Assembly (NCBI GenBank): GCA_963813715.1
Contig: CAWFAK010000016.1
Location: 448,001-512,000, forward strand
Length of the DNA: 64,000 nt
Direction: 5' to 3'
From: an uncultured Planctomycetaceae bacterium
GTDB taxonomy: Bacteria; Planctomycetota; Planctomycetia; Planctomycetales; Planctomycetaceae
Below, piece after piece: positions 1-64,000 of this stretch. Position 1 is the stretch's first letter. Each line of letters begins with the position of its first letter. A program made the position numbers and the translations under genes. The notes beneath the pieces were generated by a model, which saw only the letters and a program-made list of their open reading frames with translations, had not been told where the DNA came from and did not search any database.

Positions 1-653
1 AAGCTGCATCACGTCGAGTTGAGCGTTCGCCATTTCTTCGAGCGGGAGTTTTTGGGTTTCCTCGCGGAGTCGTCCGCGTTTGCGGGGATCGCGCTGGAAG
101 TCGGCGAGACTGACGTCGGCACCAACAGTCTGCGGGCGGAAATCCGCGCGCCGCAGCTCGGCGACGAGTCGCTCTGGATCGCGTTCGAGGAGCAGTCGGG
201 CTACGTGATGGCCCACGTGAGCAAGGCGGGCTGGCTCGAGCGGCTGAACCCGGCCCAATTGGCGACCTTGCGCGGACTGTTGATCGGCATCTATCGCGTC
301 GGCGGCACCGACCTCGTCGACGAACAGATCCTGGCCTGTCTCGGTTCGCAGGCGCGGCCGTTCGACGTCACCGAAGAGGGCCTCGTTTTGCTGCCGCGCG
401 CGGTCGCTTGGGATCCACGCTTTACGATTTGGAAGAGACGCCCCGCATCATCCCGCGAATGCCGGACGGGACGCAGATCGATGCCGACGCGGCCCATGCC
501 GCCTCGGTCGACGCCGAAGCGCTCGTGTTCAGCCGCACGCTGACCCGCTGGTCCGACTGGGTGTCTGCCTGGACCGTCGAAGAGTCTGGCCTGCCCTTCC
601 CGCAGATTTTGCCGGACAAAGCTCACCCCGAGTCGTTCGCGCGGCCCGCATGA
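1..653 (+). CDS. hypothetical protein, C-terminal fragment running in from the window edge; probable frameshift near 405
   Basis: ORFs 19..543 and 408..653 overlap and give continuous protein-like text when the frame is switched; no recognisable motif. Confidence 0.55.
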
Positions 654-756
654 TGCGGCTCCCCACGGGGCTTTAGGCAAGCGGCACAGGCGGGCCGAAC
701 TGGCCATTGCTGTCTGCAGATTTGCCGCAGCCATTTGTGCACCGACGCTCCCGATC

Positions 757-2526
757 TTGCCGATAGTACCGAAGGAATCGGTTCTGCCGACTACGCGCAC
801 TCTCCGGCAAGACCGAGCAGAAGAGTTTCGGCGGGCCAAATCGCAGGCGGCAAACCAGTCCGTCGCGATATCGAGAAAGGCGGTTGGGGGTGGAAGATCG
901 CATTTACCGAAGTCTTCGAACCGCACAAGAGCGAGAGCTTCAGACCCATGCTTCGCCTGCTGAGCCGGCCGCGGCTCAGCCGAGCGCTGCGGCGCCTGTG
1001 GCCCCCGAGCACGCTGCCCCGCCGACGCACGCCACCGCGCCGGCACATGTCGTTGTGCCTGCGCACGTGTCGGCCCCATCGCACGCTCATATCCAGCCGG
1101 CCGACGCGGCCGGACCGCGCTGGTTTACCCGCGGACTGGGAGGCGAGCGGCCGCGGATCTCGGTCGTGGGCACGCTTTCGCTGAGCGTGTTGATCAGCGC
1201 CGGGCTGTTTGCTGCGCAGAGGATCTTCAATCCGCCACAAAAGCACCATGACGACACCGTCGCCGTCGACTCGAGCGCTGCGCTGCGGTTGGCCGCCCAC
1301 ACGCCCGACGACGCGGACGACGACAGCGCCGCTCCGGCGTCCGTGTCGAGCCACGCCGGCCATGTGCATGCTCCGGCCGCGCACGGTCACTCCCACTCGG
1401 CTCGCGCAGTCGCTTCGGATGATCAGTCCTCGGACGACAGCCTCGTGAGCGACGCAACCGACAGCGCTTCTGCCACCAAATCGCATCACCACGCCAGTCG
1501 CGCGGTGCAGCACGCGACGGACGAATCCGACTCTCTGCCGGCCGACCTCGATGGAACGGCGCAGACCGCGGACCATTCGACGCATGCACCGCTCGACCCA
1601 ATGAGCAGCTTGCCCGGGAACGCCTCGCCGGTTGCAAGCCAGATCGCGCAGCCGCAAGCGCCGCTGCAGTCGTCGCTGCCGATCAATCAATCCGCCGCGC
1701 TGCCCTCCTACCCGGCTGTGCAACCAGCGACGCCGGCCGGCGGTCAGTCGGTGGATCTGAGCAATCCGCAGTGGCCAGCCACGCAGGCGGGAGCTGGACC
1801 GGCTCCCACCAGCACCGTTCAAGTTTCCGCGGAAGCTGCCAACACGCCGACGCTCACAATCGTCCCCGGCCGCCCGGAGAATTTCGCGATGCCGGGCGGG
1901 CAGCGTGCCCCCGTGATGCGGCCGATCGCACAAGCGCCGCCCGTTGCTCCGCAGCCGGTCGTGCCGCAACAGGTCGCGCCGCAGCAGGTGGCTCCGCAGT
2001 ATGTGCCGGCGCCGGCTCCGCCGATCACCGTCCAACCGATTGCCACGCAACCGACCGCTTCGCCGATTCAGCCGACGGCCCAGCAGGTGCCTGCTGACGC
2101 TCCGGGTTCACATTACTCGGAGTTGCCCGCGGCCGCGCCGGTCAGCCGGCTGCCAATCCGCTGACGAGCCTGGATCACACGAAGGTGATGTCGTTCCAGT
2201 TCCGGAACGCTCCCTGGTCGCTGGTGCTCGCGAAATTCGCTAGTGCCACGGGCCTCGAACTGCGGATGCAAGCGATGCCGGACGGAACGTTCAATCGCTG
2301 GGACTCGGCCCGTTACACGCCGACGCAGACTTTGGCCATCTTGAACAGCGAGATGGCCAAGTTGGGCTGCCAGGCGAAAATCATCGGGACCTCGCTGTAT
2401 GTTGTGCAGGCCGGTGCCGCGGACGCGGCGACAGCCGGCCCGGCGGTCGTTCCGGCCAGCGCACCGATGCCGGCCAGCGCACCGATGCCGCAGTATGCAA
2501 GTGCGCCGGGCACGGCGACCCGTTAG
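757..2526 (+). CDS. membrane-anchored His/Pro/Ala-rich protein with a C-terminal secretin N0/STN-like domain; two probable frameshifts (about 885 and 2150)
   Basis: ORFs 757..963, 884..2164 and 2185..2526 join; TM segment ISVVGTLSLSVLISAGLFAA; C-terminal MSFQFRNAPWSLVLAKFASATGLEL...GTFNRWDSARYTPTQTLAILN resembles secretin N-terminal domains. Confidence 0.5.
2452..2487 (+). repeat. 18-bp tandem duplication CCGGCCAGCGCACCGATG x2 (PASAPM)
   Basis: read directly from the sequence. Confidence 0.9.
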
Positions 2527-3554
2527 TTGGGGCGGCTCGACTGAGCCGGCCGATAGCGGTCAACCAACGCGAGATTGATCTCGAGCACATTAATCAATTC
2601 GACACCCGCGAGCCCCCCCATGGGGGCTCGTGCTTTTTCGTGCAGCAGAGTATCGATCTCGCCCCGGATTTGAGCCGGATCACGCCGCGTTTCGCCGGCC
2701 CACTTTGCCGCGACGCGGTCGAGCTGATAGAGGGCGTTTTTGAGCGTGATGTGCGGGTCGAGACCAGAGCCCGACGCCATCACCAGATCGGCCGGCACCG
2801 ATTCCAGTTCCTCCCGCGGGTGGTCCTGCAGCCACATGTCGAAAAACGTCGCCTGAATTTCCGGGCCCGTCGTTGCCGGGCCGACGATTTTTTCAGTCGC
2901 CCCGTTGGATTGCTTCTGCTCGCTGGCAACCGGAAACGCGCCGCTGTGTGTCTGAGCGAAATCGACGAGGTAGAGTGCGGCCAGGTCCTCGGGCTTCGGT
3001 TCGGGCGTGTCCGGGTTCTCGTGAATCCACTGCGACACCTCTGCGGTATGCGCGGCTTTCCAGGTGACAATGGCGTCGGAATTGGCGCTATCGGAAGTCG
3101 CCCAGCTGCGGGCGATGGCCGGATGCGCCTGCGCCCATTGAGCGACGATTCCCGGCTTCTGCCCGAAGCGATTTTGCTGGAACCACTTTTCGATGTCGGG
3201 TCCAACCAATTGATGGGCCTTGTCTCCGGTGCGATAGCGGGCGATCGGTCCGAGTTGCCGAGCGACCCGATCGCGCAGAAGCGGATTGTTCGCACCCCAA
3301 TTCGAGGCCCCCGAGGCGGCCGCGTTGTAGGAGACGGCTGACGGACGCGGCTGAAAGAATTCGTCCGCGGTAAACGGTTGAGCGATCAAGCGCGAGCCGA
3401 TCGGCTTCCCGTCGCGGTCGAAGACCAGGCTGCCCGCAGCTTGCGCCGGGAACACCACGTGACCGATGCCGAGTAGCAAGCCCGGGTAAATCACGCAGCA
3501 CAAGAGCAGCGACAGTCCGAACAGCCAGAAATTGGCACGCAATGCGGAGGGCAT
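2523..3554 (-). CDS. kdpC: K+-transporting ATPase subunit C, long form with an internal insertion
   Basis: N-terminal TM helix, GSRLIAQPFT..FFQPRPSA, SGASNWG, ADLVMASGSGLDPHIT, INVLEINLAL; follows kdpB. Confidence 0.93.
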   Translation of the reverse strand: MPSALRANFWLFGLSLLLCCVIYPGLLLGIGHVVFPAQAAGSLVFDRDGKPIGSRLIAQPFTADEFFQPRPSAVSYNAAASGASNWGANNPLLRDRVARQLGPIARYRTGDKAHQLVGPDIEKWFQQNRFGQKPGIVAQWAQAHPAIARSWATSDSANSDAIVTWKAAHTAEVSQWIHENPDTPEPKPEDLAALYLVDFAQTHSGAFPVASEQKQSNGATEKIVGPATTGPEIQATFFDMWLQDHPREELESVPADLVMASGSGLDPHITLKNALYQLDRVAAKWAGETRRDPAQIRGEIDTLLHEKARAPMGGLAGVELINVLEINLALVDRYRPAQSSRPN

Positions 3555-3615
3555 GTTTTGGGTCTTCGATTTCAAGAGGAGGCTTTGACTACCGCGAGCA
3601 GCGATCGCCGCTGAA

Positions 3616-5811
3616 TCACGCCACCAGGTTCAAGCTCGTTAAGAACATGTCGATCAACTTGATGCCGACGAACGGCACAATCACGCCGCCGAGGCCCCAG
3701 ATCAACAGGTTCCGCCGCAAGAGTGCGTCGGCGCCCACCGGCTTATAGGCCACTCCCTTGAGCGCGATGGGAATCAACAGCGGGATAATGATCGCGTTAA
3801 AGATCACGGCCGACAGAATGGCCGACGTGGCCGAGTGCAGGTTCATCACGTCGAACGCTTTGAGCCACGGCAGTGTGGCCGCGAACAGCGCCGGGACGAT
3901 GGCAAAATACTTGGCGAGGTCGTTGGCGATCGAAAAAGTCGTCAGGGCGCCACGGGTCATCAAGAGCTGCTTGCCAATCTCGACGATCTCGATCAGCTTG
4001 GTCGGATCGCTGTCGAGGTCGACCATGTTGCCCGCTTCTTTGGCGGCCTGAGTGCCGGAATTCATGGCAACGCCGACGTCCGCCTGGGCGAGGGCCGGCG
4101 CGTCGTTGGTGCCGTCGCCCATCATGGCGACGAGCTTTCCGCCGGCCTGCTCGTTGCGGATGTAATCGAGCTTGGCTTCGGGCGTGGCCTGGGCAATGAA
4201 CGCGTCGACGCCCGCCTGGTCGGCGATCGCCTTGGCGGTGAGCGGATTGTCGCCGGTGACCATCACGGTCCGCAGCCCCATGCGTCGCAAGCGTTCGAAG
4301 CGGTCGCGCATGCCCGGCTTCAGGACGTCTTCGAGCACGATTACGCCGGCGAGTCGGTTGTCTTCGCAGACCAACAGCGGCGTCGCCCCGCGGGCGGCGA
4401 CGGAGTCGACTTGCGACTGCACCTGCGGCGAGACGCCCCCCTTTAGCTCCTGGATGTAGCGGACCATCGTGTCGGGAGCGCCCTTGCGGATGCGGCGGCC
4501 GTCCGGCAGATCGACTCCGCTCATTCGCGTCTGCGCCGTGAATTCGATGAACCGCGAACCCGAGAGCACGAGCGCTTCGATGGAGGCGGCCCGCAGCTTG
4601 CTGGTGCCGTCGGCGGCCAGCGTGCGGTACAGCTCGACGACGCTCTTGCCCTCGGGCGTCTGGTCGGCAATCGAGGCCGTCGCCGCCAACTGCCCGACTT
4701 CGGCGGCCGTGAACTCGTCGAACGGCAGAAACTGGGTCGCCCGGCGATTGCCCATCGTGATCGTGCCGGTTTTATCAAGCAGTAGCGTGTCGATATCGCC
4801 GGCCACTTCGACCGCCTTGCCGCTCTTGGCGAGCACGTTGGCTCGCAGGGCCCGGTCCATACCCGCGATGCCGATTGCCGCCAGCAGGGCCCCGATCGTC
4901 GTCGGAATCAGGCAAACCAACAGACCCACGAGCGTCGGTATGTCGGTCCCCAGGCTCTGAATCGGCTGCGGCGCACCGAGGTAGGCCTGCATGTAGAGTT
5001 CCGCGTTGCGGGCCATCGGCCAGAGCGCGGCCGTGACGATTAAAAAGATCAGAGTGAACGCAGAGAGCACGAGCGAGAGGGCGATCTCGTTGGGCGTCCG
5101 CTGGCGGATGGCCCCTTCGACGAGGGCGATCATCCGGTCGAGGAACGATTTGCCGGCGCCGGCGGTGATCCGCACCACGATCCGATCCGAAAGCACCCGC
5201 GTGCCGCCGGTGACGCCCGAGCGATCGCCGCCTGCTTCGCGAATCACGGGGGCCGATTCGCCCGTGATGGCCGACTCGTCGACCGAGGCGACACCTTCGA
5301 TGATCTCGCCGTCGCCGGGGATGATCTGTCCCGCCGTGACGGCGACCAGATCGCCCGCTTTGAGTAGGGTCGAGTTGGTTTCCTCGAGCGTGCCGTCGGG
5401 TAGCTGTCGAAAGGCGGGCGTCTCGCGCCGCGTTTTTCGCAGCGCGTCGGCCTGGGCCTTGCCGCGGGCTTCCGCGAGCGCCGTGGCGAAATTGGCAAAC
5501 AGCACCGTCAGTAACAGCCAGACGTCGAGCGCCAAGAGATAGGTCACCCGCACCGGCGAGGAATAGCCGACTAACCGCGCGACGGTAAAGATGACACTGA
5601 GCACCGTCCCCACCTCGACGACGAACATCACCGGGTTCTTCCACTGGATGTCCGGCCGCAGCATCACGAACGATTGCTTGAGCGCGGCCCGCATCAGGTG
5701 CGGCGCGAACAAGCCATAGCGGCGCGTGGCCCGGCGGCTGAGCTTCAGCTCTTCCGGCGACGGATCGTCGACGGCGCCCGGCGGCGGGGAATCGATCAAC
5801 GTGCTCGACAT
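3616..5811 (-). CDS. kdpB: K+-transporting ATPase subunit B (P-type ATPase); alternative start at 5844
   Basis: [57 protein letters not shown]. Confidence 0.97.
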
Positions 5812-5854
5812 GGCGAAAGTACCTGGGTCACGAGGACCAGTCATCCGTTCAAGC

Positions 5855-5922
5855 GTCAGAAAATCGTGCCGTCAGAAATCGTCGGTCAGCAATCGTTCGT
5901 CAGAGATCGTCAGCGAAGACCG
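5855..5922. repeat. degenerate direct repeats GTCAGNAATCGT (4 to 5 copies) in the kdpA-kdpB gap
   Basis: GTCAGAAAATCGT at 5855, GTCAGAAATCGT at 5871, GTCAGCAATCGT at 5885, GTCAGAGATCGT at 5899. Confidence 0.7.
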
Positions 5923-7773
5923 TCACCCGCCAAACGGGATCGGCCCCAGATGCTCGGCCACAGGGCCGAGCACGGCGGCGGGCAGGAACAGAGGGCGCCG
6001 ATGAGCAGAATTGTTCCGAGCAACACAAATCCGAACGTCGCCGTATCGGTGCGGAGCGTGCCGGCCGTGTAGGGCGTCCGTTTCTTCGCCGCCAGGCCGG
6101 CGGCCAGCGCGATGGGGGCGACGATCGGAATCAGCCGTCCGAAGATCATCACGAGCCCCGTGGCGATGTCCCACTGCGGATTGTAGGGCGCGGGGGGCGA
6201 TGCGTTTTCTTGCGGATTGTTGAAACCCCAGGCCGTCGTCAGGCCGCCGAATTCGGAGCCGTTGTTGGCCGACGACGAGCTGAACTCGTACAGAATTTCC
6301 GAAAAGCCATGCGCGCCGGGGTTGTTGGTCGCTTTCGTTCCCCAATCGCAGGCCGCGAACAGCCCGGTCGGCCCGAGAATCAGAATCGGGTGGACCAGGA
6401 GCGCCAGCATTGCGAGTTTCATCTCGCGGGCTTCCACCTTTTTCCCCAGGTATTCCGGCGTGCGGCCGACCATCAGGCCGGCCAGAAAGACTCCCATGAT
6501 CAGGTAGATCAGCAGGTTGATCAGGCCCACTCCCTTGCCGCCGAAAATGCAGTTGAGCCACATCCCCCCAAGCGGCGTGATACCGGCCAGCGGATTCAGA
6601 CTGTCGTGCATGCAGTTCACCGAGCCGCAGGCGACGGCCGTAGTGACCGCCGCAAAGGTCGCTCCCGCCGAGGTGCCGAAGCGCAGCTCCTTGCCTTCCA
6701 GGTTGCCCAACTCCTGGTCGACCGGCAGTCCGGCGAGGGCCGGGACTTCGACGGGCGTGGACTTGCGGGCTCCTTTGTCGTCCTGAACGTCGATGACGTA
6801 CGGCTTCCCGGCAGAATCCGTGATCGCGGGCCGGGCAGTCGAGCGCGGCGTTCGGCTGCAGCGTGTCCCAGGCGATGCCCCAGCTGACCAGCGCCAGAAA
6901 TAGCACCATCATCGCCGAATAGAGCACGGCGGCATGCCGCATGTTGTTGAGCATCCTCCCGAACATCACGACGAGCGAGAACGGGAAGAGCAGAATGTTC
7001 ACGCAGGTGAAGAAGTTCGTCCAATCGTCCGGGTTCTCGTAGGGATGGGCCGAGTTGGCGCCAAAGAAGCCGCCGCCGTTAGTCCCCAAGTGCTTGATCG
7101 GAATCACCGCGGCGACCGGGCCTCGGGAAATGCTTTGGGGCTTCGCCGCACCGTTGGTCTCGTGCCCCATCGCGCCGGCTTCGACCGTCCGCACGTCGAT
7201 TGTGGGCTCGAGCGTCATCGGCACGCCGCGCGCCATCAAGAACCACGCCCATCACCAGGCTCGAGGGAAAGAAGACGTAGGCGGTGGCCCGCCACAAATC
7301 GACGTAGTAATTGCCCATGTCGGCGTCGCCTCGCAGCCCGCGAATGACCGCGCACAGGGCGCAAAAGCCGACGCCCGCCGAGAGAAACATGTTGGTGACC
7401 ACGAACAGCAGCTGCGACGTGTACGAGAGGTGCTGCTCGCCCGCGTAGTGCTGCAGATTGGTATTGGTGAAGAAGGAAATGGCCGTGTTGAAGATCGTCG
7501 TCGGCGCCAGCATGCCCTTGCCGGCCGGGGCAAAGGGCAAGAGCGGCTGCAGGGCGAGGACCACGAAGCCAAAGATGAACAAGAGCGCGTTAAAGGCAGC
7601 AGCGAGGCGACGTACTGCGTCCACCGCTGCGGCCCGGTGTTCAGCCGCCCCTCGATCCACTGCAGCCACCGCGGCGCGCGATACCGTCCGTCCATGATCC
7701 ACGCGAGATAAAACCCGCACGGGATCGACAAGAGCACGGTCGTGGCGATGATCACAAACGGCAAGAACCACAT
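5923..7773 (-). CDS. kdpA: K+-transporting ATPase subunit A, several frameshifts
   Basis: FNTAISFFTNTNLQHYAGE, IKHLGTNGGGFFGANSAHPYENP, NLEGKELRFG, GSVNCMHDS, GRTPEYLGKK, FLPAAVLGPVAEHL spread across overlapping ORFs. Confidence 0.93.
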
Positions 7774-7863
7774 GGAACAGCCTCAATAGCGTGGCCCGCG
7801 AGTCGTCGGGCGTTGACCGACTGCAGGATCAAAACGAGGGGATCGGGCGTGCGAGCGGGCGGC

Positions 7864-7944
7864 CTAAAACCACTCCGGCCGAAGCAAGGCGGCCAGCAAG
7901 TAGACGAACAACAGCAGCGTCACGAGGCCCGTCAGCACAATCAT
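7864..7944 (-). CDS. kdpF: K+-transporting ATPase subunit F (26 aa; absent from the ORF track)
   Basis: own translation MIVLTGLVTLLLFVYLLAALLRPEWF*; typical YL..ALL.PE.F ending; upstream of kdpA. Confidence 0.9.
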   Translation of the reverse strand: MIVLTGLVTLLLFVYLLAALLRPEWF

Positions 7945-8118
7945 GGGGATCTTTCAGAGTCCGTTGTCAGCACGATCCGTTGTCAGCGATGCGAAGGCGA
8001 GGTTCAATCGCCACTCGATTTGCCACCGCCGGTCGGGGAAACGCGTCCGTCTTCGTATACGGGGCCCAGGTCGACACGGCTCGTTGCCGCCCGAAACGTT
8101 CAAAAGACGCGTTCAGCA

Positions 8119-8214
8119 TTAGACGCGTTCACAGCCGGCGGCGAACGCGAAGACCAGCCCGATCGCCCCCACGCCGACCAAGAACAGAGCGGGGAGCCAA
8201 ATCATCAGATTCAT
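8119..8214 (-). CDS. 31-aa single-TM peptide heading the kdp operon
   Basis: own translation MNLMIWLPALFLVGVGAIGLVFAFAAGCERV*; GGAG ribosome-binding site upstream. Confidence 0.7.
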   Translation of the reverse strand: MNLMIWLPALFLVGVGAIGLVFAFAAGCERV

Positions 8215-8300
8215 GTCACTTCACTCCGCGACCGTCGCGTTTTTCGGGAGAAGTGAGTCGTCTCGTGAAGAGCGCGGACCGGTCGCCGGTCGCGACAGTA

Positions 8301-8317
8301 CGCAAGCTCTATGCCGA
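8301..8317 (-). promoter_or_regulatory. candidate sigma-54 (-24/-12) promoter of the kdp operon
   Basis: minus strand TCGGCATAGAGCTTGCG; GG-N10-GC with TTGC. Confidence 0.7.
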
Positions 8318-8393
8318 CGTTAGGCTGATGCTTTAACTCCTGATTGCGCGGGCACATCGCGTGTTGCCGCTCAGCTCGGCGGCCGCTGGTGGA

Positions 8394-8427
8394 GTGCAAT
8401 TTGCACGCTCGTCTGTGCAAATTGCAC
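8394..8427. promoter_or_regulatory. two palindromic operator or enhancer sites, GTGCAATTTGCAC and GTGCAAATTGCAC, 21 bp apart
   Basis: each is a near-palindrome and together they form a perfect inverted repeat; they lie about 80-110 bp upstream of the sigma-54 motif. Confidence 0.65.
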
Positions 8428-8504
8428 GTCGCGTTTGGAGTCTGGCCGCGTCAGGTCGGGGTGGGCAACACTCGAATTGCATTCGTCGCGATCGGCGAGC
8501 AACA

Positions 8505-10420
8505 ATGCGAACTGTGACCCTCTCCTTGCGCCATCGCATTTTGATCACCCTCATTCCCTTGCTGCTTTTGCTGGCGGCGATCGGCAGCGGGGGGATTGTG
8601 CTGTTGTTCCGCCTGGGCAACAGCGTCGATGCCATTTTGCGGGAGAACTATCGCAGCGTCATCGCGATGGAGGGGCTCAACGAGGCGGTCGAGCGGATCG
8701 ACTCGTCGTTTCAATTCGCGCTCAGCGGACGCCGCGACAAGGCCTGGCAGCAGTACACGCATAGCTGGGAGTCGTACCTCGAGAATCTGGAAATCGAAAA
8801 GAATAACATCACCGTTCCGGGCGAAGCGGAGCTGGTCGCACAGCTGGAACAGTCGACCAACGATTATCGAAAACAGGGGAACGAGTTTTACGCGACCCCC
8901 GCGGACACCACGCCTTCGTCCAACGCAGTCGCGGCAGACGCAGGCCTACTACCAGCCGGGCGGCCTGCTCGAAGGATTCGGCCGGATCAAAGAGGTCTCG
9001 GGACAAATCCTGCACCTCAATCAGTCGAACATGGAGCAGGCCAGTGCCGACGCGCGGCATCTGGCGAAGCTATCCGCCATCGGCTTCGCCGCCGCACTCG
9101 CCATCGCGCTCGTCCTGGCTGGCTTTGCCGTGTTGCACACCATGCGGACGATCCTGCGGCCCGTGCAGGCGGTGACGCAGGCGGCGCTGGCCATCAGCGG
9201 CGGCAACCTCAACCAGCTGGTCCCCTATCAGGCAGACGACGAGTTGGGGCAGTTGGCCCGCGCCTTCAACACGATGACCCGCCATTTGCGGGAGTTTCGC
9301 CAGTCGCAGTCGGCCCAGTTGCTGCGGGCGCAGCGCGCGAGCCAGGCCACGGTCGATTCATTTCCCGACCCGGTGATCGTCATCGACTCGGAAGGCTTCG
9401 TCGAAATCGCCAATCCGGCCGCCCGTCGCTTGCTCGGCGTGTTGACCAAGCACCACGGACAACCGACTTCGAGCACCTGGCAACCGCCGGAACCACTGCG
9501 GCAGCCGCTGGCCGACGCGCTCAAGGAGCAGCGGGACTACTCGCCCGAGGGATTCGACCATGTGATTCTGCTCGGCTCCGACGGGCGCGAGCGGGCCGTG
9601 TTGCCGCGCGTGCTGGCCATTCGGGATCCGCACGGCAGCACGCTGGGAGCCGCCGTGCTGTTGCAGGACGTTACCCGGCTCCGGCTTGCTGGACCAGGTG
9701 AAAAACAACCTGGTGGCCACGGCCAGCCACGAGCTCAAAACGCCGCTGACCAGCATCCGCCTGGCCGTGCACTTGTTGCTGGAGGAGACGGTCGGTCCGC
9801 TCACGTCCAAGCAAACCGAATTGCTGCTCGACGCCCGCGAAAACAGCGAACGCCTCCTGGCGATGGTCAACAACTTGCTCGATCTGGCGCGGCTCGAGCA
9901 AGGCTCGCGTCAGCTCGACTTTCAGCCGATTCGGCCCGAGTCGCTGCTGCGGACCGCGGCCGATTCGATCCGGGCGCGGGCAGCCGACCATTCCATCGAT
10001 GTGGTGCTCAACCTGCGGGAGGGATTGCCGGAAGTGCAGGTCGACGTGTCGCGATTCGGCAGCGCGCTCCTCAACCTGCTCAATAATTCGCTGACCTACA
10101 CGGACCGGGGCGGCCGGATCGCTCTGGGCGCCCAGTCGGTCGGCGACGAGGTGGAGCTGACTGTTGCCGACACGGGCATCGGCATTCCGGCCGACGCATT
10201 GCCGCACGTCTTCGAGAAATTCTTCCGCGTTCCCGGGCAAAGCAAAGGGACGGGCACCGGCTTGGGACTGGCCATCGTGCAGGAGATCGTCGTGGCGCAC
10301 GGCGGCACGATCACCTGCGACAGCCATCCCGGGAAGGGGACCGAGTTTCGCATTCGTCTGCCGGCCTTGCGGGCATCGACCGTCGGACGCTTCCCACCCG
10401 CGCTCAAGGCCGTTTCGTGA
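8505..10420 (+). CDS. membrane sensor histidine kinase (4-helix sensor, HAMP, PAS, HisKA, HATPase), Kdp-associated; two frameshifts
   Basis: TM helices, DELGQLARAFN (HAMP), ASHELKTPLTSI, NLLNNSLTYT, DTGIGI, GTGLGLAI. Confidence 0.88.
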
Positions 10421-10453
10421 CGTCGTGAGCTTTTTAACGTCGGAGTTTTTGGC

Positions 10454-11575
10454 GTGAGCCTCGATCAGCAGGAACCCGCCTCCGAGCGATTTCTGACGAT
10501 GATCCGCCAGCAGAAGCGGGGGCGGCTGAAGATCTATCTGGGCTTTGCGGCGGGCGTCGGCAAGACCTACGAAATGCTGCAAGAGGCGCATCGCCTCAAG
10601 CGGCAGGGGGTCGATGTCGTCATCGGCGTCGTGGAAACGCATAAGCGAGCCGAAACGATCGCCCAGATCGGCGATCTCGAGCAGGTTCCCCGCCGCACGA
10701 TCGAATATCGGGGCGTTACCATCGACGAAATGGATCTCGACGCCGTGCTGGCCCGGCACCCGGGCGTCGTGCTCGTCGATGAGTTGGCCCACACCAACGC
10801 GCCGGGCTCACGCAACGCCAAGCGTTACCAGGACATCGACGAGCTGATCCGCGCCGGCATCAACGTCATCAGCACGCTCAACATCCAGCACCTGGAAAGC
10901 CTGTACGACGTCGTCGAGAAGGCCACCGGCGTGAAGGTCAAAGAGCGAATCCCCGACTATGTGCTGGGGATGGCCGACGAGCTGGTAAACGTCGACGTGT
11001 CGTCCGAGGACCTGCGAGAACGGCTCGAATCGGGCAAGATTTATCCCGCCGAGCGGATCGGCACGGCTCTGGAAAGCTTCTTCACGAACGCGAATCTGAC
11101 CCGTCTGCGAGAATTGGCCTTCGAAGAGATTGCCTATCGCCTCGATCGCCGCCAGACCGAAGCCAGGGAAGACCAGGAACACAGCACGTCGGGCCGCGTA
11201 ATGGTCTGCCTCAGCTCCCGCAGTCCGAATGCGGAGCGTTTGCTGCGCCGCGCCGCCCGTCTGGCCGATCGGTTCAACGCTCCCTGGTACGCCGTCTACA
11301 TCCAAACTCCAACGGAAGACGTGCACCGAATCGACGCGGCCACGCAGCGACAGATCTCCAACACCCTCACTCTCACCACGCAAATGGGGGGGACGCCTTT
11401 CCAGGCAAAGGGCTCGGACGTGGTCGGCACGATCGCCACCTACGTCAACGAGTACGGCATCACGCACATTGTGCTGGGCCGTACGCAGCGCCCCTGGTAC
11501 CGCCGCTGGCTCGGCCCCTCCATTCTCGAGCGGTTGCTGGTCGCGATTCCCGACGTCGACGTGCTGATCGTTTAG
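10454..11575 (+). CDS. kdpD: stand-alone KdpD N-terminal sensor domain plus USP domain (split KdpD)
   Basis: GRLKIYLGFAAGVGKTYEML, LVDELAHTN, KRYQDI, TLNIQHLESL, NLTRLRELA; USP-like C-terminus; no kinase domain. Confidence 0.9.
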   Translation: MSLDQQEPASERFLTMIRQQKRGRLKIYLGFAAGVGKTYEMLQEAHRLKRQGVDVVIGVVETHKRAETIAQIGDLEQVPRRTIEYRGVTIDEMDLDAVLARHPGVVLVDELAHTNAPGSRNAKRYQDIDELIRAGINVISTLNIQHLESLYDVVEKATGVKVKERIPDYVLGMADELVNVDVSSEDLRERLESGKIYPAERIGTALESFFTNANLTRLRELAFEEIAYRLDRRQTEAREDQEHSTSGRVMVCLSSRSPNAERLLRRAARLADRFNAPWYAVYIQTPTEDVHRIDAATQRQISNTLTLTTQMGGTPFQAKGSDVVGTIATYVNEYGITHIVLGRTQRPWYRRWLGPSILERLLVAIPDVDVLIV

Positions 11576-11800
11576 ACGCATCGGGGCCGCACCTTCGTCT
11601 TCCGGTCAGCGGCGTGGAACCCGCCGATCGGAATGATTTGACGAGTGCGATATCATGGAGATCGCGCACGGGACGGCCCGCGCAGACAGTGTCGCGGCGG
11701 CGCGTCGCATCGCCCAAACAAAAACGGAGACCCGAAAATGTGCGTACCGACGTCCGGCGTGAGTGGAACCTCGGAGTCCGTTTCGTCGCGCCAGGTCTCG

Positions 11801-12766
11801 ATGCGCACGCCTGTGTTTATCGTTTGCGTTGCGTTTGCGCTTCTCGCCGGCGGCCTCCTTCCGCTGCAAGCCGCCGATCCCGAGGGCGAAGGCCCTCCTG
11901 CGAGCGGGATGAGACAATACGCCGTCCCGCTGAAGAAATTCGCTCAACTCCGTCAGAAGATGAGCAAACGCGAGGCGGACAGCCTTTTGGGAAAAGCTGG
12001 CGAGCACGAGTTCACGTACGTCGACCACGAAGGCGTCACCTGGCAGTGCGTCGAGTACACGGTCGCCGAATCTCCCCGTGATGCGTCTTCCGCCTTTGAT
12101 CTGCTCTATCGGGAGGGGCTTTTGTTTGGCGTCGTGGATTACATGGATGCATGGAACCATTACAAGGCGCTGATCGGTCTCAAGCCGGACGAAATCGAGG
12201 ATCCGGGACGCAAAGCGGAGCGTCTGCGACGCACCCCGCAAGCCGCATACGACGACGATTCACGCGTGCGAGAGTTTTTACGCGTCAAGTCGCTGCGCGG
12301 CGACGACATCGCGAAAGCGATGCCCAAGCTCACGGAGCGGATCCTGGCGGGCGAGCGTGAAAGCCGCGCTCGCGAGAAGCGAAACCCTCCTGATCCCGGC
12401 CTGACGGCGGTATTCGCCGCCATGAGCCTTCTGTTTCCTTCGTCAACGGCGCCGGTGGCTCGGGCCTATCGGTGGAATGCCCAGATGATGAAAACGTTCG
12501 ACGGCAACCGCGTGACCGTCGGAATGACGCCCGCCAACGTCGAAGCGTTGTTTGGGAAGCCGTTGCTCCGCCAGGAACTGCGGGATGGCACTTCCGCCGC
12601 AATCTATGGTCCCCGGGACACGAAGAATCTTACGATTGTGCCGCCCTATGTCGCTTGTAGCCCAGTGCTGGTTGTTTATCGTCACGGCGGGGTGATTCGC
12701 GTGTTGAGCAATTCGTTCTTCGACGGGGCCTGGCTGGAGACTGTGTGGCCCGACCTGAAATCGTAG
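11801..12766 (+). CDS. exported hypothetical protein with BamE/SmpA-like repeats
   Basis: signal peptide MRTPVFIVCVAFALLAGGLLPLQA; motifs LRQKMSKREADSLLGK and VTVGMTPANVEALFGKP. Confidence 0.55.
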   Translation: MRTPVFIVCVAFALLAGGLLPLQAADPEGEGPPASGMRQYAVPLKKFAQLRQKMSKREADSLLGKAGEHEFTYVDHEGVTWQCVEYTVAESPRDASSAFDLLYREGLLFGVVDYMDAWNHYKALIGLKPDEIEDPGRKAERLRRTPQAAYDDDSRVREFLRVKSLRGDDIAKAMPKLTERILAGERESRAREKRNPPDPGLTAVFAAMSLLFPSSTAPVARAYRWNAQMMKTFDGNRVTVGMTPANVEALFGKPLLRQELRDGTSAAIYGPRDTKNLTIVPPYVACSPVLVVYRHGGVIRVLSNSFFDGAWLETVWPDLKS

Positions 12767-12805
12767 CAGTGACTCTAGACTAGATTTGTAACCCGACGTG
12801 ACGTC

Positions 12806-14151
12806 ATGCCGCATCCCTTGTTCGAAATCCCTGAGCTGGCCAACCTGGAGACGGGGCTCGGGCTGGTGCGGATTCCGATGGAGTTGGACGTGCCGTTCAC
12901 GCCGCGCGTCCGGGCGATCGTCGATACGCCGCAGTTTCAGCGGTTGAAGCACATTACGCAGCTGGGGCTCGCGTCGCGAGTCTATCCGGGGGCCACGCAC
13001 ACGCGGTTCGAGCATGCGCTGGGCGTCTTTTACAACGCCGTCCGCTATCTCCGGCAGCTCGGCAAGGATCCGCGGTTTCGCGAGGTCATCGATCGGCACC
13101 GGGCGGAGGTGCTGTTGTGCGCGGCCCTGCTGCACGACGTCGGGCATTGGCCCTTTTGTCACCCGATCGAGGACATGGGACTTGACGATCTGCCGCCGCA
13201 CGAGGAATTTGCCGCCCATTTTCTCGCGGACACGAGCGAACTGAGCTTCGTGCTGCGGGAGCAATGGGAGGTCGAGTCGCAGGAAGTGCTCGACATCGTG
13301 ACCGCGCGGGACGAATCGCCGTCGGGCCGCTTGTTGCATTCGATCCTTTCCGGCCCGATCGACATCGACAAAATGGATTACCTCGATCGGGACAGCCTGC
13401 ACGCCGGCGTTCCCTACGGCCGCAATTTCGACCGCAATCGGCTGATCCAGTCGCTCCTCTTGAACGAGGCGCAAAACGGGCTGGCCATTTCGACCAAGGG
13501 AAAGACGGCCGCCGAGCTGATGGTGTTTGCCCGCTACGTGATGTTCAGCGAGGTCTACTGGCACCACGCCGTCCGCTCGGCCACGAGCATGTTCGCCCGA
13601 GCGTTCTTCGAGCTGCGGGGAAAACTCGACCTCAAATCGTTCTTCCAGCTCAGCGAATCGGAATCGATCACTCGCCTGGTCCAGGCGGCCGCCGGGACGC
13701 GCTGCGCCCGCTGCTCGAGGCGCTGTTCGGCGCACGGCGCGAGCTCTACAAGCGGGTGGCCGAATTCAGCCTCTACCAACTTCCGGAGACCTATCGGTTG
13801 CTCGCGCGGCGGCCGTACGGGTACCTCGTCGAGTGTGCCGAAACGCTGGCCGAACAGCTGGCGGAAGAACTGGGCGAGCAGGTGCAGCCGACGGACGTGC
13901 TGATCGACGCCCCGCCGCCCGATCGCGAGATCGAATTCAACGTCGAAATCTTCTTCCCCAAAGAGGGCGTTTACCGGCCGCTGCACACCGTCTCGCCGGT
14001 GGTCGAAGCGCTCGCCCGGACCCAGTTCGACGATTACGTCAAACGCGTGCGGGTCTTCGCCCACCCGCGCTGGGCGAAGCAGATCAACGATTCGGGCGCC
14101 TTCTCACGCTGCCTGGCGACCGCCATTTCCGAGACCAGTGACTCGCGGTAG
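12806..14151 (+). CDS. HD-superfamily phosphohydrolase (SAMHD1/dNTP triphosphohydrolase-like); frameshift near 13700
   Basis: FQRLKHITQLG, YPGATHTRFEHALG, ALLHDVGHWPFCH, DIDKMDYLDRD, VYWHHAVR. Confidence 0.88.
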
Positions 14152-14307
14152 CGGCCGATTCCCACGGGCCTACGGCTGTTCGCCGAAGAAAAAGACACCC
14201 CGAACGGGCGGCGTGTGCGCATCTTGCCCGATTTGGCCGTCTTTGCTAAAAGACCTGCCGCCAACGCATCCCTGCCTTACTCGCGGTCCTTCGCGGAGCG
14301 AAGTTCG

Positions 14308-15186
14308 ATGAACGACACGATGTCGAATGTCTCCATCTCGAACGTTCCGCCGTCGAGCGTTCCACTGCCCGCTGCCTCGCCCCGACGCCTGACGATCGGT
14401 CGCCTGGTCTTGATCGGGGCCGCAGCTTTGCCGTTTGCGGCATCCCTCGGTTTCTGCTCGATCGAGCGCAAGCCGAATCCGCTCCGCGATTCGGTCGAGC
14501 GTCCGGCGGTCGTCTTCGATCAGTACCTCGTCAACCTGGGCGAGATTCACAACACGGCCCGGGCCGAAGCCAAGTTCCGCTTCAAGAATTGCGGCAGCTT
14601 CCCCGTGCGGATCACGAACGTGACGCCCAGCTGCAATTGCCTCTCGCCGAAGATCGAAAAACGGGCCTATGCGCCGGGCGAAATCAGCGAGTTCACGCTC
14701 GGCGTCTTGACCACGCATCAGACGCCGGGCCAGCACGAGTACCTGGTCACGATCGACTACGAAGATCCGCAGCCGCGCTCGGTGACGGTCACGTTCAAGC
14801 TGACCATCCGCCGCGAAGTCACGCTGAGCCCGGGGCAATTGATCATCTATCAGAACGGCCATACGGAGACGGAGCAAAAGGTCCAGCTCACGGACATGCG
14901 GCCCAAGCCCTTCCGCGTGACGTCGGCCTACTGCCGCTCCAAGCTCGTCAAAGTCGAGCTGGGAAAGACGGTCGACGATCCGGAAGGGGGCCGCGAGACG
15001 ACGGTCATCGTCCGCGTGGCCGCGCAGGTGCCCGCCGCGGGCGAAGACTGCTCGGTCTACATCACGACCGACGATCCGCACTATCCGAAGATTCCCGTGC
15101 CGCTGCGGATTCGCGACGTAACGGCGAAGGTCACGCCGCCCGCCGAGAGCGAGACGCACGCCGCGCTGCCCGGGGCCGCTCATTGA
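14308..15186 (+). CDS. DUF1573 Ig-like domain protein
   Basis: N-terminal hydrophobic segment; FRFKNCGSFPVRITNVTPSCNCL..YAPGE. Confidence 0.75.
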   Translation: MNDTMSNVSISNVPPSSVPLPAASPRRLTIGRLVLIGAAALPFAASLGFCSIERKPNPLRDSVERPAVVFDQYLVNLGEIHNTARAEAKFRFKNCGSFPVRITNVTPSCNCLSPKIEKRAYAPGEISEFTLGVLTTHQTPGQHEYLVTIDYEDPQPRSVTVTFKLTIRREVTLSPGQLIIYQNGHTETEQKVQLTDMRPKPFRVTSAYCRSKLVKVELGKTVDDPEGGRETTVIVRVAAQVPAAGEDCSVYITTDDPHYPKIPVPLRIRDVTAKVTPPAESETHAALPGAAH

Positions 15187-15656
15187 TGCCGGCCGCCGGT
15201 GCGTCGGATGAGGGGCCGACGGACGAGGCACGGGCGGACGACGATCGCGAGCGCATCGCGCTGGCAATCCAGCAACCCTGGGCCGAGCTGATCCTCCGCG
15301 GGATCAAAACCCTCGAGATTCGTTCGCAGCCGACACGGCAGCGCGGCACGATCCTGTTGTACGCGAGCAAACGTGTGTCGGCCCTGCCGGCGGCGCACGC
15401 GGCGGTACGCCGTCTCGATCTGGATGTCGAGTCGTTGCCCCGCGGGAAAGTCGTGGGGTCCGTCGATTTGATCGACTGCCGACTCGCGCGTTCCAGCGAT
15501 CAGCCGGCGGCCTGCGTCGGGGCTGAGCTCTTGAAGGGACAATTCGCCTACGAGGTCGTTCGTCCGCGGCGATTCGCCACGCCACGAGCCCCGCGATTTC
15601 TGCCGTATGGCGTCTGGTTCTATCCGTTCAAACGCCGGCCGAAACGGGATCGCTAA
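15186..15656 (+). CDS. ASCH domain protein
   Basis: ALAIQQPWAELILRGIKTLEIRS...RGTILLYAS...LPRGKVVGSVDLIDC; TGATG coupling to the upstream gene. Confidence 0.85.
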   Translation: MPAAGASDEGPTDEARADDDRERIALAIQQPWAELILRGIKTLEIRSQPTRQRGTILLYASKRVSALPAAHAAVRRLDLDVESLPRGKVVGSVDLIDCRLARSSDQPAACVGAELLKGQFAYEVVRPRRFATPRAPRFLPYGVWFYPFKRRPKRDR

Positions 15657-15698
15657 CCGTTCGCGACGACGACGCGCGGGCGTCGCGCTAGCCCGTCG

Positions 15699-15902
15699 CT
15701 ATTTGATGAGAATCAGCTTGCCGTTGCGGGTGACCTGCAGGCGATAGATTTTCTCGTCGTGGCGGATCTGGACTTCGCGGGCGCCCTGAAAGAGGTCGGC
15801 CGAATTGACCGTGCGCTGGGGCAAACTTTCGCTCGGCACCGCGTGAAACTCGGAGGGCCTGAGCGGATTGTGATCGGACGCGGGGGCAGGGTCTGAGTTC
15901 AT
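15699..15902 (-). CDS. hemP: hemin uptake protein HemP family
   Basis: VNSADLFQGAREVQIRHDEKIYRLQVTRNGKLILIK. Confidence 0.85.
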   Translation of the reverse strand: MNSDPAPASDHNPLRPSEFHAVPSESLPQRTVNSADLFQGAREVQIRHDEKIYRLQVTRNGKLILIK

Positions 15903-15969
15903 ATTTAGCGCACGACCTCCCAGCGGACGGCGGGCGAAAACCGAGTTGCATGGGAGCAATCTATTGCAA

Positions 15970-15986
15970 TTGAGACTCAGTGTCAA
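15970..15986. promoter_or_regulatory. Fur-box-like palindrome upstream of hemP
   Basis: TTGAGACT-C-AGTGTCAA (8-1-8 with one mismatch) in an AT-richer patch upstream of an iron-related gene. Confidence 0.55.
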
Positions 15987-16111
15987 CAAACTGAGCCGTC
16001 CCTGAGCCCTGAATTCGGCGATCAGTCTCTTTCCGCCTCGTCAGCGCGCCCCCGCTCCCGGCCGGCCAGCACCCGCGTCACCAAATCTGCGAAATCGCGA
16101 GGATAGCCCTC

Positions 16112-17432
16112 ATGCCGCAGCCCGGCAACTTCAATAAGCCCGTCCTTCGGGACTGGCACGTCTGGGTCGTCAACGAGAATGCCGATGGAAGCCGGCGGTG
16201 ATCGCGATCCGGGAGATCTGCGGCTGCTGGAAACCCGCGTTCCGACACGCCCGTCGAACGCTTCACGAACCGCGTGTTCGCCTACTGCGATGTCTTTCCG
16301 GACGGCCGCGTGCTGCCCAACGACACCCTGGGGAGTTGGGGGTCGTTTCCACACTTGATCGACCCGTGCGCGCTCTTCATCCCGTTGCCTGCGGATCGCG
16401 CGGCGCTCACCAAAGGATGGTCGAGGGCCATGCCCGGCTGTGCCTTGCCGGAGCGCGGCGAGCGAATCTTCAAATGCGCAATCGATCCAACGGCACGCTC
16501 GGAGGGCCCCGTCGTGATCAACTGCACCGAGCACGATCCGATGCACGCGGCCTACGATCAAAAGGAGTCACGCCGGTGTGTGTTCGACGTCGCCGCTGGT
16601 CGCCTGCTGGAATACACGCGCGAATCCGACGAGCGCGGCGCCCGCAAAGGCCAGCCGCGCTTGCACCGCCACTCGGTCTTCAAGCTGAAGTCGGTCAGCC
16701 ACAAACCACTCGTGTGGATCAACGCGCTGAAGAAGGAATCGGAGCAATTGTTCCTCCGGAAACGGGAATACGATCAGCTCGCAGACGAATGCCTGCGGAC
16801 GCGGACCGTCAAGGCATGCCGGGAGCTGACCGATCGAACGCGCGAGCGAGTCCTCACGGCCCAGAAGTCGGCGACCGTGGATCCGGTGCGAGAGCAGTAC
16901 GTCGCCTTTCTCAAGATGGTCGATCGCGACACAACCTTTGCTCTCGATGACGCCCGGCTCAAGGAGACACTCTACGCCCGCGGGCCGGCGACCTGGGAAT
17001 TGACGGCATTCGACGGCAGCAAGCATCGCCTCAGCGAATACCGCGGAAAGGTCGTGGTCCTCGATTTCTGGTTTGCCAACTGTGGCTGGTGCATCAAGTC
17101 GTACCCGCAGGTCAACGATATCGCCAGAAAGTACAAGCACCGAGGGGTCGTCGTCTTCGGGATGAACACCGACGCCCCGGAGGAAGCGGACCTCGCGCGG
17201 AACGTGATCCGCGAGATGGCCCTCACCTACACCAATCTAAAAGCCAGGCCCGCTCTCCCCTTCTATCAAGACGAGGCCGCCAAGCATTTCATCGGCGGCG
17301 CCGACGCTGTTCATCCTCGATCAGACGGGAAAAATCGCCGAGATCCACGAAGGCTATCGAGTGGACCTCGTCCAGCGGATCGGCCAAACGATCGACCGCC
17401 TGCTCGCCAACCAGGCCGCGCCTCCGAAGTGA
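16112..17432 (+). CDS. TlpA/redoxin-family thiol-disulfide oxidoreductase with a long N-terminal region; frameshifted at both ends
   Basis: LSEYRGKVVVLDFWFANCGWC; C-terminus LFILDQTGKIAEIHEGY in a shifted frame. Confidence 0.7.
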
Positions 17433-17547
17433 CTCGCGCAGTCACCGCGCCGATCGGAGTCCCAGAATCGCGCCCGTTGCCCGACCAATCGCTCACGATT
17501 TGCAAATTCGGATTGAATCGAAGCGTTCGCACAATGGGCCGCCGACG

Positions 17548-19218
17548 TCACGACGCGGGGCGGTGCCAGCGGAACAAGAGTCCGATTTCGTCCATGCGGA
17601 AGGCGCGAGCGAGGCCGAAATAAGTCGCCAGCGAAGCGCCCACCGGCGCGCCGACGCGGCACAACCGCGCGGCCCAACTGTGGCCCGTCGGGCAACAGGC
17701 AAGCGCGATCAGGCAGACAATTGTCATCGCTGCCGTCGCGGTGCCGGTCTGCAAACAGCTGCGACGCAGCGCCCGCCAGTCGAGACGACCGACGCGCAGT
17801 TCAAACACCCAGAGCACGAGGCCGCACTGCACGATCGATGAGACGGCCGTCGCGAGCGCCAACCCGCCCCCGCCCATCGGCCAGATTAGCGTCACGTCGA
17901 GCGTCAGGTTGATCGCCATCCCCACCAGGCTCATCAGCAGCGGGGAACGGCGGTCACCGACGGCGTAGAATCCGCGATGGACGATGAGCAACGCGCAATA
18001 GGCCCACACCGCGCAGCCGAACATGCGGACCATGTCGGTCGTCTGACGGACCGCCTCGTCGTCGAAGGTGCCGTGCTGAAACAACAGAATCGTGAGCGGC
18101 CGCGCGAGCACGACGAGTCCCGCGCTCGCCGGCACACTGATGAACAGCACCAGCTTCAGCCCCCGCGCTAAATCCTCGCGGAGTTTGTCCATCCGATATT
18201 CGGCCGCATGTTGCGACAGAATGGGAAACAACACCGTCCCCAGGGCTACGCCGAACACGCCCAGCGGGAATTGATAGACCCTCGCGCCGAAGTAGAGGGC
18301 CGAGGCCGTCCCTGGATCGAGCGGATACGCCAGCCCGCCCGGCAGCCAGGGAATGGTGCCCGCGGATTCCGGCCGCGTGAAGCCCCACGCCGCCAGTCCG
18401 TCCAGAAGTGAATTGAGCTGCGTGACCGACAGGCCGATCGTGACCGCGAACATGGCCCGCCCTATCTCGGCCAGTCGCCCGTCGGCGAGGCGCCAATCGG
18501 AAACGTAGCGATATCCCAAGCGGCGCAAGGTCGAGAGCGGCGCTGCCAATTGGAAGAAGCCCGACGCCACGATCGCCACGGACACCGCGTAGATCTTGGC
18601 CGTCGGCGATTCGATAAAAGGCACCCACAGCCACAGGCTGGCGATCCAGACGACGTTGAGCAGCACCGGCTCCAATGACGGCCACCAGAAGTGATTGAGG
18701 CCGTACATTACCGCGTTGAGCTGCGCGACGACGCACACCAGGATCAAGTACGGCAGCAGGACGGCCGTCAGCCCCAGCAGGATGCGGAGGTCCGACCCCG
18801 GCGTGCTGCCCAGCCACATCAACAGCACGATCAGCTCGCCGGCGATGACCAAGAGCGTCAGGCCGATGGCCAGCACCGCCAGCACGCCGCTGGCCAGCCG
18901 CCAGCCGGCGTCGGCCCCCTTGTGCATTCGCTCCTGCAGAAAGGCAGGCAGAAAGGCGGCCGTGAGCGCGCCTTCGCCGAACATGCCGCGGGCCAGACCG
19001 GGGACGCGGAAGGCGACGGAGAATGCGTCCATCAGCGCGCCGTTGCCGAAGACGGCCGCCATCGCCACATCGCGGACCAGACCGAGCACGCGGCTGGCCA
19101 CCGTCAAGAGGCTGACAGTCCGCAGGCCGGCCGTTACTCCGCGGCTGCCGCCGGCGGTGGACGCGGCGCGTTCCGGGGAGTTATCGCACGACGGGCTCGA
19201 ACCGGGCGCGGTTGACAT
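17548..19218 (-). CDS. murJ: lipid II flippase MurJ (MviN)
   Basis: SRVLGLVRD, DAFSVAFRVP...FGEGALTAAFLP, QFPLGVFGVALGTVLFP; many TM helices. Confidence 0.93.
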   Translation of the reverse strand: MSTAPGSSPSCDNSPERAASTAGGSRGVTAGLRTVSLLTVASRVLGLVRDVAMAAVFGNGALMDAFSVAFRVPGLARGMFGEGALTAAFLPAFLQERMHKGADAGWRLASGVLAVLAIGLTLLVIAGELIVLLMWLGSTPGSDLRILLGLTAVLLPYLILVCVVAQLNAVMYGLNHFWWPSLEPVLLNVVWIASLWLWVPFIESPTAKIYAVSVAIVASGFFQLAAPLSTLRRLGYRYVSDWRLADGRLAEIGRAMFAVTIGLSVTQLNSLLDGLAAWGFTRPESAGTIPWLPGGLAYPLDPGTASALYFGARVYQFPLGVFGVALGTVLFPILSQHAAEYRMDKLREDLARGLKLVLFISVPASAGLVVLARPLTILLFQHGTFDDEAVRQTTDMVRMFGCAVWAYCALLIVHRGFYAVGDRRSPLLMSLVGMAINLTLDVTLIWPMGGGGLALATAVSSIVQCGLVLWVFELRVGRLDWRALRRSCLQTGTATAAMTIVCLIALACCPTGHSWAARLCRVGAPVGASLATYFGLARAFRMDEIGLLFRWHRPAS

Positions 19219-19615
19219 CGAGTTGCGCCAGGATATCAACCACGCGATCCGTCGGCAGGCCCCAATCGATGGCCCAATTGATGATGTCGAGGTTTTCGTG
19301 CCCCGCGTACACCCGATCGAGCACGCGATCCACCAGGCAATCGCCGCTGGCGATCAGCGCGTCGATCTTGCCGAAGGGCTCGTCGTCGAACTCGGCCCAG
19401 CGTTTGCGGCCGCGCAGATGTTCGATGCGGCGATAACGGCAGTACGCGCGCCAGTATTTGCGATACCAGTCGCGGATGGCCTGGTCGCCCAGGTCGCGTC
19501 CGTGTTTCTGGCTTTCGATCCACTTATGACGTTGAGCTTCGCGCCGCGCTTCTTCGTGAATGCTGGCCGAACGCCCCGATAGCACTGCCTGAGATAACAC
19601 TGCCTGAGAGCACAT
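19181..19615 (-). CDS. hypothetical protein, DUF4032-like
   Basis: EAQRHKWIESQKHGRDLGDQAIRDWYRKYW; GGAGG ribosome-binding site. Confidence 0.7.
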   Translation of the reverse strand: MCSQAVLSQAVLSGRSASIHEEARREAQRHKWIESQKHGRDLGDQAIRDWYRKYWRAYCRYRRIEHLRGRKRWAEFDDEPFGKIDALIASGDCLVDRVLDRVYAGHENLDIINWAIDWGLPTDRVVDILAQLDVNRARFEPVVR

Positions 19616-19746
19616 CATCCACCTCCGGCCGTCGCCGTCGTCTGCGGTGACCGGCAATTCATTTGTCAGCGCTTGAGCCCAGGCTCCCTACTTCCAGACG
19701 GGTGTCCTGAGCAACGGTGTGGAGTGTCGTTCGGGACTATAGCCGG

Positions 19747-20763
19747 TCATTTTCGCTGGGACAAGGCAGATGTCCCGGCCAGCTTCACCAGCAGTGTCTC
19801 GAGCACTTGCCTTTCGGGAATGAGGAACGCACCCTTGAGCGCGCTATCGGCTTCGAGCAAGCGAGACGAGATCCGCTGCGCCTCCGCGCGACCGAGCCGC
19901 CGTAAGTACGCGGCCGATTCGCCGATTTCCCGGGGGAAGACGCCCGCTTCTCCCAGAGCGCGGTCGAGCGAAGTCCCCTGGCCCGATAAGGCGACGGCCT
20001 GCGCTAACCGACGGAATACGAACGTAAGGCCGCCGAGAATTTTGTGCGCCGACTCACCCGCGTCGAGCAGTTGATTGAGCAGGTCGAGGGCCTCGCCCGT
20101 TTCGCCGCGACGGACGGCCGCCGCGATCGACCAGGTCGTTTCGGTGGCCCAGCCGCCGACCAGCGTTTCGACGTCGGCGATTTCGATCGTCGTCCGCTGG
20201 CCCACGTAGGCGGACAGTTTGGCCAGTTCCTGTTCCAGCAGGCCCAGGTCGCCGCCGGCCAGCTCGTAAATCAAATTGGCCGTCTCGCGAGTGACCGATT
20301 TGCCGTGCGCGGTCTTGGCCGTCTCGGCGATCCAGCGCACGAGATCGCTGCCGGACAGCGGCCCGCATTCCACTTCCAGGCCGACCTTGGGCACCGCCTT
20401 GGCCAGGCGGGTCGTTTTGGGCCAGGCCTTCACGTCGAGCACCAGCACCGAGTTTTTGGCCGGTTTCTGCAGGTATTTCTCCAGCCCTTCGCGATTCTGC
20501 GAGACGAAACGGTCGGCATCGTCGAGGATGACCAGCCGGCTGCTCCCCCACATCGAAATGGTCCGCAGCTCGTCGCACACGGTCTTGAGGTCGGCCTGGT
20601 CGCCGGCAAATCGAGTCAGCCCCAAATGTTCCTCGTCCTCGCCCAAAACCAGTCGGCACAAACGCTCGAAGACGGCCCGCTTCAGGTACTGTTCTTCCCC
20701 AAATAGGACGGCGATGACGCCGACTTTTTGCTCGGAGGACTTCAAAAACGCGGTCGCGTGCAT
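19747..20763 (-). CDS. holA: DNA polymerase III delta subunit
   Basis: VLFGEEQYLK, DELRTISMWGSSRLVILDDAD, DLGLLEQELAKLSAY, LLEADSALKG. Confidence 0.9.
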   Translation of the reverse strand: MHATAFLKSSEQKVGVIAVLFGEEQYLKRAVFERLCRLVLGEDEEHLGLTRFAGDQADLKTVCDELRTISMWGSSRLVILDDADRFVSQNREGLEKYLQKPAKNSVLVLDVKAWPKTTRLAKAVPKVGLEVECGPLSGSDLVRWIAETAKTAHGKSVTRETANLIYELAGGDLGLLEQELAKLSAYVGQRTTIEIADVETLVGGWATETTWSIAAAVRRGETGEALDLLNQLLDAGESAHKILGGLTFVFRRLAQAVALSGQGTSLDRALGEAGVFPREIGESAAYLRRLGRAEAQRISSRLLEADSALKGAFLIPERQVLETLLVKLAGTSALSQRK

Positions 20764-20820
20764 TGGGGATTGACCTGCCAGAGAGCGACGCCTACAGTCG
20801 CCGCCCGATTACAGCACTGG

Positions 20821-22155
20821 ATGCCGGCGATGGCAATCGACGTCGAGAGCAAGGCCTACATTTGCCCCGGCGAGACGCACGCGATTTCGCGATCCGTGCA
20901 CCTCGCCCGGCTGGCCGCGGCCTTTCCGCCATGTCGCGAGTGTCCACTCCGCGAGGACGGGACGCGATTCGCTGTCCGCGATCTGCCCATTGTCGAACCG
21001 GACCCGCCCGCGCTCCGCCGTCGCGAGCTGCCGGCGACCGAGGGACTGCGCGGCGTCTTTCTCAACGACATCACCCGTCACTTCGCCGAGAGGGTTGCCG
21101 CGCGATTTGCCGAGATGTTGTGGGAGCGAGCGCCGGTGCGCGGTCCCAACGACGGCATCGACCGCGGGGCGCGAGTGGCGCGGCCGACGGTCGTCGTCGG
21201 CTATGACGACCGCCCCTCGTCGCCGACGATCTTCGCGGCGGCCGTTGCCGGTTTGCGGCGGATGGGTTGCCACGTGCTCGACGTTGGCCTGGTGACCAAG
21301 CCTTGCTTCTGGTTCGCCGTCGCTCAGGTGCATGCTTCGGGCGGACTGTTCGTGACCGGCTCGGGCGCGGAGCCCGCGTGGACGGGCCTCGATTTTCTCT
21401 GGGAAGACGCACGACCCGCGTCTGCGGCGGAGATTGCAGAGCTGCGGAGCGCCGCCCAGCTCGATCGCGGCCCGTCGCTCGTCCGAAAACGTCCGACACG
21501 CAGCGCCGGCACCGAGCGCACGTTTCCCGCCGTCGCTCGTTATGAAGAGTCACTCGCACCGCGGTTTGCTGACCTCCGCGTCAAGAAGATTGCCTGTGCG
21601 TCGTCCTCGGCGCGGGTCGGGGAGGTCCTGCAGCGAATGCTGAAAAAAAATCCCGAGTGCGAGGTGTTGTATACGGCGCTGCCCGTGAAGATTCGCAACC
21701 CGGCCCGGCGACGCGACGAGGGCATCTTGCAGCTTTCGCAGACGGTGCGCGAGCGGCAGGCCCAGCTCGGCATTCTGTTCGATGATGACGGGCAGCGATG
21801 CGGGTTTATCGACGAGCGGGGCCGCCACGTCGCGTCCGCCGCCATCGCCCGCCTGGTCGTCCCGCCTTTGCTCGCGGAACAGCCGGGCTCGACCGTCGTG
21901 TTGGAGCCGGCGGCACTCGTCGAGCTGCGTCCGCTGATTGAGGCGATGGGCGGACGTTGCCAGCCCGGCGACAGCGACGCTGCCGCGATTGCCGCGGCCG
22001 TCCGCGAACACCGGGCGGTCTACGCAGGAGGCGACACGGGCCGCCACTGGTTTTTCGACGGCTACGCGAACTGCGACGCACTCTTGATCGTCGCCCGTGT
22101 GCTCGCTGCGCTCAGCCGTGCAGATCAACCATTCTCTCAACTTGCCGCGACTTAA
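20821..22155 (+). CDS. alpha-D-phosphohexomutase-like protein with a degenerate active site and an N-terminal Cys/His motif
   Basis: VVVGYDDRPSS, DVGLVTKP, TGSGAEPAWTG in place of TASHNP, FDDDGQR in place of DGDGDR, GGDTGRHWFF; lacks domain IV. Confidence 0.7.
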   Translation: MPAMAIDVESKAYICPGETHAISRSVHLARLAAAFPPCRECPLREDGTRFAVRDLPIVEPDPPALRRRELPATEGLRGVFLNDITRHFAERVAARFAEMLWERAPVRGPNDGIDRGARVARPTVVVGYDDRPSSPTIFAAAVAGLRRMGCHVLDVGLVTKPCFWFAVAQVHASGGLFVTGSGAEPAWTGLDFLWEDARPASAAEIAELRSAAQLDRGPSLVRKRPTRSAGTERTFPAVARYEESLAPRFADLRVKKIACASSSARVGEVLQRMLKKNPECEVLYTALPVKIRNPARRRDEGILQLSQTVRERQAQLGILFDDDGQRCGFIDERGRHVASAAIARLVVPPLLAEQPGSTVVLEPAALVELRPLIEAMGGRCQPGDSDAAAIAAAVREHRAVYAGGDTGRHWFFDGYANCDALLIVARVLAALSRADQPFSQLAAT

Positions 22156-22238
22156 GTCTTGTCGGGCAGGCTGCGCCAGCCAATTGCCAATAGGCCGACT
22201 ACTACGAAGTCGTGAAGGCCGCTACGTGGGACACCCGC

Positions 22239-22823
22239 TCACTCGGGCTCGGCCAGGTGTTCGCGCAGGCTGGTCATCGCGCGCTTCATCAGCCAGATGA
22301 GCGCGTCTTTGGTGACGCCCATCGCCGCCGCGATTTCGACCATCGACTCGCCGTCGAGATAGCGGCGTCGCAGCGCTTCCTGCTCGTCCGGCGGCAAGAG
22401 CGCGATCGCGCGGGTCAAGCGGGCCGACTCTTCGCTCCGCACGACTTGCTGGCTGGCGGTCGCCTGGCGGGCGGCGTGCACGTCGCCGTCGCTGACTCTT
22501 TTTTCGCGATCAATGGCCCGCTTGCCCGCGTGCAGCTGGTTGCGGGCCGCGTTGCGAATGTTGCGTTCGTGAATTTGTCGCAGCCAGGCGGCGAACTGGG
22601 CCGGATCTTGCCCCTCGAACTCGGTGATCTGCTTGTGGACCGACAGGCACGTCTGCTGCACGATATCCGACGCGTCGAGCCGCGCCGCCGCCCGATCGTC
22701 GAGCATGCGATCGGCCAGCCCCCACAAGTAGCCGCGGTAGTTTTGCAACAGTTCGCCGAGCGCCGCCGGATCGCCGGCGCGGGCTCGATCGATCAACTCA
22801 CGATTGACGGCCTCAGGCTCCAC
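22239..22823 (-). CDS. ECF RNA polymerase sigma factor (planctomycete-type)
   Basis: ARAGDPAALGELLQNYRGYL, DASDIVQQT, FAAWLRQI, LPPDEQEALRRRYLDGESMVEIAAAMG; GTG start with GGAG. Confidence 0.88.
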   Translation of the reverse strand: MEPEAVNRELIDRARAGDPAALGELLQNYRGYLWGLADRMLDDRAAARLDASDIVQQTCLSVHKQITEFEGQDPAQFAAWLRQIHERNIRNAARNQLHAGKRAIDREKRVSDGDVHAARQATASQQVVRSEESARLTRAIALLPPDEQEALRRRYLDGESMVEIAAAMGVTKDALIWLMKRAMTSLREHLAEPE

Positions 22824-23100
22824 GTTGGCTCCACGGTGTTCGCATCGATATCTCCGCTCCGCAGTCTCCGTCGCGTTCCCGACGTCAGCTCGATTGTTGA
22901 GCAAACGCGGCCCCGATTTCCAGTCCCCTTTTAATGACGTGTGTCACGTCACTGACGAGCCCGCGCGGACGGCTCAATTCCCGGCATCGCGATGACAAAT
23001 CCGTCATACTCAATAGACAAATCGGCCCGGCTCCGCAGTCTTGTCTTCTTATTGGGCCAATTCCGCAAGCTCAGCTCCTTCAAGGGGATCAGGAAAGCAC

Positions 23101-24078
23101 ATGTCGCAGGTGACGCCGACGGCGAAGAAGATCATCGCCAACATCGAGAAAGTGGTGATCGGCAAACGGCAGGAGATCGTCCTCGCGCTCGTCGCCTATC
23201 TGTCGGAAGGGCACATTCTACTCGAGGACGTGCCCGGCGTCGCCAAAACAATTCTGGCCCGCGCTCTGGCGGCGAGCGTCGGCTGCACCTTTAAGCGGGT
23301 GCAGTGCACGCCCGACCTGTTGCCCAACGACATCACCGGCGCATCGATCTTCAATCCCAAGACGACCGAGTTCGAGTTTCGGCCCGGCCCCCTCTTCGCC
23401 CAGATCGTGCTGGCCGACGAGATCAACCGCGCCACGCCCCGCACGCAGGCGGCCCTCTTGGAAGCGATGGCCGAGCGGCGCGTCACCAGCGACGGCACCA
23501 CTTATCGTCTCGAGCCGCCGTTCCTCGTCATCGCCACGCAAAACCCGATCGACCACGAAGGGACCTTCCCGCTTCCGGAAGCCCAGCTCGATCGCTTTCT
23601 CATCCGGCTCAGCCTGGGATATCCCAGTGCTGAGGAAGAGGGCAAGCTGCTCGACATGCTGCGGCAGGAGCATCCGATCGAAAGTTTGGGAGCCGTCGTG
23701 TCGGCCGCCGACGTCCTAGCCGCCCAGCAGGCCGTCCGCGACGTCTTTGTCGATCCGAAAATTCGCGATTACATCGTCGAGATCGTCCGCGCCACTCGCG
23801 AGCACGACGACATCGCGCTAGGCGGCAGCCCGCGGGCGTCGATTGCGCTCTGTCGAGCCGCGCAGGCGCTGGCGGCAATTCGCGGCCATGACTTTGTGTT
23901 GCCCGACGACGTCAAGCGGCTGGCGCCCGCGATCCTCGGTCATCGCCTCATCGTCCGCCCGGAGAGCCGGCTGCGCAAGGTCCGCTCGGTCGACGTCGTC
24001 CAGGAAGTCTTGGCCGAGACGTCGGTGCCGACCCTTTCGTCCGGCCAGAGCGCTTCGATAGGGACCGACATCGCATGA
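23101..24078 (+). CDS. MoxR-family AAA+ ATPase
   Basis: HILLEDVPGVAKT, RVQCTPDLLPNDITG, LADEINRATPRTQAALLEAM, ATQNPID, PEAQLDRF. Confidence 0.95.
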   Translation: MSQVTPTAKKIIANIEKVVIGKRQEIVLALVAYLSEGHILLEDVPGVAKTILARALAASVGCTFKRVQCTPDLLPNDITGASIFNPKTTEFEFRPGPLFAQIVLADEINRATPRTQAALLEAMAERRVTSDGTTYRLEPPFLVIATQNPIDHEGTFPLPEAQLDRFLIRLSLGYPSAEEEGKLLDMLRQEHPIESLGAVVSAADVLAAQQAVRDVFVDPKIRDYIVEIVRATREHDDIALGGSPRASIALCRAAQALAAIRGHDFVLPDDVKRLAPAILGHRLIVRPESRLRKVRSVDVVQEVLAETSVPTLSSGQSASIGTDIA

Positions 24079-25388
24079 GATGGTTTGCCGGCGCCCTCGC
24101 GCTCTTGCTCATCGGACTGGCGTTCCAGATGGGACTGCTCGTCTACGCGATGTACGTGTTGCTGGGCGTGATGCTGGTGAGCCGCTACCTGGCCCGCGAA
24201 TGGGTCGAGAAGATCACGGCCGAGCGCGAATGCAGCCGGCCCACGGCCCAAATCGGCGAGAAGGCCGCCGTGATCGTCAACATTCGCAACACGGGCAAAT
24301 TGCCGGTCCCCTGGTTGATCGCGGAAGACAGCGTGCCGCGCAGAGCGCGCTCACGCAGCGGCCGCCGCGGATCGCCATCGAGGGGAAGCGGACCAACATC
24401 CTGCAGCTGGCGGCCCAGGGCGAAAAATCGCTGCTGTACCAGGTGACGTTCCTGATGCGGGGCTTTTATCAGACTCGGGCCGCTGCTCCTGGAGAGCGGC
24501 GACTTGTTCGGGCTCCATCGGCGGTTTCGGCTGGAAACGAAGCCACAGTTTGTGCTGGTCTTTCCCAAGATCGTTCCGCTGCGAGGCTACGACCTGGCTT
24601 CGCGTCGGCCGATCGGCGAAGTGCGGCTGACGCACCGGCTCTTCGAAGACCCGACCCGAATTGCCGGCATCCGCGGCTACCAGCCCGGCGATCCGCTCAA
24701 CCGCGTCCACTGGCGGGCGACGGCGCGGACCGGCACGCTGCACTGCAAGATCTATGAGCCGTCGTGCATCGCGGGCGTCACGCTGCTGCTCGATTTTCAC
24801 AAGTCGGTCTACACGGCCCGCCGCGAGCCTGATCGCTCGGAGCTGGCCGTGACCTTGACGGCTTCGCTAGCGAACGCCGTCTATCAACTGGGTCAGCAGG
24901 TCGGTCTCGTCACGAACGGTCGCGACGCGGCCGACCGCATCCTGCAAGAGGGTTATCGGCACGAGTTCCGCACGCGTTCGCTCGCGCTCGACACGGCCAA
25001 GATGCAAGAACAAAGCAACCGGCTGCGACCCGTGATCGTCGAAACTCGCCGCGGTCCCGAGCAGCTGTTGCAGATCCTCGAAGCCCTGGCGCGCTTGGAG
25101 CTGACCGAGGGCCTTTCGTTCGGTCAGCTGGCGATTGAAGCGGCGAGCCGCTTGCCGCGCGATGCCACCGTCGTCGCCATCCTGCCGACGGCCGAGCCCG
25201 AGACGGCCATCGCGCTGGGCAGTCTCAAGCGACGGGGCTACGCGGTGACGGCGATCCTGGTGACGTACGATGATGACGAGGACGCTCCGGCCAGCCTGGG
25301 CCGACTGATGGCGGAGGGAATCGACGTGCGGCGCGTCGACACCGAGGCGGCGATCGAAACCGTCTGCTCTGCCGAACTGGTGCGCTGA
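24075..25388 (+). CDS. DUF58 domain protein; frameshifts near 24340 and 24470
   Basis: IRGYQPGDPLNRVHWRATARTG; follows moxR with ATGA overlap. Confidence 0.85.
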
Positions 25389-25414
25389 CGAACTGAGAGG
25401 CGAAATCGCTGGGA

Positions 25415-27184
25415 ATGTCGAAACGAACTCGCAAGAAAACGCTGGCCGACTATGTCGTCATTGCCATCAGTCCCGTGCTGATCATGACGCTCGTGGGCAG
25501 TCTGGCGTTCTTTCTGCTCGAACTGACCTACCACGGCCAGTTCGAGGTGCGGATGAAATGGATTTTGTTTTGGTTCGTGCTGGCCGCGGTGCTTGTGGCA
25601 CGGATTGCCATCGAGCAGGGGAAGGAATACGCGAGCCTGTTCGGCCTGGTGCTGACCGCGGCCGTCGCCCTGGCCGTGGTGCGGTTGGTCGACCAGATTT
25701 TGTTGGGCTGGACCTTGCTCGGTGTCACCTGGTGGTGCACGTGGAAACTGACTTATGACTGCACGCTGATTGACGACCGCGCAGACGCCTCAGGCGAAGG
25801 CCTGCTGCAAGTCGCCGGCCTCGACACGCCGGCCGACGCGGACGGCTCGAACGGCTCCGCGCGAGAGCGTCGCACCGTGCACGCACCGGGCAAATGGGTC
25901 GTCTACTTTTCGTTGGCCGCTTTGCCCTTGTTCGGCGCCGGTCAGTTAGTGATTCCCTCGAAGGACACGGCGGCCCGCGCGTACGGCTTCAGCCTGGTCG
26001 GCGTCTACGTGGCGTCGGCGCTCGGCCTGCTGTTGACGACAAGTTTTCTGGGACTGCGGCGCTATTTGCGGCAACGCAAGCTGCAAATGCCGGCCGCGAT
26101 GACCCGCACGTGGCTGGCCATGGGAACGGGGTTAGCGCTCGCCATCTTGTGCCTTGCGCTCTTGCTGCCGCAGCCGCAGGGGGAATATTCGGTGACCGCG
26201 CTCGTCGACAATGTTGACGCCAAACTCCGCGCGGCTTCGCGTTTTGCCGTCGTGCCCGGCGATCGGGCCAAGGGGGAAGGGCGACGAATCGGCGATCAGG
26301 ATCCCAAGGCCGACAAAGCGGGCGAGTCACCGCCGCGGAATCAGCCGCCCGATCAACAGGGGAAGGCCCAGCCCGGCGACGGCGGCCGGCCGGGAAAAAA
26401 CGGGGGCGGGAAGAATCCCGGCAGTCAACAGCCGGACAAAAGCGGCGGCCAGGGCGACTCCAAGGAAAAAGGCAAAGCCCAAGGCGGCGACAAGTCCGAC
26501 GACAAAGGAAACAGTGGGCGCCGCGACAAGGGGCAAAATCGCGATGGCGAAAATCGTCAGCCGGCCGATCGGCAGCAAGCAGTGCGGCCGCCGAAAGAAA
26601 CGTCAAACAGCGATCAGCGCGCCACGCCGCCGCCCAGCCCTCCCTCGGGTTCAGGGTTCGGCGGCTTCCTGCAGTTCCTGGCCGCCTCGGTCAAGTGGCT
26701 GATTTACGCGGCGATCGCCGTCGCGGTCGCCTTTCTGCTGATCCGTCATTGGTCGCGCTTCATCGAGATGCTGGCGAAATTCTGGGCCGACTTGCTCGCG
26801 GCCTTCGGCGGAAGACGCGGCGACGAGCGGGACGCGTCGGCCGAACCGGGCGCGGCGCCGCTCCCCGTCGTCCGTTTCGCGGCCTTCGAGAATCCGTTTT
26901 TCAGCGGCGCGGCAGGACGCATGCCCCCCGCACAGCTGGTGCGCTACACGTTCGAGGCGCTCGAAGCGTGGGCCCGCGAACGCGTCGTCGCCCGGCCGCC
27001 CGAGCAAACGCCGCTAGAATTCGCCCAGGAGTTGGGACGCCGCGATCCCGCGCTGGCGAAAGATGTGACGTCGACCGCCGAGCTGTACGTGCGAGTCGCC
27101 TATGCGCGCAAGAACCCGTCGCGAGAATCGGTCGCCGTGCTGGAGCGATTGTGGCGACGGATGGGAATGGGCACCGCGGAATGA
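25415..27184 (+). CDS. multi-TM membrane protein with a C-terminal DUF4129-like domain
   Basis: many TM helices, Gly/Lys/Asp-rich linker, ALEAWARE...RPPEQTPLEFA...LYVRVAYA. Confidence 0.75.
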   Translation: MSKRTRKKTLADYVVIAISPVLIMTLVGSLAFFLLELTYHGQFEVRMKWILFWFVLAAVLVARIAIEQGKEYASLFGLVLTAAVALAVVRLVDQILLGWTLLGVTWWCTWKLTYDCTLIDDRADASGEGLLQVAGLDTPADADGSNGSARERRTVHAPGKWVVYFSLAALPLFGAGQLVIPSKDTAARAYGFSLVGVYVASALGLLLTTSFLGLRRYLRQRKLQMPAAMTRTWLAMGTGLALAILCLALLLPQPQGEYSVTALVDNVDAKLRAASRFAVVPGDRAKGEGRRIGDQDPKADKAGESPPRNQPPDQQGKAQPGDGGRPGKNGGGKNPGSQQPDKSGGQGDSKEKGKAQGGDKSDDKGNSGRRDKGQNRDGENRQPADRQQAVRPPKETSNSDQRATPPPSPPSGSGFGGFLQFLAASVKWLIYAAIAVAVAFLLIRHWSRFIEMLAKFWADLLAAFGGRRGDERDASAEPGAAPLPVVRFAAFENPFFSGAAGRMPPAQLVRYTFEALEAWARERVVARPPEQTPLEFAQELGRRDPALAKDVTSTAELYVRVAYARKNPSRESVAVLERLWRRMGMGTAE

Positions 27185-27236
27185 GCGGCCGGCGAGTGTG
27201 TCGCCGGGTGATGAGCCGTCAAGTGGCGGAGCTGCC

Positions 27237-27896
27237 TCAATAGATCCACGGCAGGAGTCGCCACGTCCGCGCGCGGTAGGCCTCGTACTTGGCCCCGAAG
27301 TGCGCACCGAGCAGCCGCTCCTCCGAGTGCATTCGCGCGACGAGCGCCGGAAGCATTACCACCGTCAGTAGGACGCCGACGGCCGAGCGAAACGCCAGGG
27401 CCCAGCCGGCTGACGCGATGATGAGCCCCAAATAGCTCGGATTCCGCACGAAACGAAAAGGTCCCGTCGTGACCAGCGTATGTCCGCGTTGAATGGCGAC
27501 CAGGCCGCTGAAGCGGTTGCCCAAAACAAAGACGGGCCAAATCCGCAGCAGTGTCCCGAGGCCGAAGAGTGCGACGCCGATCCAGCGGAGCGTGTCGCCA
27601 TCGAGCGTCCAGAATTCTTCGCGATCGGTATACGCCGGCAGATAGCCCAGCAGCAGCCCGACACCAATAAACACGATGAGCACCCAGCGATTGGACCGAT
27701 CTTCGGTCTCGCCGCGACTCAGGTTTCCGCCCGCAAAGAAGGCGACGGCCGACACGCCGGCCAGCACAATTGCCAGTGCGACCAACGGCGGATGCGAGAA
27801 GTAGGCGTCGAACCCGCCCCAGCCGGCGACGGCCAGTCCCAGGTACGCGAGCATCCCCGCAAGAACCGACAGTGCTCTGGCGAGCCTCTCCCGCAT
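27237..27896 (-). CDS. isoprenylcysteine carboxyl methyltransferase family protein
   Basis: LGNRFSG, HTLVTTGPFRFVRNPSYLG, EERLLGAHFGAKYEAYRART. Confidence 0.88.
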   Translation of the reverse strand: MRERLARALSVLAGMLAYLGLAVAGWGGFDAYFSHPPLVALAIVLAGVSAVAFFAGGNLSRGETEDRSNRWVLIVFIGVGLLLGYLPAYTDREEFWTLDGDTLRWIGVALFGLGTLLRIWPVFVLGNRFSGLVAIQRGHTLVTTGPFRFVRNPSYLGLIIASAGWALAFRSAVGVLLTVVMLPALVARMHSEERLLGAHFGAKYEAYRARTWRLLPWIY

Positions 27897-28037
27897 GGTT
27901 TCGCTCCTTCTCTCGGGCTTGTCGTCGCCGCGCGTCGATTCGGTGGCGTCGTCGCCGACAAATCGTGAAGATGACGTTCAGGATAGGGGATAAATCCCTG
28001 AGCGACGAGAATTCAGCTGCCGAGGCGGAGAAAAATG

Positions 28038-28949
28038 ATGCGAGCGTGCGTTTCCCTATTCGTCCTCTTCACCTGGGCCGTCGCGAACCAGCAGGCGACG
28101 GCCGCCGATCCGAAACCGTTGCCGCCGACCCACGCGAACGTGCCCTACGGCCCGCACGAGCGCAACGTCCTCGACTTCTGGAAGGCGGACGGCGACGGCC
28201 CGCGGCCGTTGTTGGTCTTTATTCACGGCGGCGGTTGGGTGGGCGGCGACAAGAAGCAGAGTCCGAACGCGATTCGGCCCTGGCTCGCCGAAGGCATTTC
28301 GTGCGCCGCGATCAACTATCGCCTGACAGGCAAGGACCCGCTGCCGGCCCCGGTCCACGACGCGGCCCGGGCCGTGCAGTTCCTCCGCTCGAAGGCGGCC
28401 GAGTGGAACATCAATCCCAATCGCATCGCGCTCACGGGCGGCAGCGCCGGCGCGTGCACGTCGATGTGGCTGTTGTTTCACGACGACCTGGCGGATCCGA
28501 AGTCGTCCGATCCCGTCCTGCGGCAGTCGACCCGCGTTTGTGCCGCCGCCGTGACCGCCGGCCAGACGTCCATCGACCCGAAGGTGATTGTCGACTGGGT
28601 CGGCCCGAACGTGCTCAAGCACGGCATGATCTGGATGGCCGTCGGCGAGAAGTCGATGGCCGACGCCCTCGCGCACTACGACCAGCACAAAGCGACCTAC
28701 GCCGAGTTCTCACCCTATAACCACGTCGACGCGAAGGACCCGCCCCTCTTCATGACCTACGGCGACGACATGACTCTCCCTTCCAAAGACGCCGGCCATG
28801 GCATCCACCACCCGATGTTCGGCGTGAAGCTGAAGGAGAAGTCCGATCGCGTGGGGCACGAATGCTACTTGCTGATTCCAGGCACCTCGACACCCGACAA
28901 ATACCCCGACGCCAAAGCGTTCCTGACGGCGAAGCTCCTCGCGCCCTAA
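28038..28949 (+). CDS. secreted alpha/beta hydrolase (carboxylesterase-like)
   Basis: signal peptide, IHGGGWVGGDK, TGGSAG nucleophile elbow. Confidence 0.88.
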   Translation: MRACVSLFVLFTWAVANQQATAADPKPLPPTHANVPYGPHERNVLDFWKADGDGPRPLLVFIHGGGWVGGDKKQSPNAIRPWLAEGISCAAINYRLTGKDPLPAPVHDAARAVQFLRSKAAEWNINPNRIALTGGSAGACTSMWLLFHDDLADPKSSDPVLRQSTRVCAAAVTAGQTSIDPKVIVDWVGPNVLKHGMIWMAVGEKSMADALAHYDQHKATYAEFSPYNHVDAKDPPLFMTYGDDMTLPSKDAGHGIHHPMFGVKLKEKSDRVGHECYLLIPGTSTPDKYPDAKAFLTAKLLAP

Positions 28950-30342
28950 GCCGAGCGCTGACGCGCGCGCCCGCCAGACTGTCCTGAGTCTGCCGTTCGA
29001 TCTTGCAGCGTCAGCCCGTCTCGCGGGCGGATGGCAATCAGCGCGTCGGGCACGACGGGCGGATGGCCGACGGGCAGCGTGAAGCGGCAACGGGGCACGA
29101 TCGTCGCCAGCGCGAGCACCATCTCCATCATGGCGAACGTGTTGCCGATGCAAACGTGCGGCCCGGCGCCGAACGGGATGTAGGCGTGCTGCGGGATCGT
29201 TTCGACGCGGTCGGGGGCGAAGCGATCGGGGTCGAAACGTTCCGGCTCGGGGAAGAACCGGGGGTCGCGATGCAGAACCCACGGATAAATATTGACCCAC
29301 GCCCCCTTCGGCAGCTCGTAGCCGCCGATCGTCACGCGCTGCGTCGCCACGCGGGGAATGAGCGCCCAGGTCGGCGGGTAGAGCCGCATCGACTCCTTGA
29401 CCACGCGCGTCGTGTAAGCGAGCGCGGGCAAATCCGCGTACGTCGCTGCCCGGCTCTGCAGCACGCTCCGCACTTCGTCGAGCACGCGCGTCGCCACGTC
29501 GGGATGCGTGGCAAGCAGATACCAGGTCCAGGTGAATGACGACGCGGTCGTGTCGTGGCCGGCGTTGAAGAGCGTGATCGATTCGTCGCGGGCCTGCTCG
29601 TCCGTCATGCCCGTGCCGTCCCCTTCTTCGTCGACGGCCGCCAACAGCATCGACAACAGGTCGCCCCGATCCTCGCCGCTCGCCCGCCGTTCGCGAATGA
29701 TGCGGCGAATCACCCGGTCGACGACGGCGATCGCGGCGCGCTTGCGGCGATTTTCGGCCGTCGGCACCCAGATCGGCCATTGGATGATGCGGCCCGCTTG
29801 CACCGTGACGATCTCCGAGATCGCTTCGGTGGCCGCTCCCAAGGCATCCTCGGACCCGGAGATATCGGCTCCGAACAGCGTTCGCGAGACGATCGCCAGC
29901 GTCAGTCGCCGCATGGCGAACGGGACGTTGATTTCGGACTCGGCCGACCACGAGTCGACGGCTTGCCGCGCACAATCGACGATCGTCCCAGCGTAGCCGT
30001 CAAATCGCTTCGGGCTGAAGGCCGGCTGCACGAGCCGCCGCTGCCGAAGCCAAAAGTCGCCTTCGCTCAGCACGAGACCGTTGCCGTCGACGTCGCGGAG
30101 CGCTTGATGATCCGCGGCAGCTTGCGAAAGCTTTTGCCGCGGGTGATGAGCACCTCCTTCACCAGGTCGGGATGATTGGCGAAGTAGACGTGCTGCGGGC
30201 CGAGCCGGGCATGGACGAAATCGCCAAACGTCCGCGCCAGCTCGAGGGGATACTCGAGCCGCTCGGTTTGCAACCGCCGCGCGAGCGTCAGGTCGAAGAA
30301 ACCATGTCGCGGGCCGGGAGGGAAACGCTTCGCGGCAGTCAC
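28946..30342 (-). CDS. cytochrome P450; frameshift near 30090
   Basis: FPPGP, AGHDTTA, KESMRLYPP, PERFDPDRF, PFGAGPHVCIG. Confidence 0.93.
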
Positions 30343-30428
30343 GTGTGAACTCGATGTGAATTGGCGAAAAGGACCCACCACGGATGGGGCTTCGCGATCT
30401 TGTCAGACCGACCCCACAGGCATCTTTG

Positions 30429-33369
30429 TTATTCGCGGCCGCGGTGGATTTCGGCTTTGGCGCGCAGGCCGCGATTCTCGAAGGTTAGGCCGAAGTCGAT
30501 CCAACGGACATCGGCAAGCGGCGCGGGAACGTCCGGGCCGAATTTGGGTTGGCCGGGATGTCCGTAGACGGTCGACTCCATCGTCTGATAGTCCGCGTTC
30601 CACACATATTTTCCACCACCCGGACAAACGAGGGCCGTGTGCCACACCTGCTCCTCGACGTCGACAGGGTCGCGATCCGGGTAGCGCCTCTTCCACTCGT
30701 TGAGGATGGGAAGATTCGCCCAGGCGCGGGCCTGCATCAGCGACTGATACTGGCGCGGGCCGAACGCCTGTTCCAGGAGTTCGATCGCCCGTCGATCGAT
30801 CTGCAGCGCCACGCTTTTGCCGAGCCAGGGTCGCACGTCGGCCGGCCGCGAGTTCGGAGCGGGCGGTTCTTTCTTTTTGGTGTCGTGTCTGGCATTGCCG
30901 TCCGCCGCCGACTCCCGGTCCAGGGCGCGCTTGAGCAGGTCCTCGTTTAAGGTCAACGTCAAGAGACGCGGAGTCGCCGCGTAATAAATGGCGAACGACT
31001 CAGGAACCGGGAGCGACTGGCGGCCGCTCGCCGTCGGCGCGACCTTCACGTAAGGATGGCCGTGATACTCCTGCGACGTCCAGGTGACCAGCCCCGGGGC
31101 GGTTTGCTCGATGAAGGCCCGCAGTCCAGTTAAGAAGAGCGTGAGCTTGAGGCTGTCATGCACTTCGGCGGCAATCGCGACGGGCAGGCGGTGGACATTG
31201 GCCGTGGAAAACTTTTCGACCGGATCTTCGGGCGGTTGATCGGTCGTGGCCGCGGGCCGGGCCTTGGCAGCCTGCGACAATTCGGCCCAGAACGGATCGG
31301 GATCGGCATAGATCGAAACCGAGTTCCCCAGCCAGCTCATCAGGCTGACTTTGACCGGGCCTTCCACCCAATTGTTGGCCCACTTCAGCCATTTTGATTT
31401 CGTGTTGATCGCCACGGCCAAAGCGGCGAGGGTCCCCGGGTGCGGGTCGCCGGCTGCCGGCTTCAATTCGACCCCCGACACGATCTCCACGAAGTCGCTG
31501 TAACGGCTCGAGGTGATCAACGGCATCACGGTGACATCGACGAAGAGCCGGTCCTTGCGGGTCGAGAATTGCACCGCGATCGGGTCGAAGAACTGGCTCC
31601 AGTTCCGCTGGTAGCCTTCGCGCCACCGTTTGTAGGTGTCGGCTTCAGCCGGCGTCACCTTGGTGAAATCGAGTTCGGCGATCGGCGTCTGGAACTCGAG
31701 CGTGCCGTAGGTCGACGAAGCAATTCCCTCGGGCGTCGCCCGCAGCGTCCCCAGCTCGGCGACGGGCCATAAGCTATGGATGTTGTGCGGCTCGACGCTC
31801 CCGTGAACGAGATCGTCCAGGTATTCGGCCTGGTATTCCGAGAGGATGGCTGCGGCCCGTGTGCGGCGCGAGTTACCGATCCGCCACTTGGCGCCACACC
31901 AGCGGCGAATTGTTCTTGTCGCTGATGACGAGCAAGCCGCTTTCCGCGCCCCCGCGTCGGTAACGGTCTCGAAAGAAGCGATATTCCGGGAGCGCGGCGA
32001 GCGACTCCGAGCGTCCGGCCGCTGTGTCGACGATCCGCTTGAGTTGGAAGAGCGAATTCGTGACGACGAGCGTTTCGTGGCGGTCTCGATCCTGGAGAGT
32101 GGCAAGATAGGAACAGACTCTTCGATGGGGCGAGACGGAACCGGTGTATTTCGTCTCGCCGATACTCCCTTCGACCTTTTGACAATGCGAGTCGGCCTCG
32201 CGGGCAGCGGCCTGCAGTCGCTCAATCTGGTTCCGCAGCGCGGCCGCCTTGCCCGGTTTAGGCTCGAAGAGAAGGGCCACGTCGGAGCCGCTCGGCAAAT
32301 AGGGGTCCGAGCCCGTGAACGCGAGACTGGCAATCATCTGATCGCCGAAGAGCCGCGTCACCGAATTGAGCGGCAGGCAGAGCTGTCGTTCATAACGGGC
32401 CCGCGTGCCGGCATCTTCCGCCCGTTCTTCGAGGATCTGCTTGATCGGCGTGCCGTCGCGATCCGCCTCGTCGATCGTCGACAGCAGAGCGTCTAAGCTC
32501 GGAAAGAAAATCGCGTGCTGGTCGGAAGGGAGGGCGCCCGCCAGGGAATCGATTTCGGGATGAATCTTCGCCACGAGCGGCCGCCAGTCCATCTCCGCGA
32601 CGCTGATTCCTGGAAGCGAAGCGAGTTCGACCGTCGCCTGGCCGGGCTGCGTCGAGGGCATCAATCGATTGAGCTGCAGGCTTTCAGACAGCGCGCGCCC
32701 GCCGGAGAAGACATCCAGCGTTTCGGCAAATTCGCTCTGGCGGGTCTCATCGGGCGCAGACGGGTTGACCACGGGAGCCTCGGAAAGGCTCTTGCCCGAG
32801 AGGGTCGCCCGGGCTCCAAGGGCTTGGAAGCGGAACCAGGCGGCACCCGGAAGGCGACGGTCGGCGAGCCATTGATCGTGTTGCGCCTTCGCCTCGTAAA
32901 AGGTGGTGCGTTTCTTCGGATCAGCCGCATTCTTGGGCGCGGCGAAGCGGACCTTGTGCAGCTGGGTGCGACGGGCGTCCGGAACGTAGAGCGTGCCGGC
33001 GACGTCCGAGCCAGCCGCGGCTCGAATGCAAACGCTCGGCGCGGAACCGTGCGTGCGACTGAGCTCGAATCCTCCATAGGAGGCGTCCATCCCGGTCACG
33101 TAGATTTCGCCGGGCCCGTCGAGCACGGCATACGCACCCAAGTAGTCGCGGACCGCGCTGTTGCCGCCCCAATAGGCGTACTGGGAATCATCCGTCTCGA
33201 GCTTGGGAAGCGTCCCCTGCGTGATTTTCAATTCGCGGAGGGGGATCTCGAAATAAGCGTCCTCCGCGCGAGCCGCCCCCGACCAGACGAGCAGCCCGAT
33301 GATCCCCGCAAACCGCGCAACACGGCGCTTCCAGGACACGGTCGACATACGTCGCCCTCCCAAGGTCAT
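30429..33369 (-). CDS. large exported hypothetical protein (about 970 aa); frameshift(s) near 31870-31920
   Basis: signal peptide ending GAARA; ORF 31873..33369 and the C-terminal part of 30429..32333 join into continuous protein-like text. Confidence 0.7.
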
Positions 33370-33561
33370 TCGGTCATGGTGCTCTGTCGTCGTGCCGCAA
33401 CCGTCAGTCGGAGCTTGAAATCGACGGCGCTCCGGGCCGTTGAAATCGCCCCTGCCGCTAATGACAAACGAAGCGCGAAGCCCCTCCGCTCGAACGGAAT
33501 TGCTGGCTTTGGACTTGGATCATCGGAGCTGAATCCGACTGGCGGGCATCGTTCTTCCCGC

Positions 33562-35748
33562 CTAGTACTCGAACTGCTCGCCCTGCTCTTGTTCGACGCC
33601 GGCGAATGATGATTTGGCGATTTGCCGGATCTTGCGCGACGACACTTCTTCGCGGAGCCGGTCGAGCGCGGCGGTGATCGGCATCGTCCCCAGGTCGCCG
33701 TCGATGCGGTCGCGGAGGGCGACGGCTTCTGTTTCGGCTTCTTTCGGGCCGACGACCAGCATGTAGGGGATCAAATCGATCTGGGCATCGCGAATTTTGG
33801 CCTGGACCTTGGAGTTGCGGGTGTCGATCGTCACGCGGAAGCCGGCTTCGCGGAAGCGTTGCTCGACTTGCTTCGCGTAATCGAGCGACTTGTCGGAGAG
33901 CGGCAGCACGCGAACCTGCTCCGGAGCGAGCCAGAGCGGAAACGCGCCGGCAAAATGCTCGATCAGCACGCCGACGAATCGCTCCATCGAGCCGAACGGG
34001 GCGCGGTGGATCATCACCGGGCGATGGGCGTGATTGTCGGCCCCAATGTATTCGAGCTGGAACCGCTCGGGCAGGTTGTAGTCGAGCTGCACGGTGCCCA
34101 GCTGCCATTCGCGGCCCAGGCAATCGCGGACCATGAAGTCAGCCTTGGGGCCGTAGAACGCGGCCTCGCCCAGCGCTTCGACGTATTTCAATCCCGAACG
34201 CTCGAGCACGTTCCGCAGCGCGGCCTCGGCCTTCTGCCAGTTCTCCTCGCTGCCGACGTACTTGTCGCTGTTGGGATCGCGGAGCGAGAGCTGCACGCGA
34301 TAATCCTCGAGACCGACCGACTCGAGCACGAACTTCACCAAATCGAGCGTGACGCGGAATTCGTCCTCGACTTGTTCCGGTGTGCAGAAGAGGTGTGCGT
34401 CGTCCTGGGTCAGGCCGCGGACGCGGAGCAGGCCGTTCAGTTCGCCCGACTGCTCGTGCCGATAGACGGTGCCAAACTCGGCCAGACGCACGGGCAAGTC
34501 GCGATAGCTTCGCGGCTCGGCCTTATAGATCTGGATATGGTGCGGGCAGTTCATCGGCTTGAGCAGGTAGCGCTCGTGCGCGTGCTCCCAGCGACGGAGC
34601 ACGGCGATTTTGTCCTCGTTCGACGCCGCCGCGTGATAGCCGTCGAGATTCGCCCCCATCACTTCCGCGGCCGCGATCAGCTTTTTCTCCTGCTCGGTCG
34701 CGAGAGTGCCGGCGGTGAGCTGGCGGATCCAGAAGTCGACCAGTTGCCCAGCGTCGTGGCCGAAGAGCGGCGCGAACTGCGCGTCGCGATAATAGGGAAA
34801 GTGGCCGCTAGTCTCGTACATCTCGACGCGGCCGATGTGCGGCGAATAGACCGGCTGGTAGCCGCGAGCCAACAACTCCTTCTTGATGAACTCTTCCAAG
34901 AGGGCACGGACAGTGGCCCCCTTGGGCATCCACAAGATGAGCCCCTGGCCGACGTCGTTGCTGATCGAAAAGAGGCCGAGCTTTTTGCCCAGCACGCGGT
35001 GGTCGCGGCGTTTGGCCTCTTCGACCTGCGTGAGATAGGCCTCGAGCTCGTCCTTCTTGAAGAAGGCAGTGCCGTAGAGCCGCTGGAGCTGGCGGTTGGC
35101 CGCGTCCCCCTTCCAATACGAGCCGGCGACGGTCAGCAGCTTGAACGCCTTGATCCGCCCGGCGTCGGGAATGTGCGGGCCGCGACACAAGTCGACGAAT
35201 TCGCCTTGCCGGTAGAAGCTGACGGTTGGATGCTGGGCGAGCCCGGTGTCGATGTGCTCGACCTTCAGCTCCTGGCTCAGCCCGTCGCAGAATTCGCGGG
35301 CTTCTTTGCGATCGAGAATGAACCGCTCGAACGGCTCGGCGTCCTTGACGATCTTCCGCATCTCCTCTTCGATCCGCGGAAAATCCTCCTCGCTGATTTT
35401 GTGCGGGCAGTCGATGTCGTAATAAAAGCCGTTGGCCAGCGTGGGCCCGAAGGCCAGATTGACCTTGGGAAAGAGCCGCATCACGGCCCGCGCCATCACG
35501 TGCGCACACGAATGCCTGAGCACGCCCAGCGCCTCGGCATCGCGATCGGTGAGCAGCTTCAAGTCGACCGGCTGCGAAACGTCGGCCACTTCTTTGAGCG
35601 GCCGCGCGCTGTCCACGACGGTGCCGTTTGTTTTGGCCGCCAGGACGGCCTGAGCCAGCCGCGAACCGATGCTGTTGGCGACGTCGAGGCTGGTACTGTC
35701 GTCCGCAAATTCCTTGACCGAACCATCGGGCAGGCGAACCGAAATCAT
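33562..35748 (-). CDS. thrS: threonyl-tRNA synthetase
   Basis: TGS domain, [59 protein letters not shown]. Confidence 0.98.
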
Positions 35749-35828
35749 GAGTCAAAAATCCTCGAAAGTCCGCAACCCGTTTCCGCCTCAACGAATGGCG
35801 GCACGCGGGCTTGGGACGGGCCTGCTGG

Positions 35829-35858
35829 TATATAGCCCAGCAGCGCAGCGAGCGTCAA
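35829..35858 (-). promoter_or_regulatory. possible sigma-70 promoter of thrS
   Basis: minus strand TTGACG-N18-TATATA. Confidence 0.35.
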
Positions 35859-35989
35859 TGACCGCTGAAATACGACAAATGACGACTCCGGGAGGTAGGA
35901 CACGAGGCGGGCTGCCGGGGTTCTCCCCCGCGGTTCGTCGCACGCGAGATGCCGGCCCGCCGATCGGTGACGGATTGACATTACGCGCC

Positions 35990-36111
35990 GGCGAGCCCCC
36001 AGTGTGAACTGGGGGGTGCTTCTCTTTGAGCTCGTTTTTTTAATGCTGACCCGGAAGATGCAAACGAATCGAAGTCCCACAGCACCATCGGGCTTACGCC
36101 CGACGCTCGCC
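35990..36111. repeat. inverted pair of 29-nt REP-like hairpins (35990-36018 on +, 36083-36111 on -)
   Basis: GGCGAGC-CCCCAGT-GTGA-ACTGGGG-GGTG and, on the minus strand, GGCGAGC-GTCGGGC-GTAA-GCCCGAT-GGTG. Confidence 0.8.
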
Positions 36112-36276
36112 GCGTCGATCGTTGTCCCGGGTGGGCGCGGGGCCGCCGTTGATTGCGCTGTCGTTTGGTGCCGCTCGGCCTGGTGAATTGTGTCCGCAAA
36201 GCGGGCGTCGTCTTCGGCTACAATGCGCCAGCGAGCGTCGGCAGGCTTCGTCAACTCTCATCGCGGAGCAAATGAG

Positions 36277-36588
36277 ATGAACCATCGAGACTGGTTCGGC
36301 ATCCTGGTACGCGGCTTTGGGCTTTACCTGCTCATTCAAGCGTTGCCCCAGTGCGTCGCGTTGATCATCGAGTATCAGTTCGGCGGGCCGGGTTTCAATG
36401 GGGGAGGAATGCAAAGGACTTGGTTCGGAGGTGGCATGGGCGGATTGATCTATGTTGGCATTTATCTCGTGCTAGGGGTGATCATTCTGCGCTTCGCCAA
36501 CGTGATCGTGCGCTTCGCCTACCCGGGTGAGCAAAACCAGTGGGTTCCACCGACCGATGAGCAGCGTCCGGCGCCGCCGCGTCTTTAG
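36277..36588 (+). CDS. small two-TM membrane protein
   Basis: MNHRDWFGILVRGFGLYLLIQAL...LIYVGIYLVLGVIILRFANVIVRFAYP; GGAG ribosome-binding site. Confidence 0.75.
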   Translation: MNHRDWFGILVRGFGLYLLIQALPQCVALIIEYQFGGPGFNGGGMQRTWFGGGMGGLIYVGIYLVLGVIILRFANVIVRFAYPGEQNQWVPPTDEQRPAPPRL

Positions 36589-36600
36589 CACGGCACGGCG

Positions 36601-37483
36601 TCACAATTCATCCAAGCTCCGCGGCCAGTCGTTCTTGAGCAGCCGCGAGAGCGAGCGGTCGGCCAGAATTCGGCCGCCGGTTTGGCAGCGGGGGCAGTAG
36701 TTCGTTTCGTTGTCGGCGTAGCGAATTCGTTGGACGGGCGCGCCGCAGACGGGGCACGGCTTGCCGAAACGGCCGTGGACGGCCATCTCGGGACGGAAGG
36801 CCGTGACTTTTTCGGGAAATTTCTCGCCCGCTTGTTCGCGGAGGCGGTCGGTCCATTCGTTGAGCACGTCGCGGACGGCGTCGAACAGGCGGCGGGTTTC
36901 GTCGGGCGACAATTTCTGCGTCTGGGCCAGGGGCGAAAGCTGGCGCGGCGTGCAAGATTTCGTCGGAGTAGGCGTTGCCGATGCCGCTGAATGAGTGCGG
37001 GTCGGCCAGGGCCCGCTTGAGCGTGTGATTTTCCCGCTTGAGCTCGGTCTCGAATTGCTCGAACGATGCGGAGAGAACTTCGAGGCCGCCGGGATCGAGC
37101 TCGGCCACCGCGGCCGCCCCTTGCAAAATCCACAGCCCGGCCCGCCGCTTGGCTCCGGCCTCCGTGAGCGTGAGGGTGCCGGTCTCGAAGTCGAACGCTG
37201 CCAGGTTCTGCTTGCCGGCCAGCTTCGCGCCCGCATCCTTCCAATGCAGGCGGCCGGCGATCATTAAGTGCAGCACCAGCCACAAATCATCGTCGAGCCC
37301 GATGGCGATCCGCTTGCCAATCCGTTTGAGCCCGCGAACTCGTTTGCCTGCGACCGCGCTCAACGGCGGCTCGAACGTCCGCAGGAGAAACGGGCTGTTG
37401 ACGCGGACCCGGAGCAACACTTGCCCGAGGATGCGGCGCTCGAGCGCCTCGAGATAGACGGTGATATCGGGCAGCTCGGGCAT
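36601..37483 (-). CDS. Fpg/Nei-family DNA glycosylase; frameshift near 36930
   Basis: [33 protein letters not shown], zinc finger CPVCG...YCPRCQ. Confidence 0.9.
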
Positions 37484-37614
37484 CGCGGCGAAGCGCAGGC
37501 GAGGGACGAAAGGCGTTCGGCGCAAGACGCACGCCGAACACGGGCGTCCAGCCATCATCGGTCGCCCCGGCAACCGCTGTCCAGCCGCTGGCGAAACGGC
37601 CCGGGCGATGCGCG

Positions 37615-42607
<4,993 letters not shown>

Positions 42608-42793
42608 GGCAGTACTTAACGGTCTGCTATTGATGATCTGTCGGGCCAAAACGAACCGCCGTGGCCAAATGGAATAGCCCTGGAAGGTCGACTCGGCCAG
42701 CAAGGAGGGGTCAAGTTACTCGTGCGCGTTGCGCCGCGTCAAACTGCCCGGACGCGGCTGTTTTCCGCGCAAAACTACCATGGGAAGAAGGAT

Positions 42794-42810
42794 CGCACTT
42801 CCCGTGCCAA
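42794..42810 (-). promoter_or_regulatory. candidate sigma-54 promoter of the CheB/CheR kinase gene
   Basis: minus strand TTGGCACGGGAAGTGCG (GG-N10-GC). Confidence 0.55.
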
Positions 42811-43105
42811 TGGGTTTGCAGGCCGACTTTGCGTGCGAGAGCCGCATGAATTCCGCAAGGACGCGAGAGGCGATCGCTCGTCGCTGGCGTACCGCGAACC
42901 CGATTGTTCGCGCATCGTCCAAGGGGCGTTCTCAGTCGGTCACTGCTTGGACTTTATTCTCGCGGCGGACCACAATGGATACCTGCGGTCCGCCCGCAGA
43001 TTTTTTCGCGTCCCGTTGCCGACCCGAGCAAGTCTCGGCCAGACTCGGGCGCGTCGATTCACCATCCGCACGTGCCGTCCCCCCCTTGGTCGGAGTGAGA
43101 AGAAA

Positions 43106-44767
43106 ATGCAGCGCAGCGTTCCCCCTCGCTTAACTTTCCCACGTGTTTTACTGGCCGTGGCGGCCGCTTGGGCCGTGTGCCTGACCGCGCCGCATGTCGT
43201 GCAGTCAGCCGAGCCCGGCGTCGAATTGCTCTTTGACGGCGAATCGCTCAAGGGCTGGACGGGCAATCCGGAGTTCTGGAAGGTTGAGGATGGCACGATC
43301 GTCGGCGAAACGACGGTCGAACACCCGACGAAGGGCAACACCTTCCTGCTCAAGGAAGGTTTTAACACCAAGGACTTCGACCTGACGCTCGAGTACAAGA
43401 TTGGCTCCGGCGTGAAGCCGCCGCCGGCCTTCCAGCCCAACTCGGGAATCCAATACCGCAGCTTCGAGGCGCCCGGCAAGAAGTGGGTCGTTTACGGCTA
43501 TCAGGCCGACATCGACGCCGGCAATACCTACTCGGGCTCGATCTACGGCGAAGGCTTCCGCGGCATGCTCGCCGCTCGCGGGCAAAAGACGATCATCGGC
43601 GACGATCACAAGGCGAAGGTCGTCGGCACTCTCGGTGAGGGCAGCGACATTCAGTCGCACATCAAGAAGGACGACTGGAACACCTACCAGATCACGGTCC
43701 GCGGCTTCCACTTCGAGCAGCGGATCAACGGCGTGTTGACGGCCGTCTGCGACGACGAAGACAAGACGATGCGCCGATCCGAAGGCATCTTGGCGCTGCA
43801 GCTGCACGCCGGTGTGCCGATGAAGGTGCAGTTCCGCAACATCAAGTACCGCGAGCTCAAGCCGGAAGGCTCGACCTCGAACGAGCCGAATGGCAAGCAG
43901 AAAAAGATCGTCTTCATCGCGGGTCATCGGAGCCACGGCTATGCCGAGCACGAACATCGCGCCGGCTCGCTGCTCCTGGCAAAGGCCCTCAACGAGAACG
44001 TCCCCCAGGTGCACGCCGTGGTCGTCGAGAACGGCTGGCCCAAGGACGCGAGCATCTTGAATGATGCCGACTGCATCGTAGTCTATGCCGACGGCGGCGA
44101 AGGTCACCCGCTCGTCAAGCACCTGGCCGAATTCGACAAACTGATGAAGCGCGGCGTCGGCCTCGTCTGCATTCACTACGCGGTCGAGGTTCCCAACGGC
44201 GGCGCGGGAGAAGCGATGGAAGAATGGACCGGCGGTTATTTCTCACCGAACTGGTCCGTGAACCCGCACTGGACGGCCACTTATAAGTCACTGCCGCAGC
44301 ATCCGGTCACGCGGGGCGTGCATCCGTTCAAGATCAACGACGAGTGGTACTACCACATGCGGTTTCTGCCGCAAGGGGATGTGACGCCCATCCTCACCGA
44401 CCTTCCCCCGAAGAGCAGCGTCGGCAAGGACGGCACGCACAGCGGCAACCCGGCCGTCCGCGCGGCGATCGCCAAAGGCGAGCCGCAAACGATGGCCTGG
44501 GCCCGCGAGCGACCGGATGGGGGACGGGGCTTCGGCCTCAGCGGCGGCCACGTGCACTGGAACTGGGGTAACGACAACTTCCGCAAGCTCGTGCTGAACG
44601 CCATCGTCTGGGCCGCGCACGTCGACGTGCCGCAGGATGGCGTGCCGTCCCGCCCGCTCACACTGAAAGAACTCGAGGCCAACCAGGACAAGCCGCAGCC
44701 GGCCGACTTCAACCCGGCCCGTATCCAGGCGCTATTGGACCAGTGGCGTGCGGAGAGCGGCTCGTGA
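43106..44767 (+). CDS. secreted DUF1080 (3-keto-disaccharide hydrolase-like) plus ThuA-like domain protein
   Basis: LFDGESLKGW, NSGIQYRS, GYQADI, DDWNTY, LALQLHAG, FRNIKY; then GYAEHEHRAG, DEWYYHMRF, GGHVHWNW. Confidence 0.85.
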   Translation: MQRSVPPRLTFPRVLLAVAAAWAVCLTAPHVVQSAEPGVELLFDGESLKGWTGNPEFWKVEDGTIVGETTVEHPTKGNTFLLKEGFNTKDFDLTLEYKIGSGVKPPPAFQPNSGIQYRSFEAPGKKWVVYGYQADIDAGNTYSGSIYGEGFRGMLAARGQKTIIGDDHKAKVVGTLGEGSDIQSHIKKDDWNTYQITVRGFHFEQRINGVLTAVCDDEDKTMRRSEGILALQLHAGVPMKVQFRNIKYRELKPEGSTSNEPNGKQKKIVFIAGHRSHGYAEHEHRAGSLLLAKALNENVPQVHAVVVENGWPKDASILNDADCIVVYADGGEGHPLVKHLAEFDKLMKRGVGLVCIHYAVEVPNGGAGEAMEEWTGGYFSPNWSVNPHWTATYKSLPQHPVTRGVHPFKINDEWYYHMRFLPQGDVTPILTDLPPKSSVGKDGTHSGNPAVRAAIAKGEPQTMAWARERPDGGRGFGLSGGHVHWNWGNDNFRKLVLNAIVWAAHVDVPQDGVPSRPLTLKELEANQDKPQPADFNPARIQALLDQWRAESGS

Positions 44768-47700
44768 AGGGGACGGAAGAATCGGCCTGGCGAGCCTGGG
44801 GCGTCAGCCCCAGGGTGCTTTACATTTCCGAACTCGCTTGGGCACCCGATGCACCCGCCAGCTTACGCTGGCGGCTCGCCTGCGCGTTGTGCGCGATGGT
44901 GCTCGTGGCACTCAGCCAAGTGCCGCTCTTTGCCCAGGACGAGCACCCACCATCGCAGGCCCTAGCCGGGCTCGACGTCGGCCCCGGGCTGGAGGCCACG
45001 CTCTTCGCCTCTGAGCCGATGATGCTCAGCCCCACCAATATTGACGTCGATGCCCGCGGCCGCGTGTGGGTCTGCGAGGTCGTCAACTATCGCCATCGCA
45101 ACGGCGAGCGCCCCGAGGGCGATCGCATCCTGATCCTGGAAGACACCGACGGCGACGGCAAAGCCGACAAGTCGACCGTCTTCTACCAGGGACGCGATAT
45201 CGACTCGGCCATGGGCATCTGCGTGCTCGGCAACCGGGTCATCGTCTCCGTTTCGCCCAACATCTTCGTCTTCACCGACACCGACGGCGACGGCAAGGCC
45301 GACAAGAAGGAAGTCCTCTTCACGAAAACCGGCATTCCGCAGCACGACCACACGGCCCACAAATTCGTCTTCGGCCCCGACGGACGGCTCTACTGGAACT
45401 TCGGCAACGAAGGGCACTCGGTCCACGATCGCAACGGCAACGTTGTGAAGGATATTTTCGGTCGCCCGGTCGTCGACAAAGGGCAGCCTTTTCACGGCGG
45501 CATGGCCTTTCGTTGCGAGCTGGACGGCAGCCGCTTCGAGGTCCTCGCCGACAACTTCCGCAACAACTACGAACTGGCCGTCGATTCCTTCGGCGGCTTG
45601 TGGCAGTCGGACAACGACGACGACGGCAACCGGGCCGTCCGCATCAACTATCTGCTCGAATACGGCAACTACGGCTATCGCGACCAGATGACCGGCGCCG
45701 GCTGGCAAACGCCGCGGACCAATCTCGAAGCCACCATCCCCGAGCAGCACTGGCACCAGAACGATCCGGGCGTCGTCCCCAACTTGCTCGATCACCGGCG
45801 CCGGCTCGCCGACGGGCATCGTCGCGTACGAGGGGACGCTGCTGCCGACGCGGTTCCAGGGACAGGTGATTCACGCCGACGCCGGGCCGAGTGTCGTGCG
45901 TTCCTACGGGATTGTTCCGGATGGAGCCGGCTACCGCTCGACGGCGACCGTCAATTTATTATCGGGAGCCCGCGATCACTGGTTCCGTCCGTCGGATGTC
46001 TGCGTCGCGCCGGACGGCTCGTTGATGGTGGCCGACTGGTACGATCCGGGCGTCGGCGGCCACCACATGGGCGACATCAAGCGAGGCCGCATCTATCGCC
46101 TCGCGCCGCCGAAGACGCCCTATCGCGTCCCCTCGCACGACTTCAATTCAGTTTCCGGTGCAATCGAAGCGCTCGGCAGTCCCAACCTGGCGACGCGTTA
46201 TGTGGCTTGGACCGCTCTGCGCTCACGCGGCGCGCAGGCGGAGGCAGAGCTTGCTCGAGCGTTCGAGAAATCTGGCAAAGCCACTCAGCGGGCGCGGGCC
46301 CTGTGGCTGCTCGCGATGCTGGACGAACGCGGCAGTGACTACATCGCACGCGCCTCGAAAGATTCCGATCCCAACATCCGGGTAACCGCCCTGCGGGCTG
46401 CGCGGCGTGTCGGTCACGGAAGTCTAGGAACGATCCGAACGTTGGTACACGACGCCTCGCCCGTCGTCCGTCGCGAATGTGCGATTGCCCTGCGCAACGT
46501 GGGGAACGTGGAACGCGCACAACTTTGGACGGAACTCGCACTGGCACATGATGGTCGCGACCGCTGGTATCTCGAAGCTCTCGGAATTGGCGCCGACGGC
46601 GATTGGGACGCGTGTTTGGCACGTTGGCAAGACGCTTCGTTAGCGCGAAGCTGGGCTGCCGCGGCTGCCGCCACGAAGGAACCCGGCAAACACGTGAGTG
46701 ACACCGCAGCCGAGGTGGCCCGACAGAAGGCAGTTCGAGACATTGTGTGGCGCTCGCGCGGCCATCGAACGCCGGAGATTTTGGAAGAGCTTCTATTGTC
46801 AAAAACGACGCCTCACGAGGAACTGCCTCGCTTGTTGCGGGCGTTCGATTTTCAGCCTGCCCCGGACAGACAGCAGTCGCTCTTGCGACTCGCATTTGGA
46901 GACGCTCGTCCCGACGAGGTTGGTGCGTCGCAGATGATCCGCACGGAAGCGATCTCGCGATTGGATCGCAAAGACGTGCTGGACGACCCCAGGCATGCCG
47001 AGGCGCTCACCGCTCTGGTCAGCTCGCTCAGCGGGACGCCGCGACTCGTGGACTTAATGGAGCGATTTTGGCTCCCGCGTTATGCGCCGGAAGTGTTGGC
47101 CGTCGCTCAAGCAAACTCTCAAGACAGCCTCGGCGTTCGGGCGATGCGCCTGCTGCTGGATGCGGCAGACAAGTCCGATCTCGAGGATGCCCTGAAGAGT
47201 CGCGATCCAAAAGTCGTCCACGACACAATTGCCGCACTGGCCAGCTCCGCCGATCCACGCTCCGGCAAATTTTTGTGGCCCATCGTCGACGACACGAAGC
47301 GTCCACTCGAAGTCCGCCGGCAAGCGGTTGGAGCGGCCGCCCAGAGTCGTCGTGGCGCTGTCGAAGCTCTGGAACGAGCCGAGCACGGCCGACTCGACGC
47401 CTCGCTCCGCGAAGCCGCCTCTGCCGCGGCTTACGCCTCCTCATCTGAGGCAATTCGCGCCCGAGCCGCGAAGGTCTTCCCGTTGCCGCCGTCGGCCGAC
47501 GCGCGGCCCTTGCCGCCCGTCCGCCAACTAATCCGGCGTCGAGGCGACGTGCGCCAGGGCGAGATCGTGTTTGCGACCATCGGCACCTGTGCGAAGTGCC
47601 ACGTCGTGAACGGCCAGGGGCGGGACGTCGGCCCCAATCTCTCCGAAATCGGTGCTAAGCTCAGCCGGCCGGCGATCTACGAATCGATCCTGTTCCCGAG

Positions 47701-48013
47701 CGCGGCGATCAGCCATAATTTCGCGGCTTACACGGTCGTGCTCACCAACGGCAACGTCGTCACGGGACTGCTGGTCAGCCGCACGGCCGACTCCATCGCC
47801 GTCAAAGGCAACGACGCGATCACTCGCACCTATAAGATGTCGGAAGTCGACGAGGTCAAGGAACAAAGCGTCTCGCTGATGCCGGCCGATCTCCAGAAGG
47901 CAATGACGGCCGACGACCTGGTCAACGTGGTCGAATACCTGACGACGCTCAAGCCGCAGACGCAAAAAGCGATTTCCGCCCGCTTAAACGGGCAACCGAA
48001 GAAACACGAATGA
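44764..48013 (+). CDS. PVC-type membrane-bound dehydrogenase-like protein with HEAT-like repeats and a C-terminal c-type heme CxxCH; frameshift near 45790; alternative start at 44896
   Basis: LFASEPM..PTNIDVDARGRVWV, RILILEDTDGDGKAD, FRNNYE, WFRPSDV, GRIYRL, CAKCH...VGPNLS...SLMP. Confidence 0.88.
44789..44880. repeat. inverted pair of 29-nt REP-like hairpins (44789-44817 on +, 44852-44880 on -), same family as 35990-36111
   Basis: GGCGAGC-CTGGGGC-GTCA-GCCCCAG-GGTG and, on the minus strand, GGCGAGC-CGCCAGC-GTAA-GCTGGCG-GGTG. Confidence 0.8.
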
Positions 48014-48060
48014 CGACGGAATGCCGCGACCCGTTCCGCCGCGTTAATTTGGACAACTGA

Positions 48061-49010
48061 ATGCGAACGATTCTAGTCACCGGCGGTGCCGGCTTTGTCG
48101 GCAGCCACCTCTGCGACCGGTTGATCGAGCGGGGCGACAACGTGCTCTGCCTCGACAACTTCTTCACGGGCAGCCGCAACAACGTCGAGCAGCTGATTTC
48201 TCGGCCGCACTTCGAGCTGATCCGCCACGACATCGTTCGCCCCGTGTTCCTGGAAGTCGACCAGGTTTATAACCTCGCCTGCCCCGCCTCTCCCGAGGCG
48301 TATCAGTCCAATCCGATCAAGACGATCAAGACGTCGACGGTCGGCATGGTGAACGTGCTGGGGCTGGCCAAACGGTGCTCGGCCCGCATCCTGCACGCTT
48401 CGACTTCGGAAGTTTACGGCGATCCCCAGGTCCACCCGCAGACGGAGGACTACTGGGGCCACGTCAATCCGATTGGTCCGCGGAGTTGTTACGACGAAGG
48501 CAAGCGCGTCGCCGAGTCGCTGTGCGTCAACTATCACCTGGCGCATCGAGTCCAGGTGCGGATCGTTCGCATCTTTAATACGTACGGCCCGAGGATGGCC
48601 CGCGACGACGGCCGCGTGATCTCCAACTTCATCGTGCAGGCGCTCCGCGGCGAAGCCGCTGACGATTTACGGCGACGGCCGCCAGACCCGCTCCTTCTGC
48701 TATCGTCGAAGACCTGGTGGAGGGGCTGATCCGCATGATGGATCAAAATGAAACGACGGGCCCGGTCAACCTGGGCAACCCGGTCGAAACATCGATGCTC
48801 GAACTGGCCCAGACCGTGCTGCGGCTGACCGGATCGAAGTCGGAGCTGAAATTCATGCCGCTGCCGCAGGACGATCCGAAGCAGCGCTGCCCCGACATCA
48901 GCCGGGCCAAGAAGGTGCTGGGCTGGGCGCCGCGCGTCTCCCTCGAGAGCGGGCTGACGAAAACGATCGCGTATTACCGGGCCCTGCTCGAGAAAGATCC
49001 CCAGCCATGA
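48061..49010 (+). CDS. UDP-glucuronic acid decarboxylase (extended SDR); frameshifts near 48655-48710
   Basis: [55 protein letters not shown]. Confidence 0.9.
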
Positions 49011-49921
49011 ACGTGCCGGCCGAGGGCTCCGCGCCTCTTCGAAAGGGCATCATTCTGGCGGGCGGAGCGGGCACGCGCCTGCACCCGGCCACGCGCGTCG
49101 TCAGCAAGCAGCTCTTGCCCGTTTACGACAAGCCGATGATCTTTTATCCGCTGTCCACGCTGATGCTGGCGGGGATGCGGCAAATTCTGATCATCAGCAC
49201 GCCCGTCGACTTGCCCATGTTCGAGCGGCTGTTGGGCGACGGCTCGCAGTGGGGACTGGAGCTGTCGTACGCCGAGCAGCCGAATCCCGGGGGGCTGGCG
49301 CAAGCTTTTCTGATTGGCGAGAAGTTTCTCGCGGGCGACCTGTCCTGCCTGGTGCTCGGCGACAACATCTTTTACGGCGAGAACTTGAGCCAGAACCTCC
49401 GCCGCGCGGCCGAGCGCACTTCGGGCGCGACGGTTTTCGCCTACCACGTCGCCGATCCCGAGCGTTACGGCGTGGTCGTGCTCGACGCTGACGGCCGCCC
49501 CGTCGACATCGAGGAGAAGCCCAAGCAGCCCCGCTCCAGCTACGCGGTGACCGGTCTCTACTTCTATGACCGGGACGTCTGCGAGATCGCCAAATCGCTC
49601 AAGCCGTCGCCGCGGGGCGAGTTGGAGATCACCGATCTCAACCGCCGCTATCTCGAAGCGGGCCGGCTCACGGTGGAGATCTTTGGCCGCGGCACGGCGT
49701 GGCTCGACACGGGCACGCACGAGTCGCTCTTGGAAGCGGGCACTTTCGTGCACGTGCTCGAGGCGCGACAGGGGCTCAAGGTTTCCTGTCTGGAAGAGAT
49801 TGCGTATCGCATGGGTTACATCGGCAAGGATGAGGTCCGCCGTCTTGCCGAGCCGATGCGCAATAACAGCTACGGGCGCTATCTCCTGAGGCTGATCGAG
49901 GCCAACGACCCGCACATTTGA
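49007..49921 (+). CDS. rfbA: glucose-1-phosphate thymidylyltransferase
   Basis: [60 protein letters not shown]. Confidence 0.96.
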
Positions 49922-50459
49922 AAACTGTTCCGCATATCTGAAAACTCTTCCCAGTCTTCTGTCCCCCGCGCATCCTCTCCACCATTCCGCGCGGCTGGCC
50001 CTCCCGGCAGACCTGTCGGCGTCAAGGTCGCATCCATTTTTCGCACGCGGCACGCCCGAAAAAACCGGCCCTCGGTTTGACGTAACCGCCTTGCGAATTA
50101 ATGGTTTGTGCGACTAAAGCGGTCGTTCGAATGCCGCCGATAGATTGGTCCAGTCCTTCAAAGACCGAGAGTGAAGGACGTACCTCATGTACCGCCTGGA
50201 AGTGCGGCTCGGGTGGGGAACCTGAGCCCAAACAGGGGGCCAATGAAGGCTCTCCCTGCGTGGTTAAAAACGTTTTGTCGTCTCAGCGGCGCGACTGCGG
50301 TCGGTAACTCGGAATTAGCGACGCGCGTCGCCGGGCGGCCTCGATCTCCGAACCAGATCCGAGGCCACGAGTGCCCACGAACAAAATTTTTGCCGGCACG
50401 TCGCCGACCGATGGAGACGGCCCACGAATCCGAATCCCAAGGGAAGGAGACTCTGCGTC

Positions 50460-51848
50460 ATGAAATGGATGAGACTCTTAAGCGCCGTGGTCGCCACCTT
50501 CGGCCTGGCCACTGCCGCACAGGCCGACATGTTCGACCTGTTCCACAGCTGGAACCATGATGGCTGTGCGAAGGGCTGTGGGTGCACGAGCGCCTGTCAG
50601 CCCTGCTGCTGCAAGCCGGTAATCGTCAAGCCCTGTTGCCCGACGGTGCACTGCTACCAACGGCAATGTGCTTGTCAGAAACCGGCCTGCTGCAGCCGTT
50701 GCTGCGAGGCTCCCAAGTGCTGTGCTCCGGCTCCGGCCGCTTGCTGTGCCCCGGCTCCTTGTGCCGCGGCTCCGCACTGCTGCCCGGCTCCGGCCGCCGC
50801 TCCGGCTTGCTGTGCTCCGTCTCCGTGCGCTGCGGCTCCCCGCTGCTGCCCGGGTCCGGCCGCTGCTCCGGCTTGCTGCGCTCCGGCTGCGTGTGCCGCT
50901 GCTCCTCACTGCTGCCCCGCTCCGGCGACCTGCGGTTGCCCGGCTCCGTGTGCCGCTCCTCGGTGCTGTGAAGCGCCGAAGTGCTGCCCGGCTCCGGCCA
51001 CCTGCGGCTGCCCGGCTCCGTGTGCCGCTCCTCGGTGCTGCGAAGCGCCGAAGTGCTGCCCGGCTCCGGCGAGCTGTGGTTGCCCCGCTCCGTCGTCTCA
51101 CTGCTGCCCGGCTCCGGCCACGTGCTGTGCTCCGGCGACTTGTGCGCCGAAGTACTGTGCTCCGGCTCCGGCCAGCTGCTGCGTGCCGGCCGCTCCGGCC
51201 TGCAACACGTGCAATAGCTGCAACTCCTGCAACAGCTACCCGCACGGCCTGTTCGACATCTTCCATCACAGCAAGGGCGTTTGCTACCAGACGTCGTGCA
51301 CCACGACCAAGGTTTGCTGCGCCGACCCCTGCGAAGTTGCTGACCTGATCTACAAGTCGCAGACGGCCTGCTACGGCAAGCAGCGCGCCCACGCCATCCA
51401 CAAGCTGGGCTCGTATGACTGCCAGTGCAATCCGGAAATCTTGTGCGCGATGGTCTACGGTTTGAATGACGCCGACGAGCACGTTCGTCGTGAGTCGGCT
51501 GAGACGATTGGTCACTCGCTGAAGAAGAACCCCTGCTGCTGCAGCCGCGAAGTCGTGGCGGCCCTGACCTGTGCGTTGGCGGACTGCGATCGTAGCGTCC
51601 GCAAGCACGCGGAGAAGGCCCTGAAGCAGTGCGGTTACGACGTGGTCGACGGCAACTGCTGCAAACCGGGCTGCACGGGTCCGGTCGGTGGTTGTGCTTC
51701 GACGTCGCAGCCGATGGCTCCGATGCCGACTCCGGCGCCCCAGATGGCTCCGGCCCCGGCTCCTGCCCCGGCGACGGCGCCGGCCCCGGCTCCTCCGGAA
51801 GACTCGAAGGCCTACTTCCCTTCGCGCCTTCGCGATCAGCAGGGCTAG
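50460..51848 (+). CDS. secreted Cys/Pro/Ala-repeat protein with a C-terminal HEAT-like domain
   Basis: AAGGAG ribosome-binding site; signal peptide ending TAAQA; tandem Cys-rich repeats; LNDADEHVRRESAETIG and ALADCDRSVRKHAEKAL. Confidence 0.8.
   Translation: MKWMRLLSAVVATFGLATAAQADMFDLFHSWNHDGCAKGCGCTSACQPCCCKPVIVKPCCPTVHCYQRQCACQKPACCSRCCEAPKCCAPAPAACCAPAPCAAAPHCCPAPAAAPACCAPSPCAAAPRCCPGPAAAPACCAPAACAAAPHCCPAPATCGCPAPCAAPRCCEAPKCCPAPATCGCPAPCAAPRCCEAPKCCPAPASCGCPAPSSHCCPAPATCCAPATCAPKYCAPAPASCCVPAAPACNTCNSCNSCNSYPHGLFDIFHHSKGVCYQTSCTTTKVCCADPCEVADLIYKSQTACYGKQRAHAIHKLGSYDCQCNPEILCAMVYGLNDADEHVRRESAETIGHSLKKNPCCCSREVVAALTCALADCDRSVRKHAEKALKQCGYDVVDGNCCKPGCTGPVGGCASTSQPMAPMPTPAPQMAPAPAPAPATAPAPAPPEDSKAYFPSRLRDQQG
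50738..51085 (+). repeat. coding tandem repeats: about three 66-bp units (ACCAPAPCAAAPHCCPAPAAAP) then two-plus 72-bp units (APATCGCPAPCAAPRCCEAPKCCP)
   Basis: 72-bp period seen at 50919, 50991 and 51063. Confidence 0.85.
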
Positions 51849-51930
51849 TTCGATAGCCCGCTCGACTCGTTCGGAATGATTGACCGCCTCGAGCTGAATG
51901 GACTGAACGAGAAGAGTTGTTGATAGCCAA

Positions 51931-51969
51931 GCGGCCCTCGGAAGCAATTCCGGGGGCCGCTTTCTTTTT
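51931..51969 (+). terminator. intrinsic terminator
   Basis: GCGGCCCTCGGAA-GCAA-TTCCGGGGGCCGC followed by TTTCTTTTT. Confidence 0.85.
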
Positions 51970-52060
51970 GCGCGGCCGGATGCGATCGCGTTCTCGTGAG
52001 CGGCCATGCCCACGCCGAGCCGTGACGACGTCCGGGAGTTCGCTGCGATCCAAGAGCCAA

Positions 52061-53860
<1,800 letters not shown>

Positions 53861-53884
53861 CTCTTGAAAAGAAACACAGCCGCT

Positions 53885-54561
53885 CTCCCATCCGCCGAAG
53901 CGGACGGGAGAGGGGGAAAGATTGGAGGTAGATTGGGGTTTCGGGTCCCCGGGCCTGCGCTGCGCTCCGACCCAGCTGCAGCTGTCGCGCTCCGTTGGGG
54001 CTGGAGTAGAGCGGGACGGGACACGAACGCATTGGGACTCCGGAATGGCCGCGGCGCGCGAGTGCCACCCGAGCCGACTGGTCAAGAATTGTCTGGTGGG
54101 GATCTTGCTCCCGCCGGGACGCAAAAGGATCCCCGGCGGTGATGGGGATCCTTTTTCACTAAGCGGAGAAAAGATCCCCGGCAGCCGACGCCGAGCCGAT
54201 TGCGGACAGTCCAAGTCCGGTCCGGACACTTTTCGAGCGGGACCCGCGGGACGGGACACGTTGTTTCACCGAGAAAAGCCCGGAGAAAGTGGCCGTCACC
54301 CATCCGAGGCGGACGGGCGAGGGCGAAAAGTGGGACGGGACTCGAACGGTAACGGGTCTCGTTTCGTAGGGTGTCGACAAGGCCGCCTTGCGGCCGCAGG
54401 CACACCATTTCTTCCCGGCCGCTCTAGAGAAGGAGTCCACTGGGGATGGTGGGCCGGTGCCCCGCCTGGCGGGACTGGTCCCACCCCAGGGATTGGGACC
54501 GGTGGGACGGGACTCGTTGTTTCACCGAGAAATGCCCGAAGAAATCGACCCTCACCCCGAC
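53885..54561. repeat. repeat-rich spacer between the IS copies, including an uninterrupted repeat unit at 54248-54344
   Basis: GGGACGGGACWCG at 54013, 54248, 54332 and 54504; GGGGATC(C)TT / AAGATCCCC inverted repeats at about 54098-54180. Confidence 0.75.
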
Positions 54562-54577
54562 CTTGTATGTTGAAAAA

Positions 54578-54796
54578 AGATCAATCTGCGCATTTGATGG
54601 TGACAGCTGTGGGAAGGCTTGCGAAGCGTAGCGAAGCAAGGTTTCCCACAGCGGCCGGCGGTAGATCGTCCGCCCTCAGGTCCAAGAAGACCGTGGGAGA
54701 GCTGGATCGCCGCCGGTCTCATGAGATCAGCCCGAACAGCCGTCAGAGCCGTCGGGGCGCCAGTCGCCGCTCGAGCTCGCATTCGCAAGGACGGGA
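54578..54796 (+). ncRNA. putative bridge RNA of IS110 copy 2
   Basis: same as copy 1 apart from one substitution seen (GTCGTGG versus GTCGGGG) outside the guide segments. Confidence 0.75.
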
Positions 54797-54803
54797 CATC
54801 GTC

Positions 54804-55756
<953 letters not shown>

Positions 55757-55855
55757 CTCTTGAAAAGAAACACAGCCGCTCTCCCATCCGAAGCGGACGG
55801 GCGAGGGAGAAAGACTGGACGGGACGCGATCGACCCGGTAAGCGATCAGCGGCGC

Positions 55856-57353
55856 TCAGAAGTGGAAGTCGAGGCCAATGTTTAGGCCTTGGGCCCAATA
55901 GCCGGTGGTTTGAAAGTGGTTGCCGGGTTCGTTCGGTCCGCCGGTGCCGTAAGTCGGATCGGAGGGGACCAAGGTCGGGCTGACGACGCGTGAGACCTGG
56001 TCGCCGGGTCGAACGACGTTGCTCCAGTAGATGAATGAGTAACCCAGCCGGGCCGAAATGTAGGGGGTGATCGCCAGGCTGAAATTGAGGTCCTCTTCGG
56101 GCACGAGCGAGAAGCGGGCCTGGTGATAGGTGCCGATGTTGGCCGTCGTCGCCAGGACGCCGCCCGGAGCTGTGTTGGCAACCCCGGACCCGTTGACCAC
56201 GGTCGTCGCGCCGCTGATCTCGGTCGTCTGCTCCGTGGCACCCAGGCCGAGCTTGGTGACCGATTCGATCTGGAAGGGACCGGAGGACCACGTCGCGCGG
56301 CCGCCCAACTGGCCGCCGTAAAAGTTGTTGATTGTTTTGAAGCGGTCATAGTCGTACATGGTGCTCGACGTATCGACGGGCTGACCGAGGAAGGTGAGCG
56401 CGCCGGAAGTCAGCGGGTAGAGTGCGTCGTCGACCTCGAGCGACTCGGTCAGGTTCATGTAGCGAAAGCCCACCATGCCTTCGACTCGCCAATGGTCGGT
56501 CTGGAGAATTTTGCGGAGTGCGTTGATGTCCCAGCTCAAGAACTGGCTCGTGCTCGTGATGGAGGTGCCGCCGGCCAGCGAGCCGGGGTACGCGTCGGAG
56601 TACGCGGTTTCGGTGCCGTTGTTGGCGTTGATCACGGGGCGAGTGATGAGCGGGTTGCCGTTCTGATCCGAATAGCCATCAAAGCCGGCCGCCTGCCTGC
56701 CAAGGATGACGAAGACACTCTCGATGCCCCAGGTCTCATGCGCGTCGAAGTAGCCGCCGACGTCGAGACGCCAGCCGCTCGTCGCTCCGAATCCGACGCT
56801 GCCGTCGCCATAGAGGGTGGCGGTGTTGGGCTGTCCGAGGGCGCCGGGCGACGTATCGCCGGTGCTGCCGGTCGTCACGAGCGGCGGCAACGACGCGCCC
56901 TTCGTCCACCAGACGAGGTAGTCGGAGCGGATCCAAAACCGAGGCGGCTCCGGATTGAAGGCGGGGAAGAACACCATCGGCCCCGGCACGTAGGCCGGAT
57001 AGGGGCCGTATCCCGGCGGCGGTCCGTAAACCGGCGCTGGACCATAGCCTGGCGGCGGTCCATACCCCGGCGGAGGTCCGTATCCGGGAGGCGGACCCGT
57101 CAGCGGCGCCGGATAGCCGGGGGGGCCGGAGCCGGGACCGGGTGGCGGCGGGCTCGAAGCATCGGTGTAGGGATTGGGCGTTTCACCCGGCGGCTGGGCG
57201 CCGGGGGGAGCGGAGAAACCCTCGTGCGTCAGCGGAGGTGGCGGCGAGGAGAATCCTTCCGGCTGGCCAAAGACTTGTCCTGCGCTCAACAGCGCGACGG
57301 CGAAAATGATCGCACCGGCGAACCGTGGTCTCAGAGACCATCTCGACCCTCAC
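55856..57353 (-). CDS. BBP7/DUF1551-like outer-membrane beta-barrel protein with a PPPGYG-repeat N-terminus; probable GTG start at 57353 with a 1-nt error
   Basis: FWIRSDYLVWWTKG..LPPLVTT, GFRYMNLTESL, NNFYGGQLG, LGYSFIYWSNVVRPGDQ, YWAQGLNIGLDFHF (terminal Phe); GAGGAG ribosome-binding site. Confidence 0.8.
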
Positions 57354-57500
57354 AGAAAGGCTCCTCGCGGGGGTCGAGCTTGTACGATAAATCGCGAAAT
57401 CGGGCCAGACCGAACGGCGGCCGACGACCCGGCCAGCGAGCGCGGTAACCAAGAACTCCGCTTAGTCTTAATGCGTCTTAAGAAAAGCAAACTCGCGATG

Positions 57501-57968
57501 TCACTTCTGCGACGTGCGGCGGTTTACGGAGGTTGGCGAAACCTCCAGCAAGAAGTCTTTCGCAAACTTTTCATCCCGCGCCAAATGCCGGTTGGCCAGC
57601 GCCAGGGTTTTGCGAATTCGCAGGACGGTTTGCTGCATCGGCCCGGTGAGCCGGTCGAGGATCTCGGCCGGGCCGAACTGCTCGAGCTCGCGGATGGTCT
57701 GCACCTTGAGAAAGTCGAAGACCTCGCGCGCCTGGTAGTCCTTCTGAAAGACCAGATCGAGACGAGCGTCGACGGGCACGCGGACGCGGCCGAACCCGCT
57801 CGATTTGCGGCGGGCCGGCGTCTTCTTGGTGCCCGCCGGCTTTTTTCCGGTCTTGCGGGCCGCTTTCTGAGCGGGCGTTTTCTTCGCCGGCGGCTTTTTC
57901 ACGGCGTGCGTTTTCGTCGCCGCAGTTTTCTTGGCGGTCCCAGCTCGCCGCGTCTTCGGACTGGCCAT
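57501..57968 (-). CDS. Lys/Ala-rich histone-like N-terminus plus an RNA polymerase alpha-CTD-like domain
   Basis: AKKTAATK..KKPPAKKTPAQKAARK; LDLVFQKDYQAREVFDFLKVQTIRELEQF..EIL...TVLRIRKTL. Confidence 0.6.
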   Translation of the reverse strand: MASPKTRRAGTAKKTAATKTHAVKKPPAKKTPAQKAARKTGKKPAGTKKTPARRKSSGFGRVRVPVDARLDLVFQKDYQAREVFDFLKVQTIRELEQFGPAEILDRLTGPMQQTVLRIRKTLALANRHLARDEKFAKDFLLEVSPTSVNRRTSQK

Positions 57969-58019
57969 GGCGGGCGACCTTGGATCATGGCCCCTGCAAA
58001 AGGGGCCGCGTACGGCAAA

Positions 58020-58649
58020 TCAGGTCACGCCCAGTTCGAGCGCGGTGCGGACGATTTCTTCCTTGGTCATCAGTCCGCACAGGTTCTGCAGGAACGAATG
58101 GGACATCGCCCAGCGGCCGAGCACGTCGAACATCACCTCGAAGCGGTCGTCGTCGAGGCCGAACTGCCGTTTCGACTCGGCCGCCTCGGTGGGAGGCATA
58201 TCCTCGAACTGGCTGATCATCAGGAAATCGCCGTCGCTGGCCAGGTTGAGGTGCAGGGCCCGCAACTCGCCGGCGAGCAGGCCGTCGATCTTGGGAGAAA
58301 CCGACTGAGGACCGCCGTGCAGATAGCGGGCGATCACGTGCGGCTCTTGCTCGACGATGCGGGCCGACGTTTCACAGGCCGCGTAGATCACGCTCTCGTC
58401 GACGAGGTTTGCCACGAACTTCTCGGTCGACGCATGCTTGCACCAGGTCTCGGCGATCAGGTCGAGCTGGACGTGCGGCGGCACGGCGCGCAAGAACGGC
58501 ACTTCCGTCAAAAACCCGAAACATTCCGCAGTGTAATTGCCCACTTGCTGCGCCAGGCAAATCCGTTCCAGCGTTTCCTGGAACGCAATGCGGAAGGCAA
58601 AGTAGCTCAGGCCCGTCTGCGGCAGTGTGTCTGTTTGAATGGCGAGCAT
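58020..58649 (-). CDS. hypothetical protein
   Basis: compact globular-looking ORF with a GGAG ribosome-binding site; FGFLTEVPFLRAVPPHVQLDLIAETW. Confidence 0.7.
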   Translation of the reverse strand: MLAIQTDTLPQTGLSYFAFRIAFQETLERICLAQQVGNYTAECFGFLTEVPFLRAVPPHVQLDLIAETWCKHASTEKFVANLVDESVIYAACETSARIVEQEPHVIARYLHGGPQSVSPKIDGLLAGELRALHLNLASDGDFLMISQFEDMPPTEAAESKRQFGLDDDRFEVMFDVLGRWAMSHSFLQNLCGLMTKEEIVRTALELGVT

Positions 58650-58934
58650 GAACTCCATGCTCACTCGCCGAGGGACCAAACACAACAGTAATTCTCCCGA
58701 ATTTTTTTGCGCACGACGAAGGTCGAAGACGACTCCTGCTGTGATCCTCAGACTGCGCAGCGTGCTCCTTCTTCACAGCCTTTCCGCGGGTTGCCCAAAC
58801 GCAACCACCCGTTAAACTCGTACAAGCCACCTGCCTTGCCAGATTCGGCCATTGCCGATCGGTCAACAACAACGTTTGCACATGCGACGAAGCTAAGACA
58901 TCGCTCCTTCGCACATTCGAGCTAGAGATTTGCC

Positions 58935-59805
58935 ATGCGGTTAGCCACCGTGCTCACGCCCCAGGGACCCCGAGCGGTCGGTGTTCATCAGAACGCCGGA
59001 AGCGACCGATTCGTCGATCTCCGCGCGGCCGATCCCGAGCTGCCCGCCACCGTCGCGGGCATCCTGGCGCTCGCCGGCGGACTCGACCGCGTCCGCGCGG
59101 CACTCACCAAGGCGACCGCATCCAAGCAGTTCGTCACGGGCGAGATCCTCGCGCCGCTCCCCAGCCCCGGCAAAGTTTTTTGCATCGGCCTCAACTACCG
59201 CGACCACGCCCTGGAAACCAAGGCCCAGATTCCCGGCGAGCCGATCGTCTTCAGCAAGTTCTCCAGCGCGATCGTCGGGCCGGGGGTGACCATCCTCCTG
59301 CCGCGGGCCTCGAACAAGGTCGATTACGAGGCCGAGCTGGTGGTCGTCATCGGCCGCCGCGGCAAGCTGATCTCCGCGGCCGACGCTCCCGGGTATATTG
59401 CCGGCTACATGGTGGGGAACGACGTCTCAGCCCGCGACTGGCAGACCGAGAAGCCGGGAAAGCAGTGGCTCCTGGGCAAGAACGCCCGACACCTTCGGCC
59501 CGACCGGCCCCTGGCTGGTGACGGCCGACGAAGTCCCCGACCCCTGCAACCTGGGAATCCGTCTGCGGCTGAACGGCCAGACGATGCAGGATTCGACCAC
59601 TAAAGAGCTGATTTTCAGCCCAGCGAAGCTGATCGAGCACATCACCAAAGTCGTCACGATCGAGCCCGGCGACATCATTTTCACCGGCACGCCACCTGGC
59701 GTCGGCGTGGCCCGCACTCCGCCCGTCTTCCTGAAGGACGGCGACCAGGTTGAGGTCGAAATCGATGGCCTGGGGACGCTCAAAAACCCCGTCCGGGCCG
59801 AATGA
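58935..59805 (+). CDS. fumarylacetoacetate hydrolase family protein; frameshift near 59480
   Basis: KVFCIGLNYRDH, VDYEAEL, NDVSARDWQ, WLLGK, PGDIIFTGTPPGVG. Confidence 0.92.
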
Positions 59806-59868
59806 CGTTGCCGGAATGGCGCTCGAGCGCTAAAACACTGCGGAATTCCGTCGGCAAAGGACTGCCCG

Positions 59869-62017
59869 ATGACCACTCCGCAACCGGCACCCGCGGCCCC
59901 TCCCTGGAAGCACTGGTGGATCTGGTGCCTGGGCTGCATCGCGCTCTGCGCCCTGCTCTTTATCGACTATGCGCAGAAGCAGGAGGTCGTCCCGCCCGCC
60001 GACGGACAGGCTTTCGCCGAACCGGAAACTGCCCCGACCATCGCACCCGGATCGCCGGACAACGCGTCGCATGCTCCGGCATCTGTTGAGAAAACTGCCG
60101 ACGCACGGTCCGGCGCAGTGCCGGTCGCCTCTACGGCCGCCACCACCGGCGACTCGCAGATCGACGCGTTCTTGGGCGACGAGCTACGCCGTTGGCAGGA
60201 CGACTTCGGCTTCGATAACGATGCCCTGCACGCGGGCGTCCGTCGCGCGATCCACGCCTTTCGTCCGTTCCTGTTCTTTTACGGCGGCCGCGAGTCGATC
60301 ACCGAAGTCTGTCGCGAAGCTCACGAAGAAGCAGGGCGGACTCAGCGGCGGTTGGGCCGCGTCACTCGCCCGCTCGGCCGCGCAGGTGGCGAAGAGGCGA
60401 CCCGCAGTGGCGCCTTCGCGTTCAGCGCGCTCGAAGAGGCGGCATCCGACTGGCTGCAAGAACAAAACGCTCGCCAATGTCGATCCACAGCTGCCCGAGG
60501 GGGGCTGGTTCGCGGCCGAGCCCGGCTCCGCTTCGCGCTCGTCCGACGGTGCCGAAATGCTTCCCAAGCTGCGGGCGTCGCGTGGCAACCTGGTCAATGC
60601 GGCCGGCAAGATCGTCTGGGCCGCGCGGCCCGATTTACCGCTCACCGTCAACAGCCAGCTGGCGGCCGCGTTTCTGGAATGGGTCGACGAGTTTCAGCTT
60701 TCCGAAGAGGACGTGCCCGGCCTCGCGCGCTCGGTGCTGGGACGATTGCTCGTCCTGCAGGCCGGGCCGAGCGGCCCGCCGCCGGCGAGCCAGGCTCGCA
60801 TCGTCGCCTGCGAAGCGGGCATCAAGTGGCTGCACGAAGCTCGCGACGAGGCGCGGCCCCTCTATCGCCGCACCGGTTGGGTCAACGTCCCGCACATCGT
60901 GCGGCTTTCCGCAGAAGTTGCGGCGCGCGGCGCGGCCGCCGAGGCCGGCGGGCAATTCGCGGGCGAGAAGCCGCTCATCTCTTCCTACCGGCCGTCGAGC
61001 TTCGGCAACGGGCTGATTGCGCTGGCGTCGGCGGTCTCCGTGCAAGATCGGCCCGCGCTGCTCACCGCGCCCTTTGACGAAACGGCCGCCAAGTCGGCGC
61101 AGCGATGGTGGGCCGACGGCCTCAAGCTGCCCGTCGATCCGACGAACTCGATCGGCATGAAGCTGGTGGTCATTCCCGCGGGCGAGTTTTTCATGGGCTC
61201 GACGCCGGAGAAGATCCACCAGGTGCGTCGCGCCGACCCCGCGTTTCGCAAGGACTGGGAACACGAGGAGCAGCCGCAGCATCACGTGCAGATCAGCCGG
61301 CCGTTTCTGCTGGGCGCGTGCGAGGTGACACGGGGCCAGTTTCGCGAGTTCGTCCGCAGCACGCGGTACGTGACCGATGCCCAGCGCGACGGCAAAGGCG
61401 GCATGGGGTTCGACGCGGCCACGAGCGAATTCAGGCAGGACCCGCACTTCAACTGGGAGAACACGGGCTTTCCACAAACCGACGACCAGCCGGTGGTCAA
61501 CGTGTCCTGGAACGACGCCGTCGCCTTTTGCCAGTGGCTGAGCCGCAAGGAGAAGATCGCCTATCGGCTGCCGAGCGAAGCGGAATGGGAGTATGCGTGC
61601 CGCGCCGGCAGCACCTCGCTCTATTATTACGGCGACGATCCCGAGGGCCTGGTGGCCGTCGCCAACGTGGCCGACGCGACCGCCCGTGATAAATTCACCG
61701 CATGGACGGGCATCAGCGGCCGCGACGGCTACGTCTTCACCGCCCCCGTCGGCTCGTTCCAGCCGAATCCGTTCGGGCTCTACGACATGCACGGCAACGT
61801 CTGGGAGTGGTGCCGCGACTGGTTCGGCGAGAACTATTACGCCAAGTCGCCCGAGAAGGACCCGGCCGGGCCGCCGACCGGCACAGTCCGCGTGTTTCGC
61901 GGCGGCAGCTGGTACGACGCCGCCGCCCTGTGCCGCTCGGCCTTCCGTTATTGGGATGTGCCCAGCTATCGCGATTACTTCTTGGGCTTCCGCGTCGCGG
62001 CCGACTTGCCGCAATAG
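59869..62017 (+). CDS. membrane-anchored FGE-sulfatase (SUMF1/C-type-lectin-fold) domain protein; frameshift(s) near 60300-60450
   Basis: TNSIGMKLVVIPAGEFFMGS, PVVNVSWNDAVAFC, RLPSEAEWEYACRAG, NPFGLYDMHGNVWEW, RGGSW, GFRV. Confidence 0.85.
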
Positions 62018-62085
62018 GATGCGAATTGGCGAGCCGGCACCGCGTACGAGTCTAGTGCTTGCCAGACTTCACTGCTTCGAAGCGT

Positions 62086-63038
62086 TCACTGCGGTACCAC
62101 TCGCTCGCGGCTGCTCTCGTCCCAACCTTTGGGTGCCGGAAGCGGACTGCGCGAGTAGGCGGCGTGGGCGGCCGTTTCGCTCTGGTGGAAGACGGCCGCC
62201 AAAGCCAGCGCATCGCCGTGTTGCGGATTGATCGTCAGCGTCCGCGTCAGGAATTGCTGAGCCTGGTCGCGATGTCCGGCCTCCCACGCGGCATAAGCAA
62301 CCTGGTAACAATCGTCGGCCGAGAGCTTGGGACGCACCTCCGCAGCGGCCGACAATTGCTCGGACGCTTCCGGCCAGCGGCGGTCCTTCGCATAGATTTG
62401 CCCCAGCACCCAGTGCGCCGCGCCTGCTCCTCCGGCGCGACCCGGTCCGAGTCGGCAATGCTTTGTAAGAGCGGCGCGGCCTGGCTCGGCTGGCCCGTGC
62501 GAACCAGCAAGTCGGAAATGCGGAGCATGGCTTCGGTCGAACTCGGATCGCCGGCCAGCATGCGATAGTAGATCTCGAGCGCTTCCTCGTCCCGATTTCT
62601 GACTTCGGCCAGGCGTCCCCTGAGCAGCTGCGCCTCGGTGTGACCGGGGACAAGTCGCAGAGCCGAATCGACCAACTCCTGGCACTCGTTGTACCGGCGT
62701 TCCTCAAACAGAATCCGCGCCAGGTCAAGATACGCGTCCGGGTCGTCGACGCCGCGGTGCATCATGTAGCGCAGATGCTTGACCGCTTCTTCGGTTTCTC
62801 CGGCCAGCAACAGCCCGCGCCCGATGTCCCGCTGAATTTCGGGGTCGTCGGGAGCCACCGCAGCTGCGCGCGAGAGTAACTCGCGGGCCTGTTTTCGCTC
62901 GCCTCGTTCGCACGCCTGCTTGGCCTCGTCCGTAAGTCGTGCCGATTCCTCCGCCGAGCGGCGGTTAAGCAGCGGCACGAGCCCACAGCCCGCCGCGAGC
63001 GGAACGAATACGATGAGAACCAGCGCGTAACGAGCCAT
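62086..63038 (-). CDS. TPR-repeat lipoprotein; frameshift near 62425
   Basis: lipobox LAAG-C; repeated helical TPR patterns. Confidence 0.75.
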
Positions 63039-63289
63039 CGCCCGCAACTCGCGAGGAGGTAATTGGGCGCACAGCGTCCGCACGACGAAAGCCGCGCTCG
63101 ACGGAAGGAGGAAATCAGACGAAGAAAGGAGTTCGGAGCGAGAAATCGGTCGATGAAGGGAGGCGGGGATCGTACCAATCGTGGCCCGTCGCCGGAAGAC
63201 CGGCCCAGCCAAGGCTTAGAGTCGGCTGGATACGCTGGACCACAGTTAGATAAGACGGGTGCCGTTCGCGAGCGCACCCGCTCGTATAA

Positions 63290-63319
63290 TTGACAGCTGA
63301 TGCGTTTCTCCAGTAGCAT
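63290..63319 (+). promoter_or_regulatory. candidate sigma-70 promoter upstream of the DUF1501 gene
   Basis: TTGACA-N18-TAGCAT in an AT-rich patch. Confidence 0.45.
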
Positions 63320-63451
63320 ATGCGTGGATTAGTCTAATTTGCGCGCGTCGTAACTTCAGCACGCGGTTTGTGTTTTGTCCTCCAGCGCACGTCGCAGTCC
63401 TCCGCGACGCCGGCCGCCTGCTCCCGCCTTTTGATCGCAAGGAGATGCGTC

Positions 63452-64000
63452 ATGCTGGTGATCCCCGGTCAGTACGGCAAGGACACCTGTGACGGCTTTA
63501 GTCGTCGCGAGCTGTTGCGGGTCGGCGGGTCGGCTCTTCTCGGCCTGAGCCTCCCCAGCATGTTGAAGACCACCGCGGCCCAAGCGGCCGCAGCGACGAG
63601 CGTGGAAGGCGGCGCGGGAGCCGGCTTCGGCAAAGCCAAATCGGTGATTCTGCTTTATCTGCAAGGCGGACCGAGCCACCTGGACTTGTGGGATCCGAAG
63701 ACCGACGTCCCCGATAACGTCAAAAGCGTCTTCAAGCCCATCCCCACGAAACTGCCGGGGGTCCAATTCACCGAGGTGATGCCCAAGCTGGCGCAAGTGA
63801 ACGACAAGTTCACGATGATTCGCTCGATGAGCTACACGCCGATCGGCCTCTTCAACCACACGGCGGCCATCTACCAGATGCTCACCGGTTACACGGCCGA
63901 CAACGTCAGCCCGTCGGGCCAGCTCGAGCCGCCCAGCCCGAAAGACTTTCCGAACTTCGGCTGCAACATCATCAAGCAGCGTCCGCCCGAAGTGCCGATG
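63452..64000 (+). CDS. DUF1501 domain protein with a Tat signal, truncated by the window end
   Basis: own translation [26 protein letters not shown]...[29 protein letters not shown] ribosome-binding site. Confidence 0.88.

Follow-up and report, generated by a model that had tools for sequence, protein, structure and literature searches.

The right end of an IS621-like insertion sequence in an uncultured Planctomycetaceae bacterium carries the -35 half of a predicted promoter whose -10 half lies at the left end of the same element. Very probably, excision joins these ends into both a donor site and a sigma-70 promoter, which insertion would split again. The window, that is, the whole stretch of 64,000 nucleotides that we analysed, holds two direct copies of this 1.2-kb element, at 52666-53884 and 54562-55780 from core to core, and positions 53864-53884 are the right end of copy 1. 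The evidence presented here covers the boundaries of the element, its junction sequence, the guides, the targets, the conservation of the -35 box and the host sigma factor. Since the junction-promoter mechanism is already published for this very subgroup (IS621), the value of a further case is modest.

The genome contains nine full copies of the element, 94-99% alike, of which two are in the window. Copy 2 (54562..55780, + strand; -10 at 54566-54571, ATG at 54804, -35 at 55760-55765) shows 14 alignment differences from copy 1, and its reading frame is likewise broken in the assembly. Between the two lies a repeat-rich spacer of 677 bases with clustered palindromic repeats (53885..54561, unstranded). 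The pair is unlikely to be an assembly duplication because its members differ at 10 substitutions and in their flanks. The genome has a second tandem pair (L002, G000:C5:1206701-1209468), whose downstream copy is the most divergent (94%), with changes in the target-binding loop. The element has a long left end (about 240 bases), a short right end (22 bases), a dinucleotide core at both sides and a site-specific target, and it lacks terminal inverted repeats; none of the 23 inverted-repeat pairs in the window is a long inverted repeat at the element ends. Judged by these sequence features, it is an IS621-like member of the IS110 group and not an IS1111 element. Its nearest named relatives are labelled uncultured Planctomycetaceae.

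The recombinase gene of copy 1 (52908..53860, + strand) encodes an IS110 DEDD protein that matches PF01548 and PF02371 above their cut-offs, combining a DEDD RuvC-like domain with a Tnp domain that holds a catalytic serine. In an intact 317-aa copy elsewhere in the genome, the catalytic residues D12, E56, D98, D101 and S237 are present, and they correspond to D11/E60/D102/D105/S241 of IS621 (PMC11208158). The only solved structures matched were those of ISCro4 and IS621 (E about 2e-42), with the ISCro4 recombinase (PDB 9t56) as the best match (E 1.7e-42, residues 7-307); ISCro4 is a distant homologue, compared here at the protein level. The frame of copy 1 is broken near 53667 in the assembly. 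This break is probably a sequencing error, because the contigs of all four public runs examined carry one more base there and do not show it. The full 317-aa frame is open in three of the nine genomic copies and broken in the assembly in the other six. The three intact copies, together with the 94-99% likeness among copies, suggest recent activity.

Several features were observed around the elements. Upstream, 48061-49921 holds what appear, by their motifs, to be nucleotide-sugar genes, one UDP-glucuronate decarboxylase-like and one RmlA-like, the former split by an apparent frameshift. The reading frame also seems to shift within 44743-48013 and 58935-59805, which points to an assembly prone to errors. 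A 462-aa Cys/Pro/Ala-rich repeat protein (50460-51848) begins like a signal peptide and matches HEAT_2 weakly, below the cut-off. Just upstream of the repeat cluster that houses the elements, an Acido-Lenti-1 RNA match at 52207-52254 (48.7 bits against an Rfam gathering score of 37) overlaps a terminator-like hairpin (52207-52226). On the other side, about 75 bases separate the right end of copy 2 from the end of a putative BBP7 beta-barrel porin gene (PF07585; 55856-57289, - strand).

The core of copy 1 is the dinucleotide CT, at 52666..52667 on the left and 53883..53884 on the right (+ strand), and it is found at both sides of all nine genomic copies. To the right of every copy stands CT-CTCCC, and to the left a C-rich flank, with a CACCCC-type repeat half in eight of the nine. 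Because the right flank contains two successive CTs, the core could be the first or the second of them, giving a spacer of 17 or 19. The unoccupied repeats of the genome settle the matter: 21 fit the first CT as core and none fits the second, which rules out the spacer of 19. They thereby fix the circle junction as TTGAAA-N17-TATGTT, the sequence that the preliminary description had read from the ends. The join of 52665 to 53883 is present in contigs of three of the four public runs, which may represent other repeat copies. The target consists of REP-like hairpin repeats, whose empty examples close with GGG(A/C)GAGGG, and insertion is at a CT within hairpin repeats of the form CCCTCACCCC-nn-CC-CT-CTCCC. 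At copy 1, the left half of the target hairpin is at 52648..52665 and the right half, running from CTCCC to GGGAGAGGG, at 53885..53916 (both + strand). The supplements of Durrant et al. (PMC11208160) already include targets of the CCCTCACCCC..CCCTCTCCC class. A longer dispersed repeat of the GGGACGGGACACGTTGTTTCACCGAG type lies 5' of the target hairpins (52606-52665, 54245-54301 and 54500-54557); dozens of copies occur across the genome and in soil runs.

The left end holds a predicted bridge RNA (52682..52907, + strand, with inferred 5' and 3' limits). On the same strand it comprises a 5' hairpin (52710-52756), a left-target guide (about 52772-52780), a right-target guide GGGAGAG complementary to the core plus the right target (52799-52805), a left-donor guide ACAGCCG (52840-52846) and a right-donor guide CAAG complementary to the core plus TG (52890-52893). 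The left end folds better than all of 200 shuffled sequences (z = -3.63). It matched no Rfam family; two sX15 matches, far below the gathering score, were taken as chance. Comparison with relatives showed that the guides covary with target and donor. The right-target guide matches its target at 7/7 positions in 24 of 32 distinct rows, at 6/7 in five and at 4/7 in three, the full matches span 13 different targets, and the offset is the same in 26 of the 32 rows. Of 83 full-length loci, 65 contain the left-donor guide sequence followed by CT in their right end (60 of 98 were used for junctions), and in three types the right-donor guide changes from CAAG to CGAG together with a change of TG to CG. 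The left-target guide is weaker here: it reaches 8/9 in several relatives and only 5-6/9 for the targets of this element (6-7 with wobble).

The -35 box TTGAAA occupies 53864..53869 (+ strand) in the right end of copy 1, three bases after the transposase stop codon and 19 bases before the core. The -10 box TATGTT, at 52670..52675 (+ strand), is made of the last three bases of the right donor (TAT) and the left arm (GTT, 52673-52675) of a short subterminal inverted repeat, whose complementary right arm AAC is at 53873..53875 (+ strand). The left-donor 7-mer ACAGCCG, read by the left-donor guide that repeats it, fills 53876..53882 (+ strand). Joining the ends places 13 bases, the CT and a TG between the boxes, a spacer of 17, and only once joined do the two boxes stand at 17 +/- 1. 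This junction, reconstructed from integrated ends, matches the sigma-70 consensus at 9/12 positions, including A2 and T6 of the -10. Copy 2 has identical ends (-35 at 55760, -10 at 54566), as had been described, and both ends are in fact identical in all nine genomic copies. Sites of 9/12 with A2 and T6 occur at 1,023 of 14,975,574 genome positions (0.068 per kb), and a promoter scan of the linear region gave none, with 0.3 in shuffles. The -10 is only 4/6, has no properly placed TG extension and is wholly recombination-site DNA, so that its conservation is not independent evidence of a promoter. Transcription is predicted to start at 52682, because the IS621 bridge RNA begins 7 bases after its -10; this falls within the 52681-83 expected beforehand, and the promoter would point, as also proposed, into the predicted bridge RNA and then the recombinase gene.

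Several observations indicate, at the level of sequence, that the host uses sigma-70-type promoters. A 9/12 site is found in 13 of 87 host tRNA upstream regions, compared with 0.5% of 3,000 random 120-mers, and the host encodes RpoD-like proteins in which the customary motifs of regions 2 and 4.2 are present. No host protein passes the RpoD family cut-off (354 bits), the best scoring 348. In the integrated state, the two boxes lack partners: at spacer 17, the -35 position upstream of the -10 scores 0-2/6 and the -10 position downstream of the right-end -35 scores 0-1/6 in all nine copies. We also considered whether the right-end -35 could serve a promoter that reads out into the flank, and rejected this, the -10 there reaching at most 3/6 in any of the nine.

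We examined 98 recombinase loci and rebuilt the junction in 60, which gave 28 distinct junction types, corresponding to about 21 lineages by our own grouping (17 of them with the -35 at -19), all of them kin. Of the 38 loci dropped, 15 had only a partial gene, 18 (13 of them forming one Vampirovibrio element group) showed no match to the guide in their right end, and in five the left core could not be placed. Right ends were placed by the donor guide and CT only, and thus the -35 was not selected for in the junction set; the left-end search required the TA of the -10. The motif TTGA is present in 28 of 28 types, against a chance background of 0.0032 per position, and its distance ahead of the core is 19 bases in 20 types, 20 bases in three, 15 in one and 12 in four. 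The neighbouring spacer columns -13 to -11 carry just 0.03-0.72 bits. Each of the eight types with a shifted -35 has a plausible -10 at 17-18 bases, for instance TTGACA-N17-CAAAAT in Cupriavidus, and the last T of TATGTT is kept in one of four shifted types versus 19 of 20 in the -19 group. The best -10 moves with the -35 and the spacer stays at 17-18, a pattern more in keeping with a promoter than with a recombinase site. The inverted-repeat arms covary as well, being AAC/GTT here and AAG/CTT, ATC/GAT, ACC/GGT or GAC/GTC in relatives. In the 28 types taken together, pairing holds at 77 of 84 positions, against a mean of 61.9 in shuffles, none of which reaches 77 in 10,000 trials, and with only the 10 unique pairs counted the figure is 23 compared with 15.7 (reached by 29 of 10,000 shuffles). 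The conservation extends down to about 42-45% protein identity.

Some relatives have other end layouts. In L041/L076, L079, L085, L087 and L092, an additional structured segment separates the stop codon from the right-end donor, which makes their right ends much longer. The 13 Vampirovibrio copies (L053 and L056-L067, about 39% identity) do not fit the donor-guide rule, and the layout of their ends may differ.

The junction of E. coli IS621 has a -35 TTGCAG at -19, a 17-base spacer and a -10 TATTAT (Durrant et al. 2024, PMC11208160 supplement), and its donor is ACAGTAT-CT-TGTAT there, as the preliminary description had given it. The likeness drawn from it holds: our element shares with IS621 the CT core, a 14-bp donor ending in TGTAT, the -35 at -19, the spacer of 17, a -10 that begins with the TAT of the donor, a long left end with a bridge RNA, the CAAG right-donor guide, the order of the guides, a REP-type target and the DEDD plus serine residues. 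It differs at 3 of 14 donor bases (ACAGCCG-CT-TGTAT here), in its boxes (TTGAAA/TATGTT) and in its inverted repeat, which is ATA/TAT in IS621 and of the 3-base subterminal kind described by Durrant et al. (PMC11208160). It also has a different repeat target, a right end of only 22 bases after the stop codon, the longer left end and a planctomycete host. Orthologue donors with the same ACAGCCG-CT-TGTAT 14-mer and a TTGACC -35 are listed in the supplements (PMC11208160), in the searched parts of which the exact junction of our element had no match. The general claim made earlier, that IS110 circles create junction promoters, is published for IS621 and for ISPpu10 of Pseudomonas putida, in which a strong sigma-70 junction promoter takes its -35 from the right end and its -10 from the left (PMC12288879). 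Circles of ISPpu9, also from P. putida, have no junction promoter and use a native promoter instead (PMC12288879), so such promoters are not universal among IS110 elements. By description, our element resembles ISPpu10 and ISPpu9 as an IS110 element in extragenic palindromes, and those two form circles. A literature search found no paper joining IS110, Planctomycet and bridge RNA, and among the papers listed by a second search, on IS110 insertion sequences and REP in planctomycetes, none evidently concerned this element.

The junction of the element itself had no match in the window or in the genome. A search for it among reads, as suggested in the preliminary description, was carried out on the contigs of four public runs and returned neither the junction nor a back-joint of the element in any of them; contigs drop rare forms, and this failure is therefore not evidence of absence. 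One back-joint from 53925 to 52605 in run X4 links the flanking repeats and not the element ends. The exact motif was likewise absent from a metagenome scan, from 401 genomes of the phylum and from viral contigs. A degenerate motif gave three matches. One of these, L102, is a 1,386-bp contig whose 127-base terminal repeat makes it a closed unit of 1,259 bp, with an open 329-aa recombinase 49% identical to that of our element and a junction that reads TTGCAA-N17-TATGTT and shares donor and inverted repeat with our element. L102 is either a circle or a head-to-tail array; in both cases the predicted joint is present in the DNA of a relative. The other two were discarded as junctions: L104 has no recombinase nearby and was taken as chance, and L103 is an integrated relative whose left flank resembles a donor and contains no -35. 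In L103 (522-575 and 1807-1842), which is 42% identical, this flank includes the relative's own donor together with its right end in inverted orientation, as though the element had landed in, or next to, a copy of its own end.

A real but minor junction promoter, with most bridge RNA and recombinase coming from read-through or from promoters of integrated copies, is unlikely in our judgement, although it has some material on its side. In two of the nine copies, including copy 1, the flank supplies a -35 TTGGC (4/6) at spacer 16; TTGGCC at 52648, contributed by the left half of the target hairpin, makes TTGGCC-N16-TATGTT (8/12) a possible weak hybrid promoter of integrated copy 1. An internal site, TTGAAA-N17-TTTGAT at 52674, scores 9/12, and integrated IS621 is transcribed at a low level (PMC13626964). 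Six RNA runs hold 65-80% of the element's words, as contigs that are silent on start, strand and level, and the contigs of the two RNA runs examined contain no circle junction. Against this, the flank -35 is missing from seven of the nine copies, the internal site has no A at position 2 of its -10 and its TTGAAA is absent in several relatives, the RNA contigs may be DNA carry-over, and the conserved right-end -35 would be left unexplained.

It is very unlikely that the motifs are a recombinase-binding or recombination sequence that merely resembles a promoter. The -10 can be fully accounted for by donor pairing and the short inverted repeat, and TTGAAAA is present at both ends of the element; TTGA, by contrast, lies outside both the 14-bp donor and the inverted repeat, and in eight of the 28 types it shifts to -20, -15 or -12 while the -10 candidate keeps its 17-18 bases, where a recombinase site should hold its distance to the core. 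Moreover, a 22-bp IS621 donor without the -35 recombines when the RNA is supplied in trans (PMC11208160). That a dead element should match the consensus by chance, in an AT-rich stretch, seems barely credible: the six broken frames and the AT-rich ends would suit it, and they are set against a background of 6.8e-5 per position, the reach of the conservation among relatives, the three intact and closely similar copies that suggest recent activity, and a break in copy 1 that the four public runs examined do not share.

We therefore favour the promoter assembled by excision, which would operate as follows. The recombinase and bridge RNA would excise the element between its two CT cores, and the resulting circle would join right end to left end, rebuilding the 14-bp donor and, by the same joining, setting TTGAAA 17 bases ahead of TATGTT. 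Housekeeping sigma-70 polymerase would then start near 52682 and transcribe the bridge RNA and the recombinase, which would insert the circle at the CT of hairpin repeats and split the promoter again. The circularisation of this element, the firing of the promoter, its start site and the size of any boost are predictions in this scheme, and the boosted expression from the circle is expected by analogy with IS621 and ISPpu10.

A wider reading, which combines landing-site tuning, recombination between tandem copies and a capped -10, is speculative and rather improbable as a whole. The target repeat can lend a substitute -35, so that some integrated copies would be expressing source copies. The two tandem pairs could recombine across their spacer, leaving an active junction promoter in the chromosome. 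The need for its last three bases to pair with the right-end inverted repeat would hold the -10 below consensus, a cap that some lineages would escape by sliding the promoter register.

These results extend the range of predicted junction promoters and bridge RNAs of the IS621 type to Planctomycetota. They also add an orthologue for screening, a compact bridge recombinase that seems to have been active recently and whose right-target guide naturally has the full 7 bases. Finally, this family, with a promoter that overlaps the recombination site and a promoter register that slides, offers a natural test of the two constraints.
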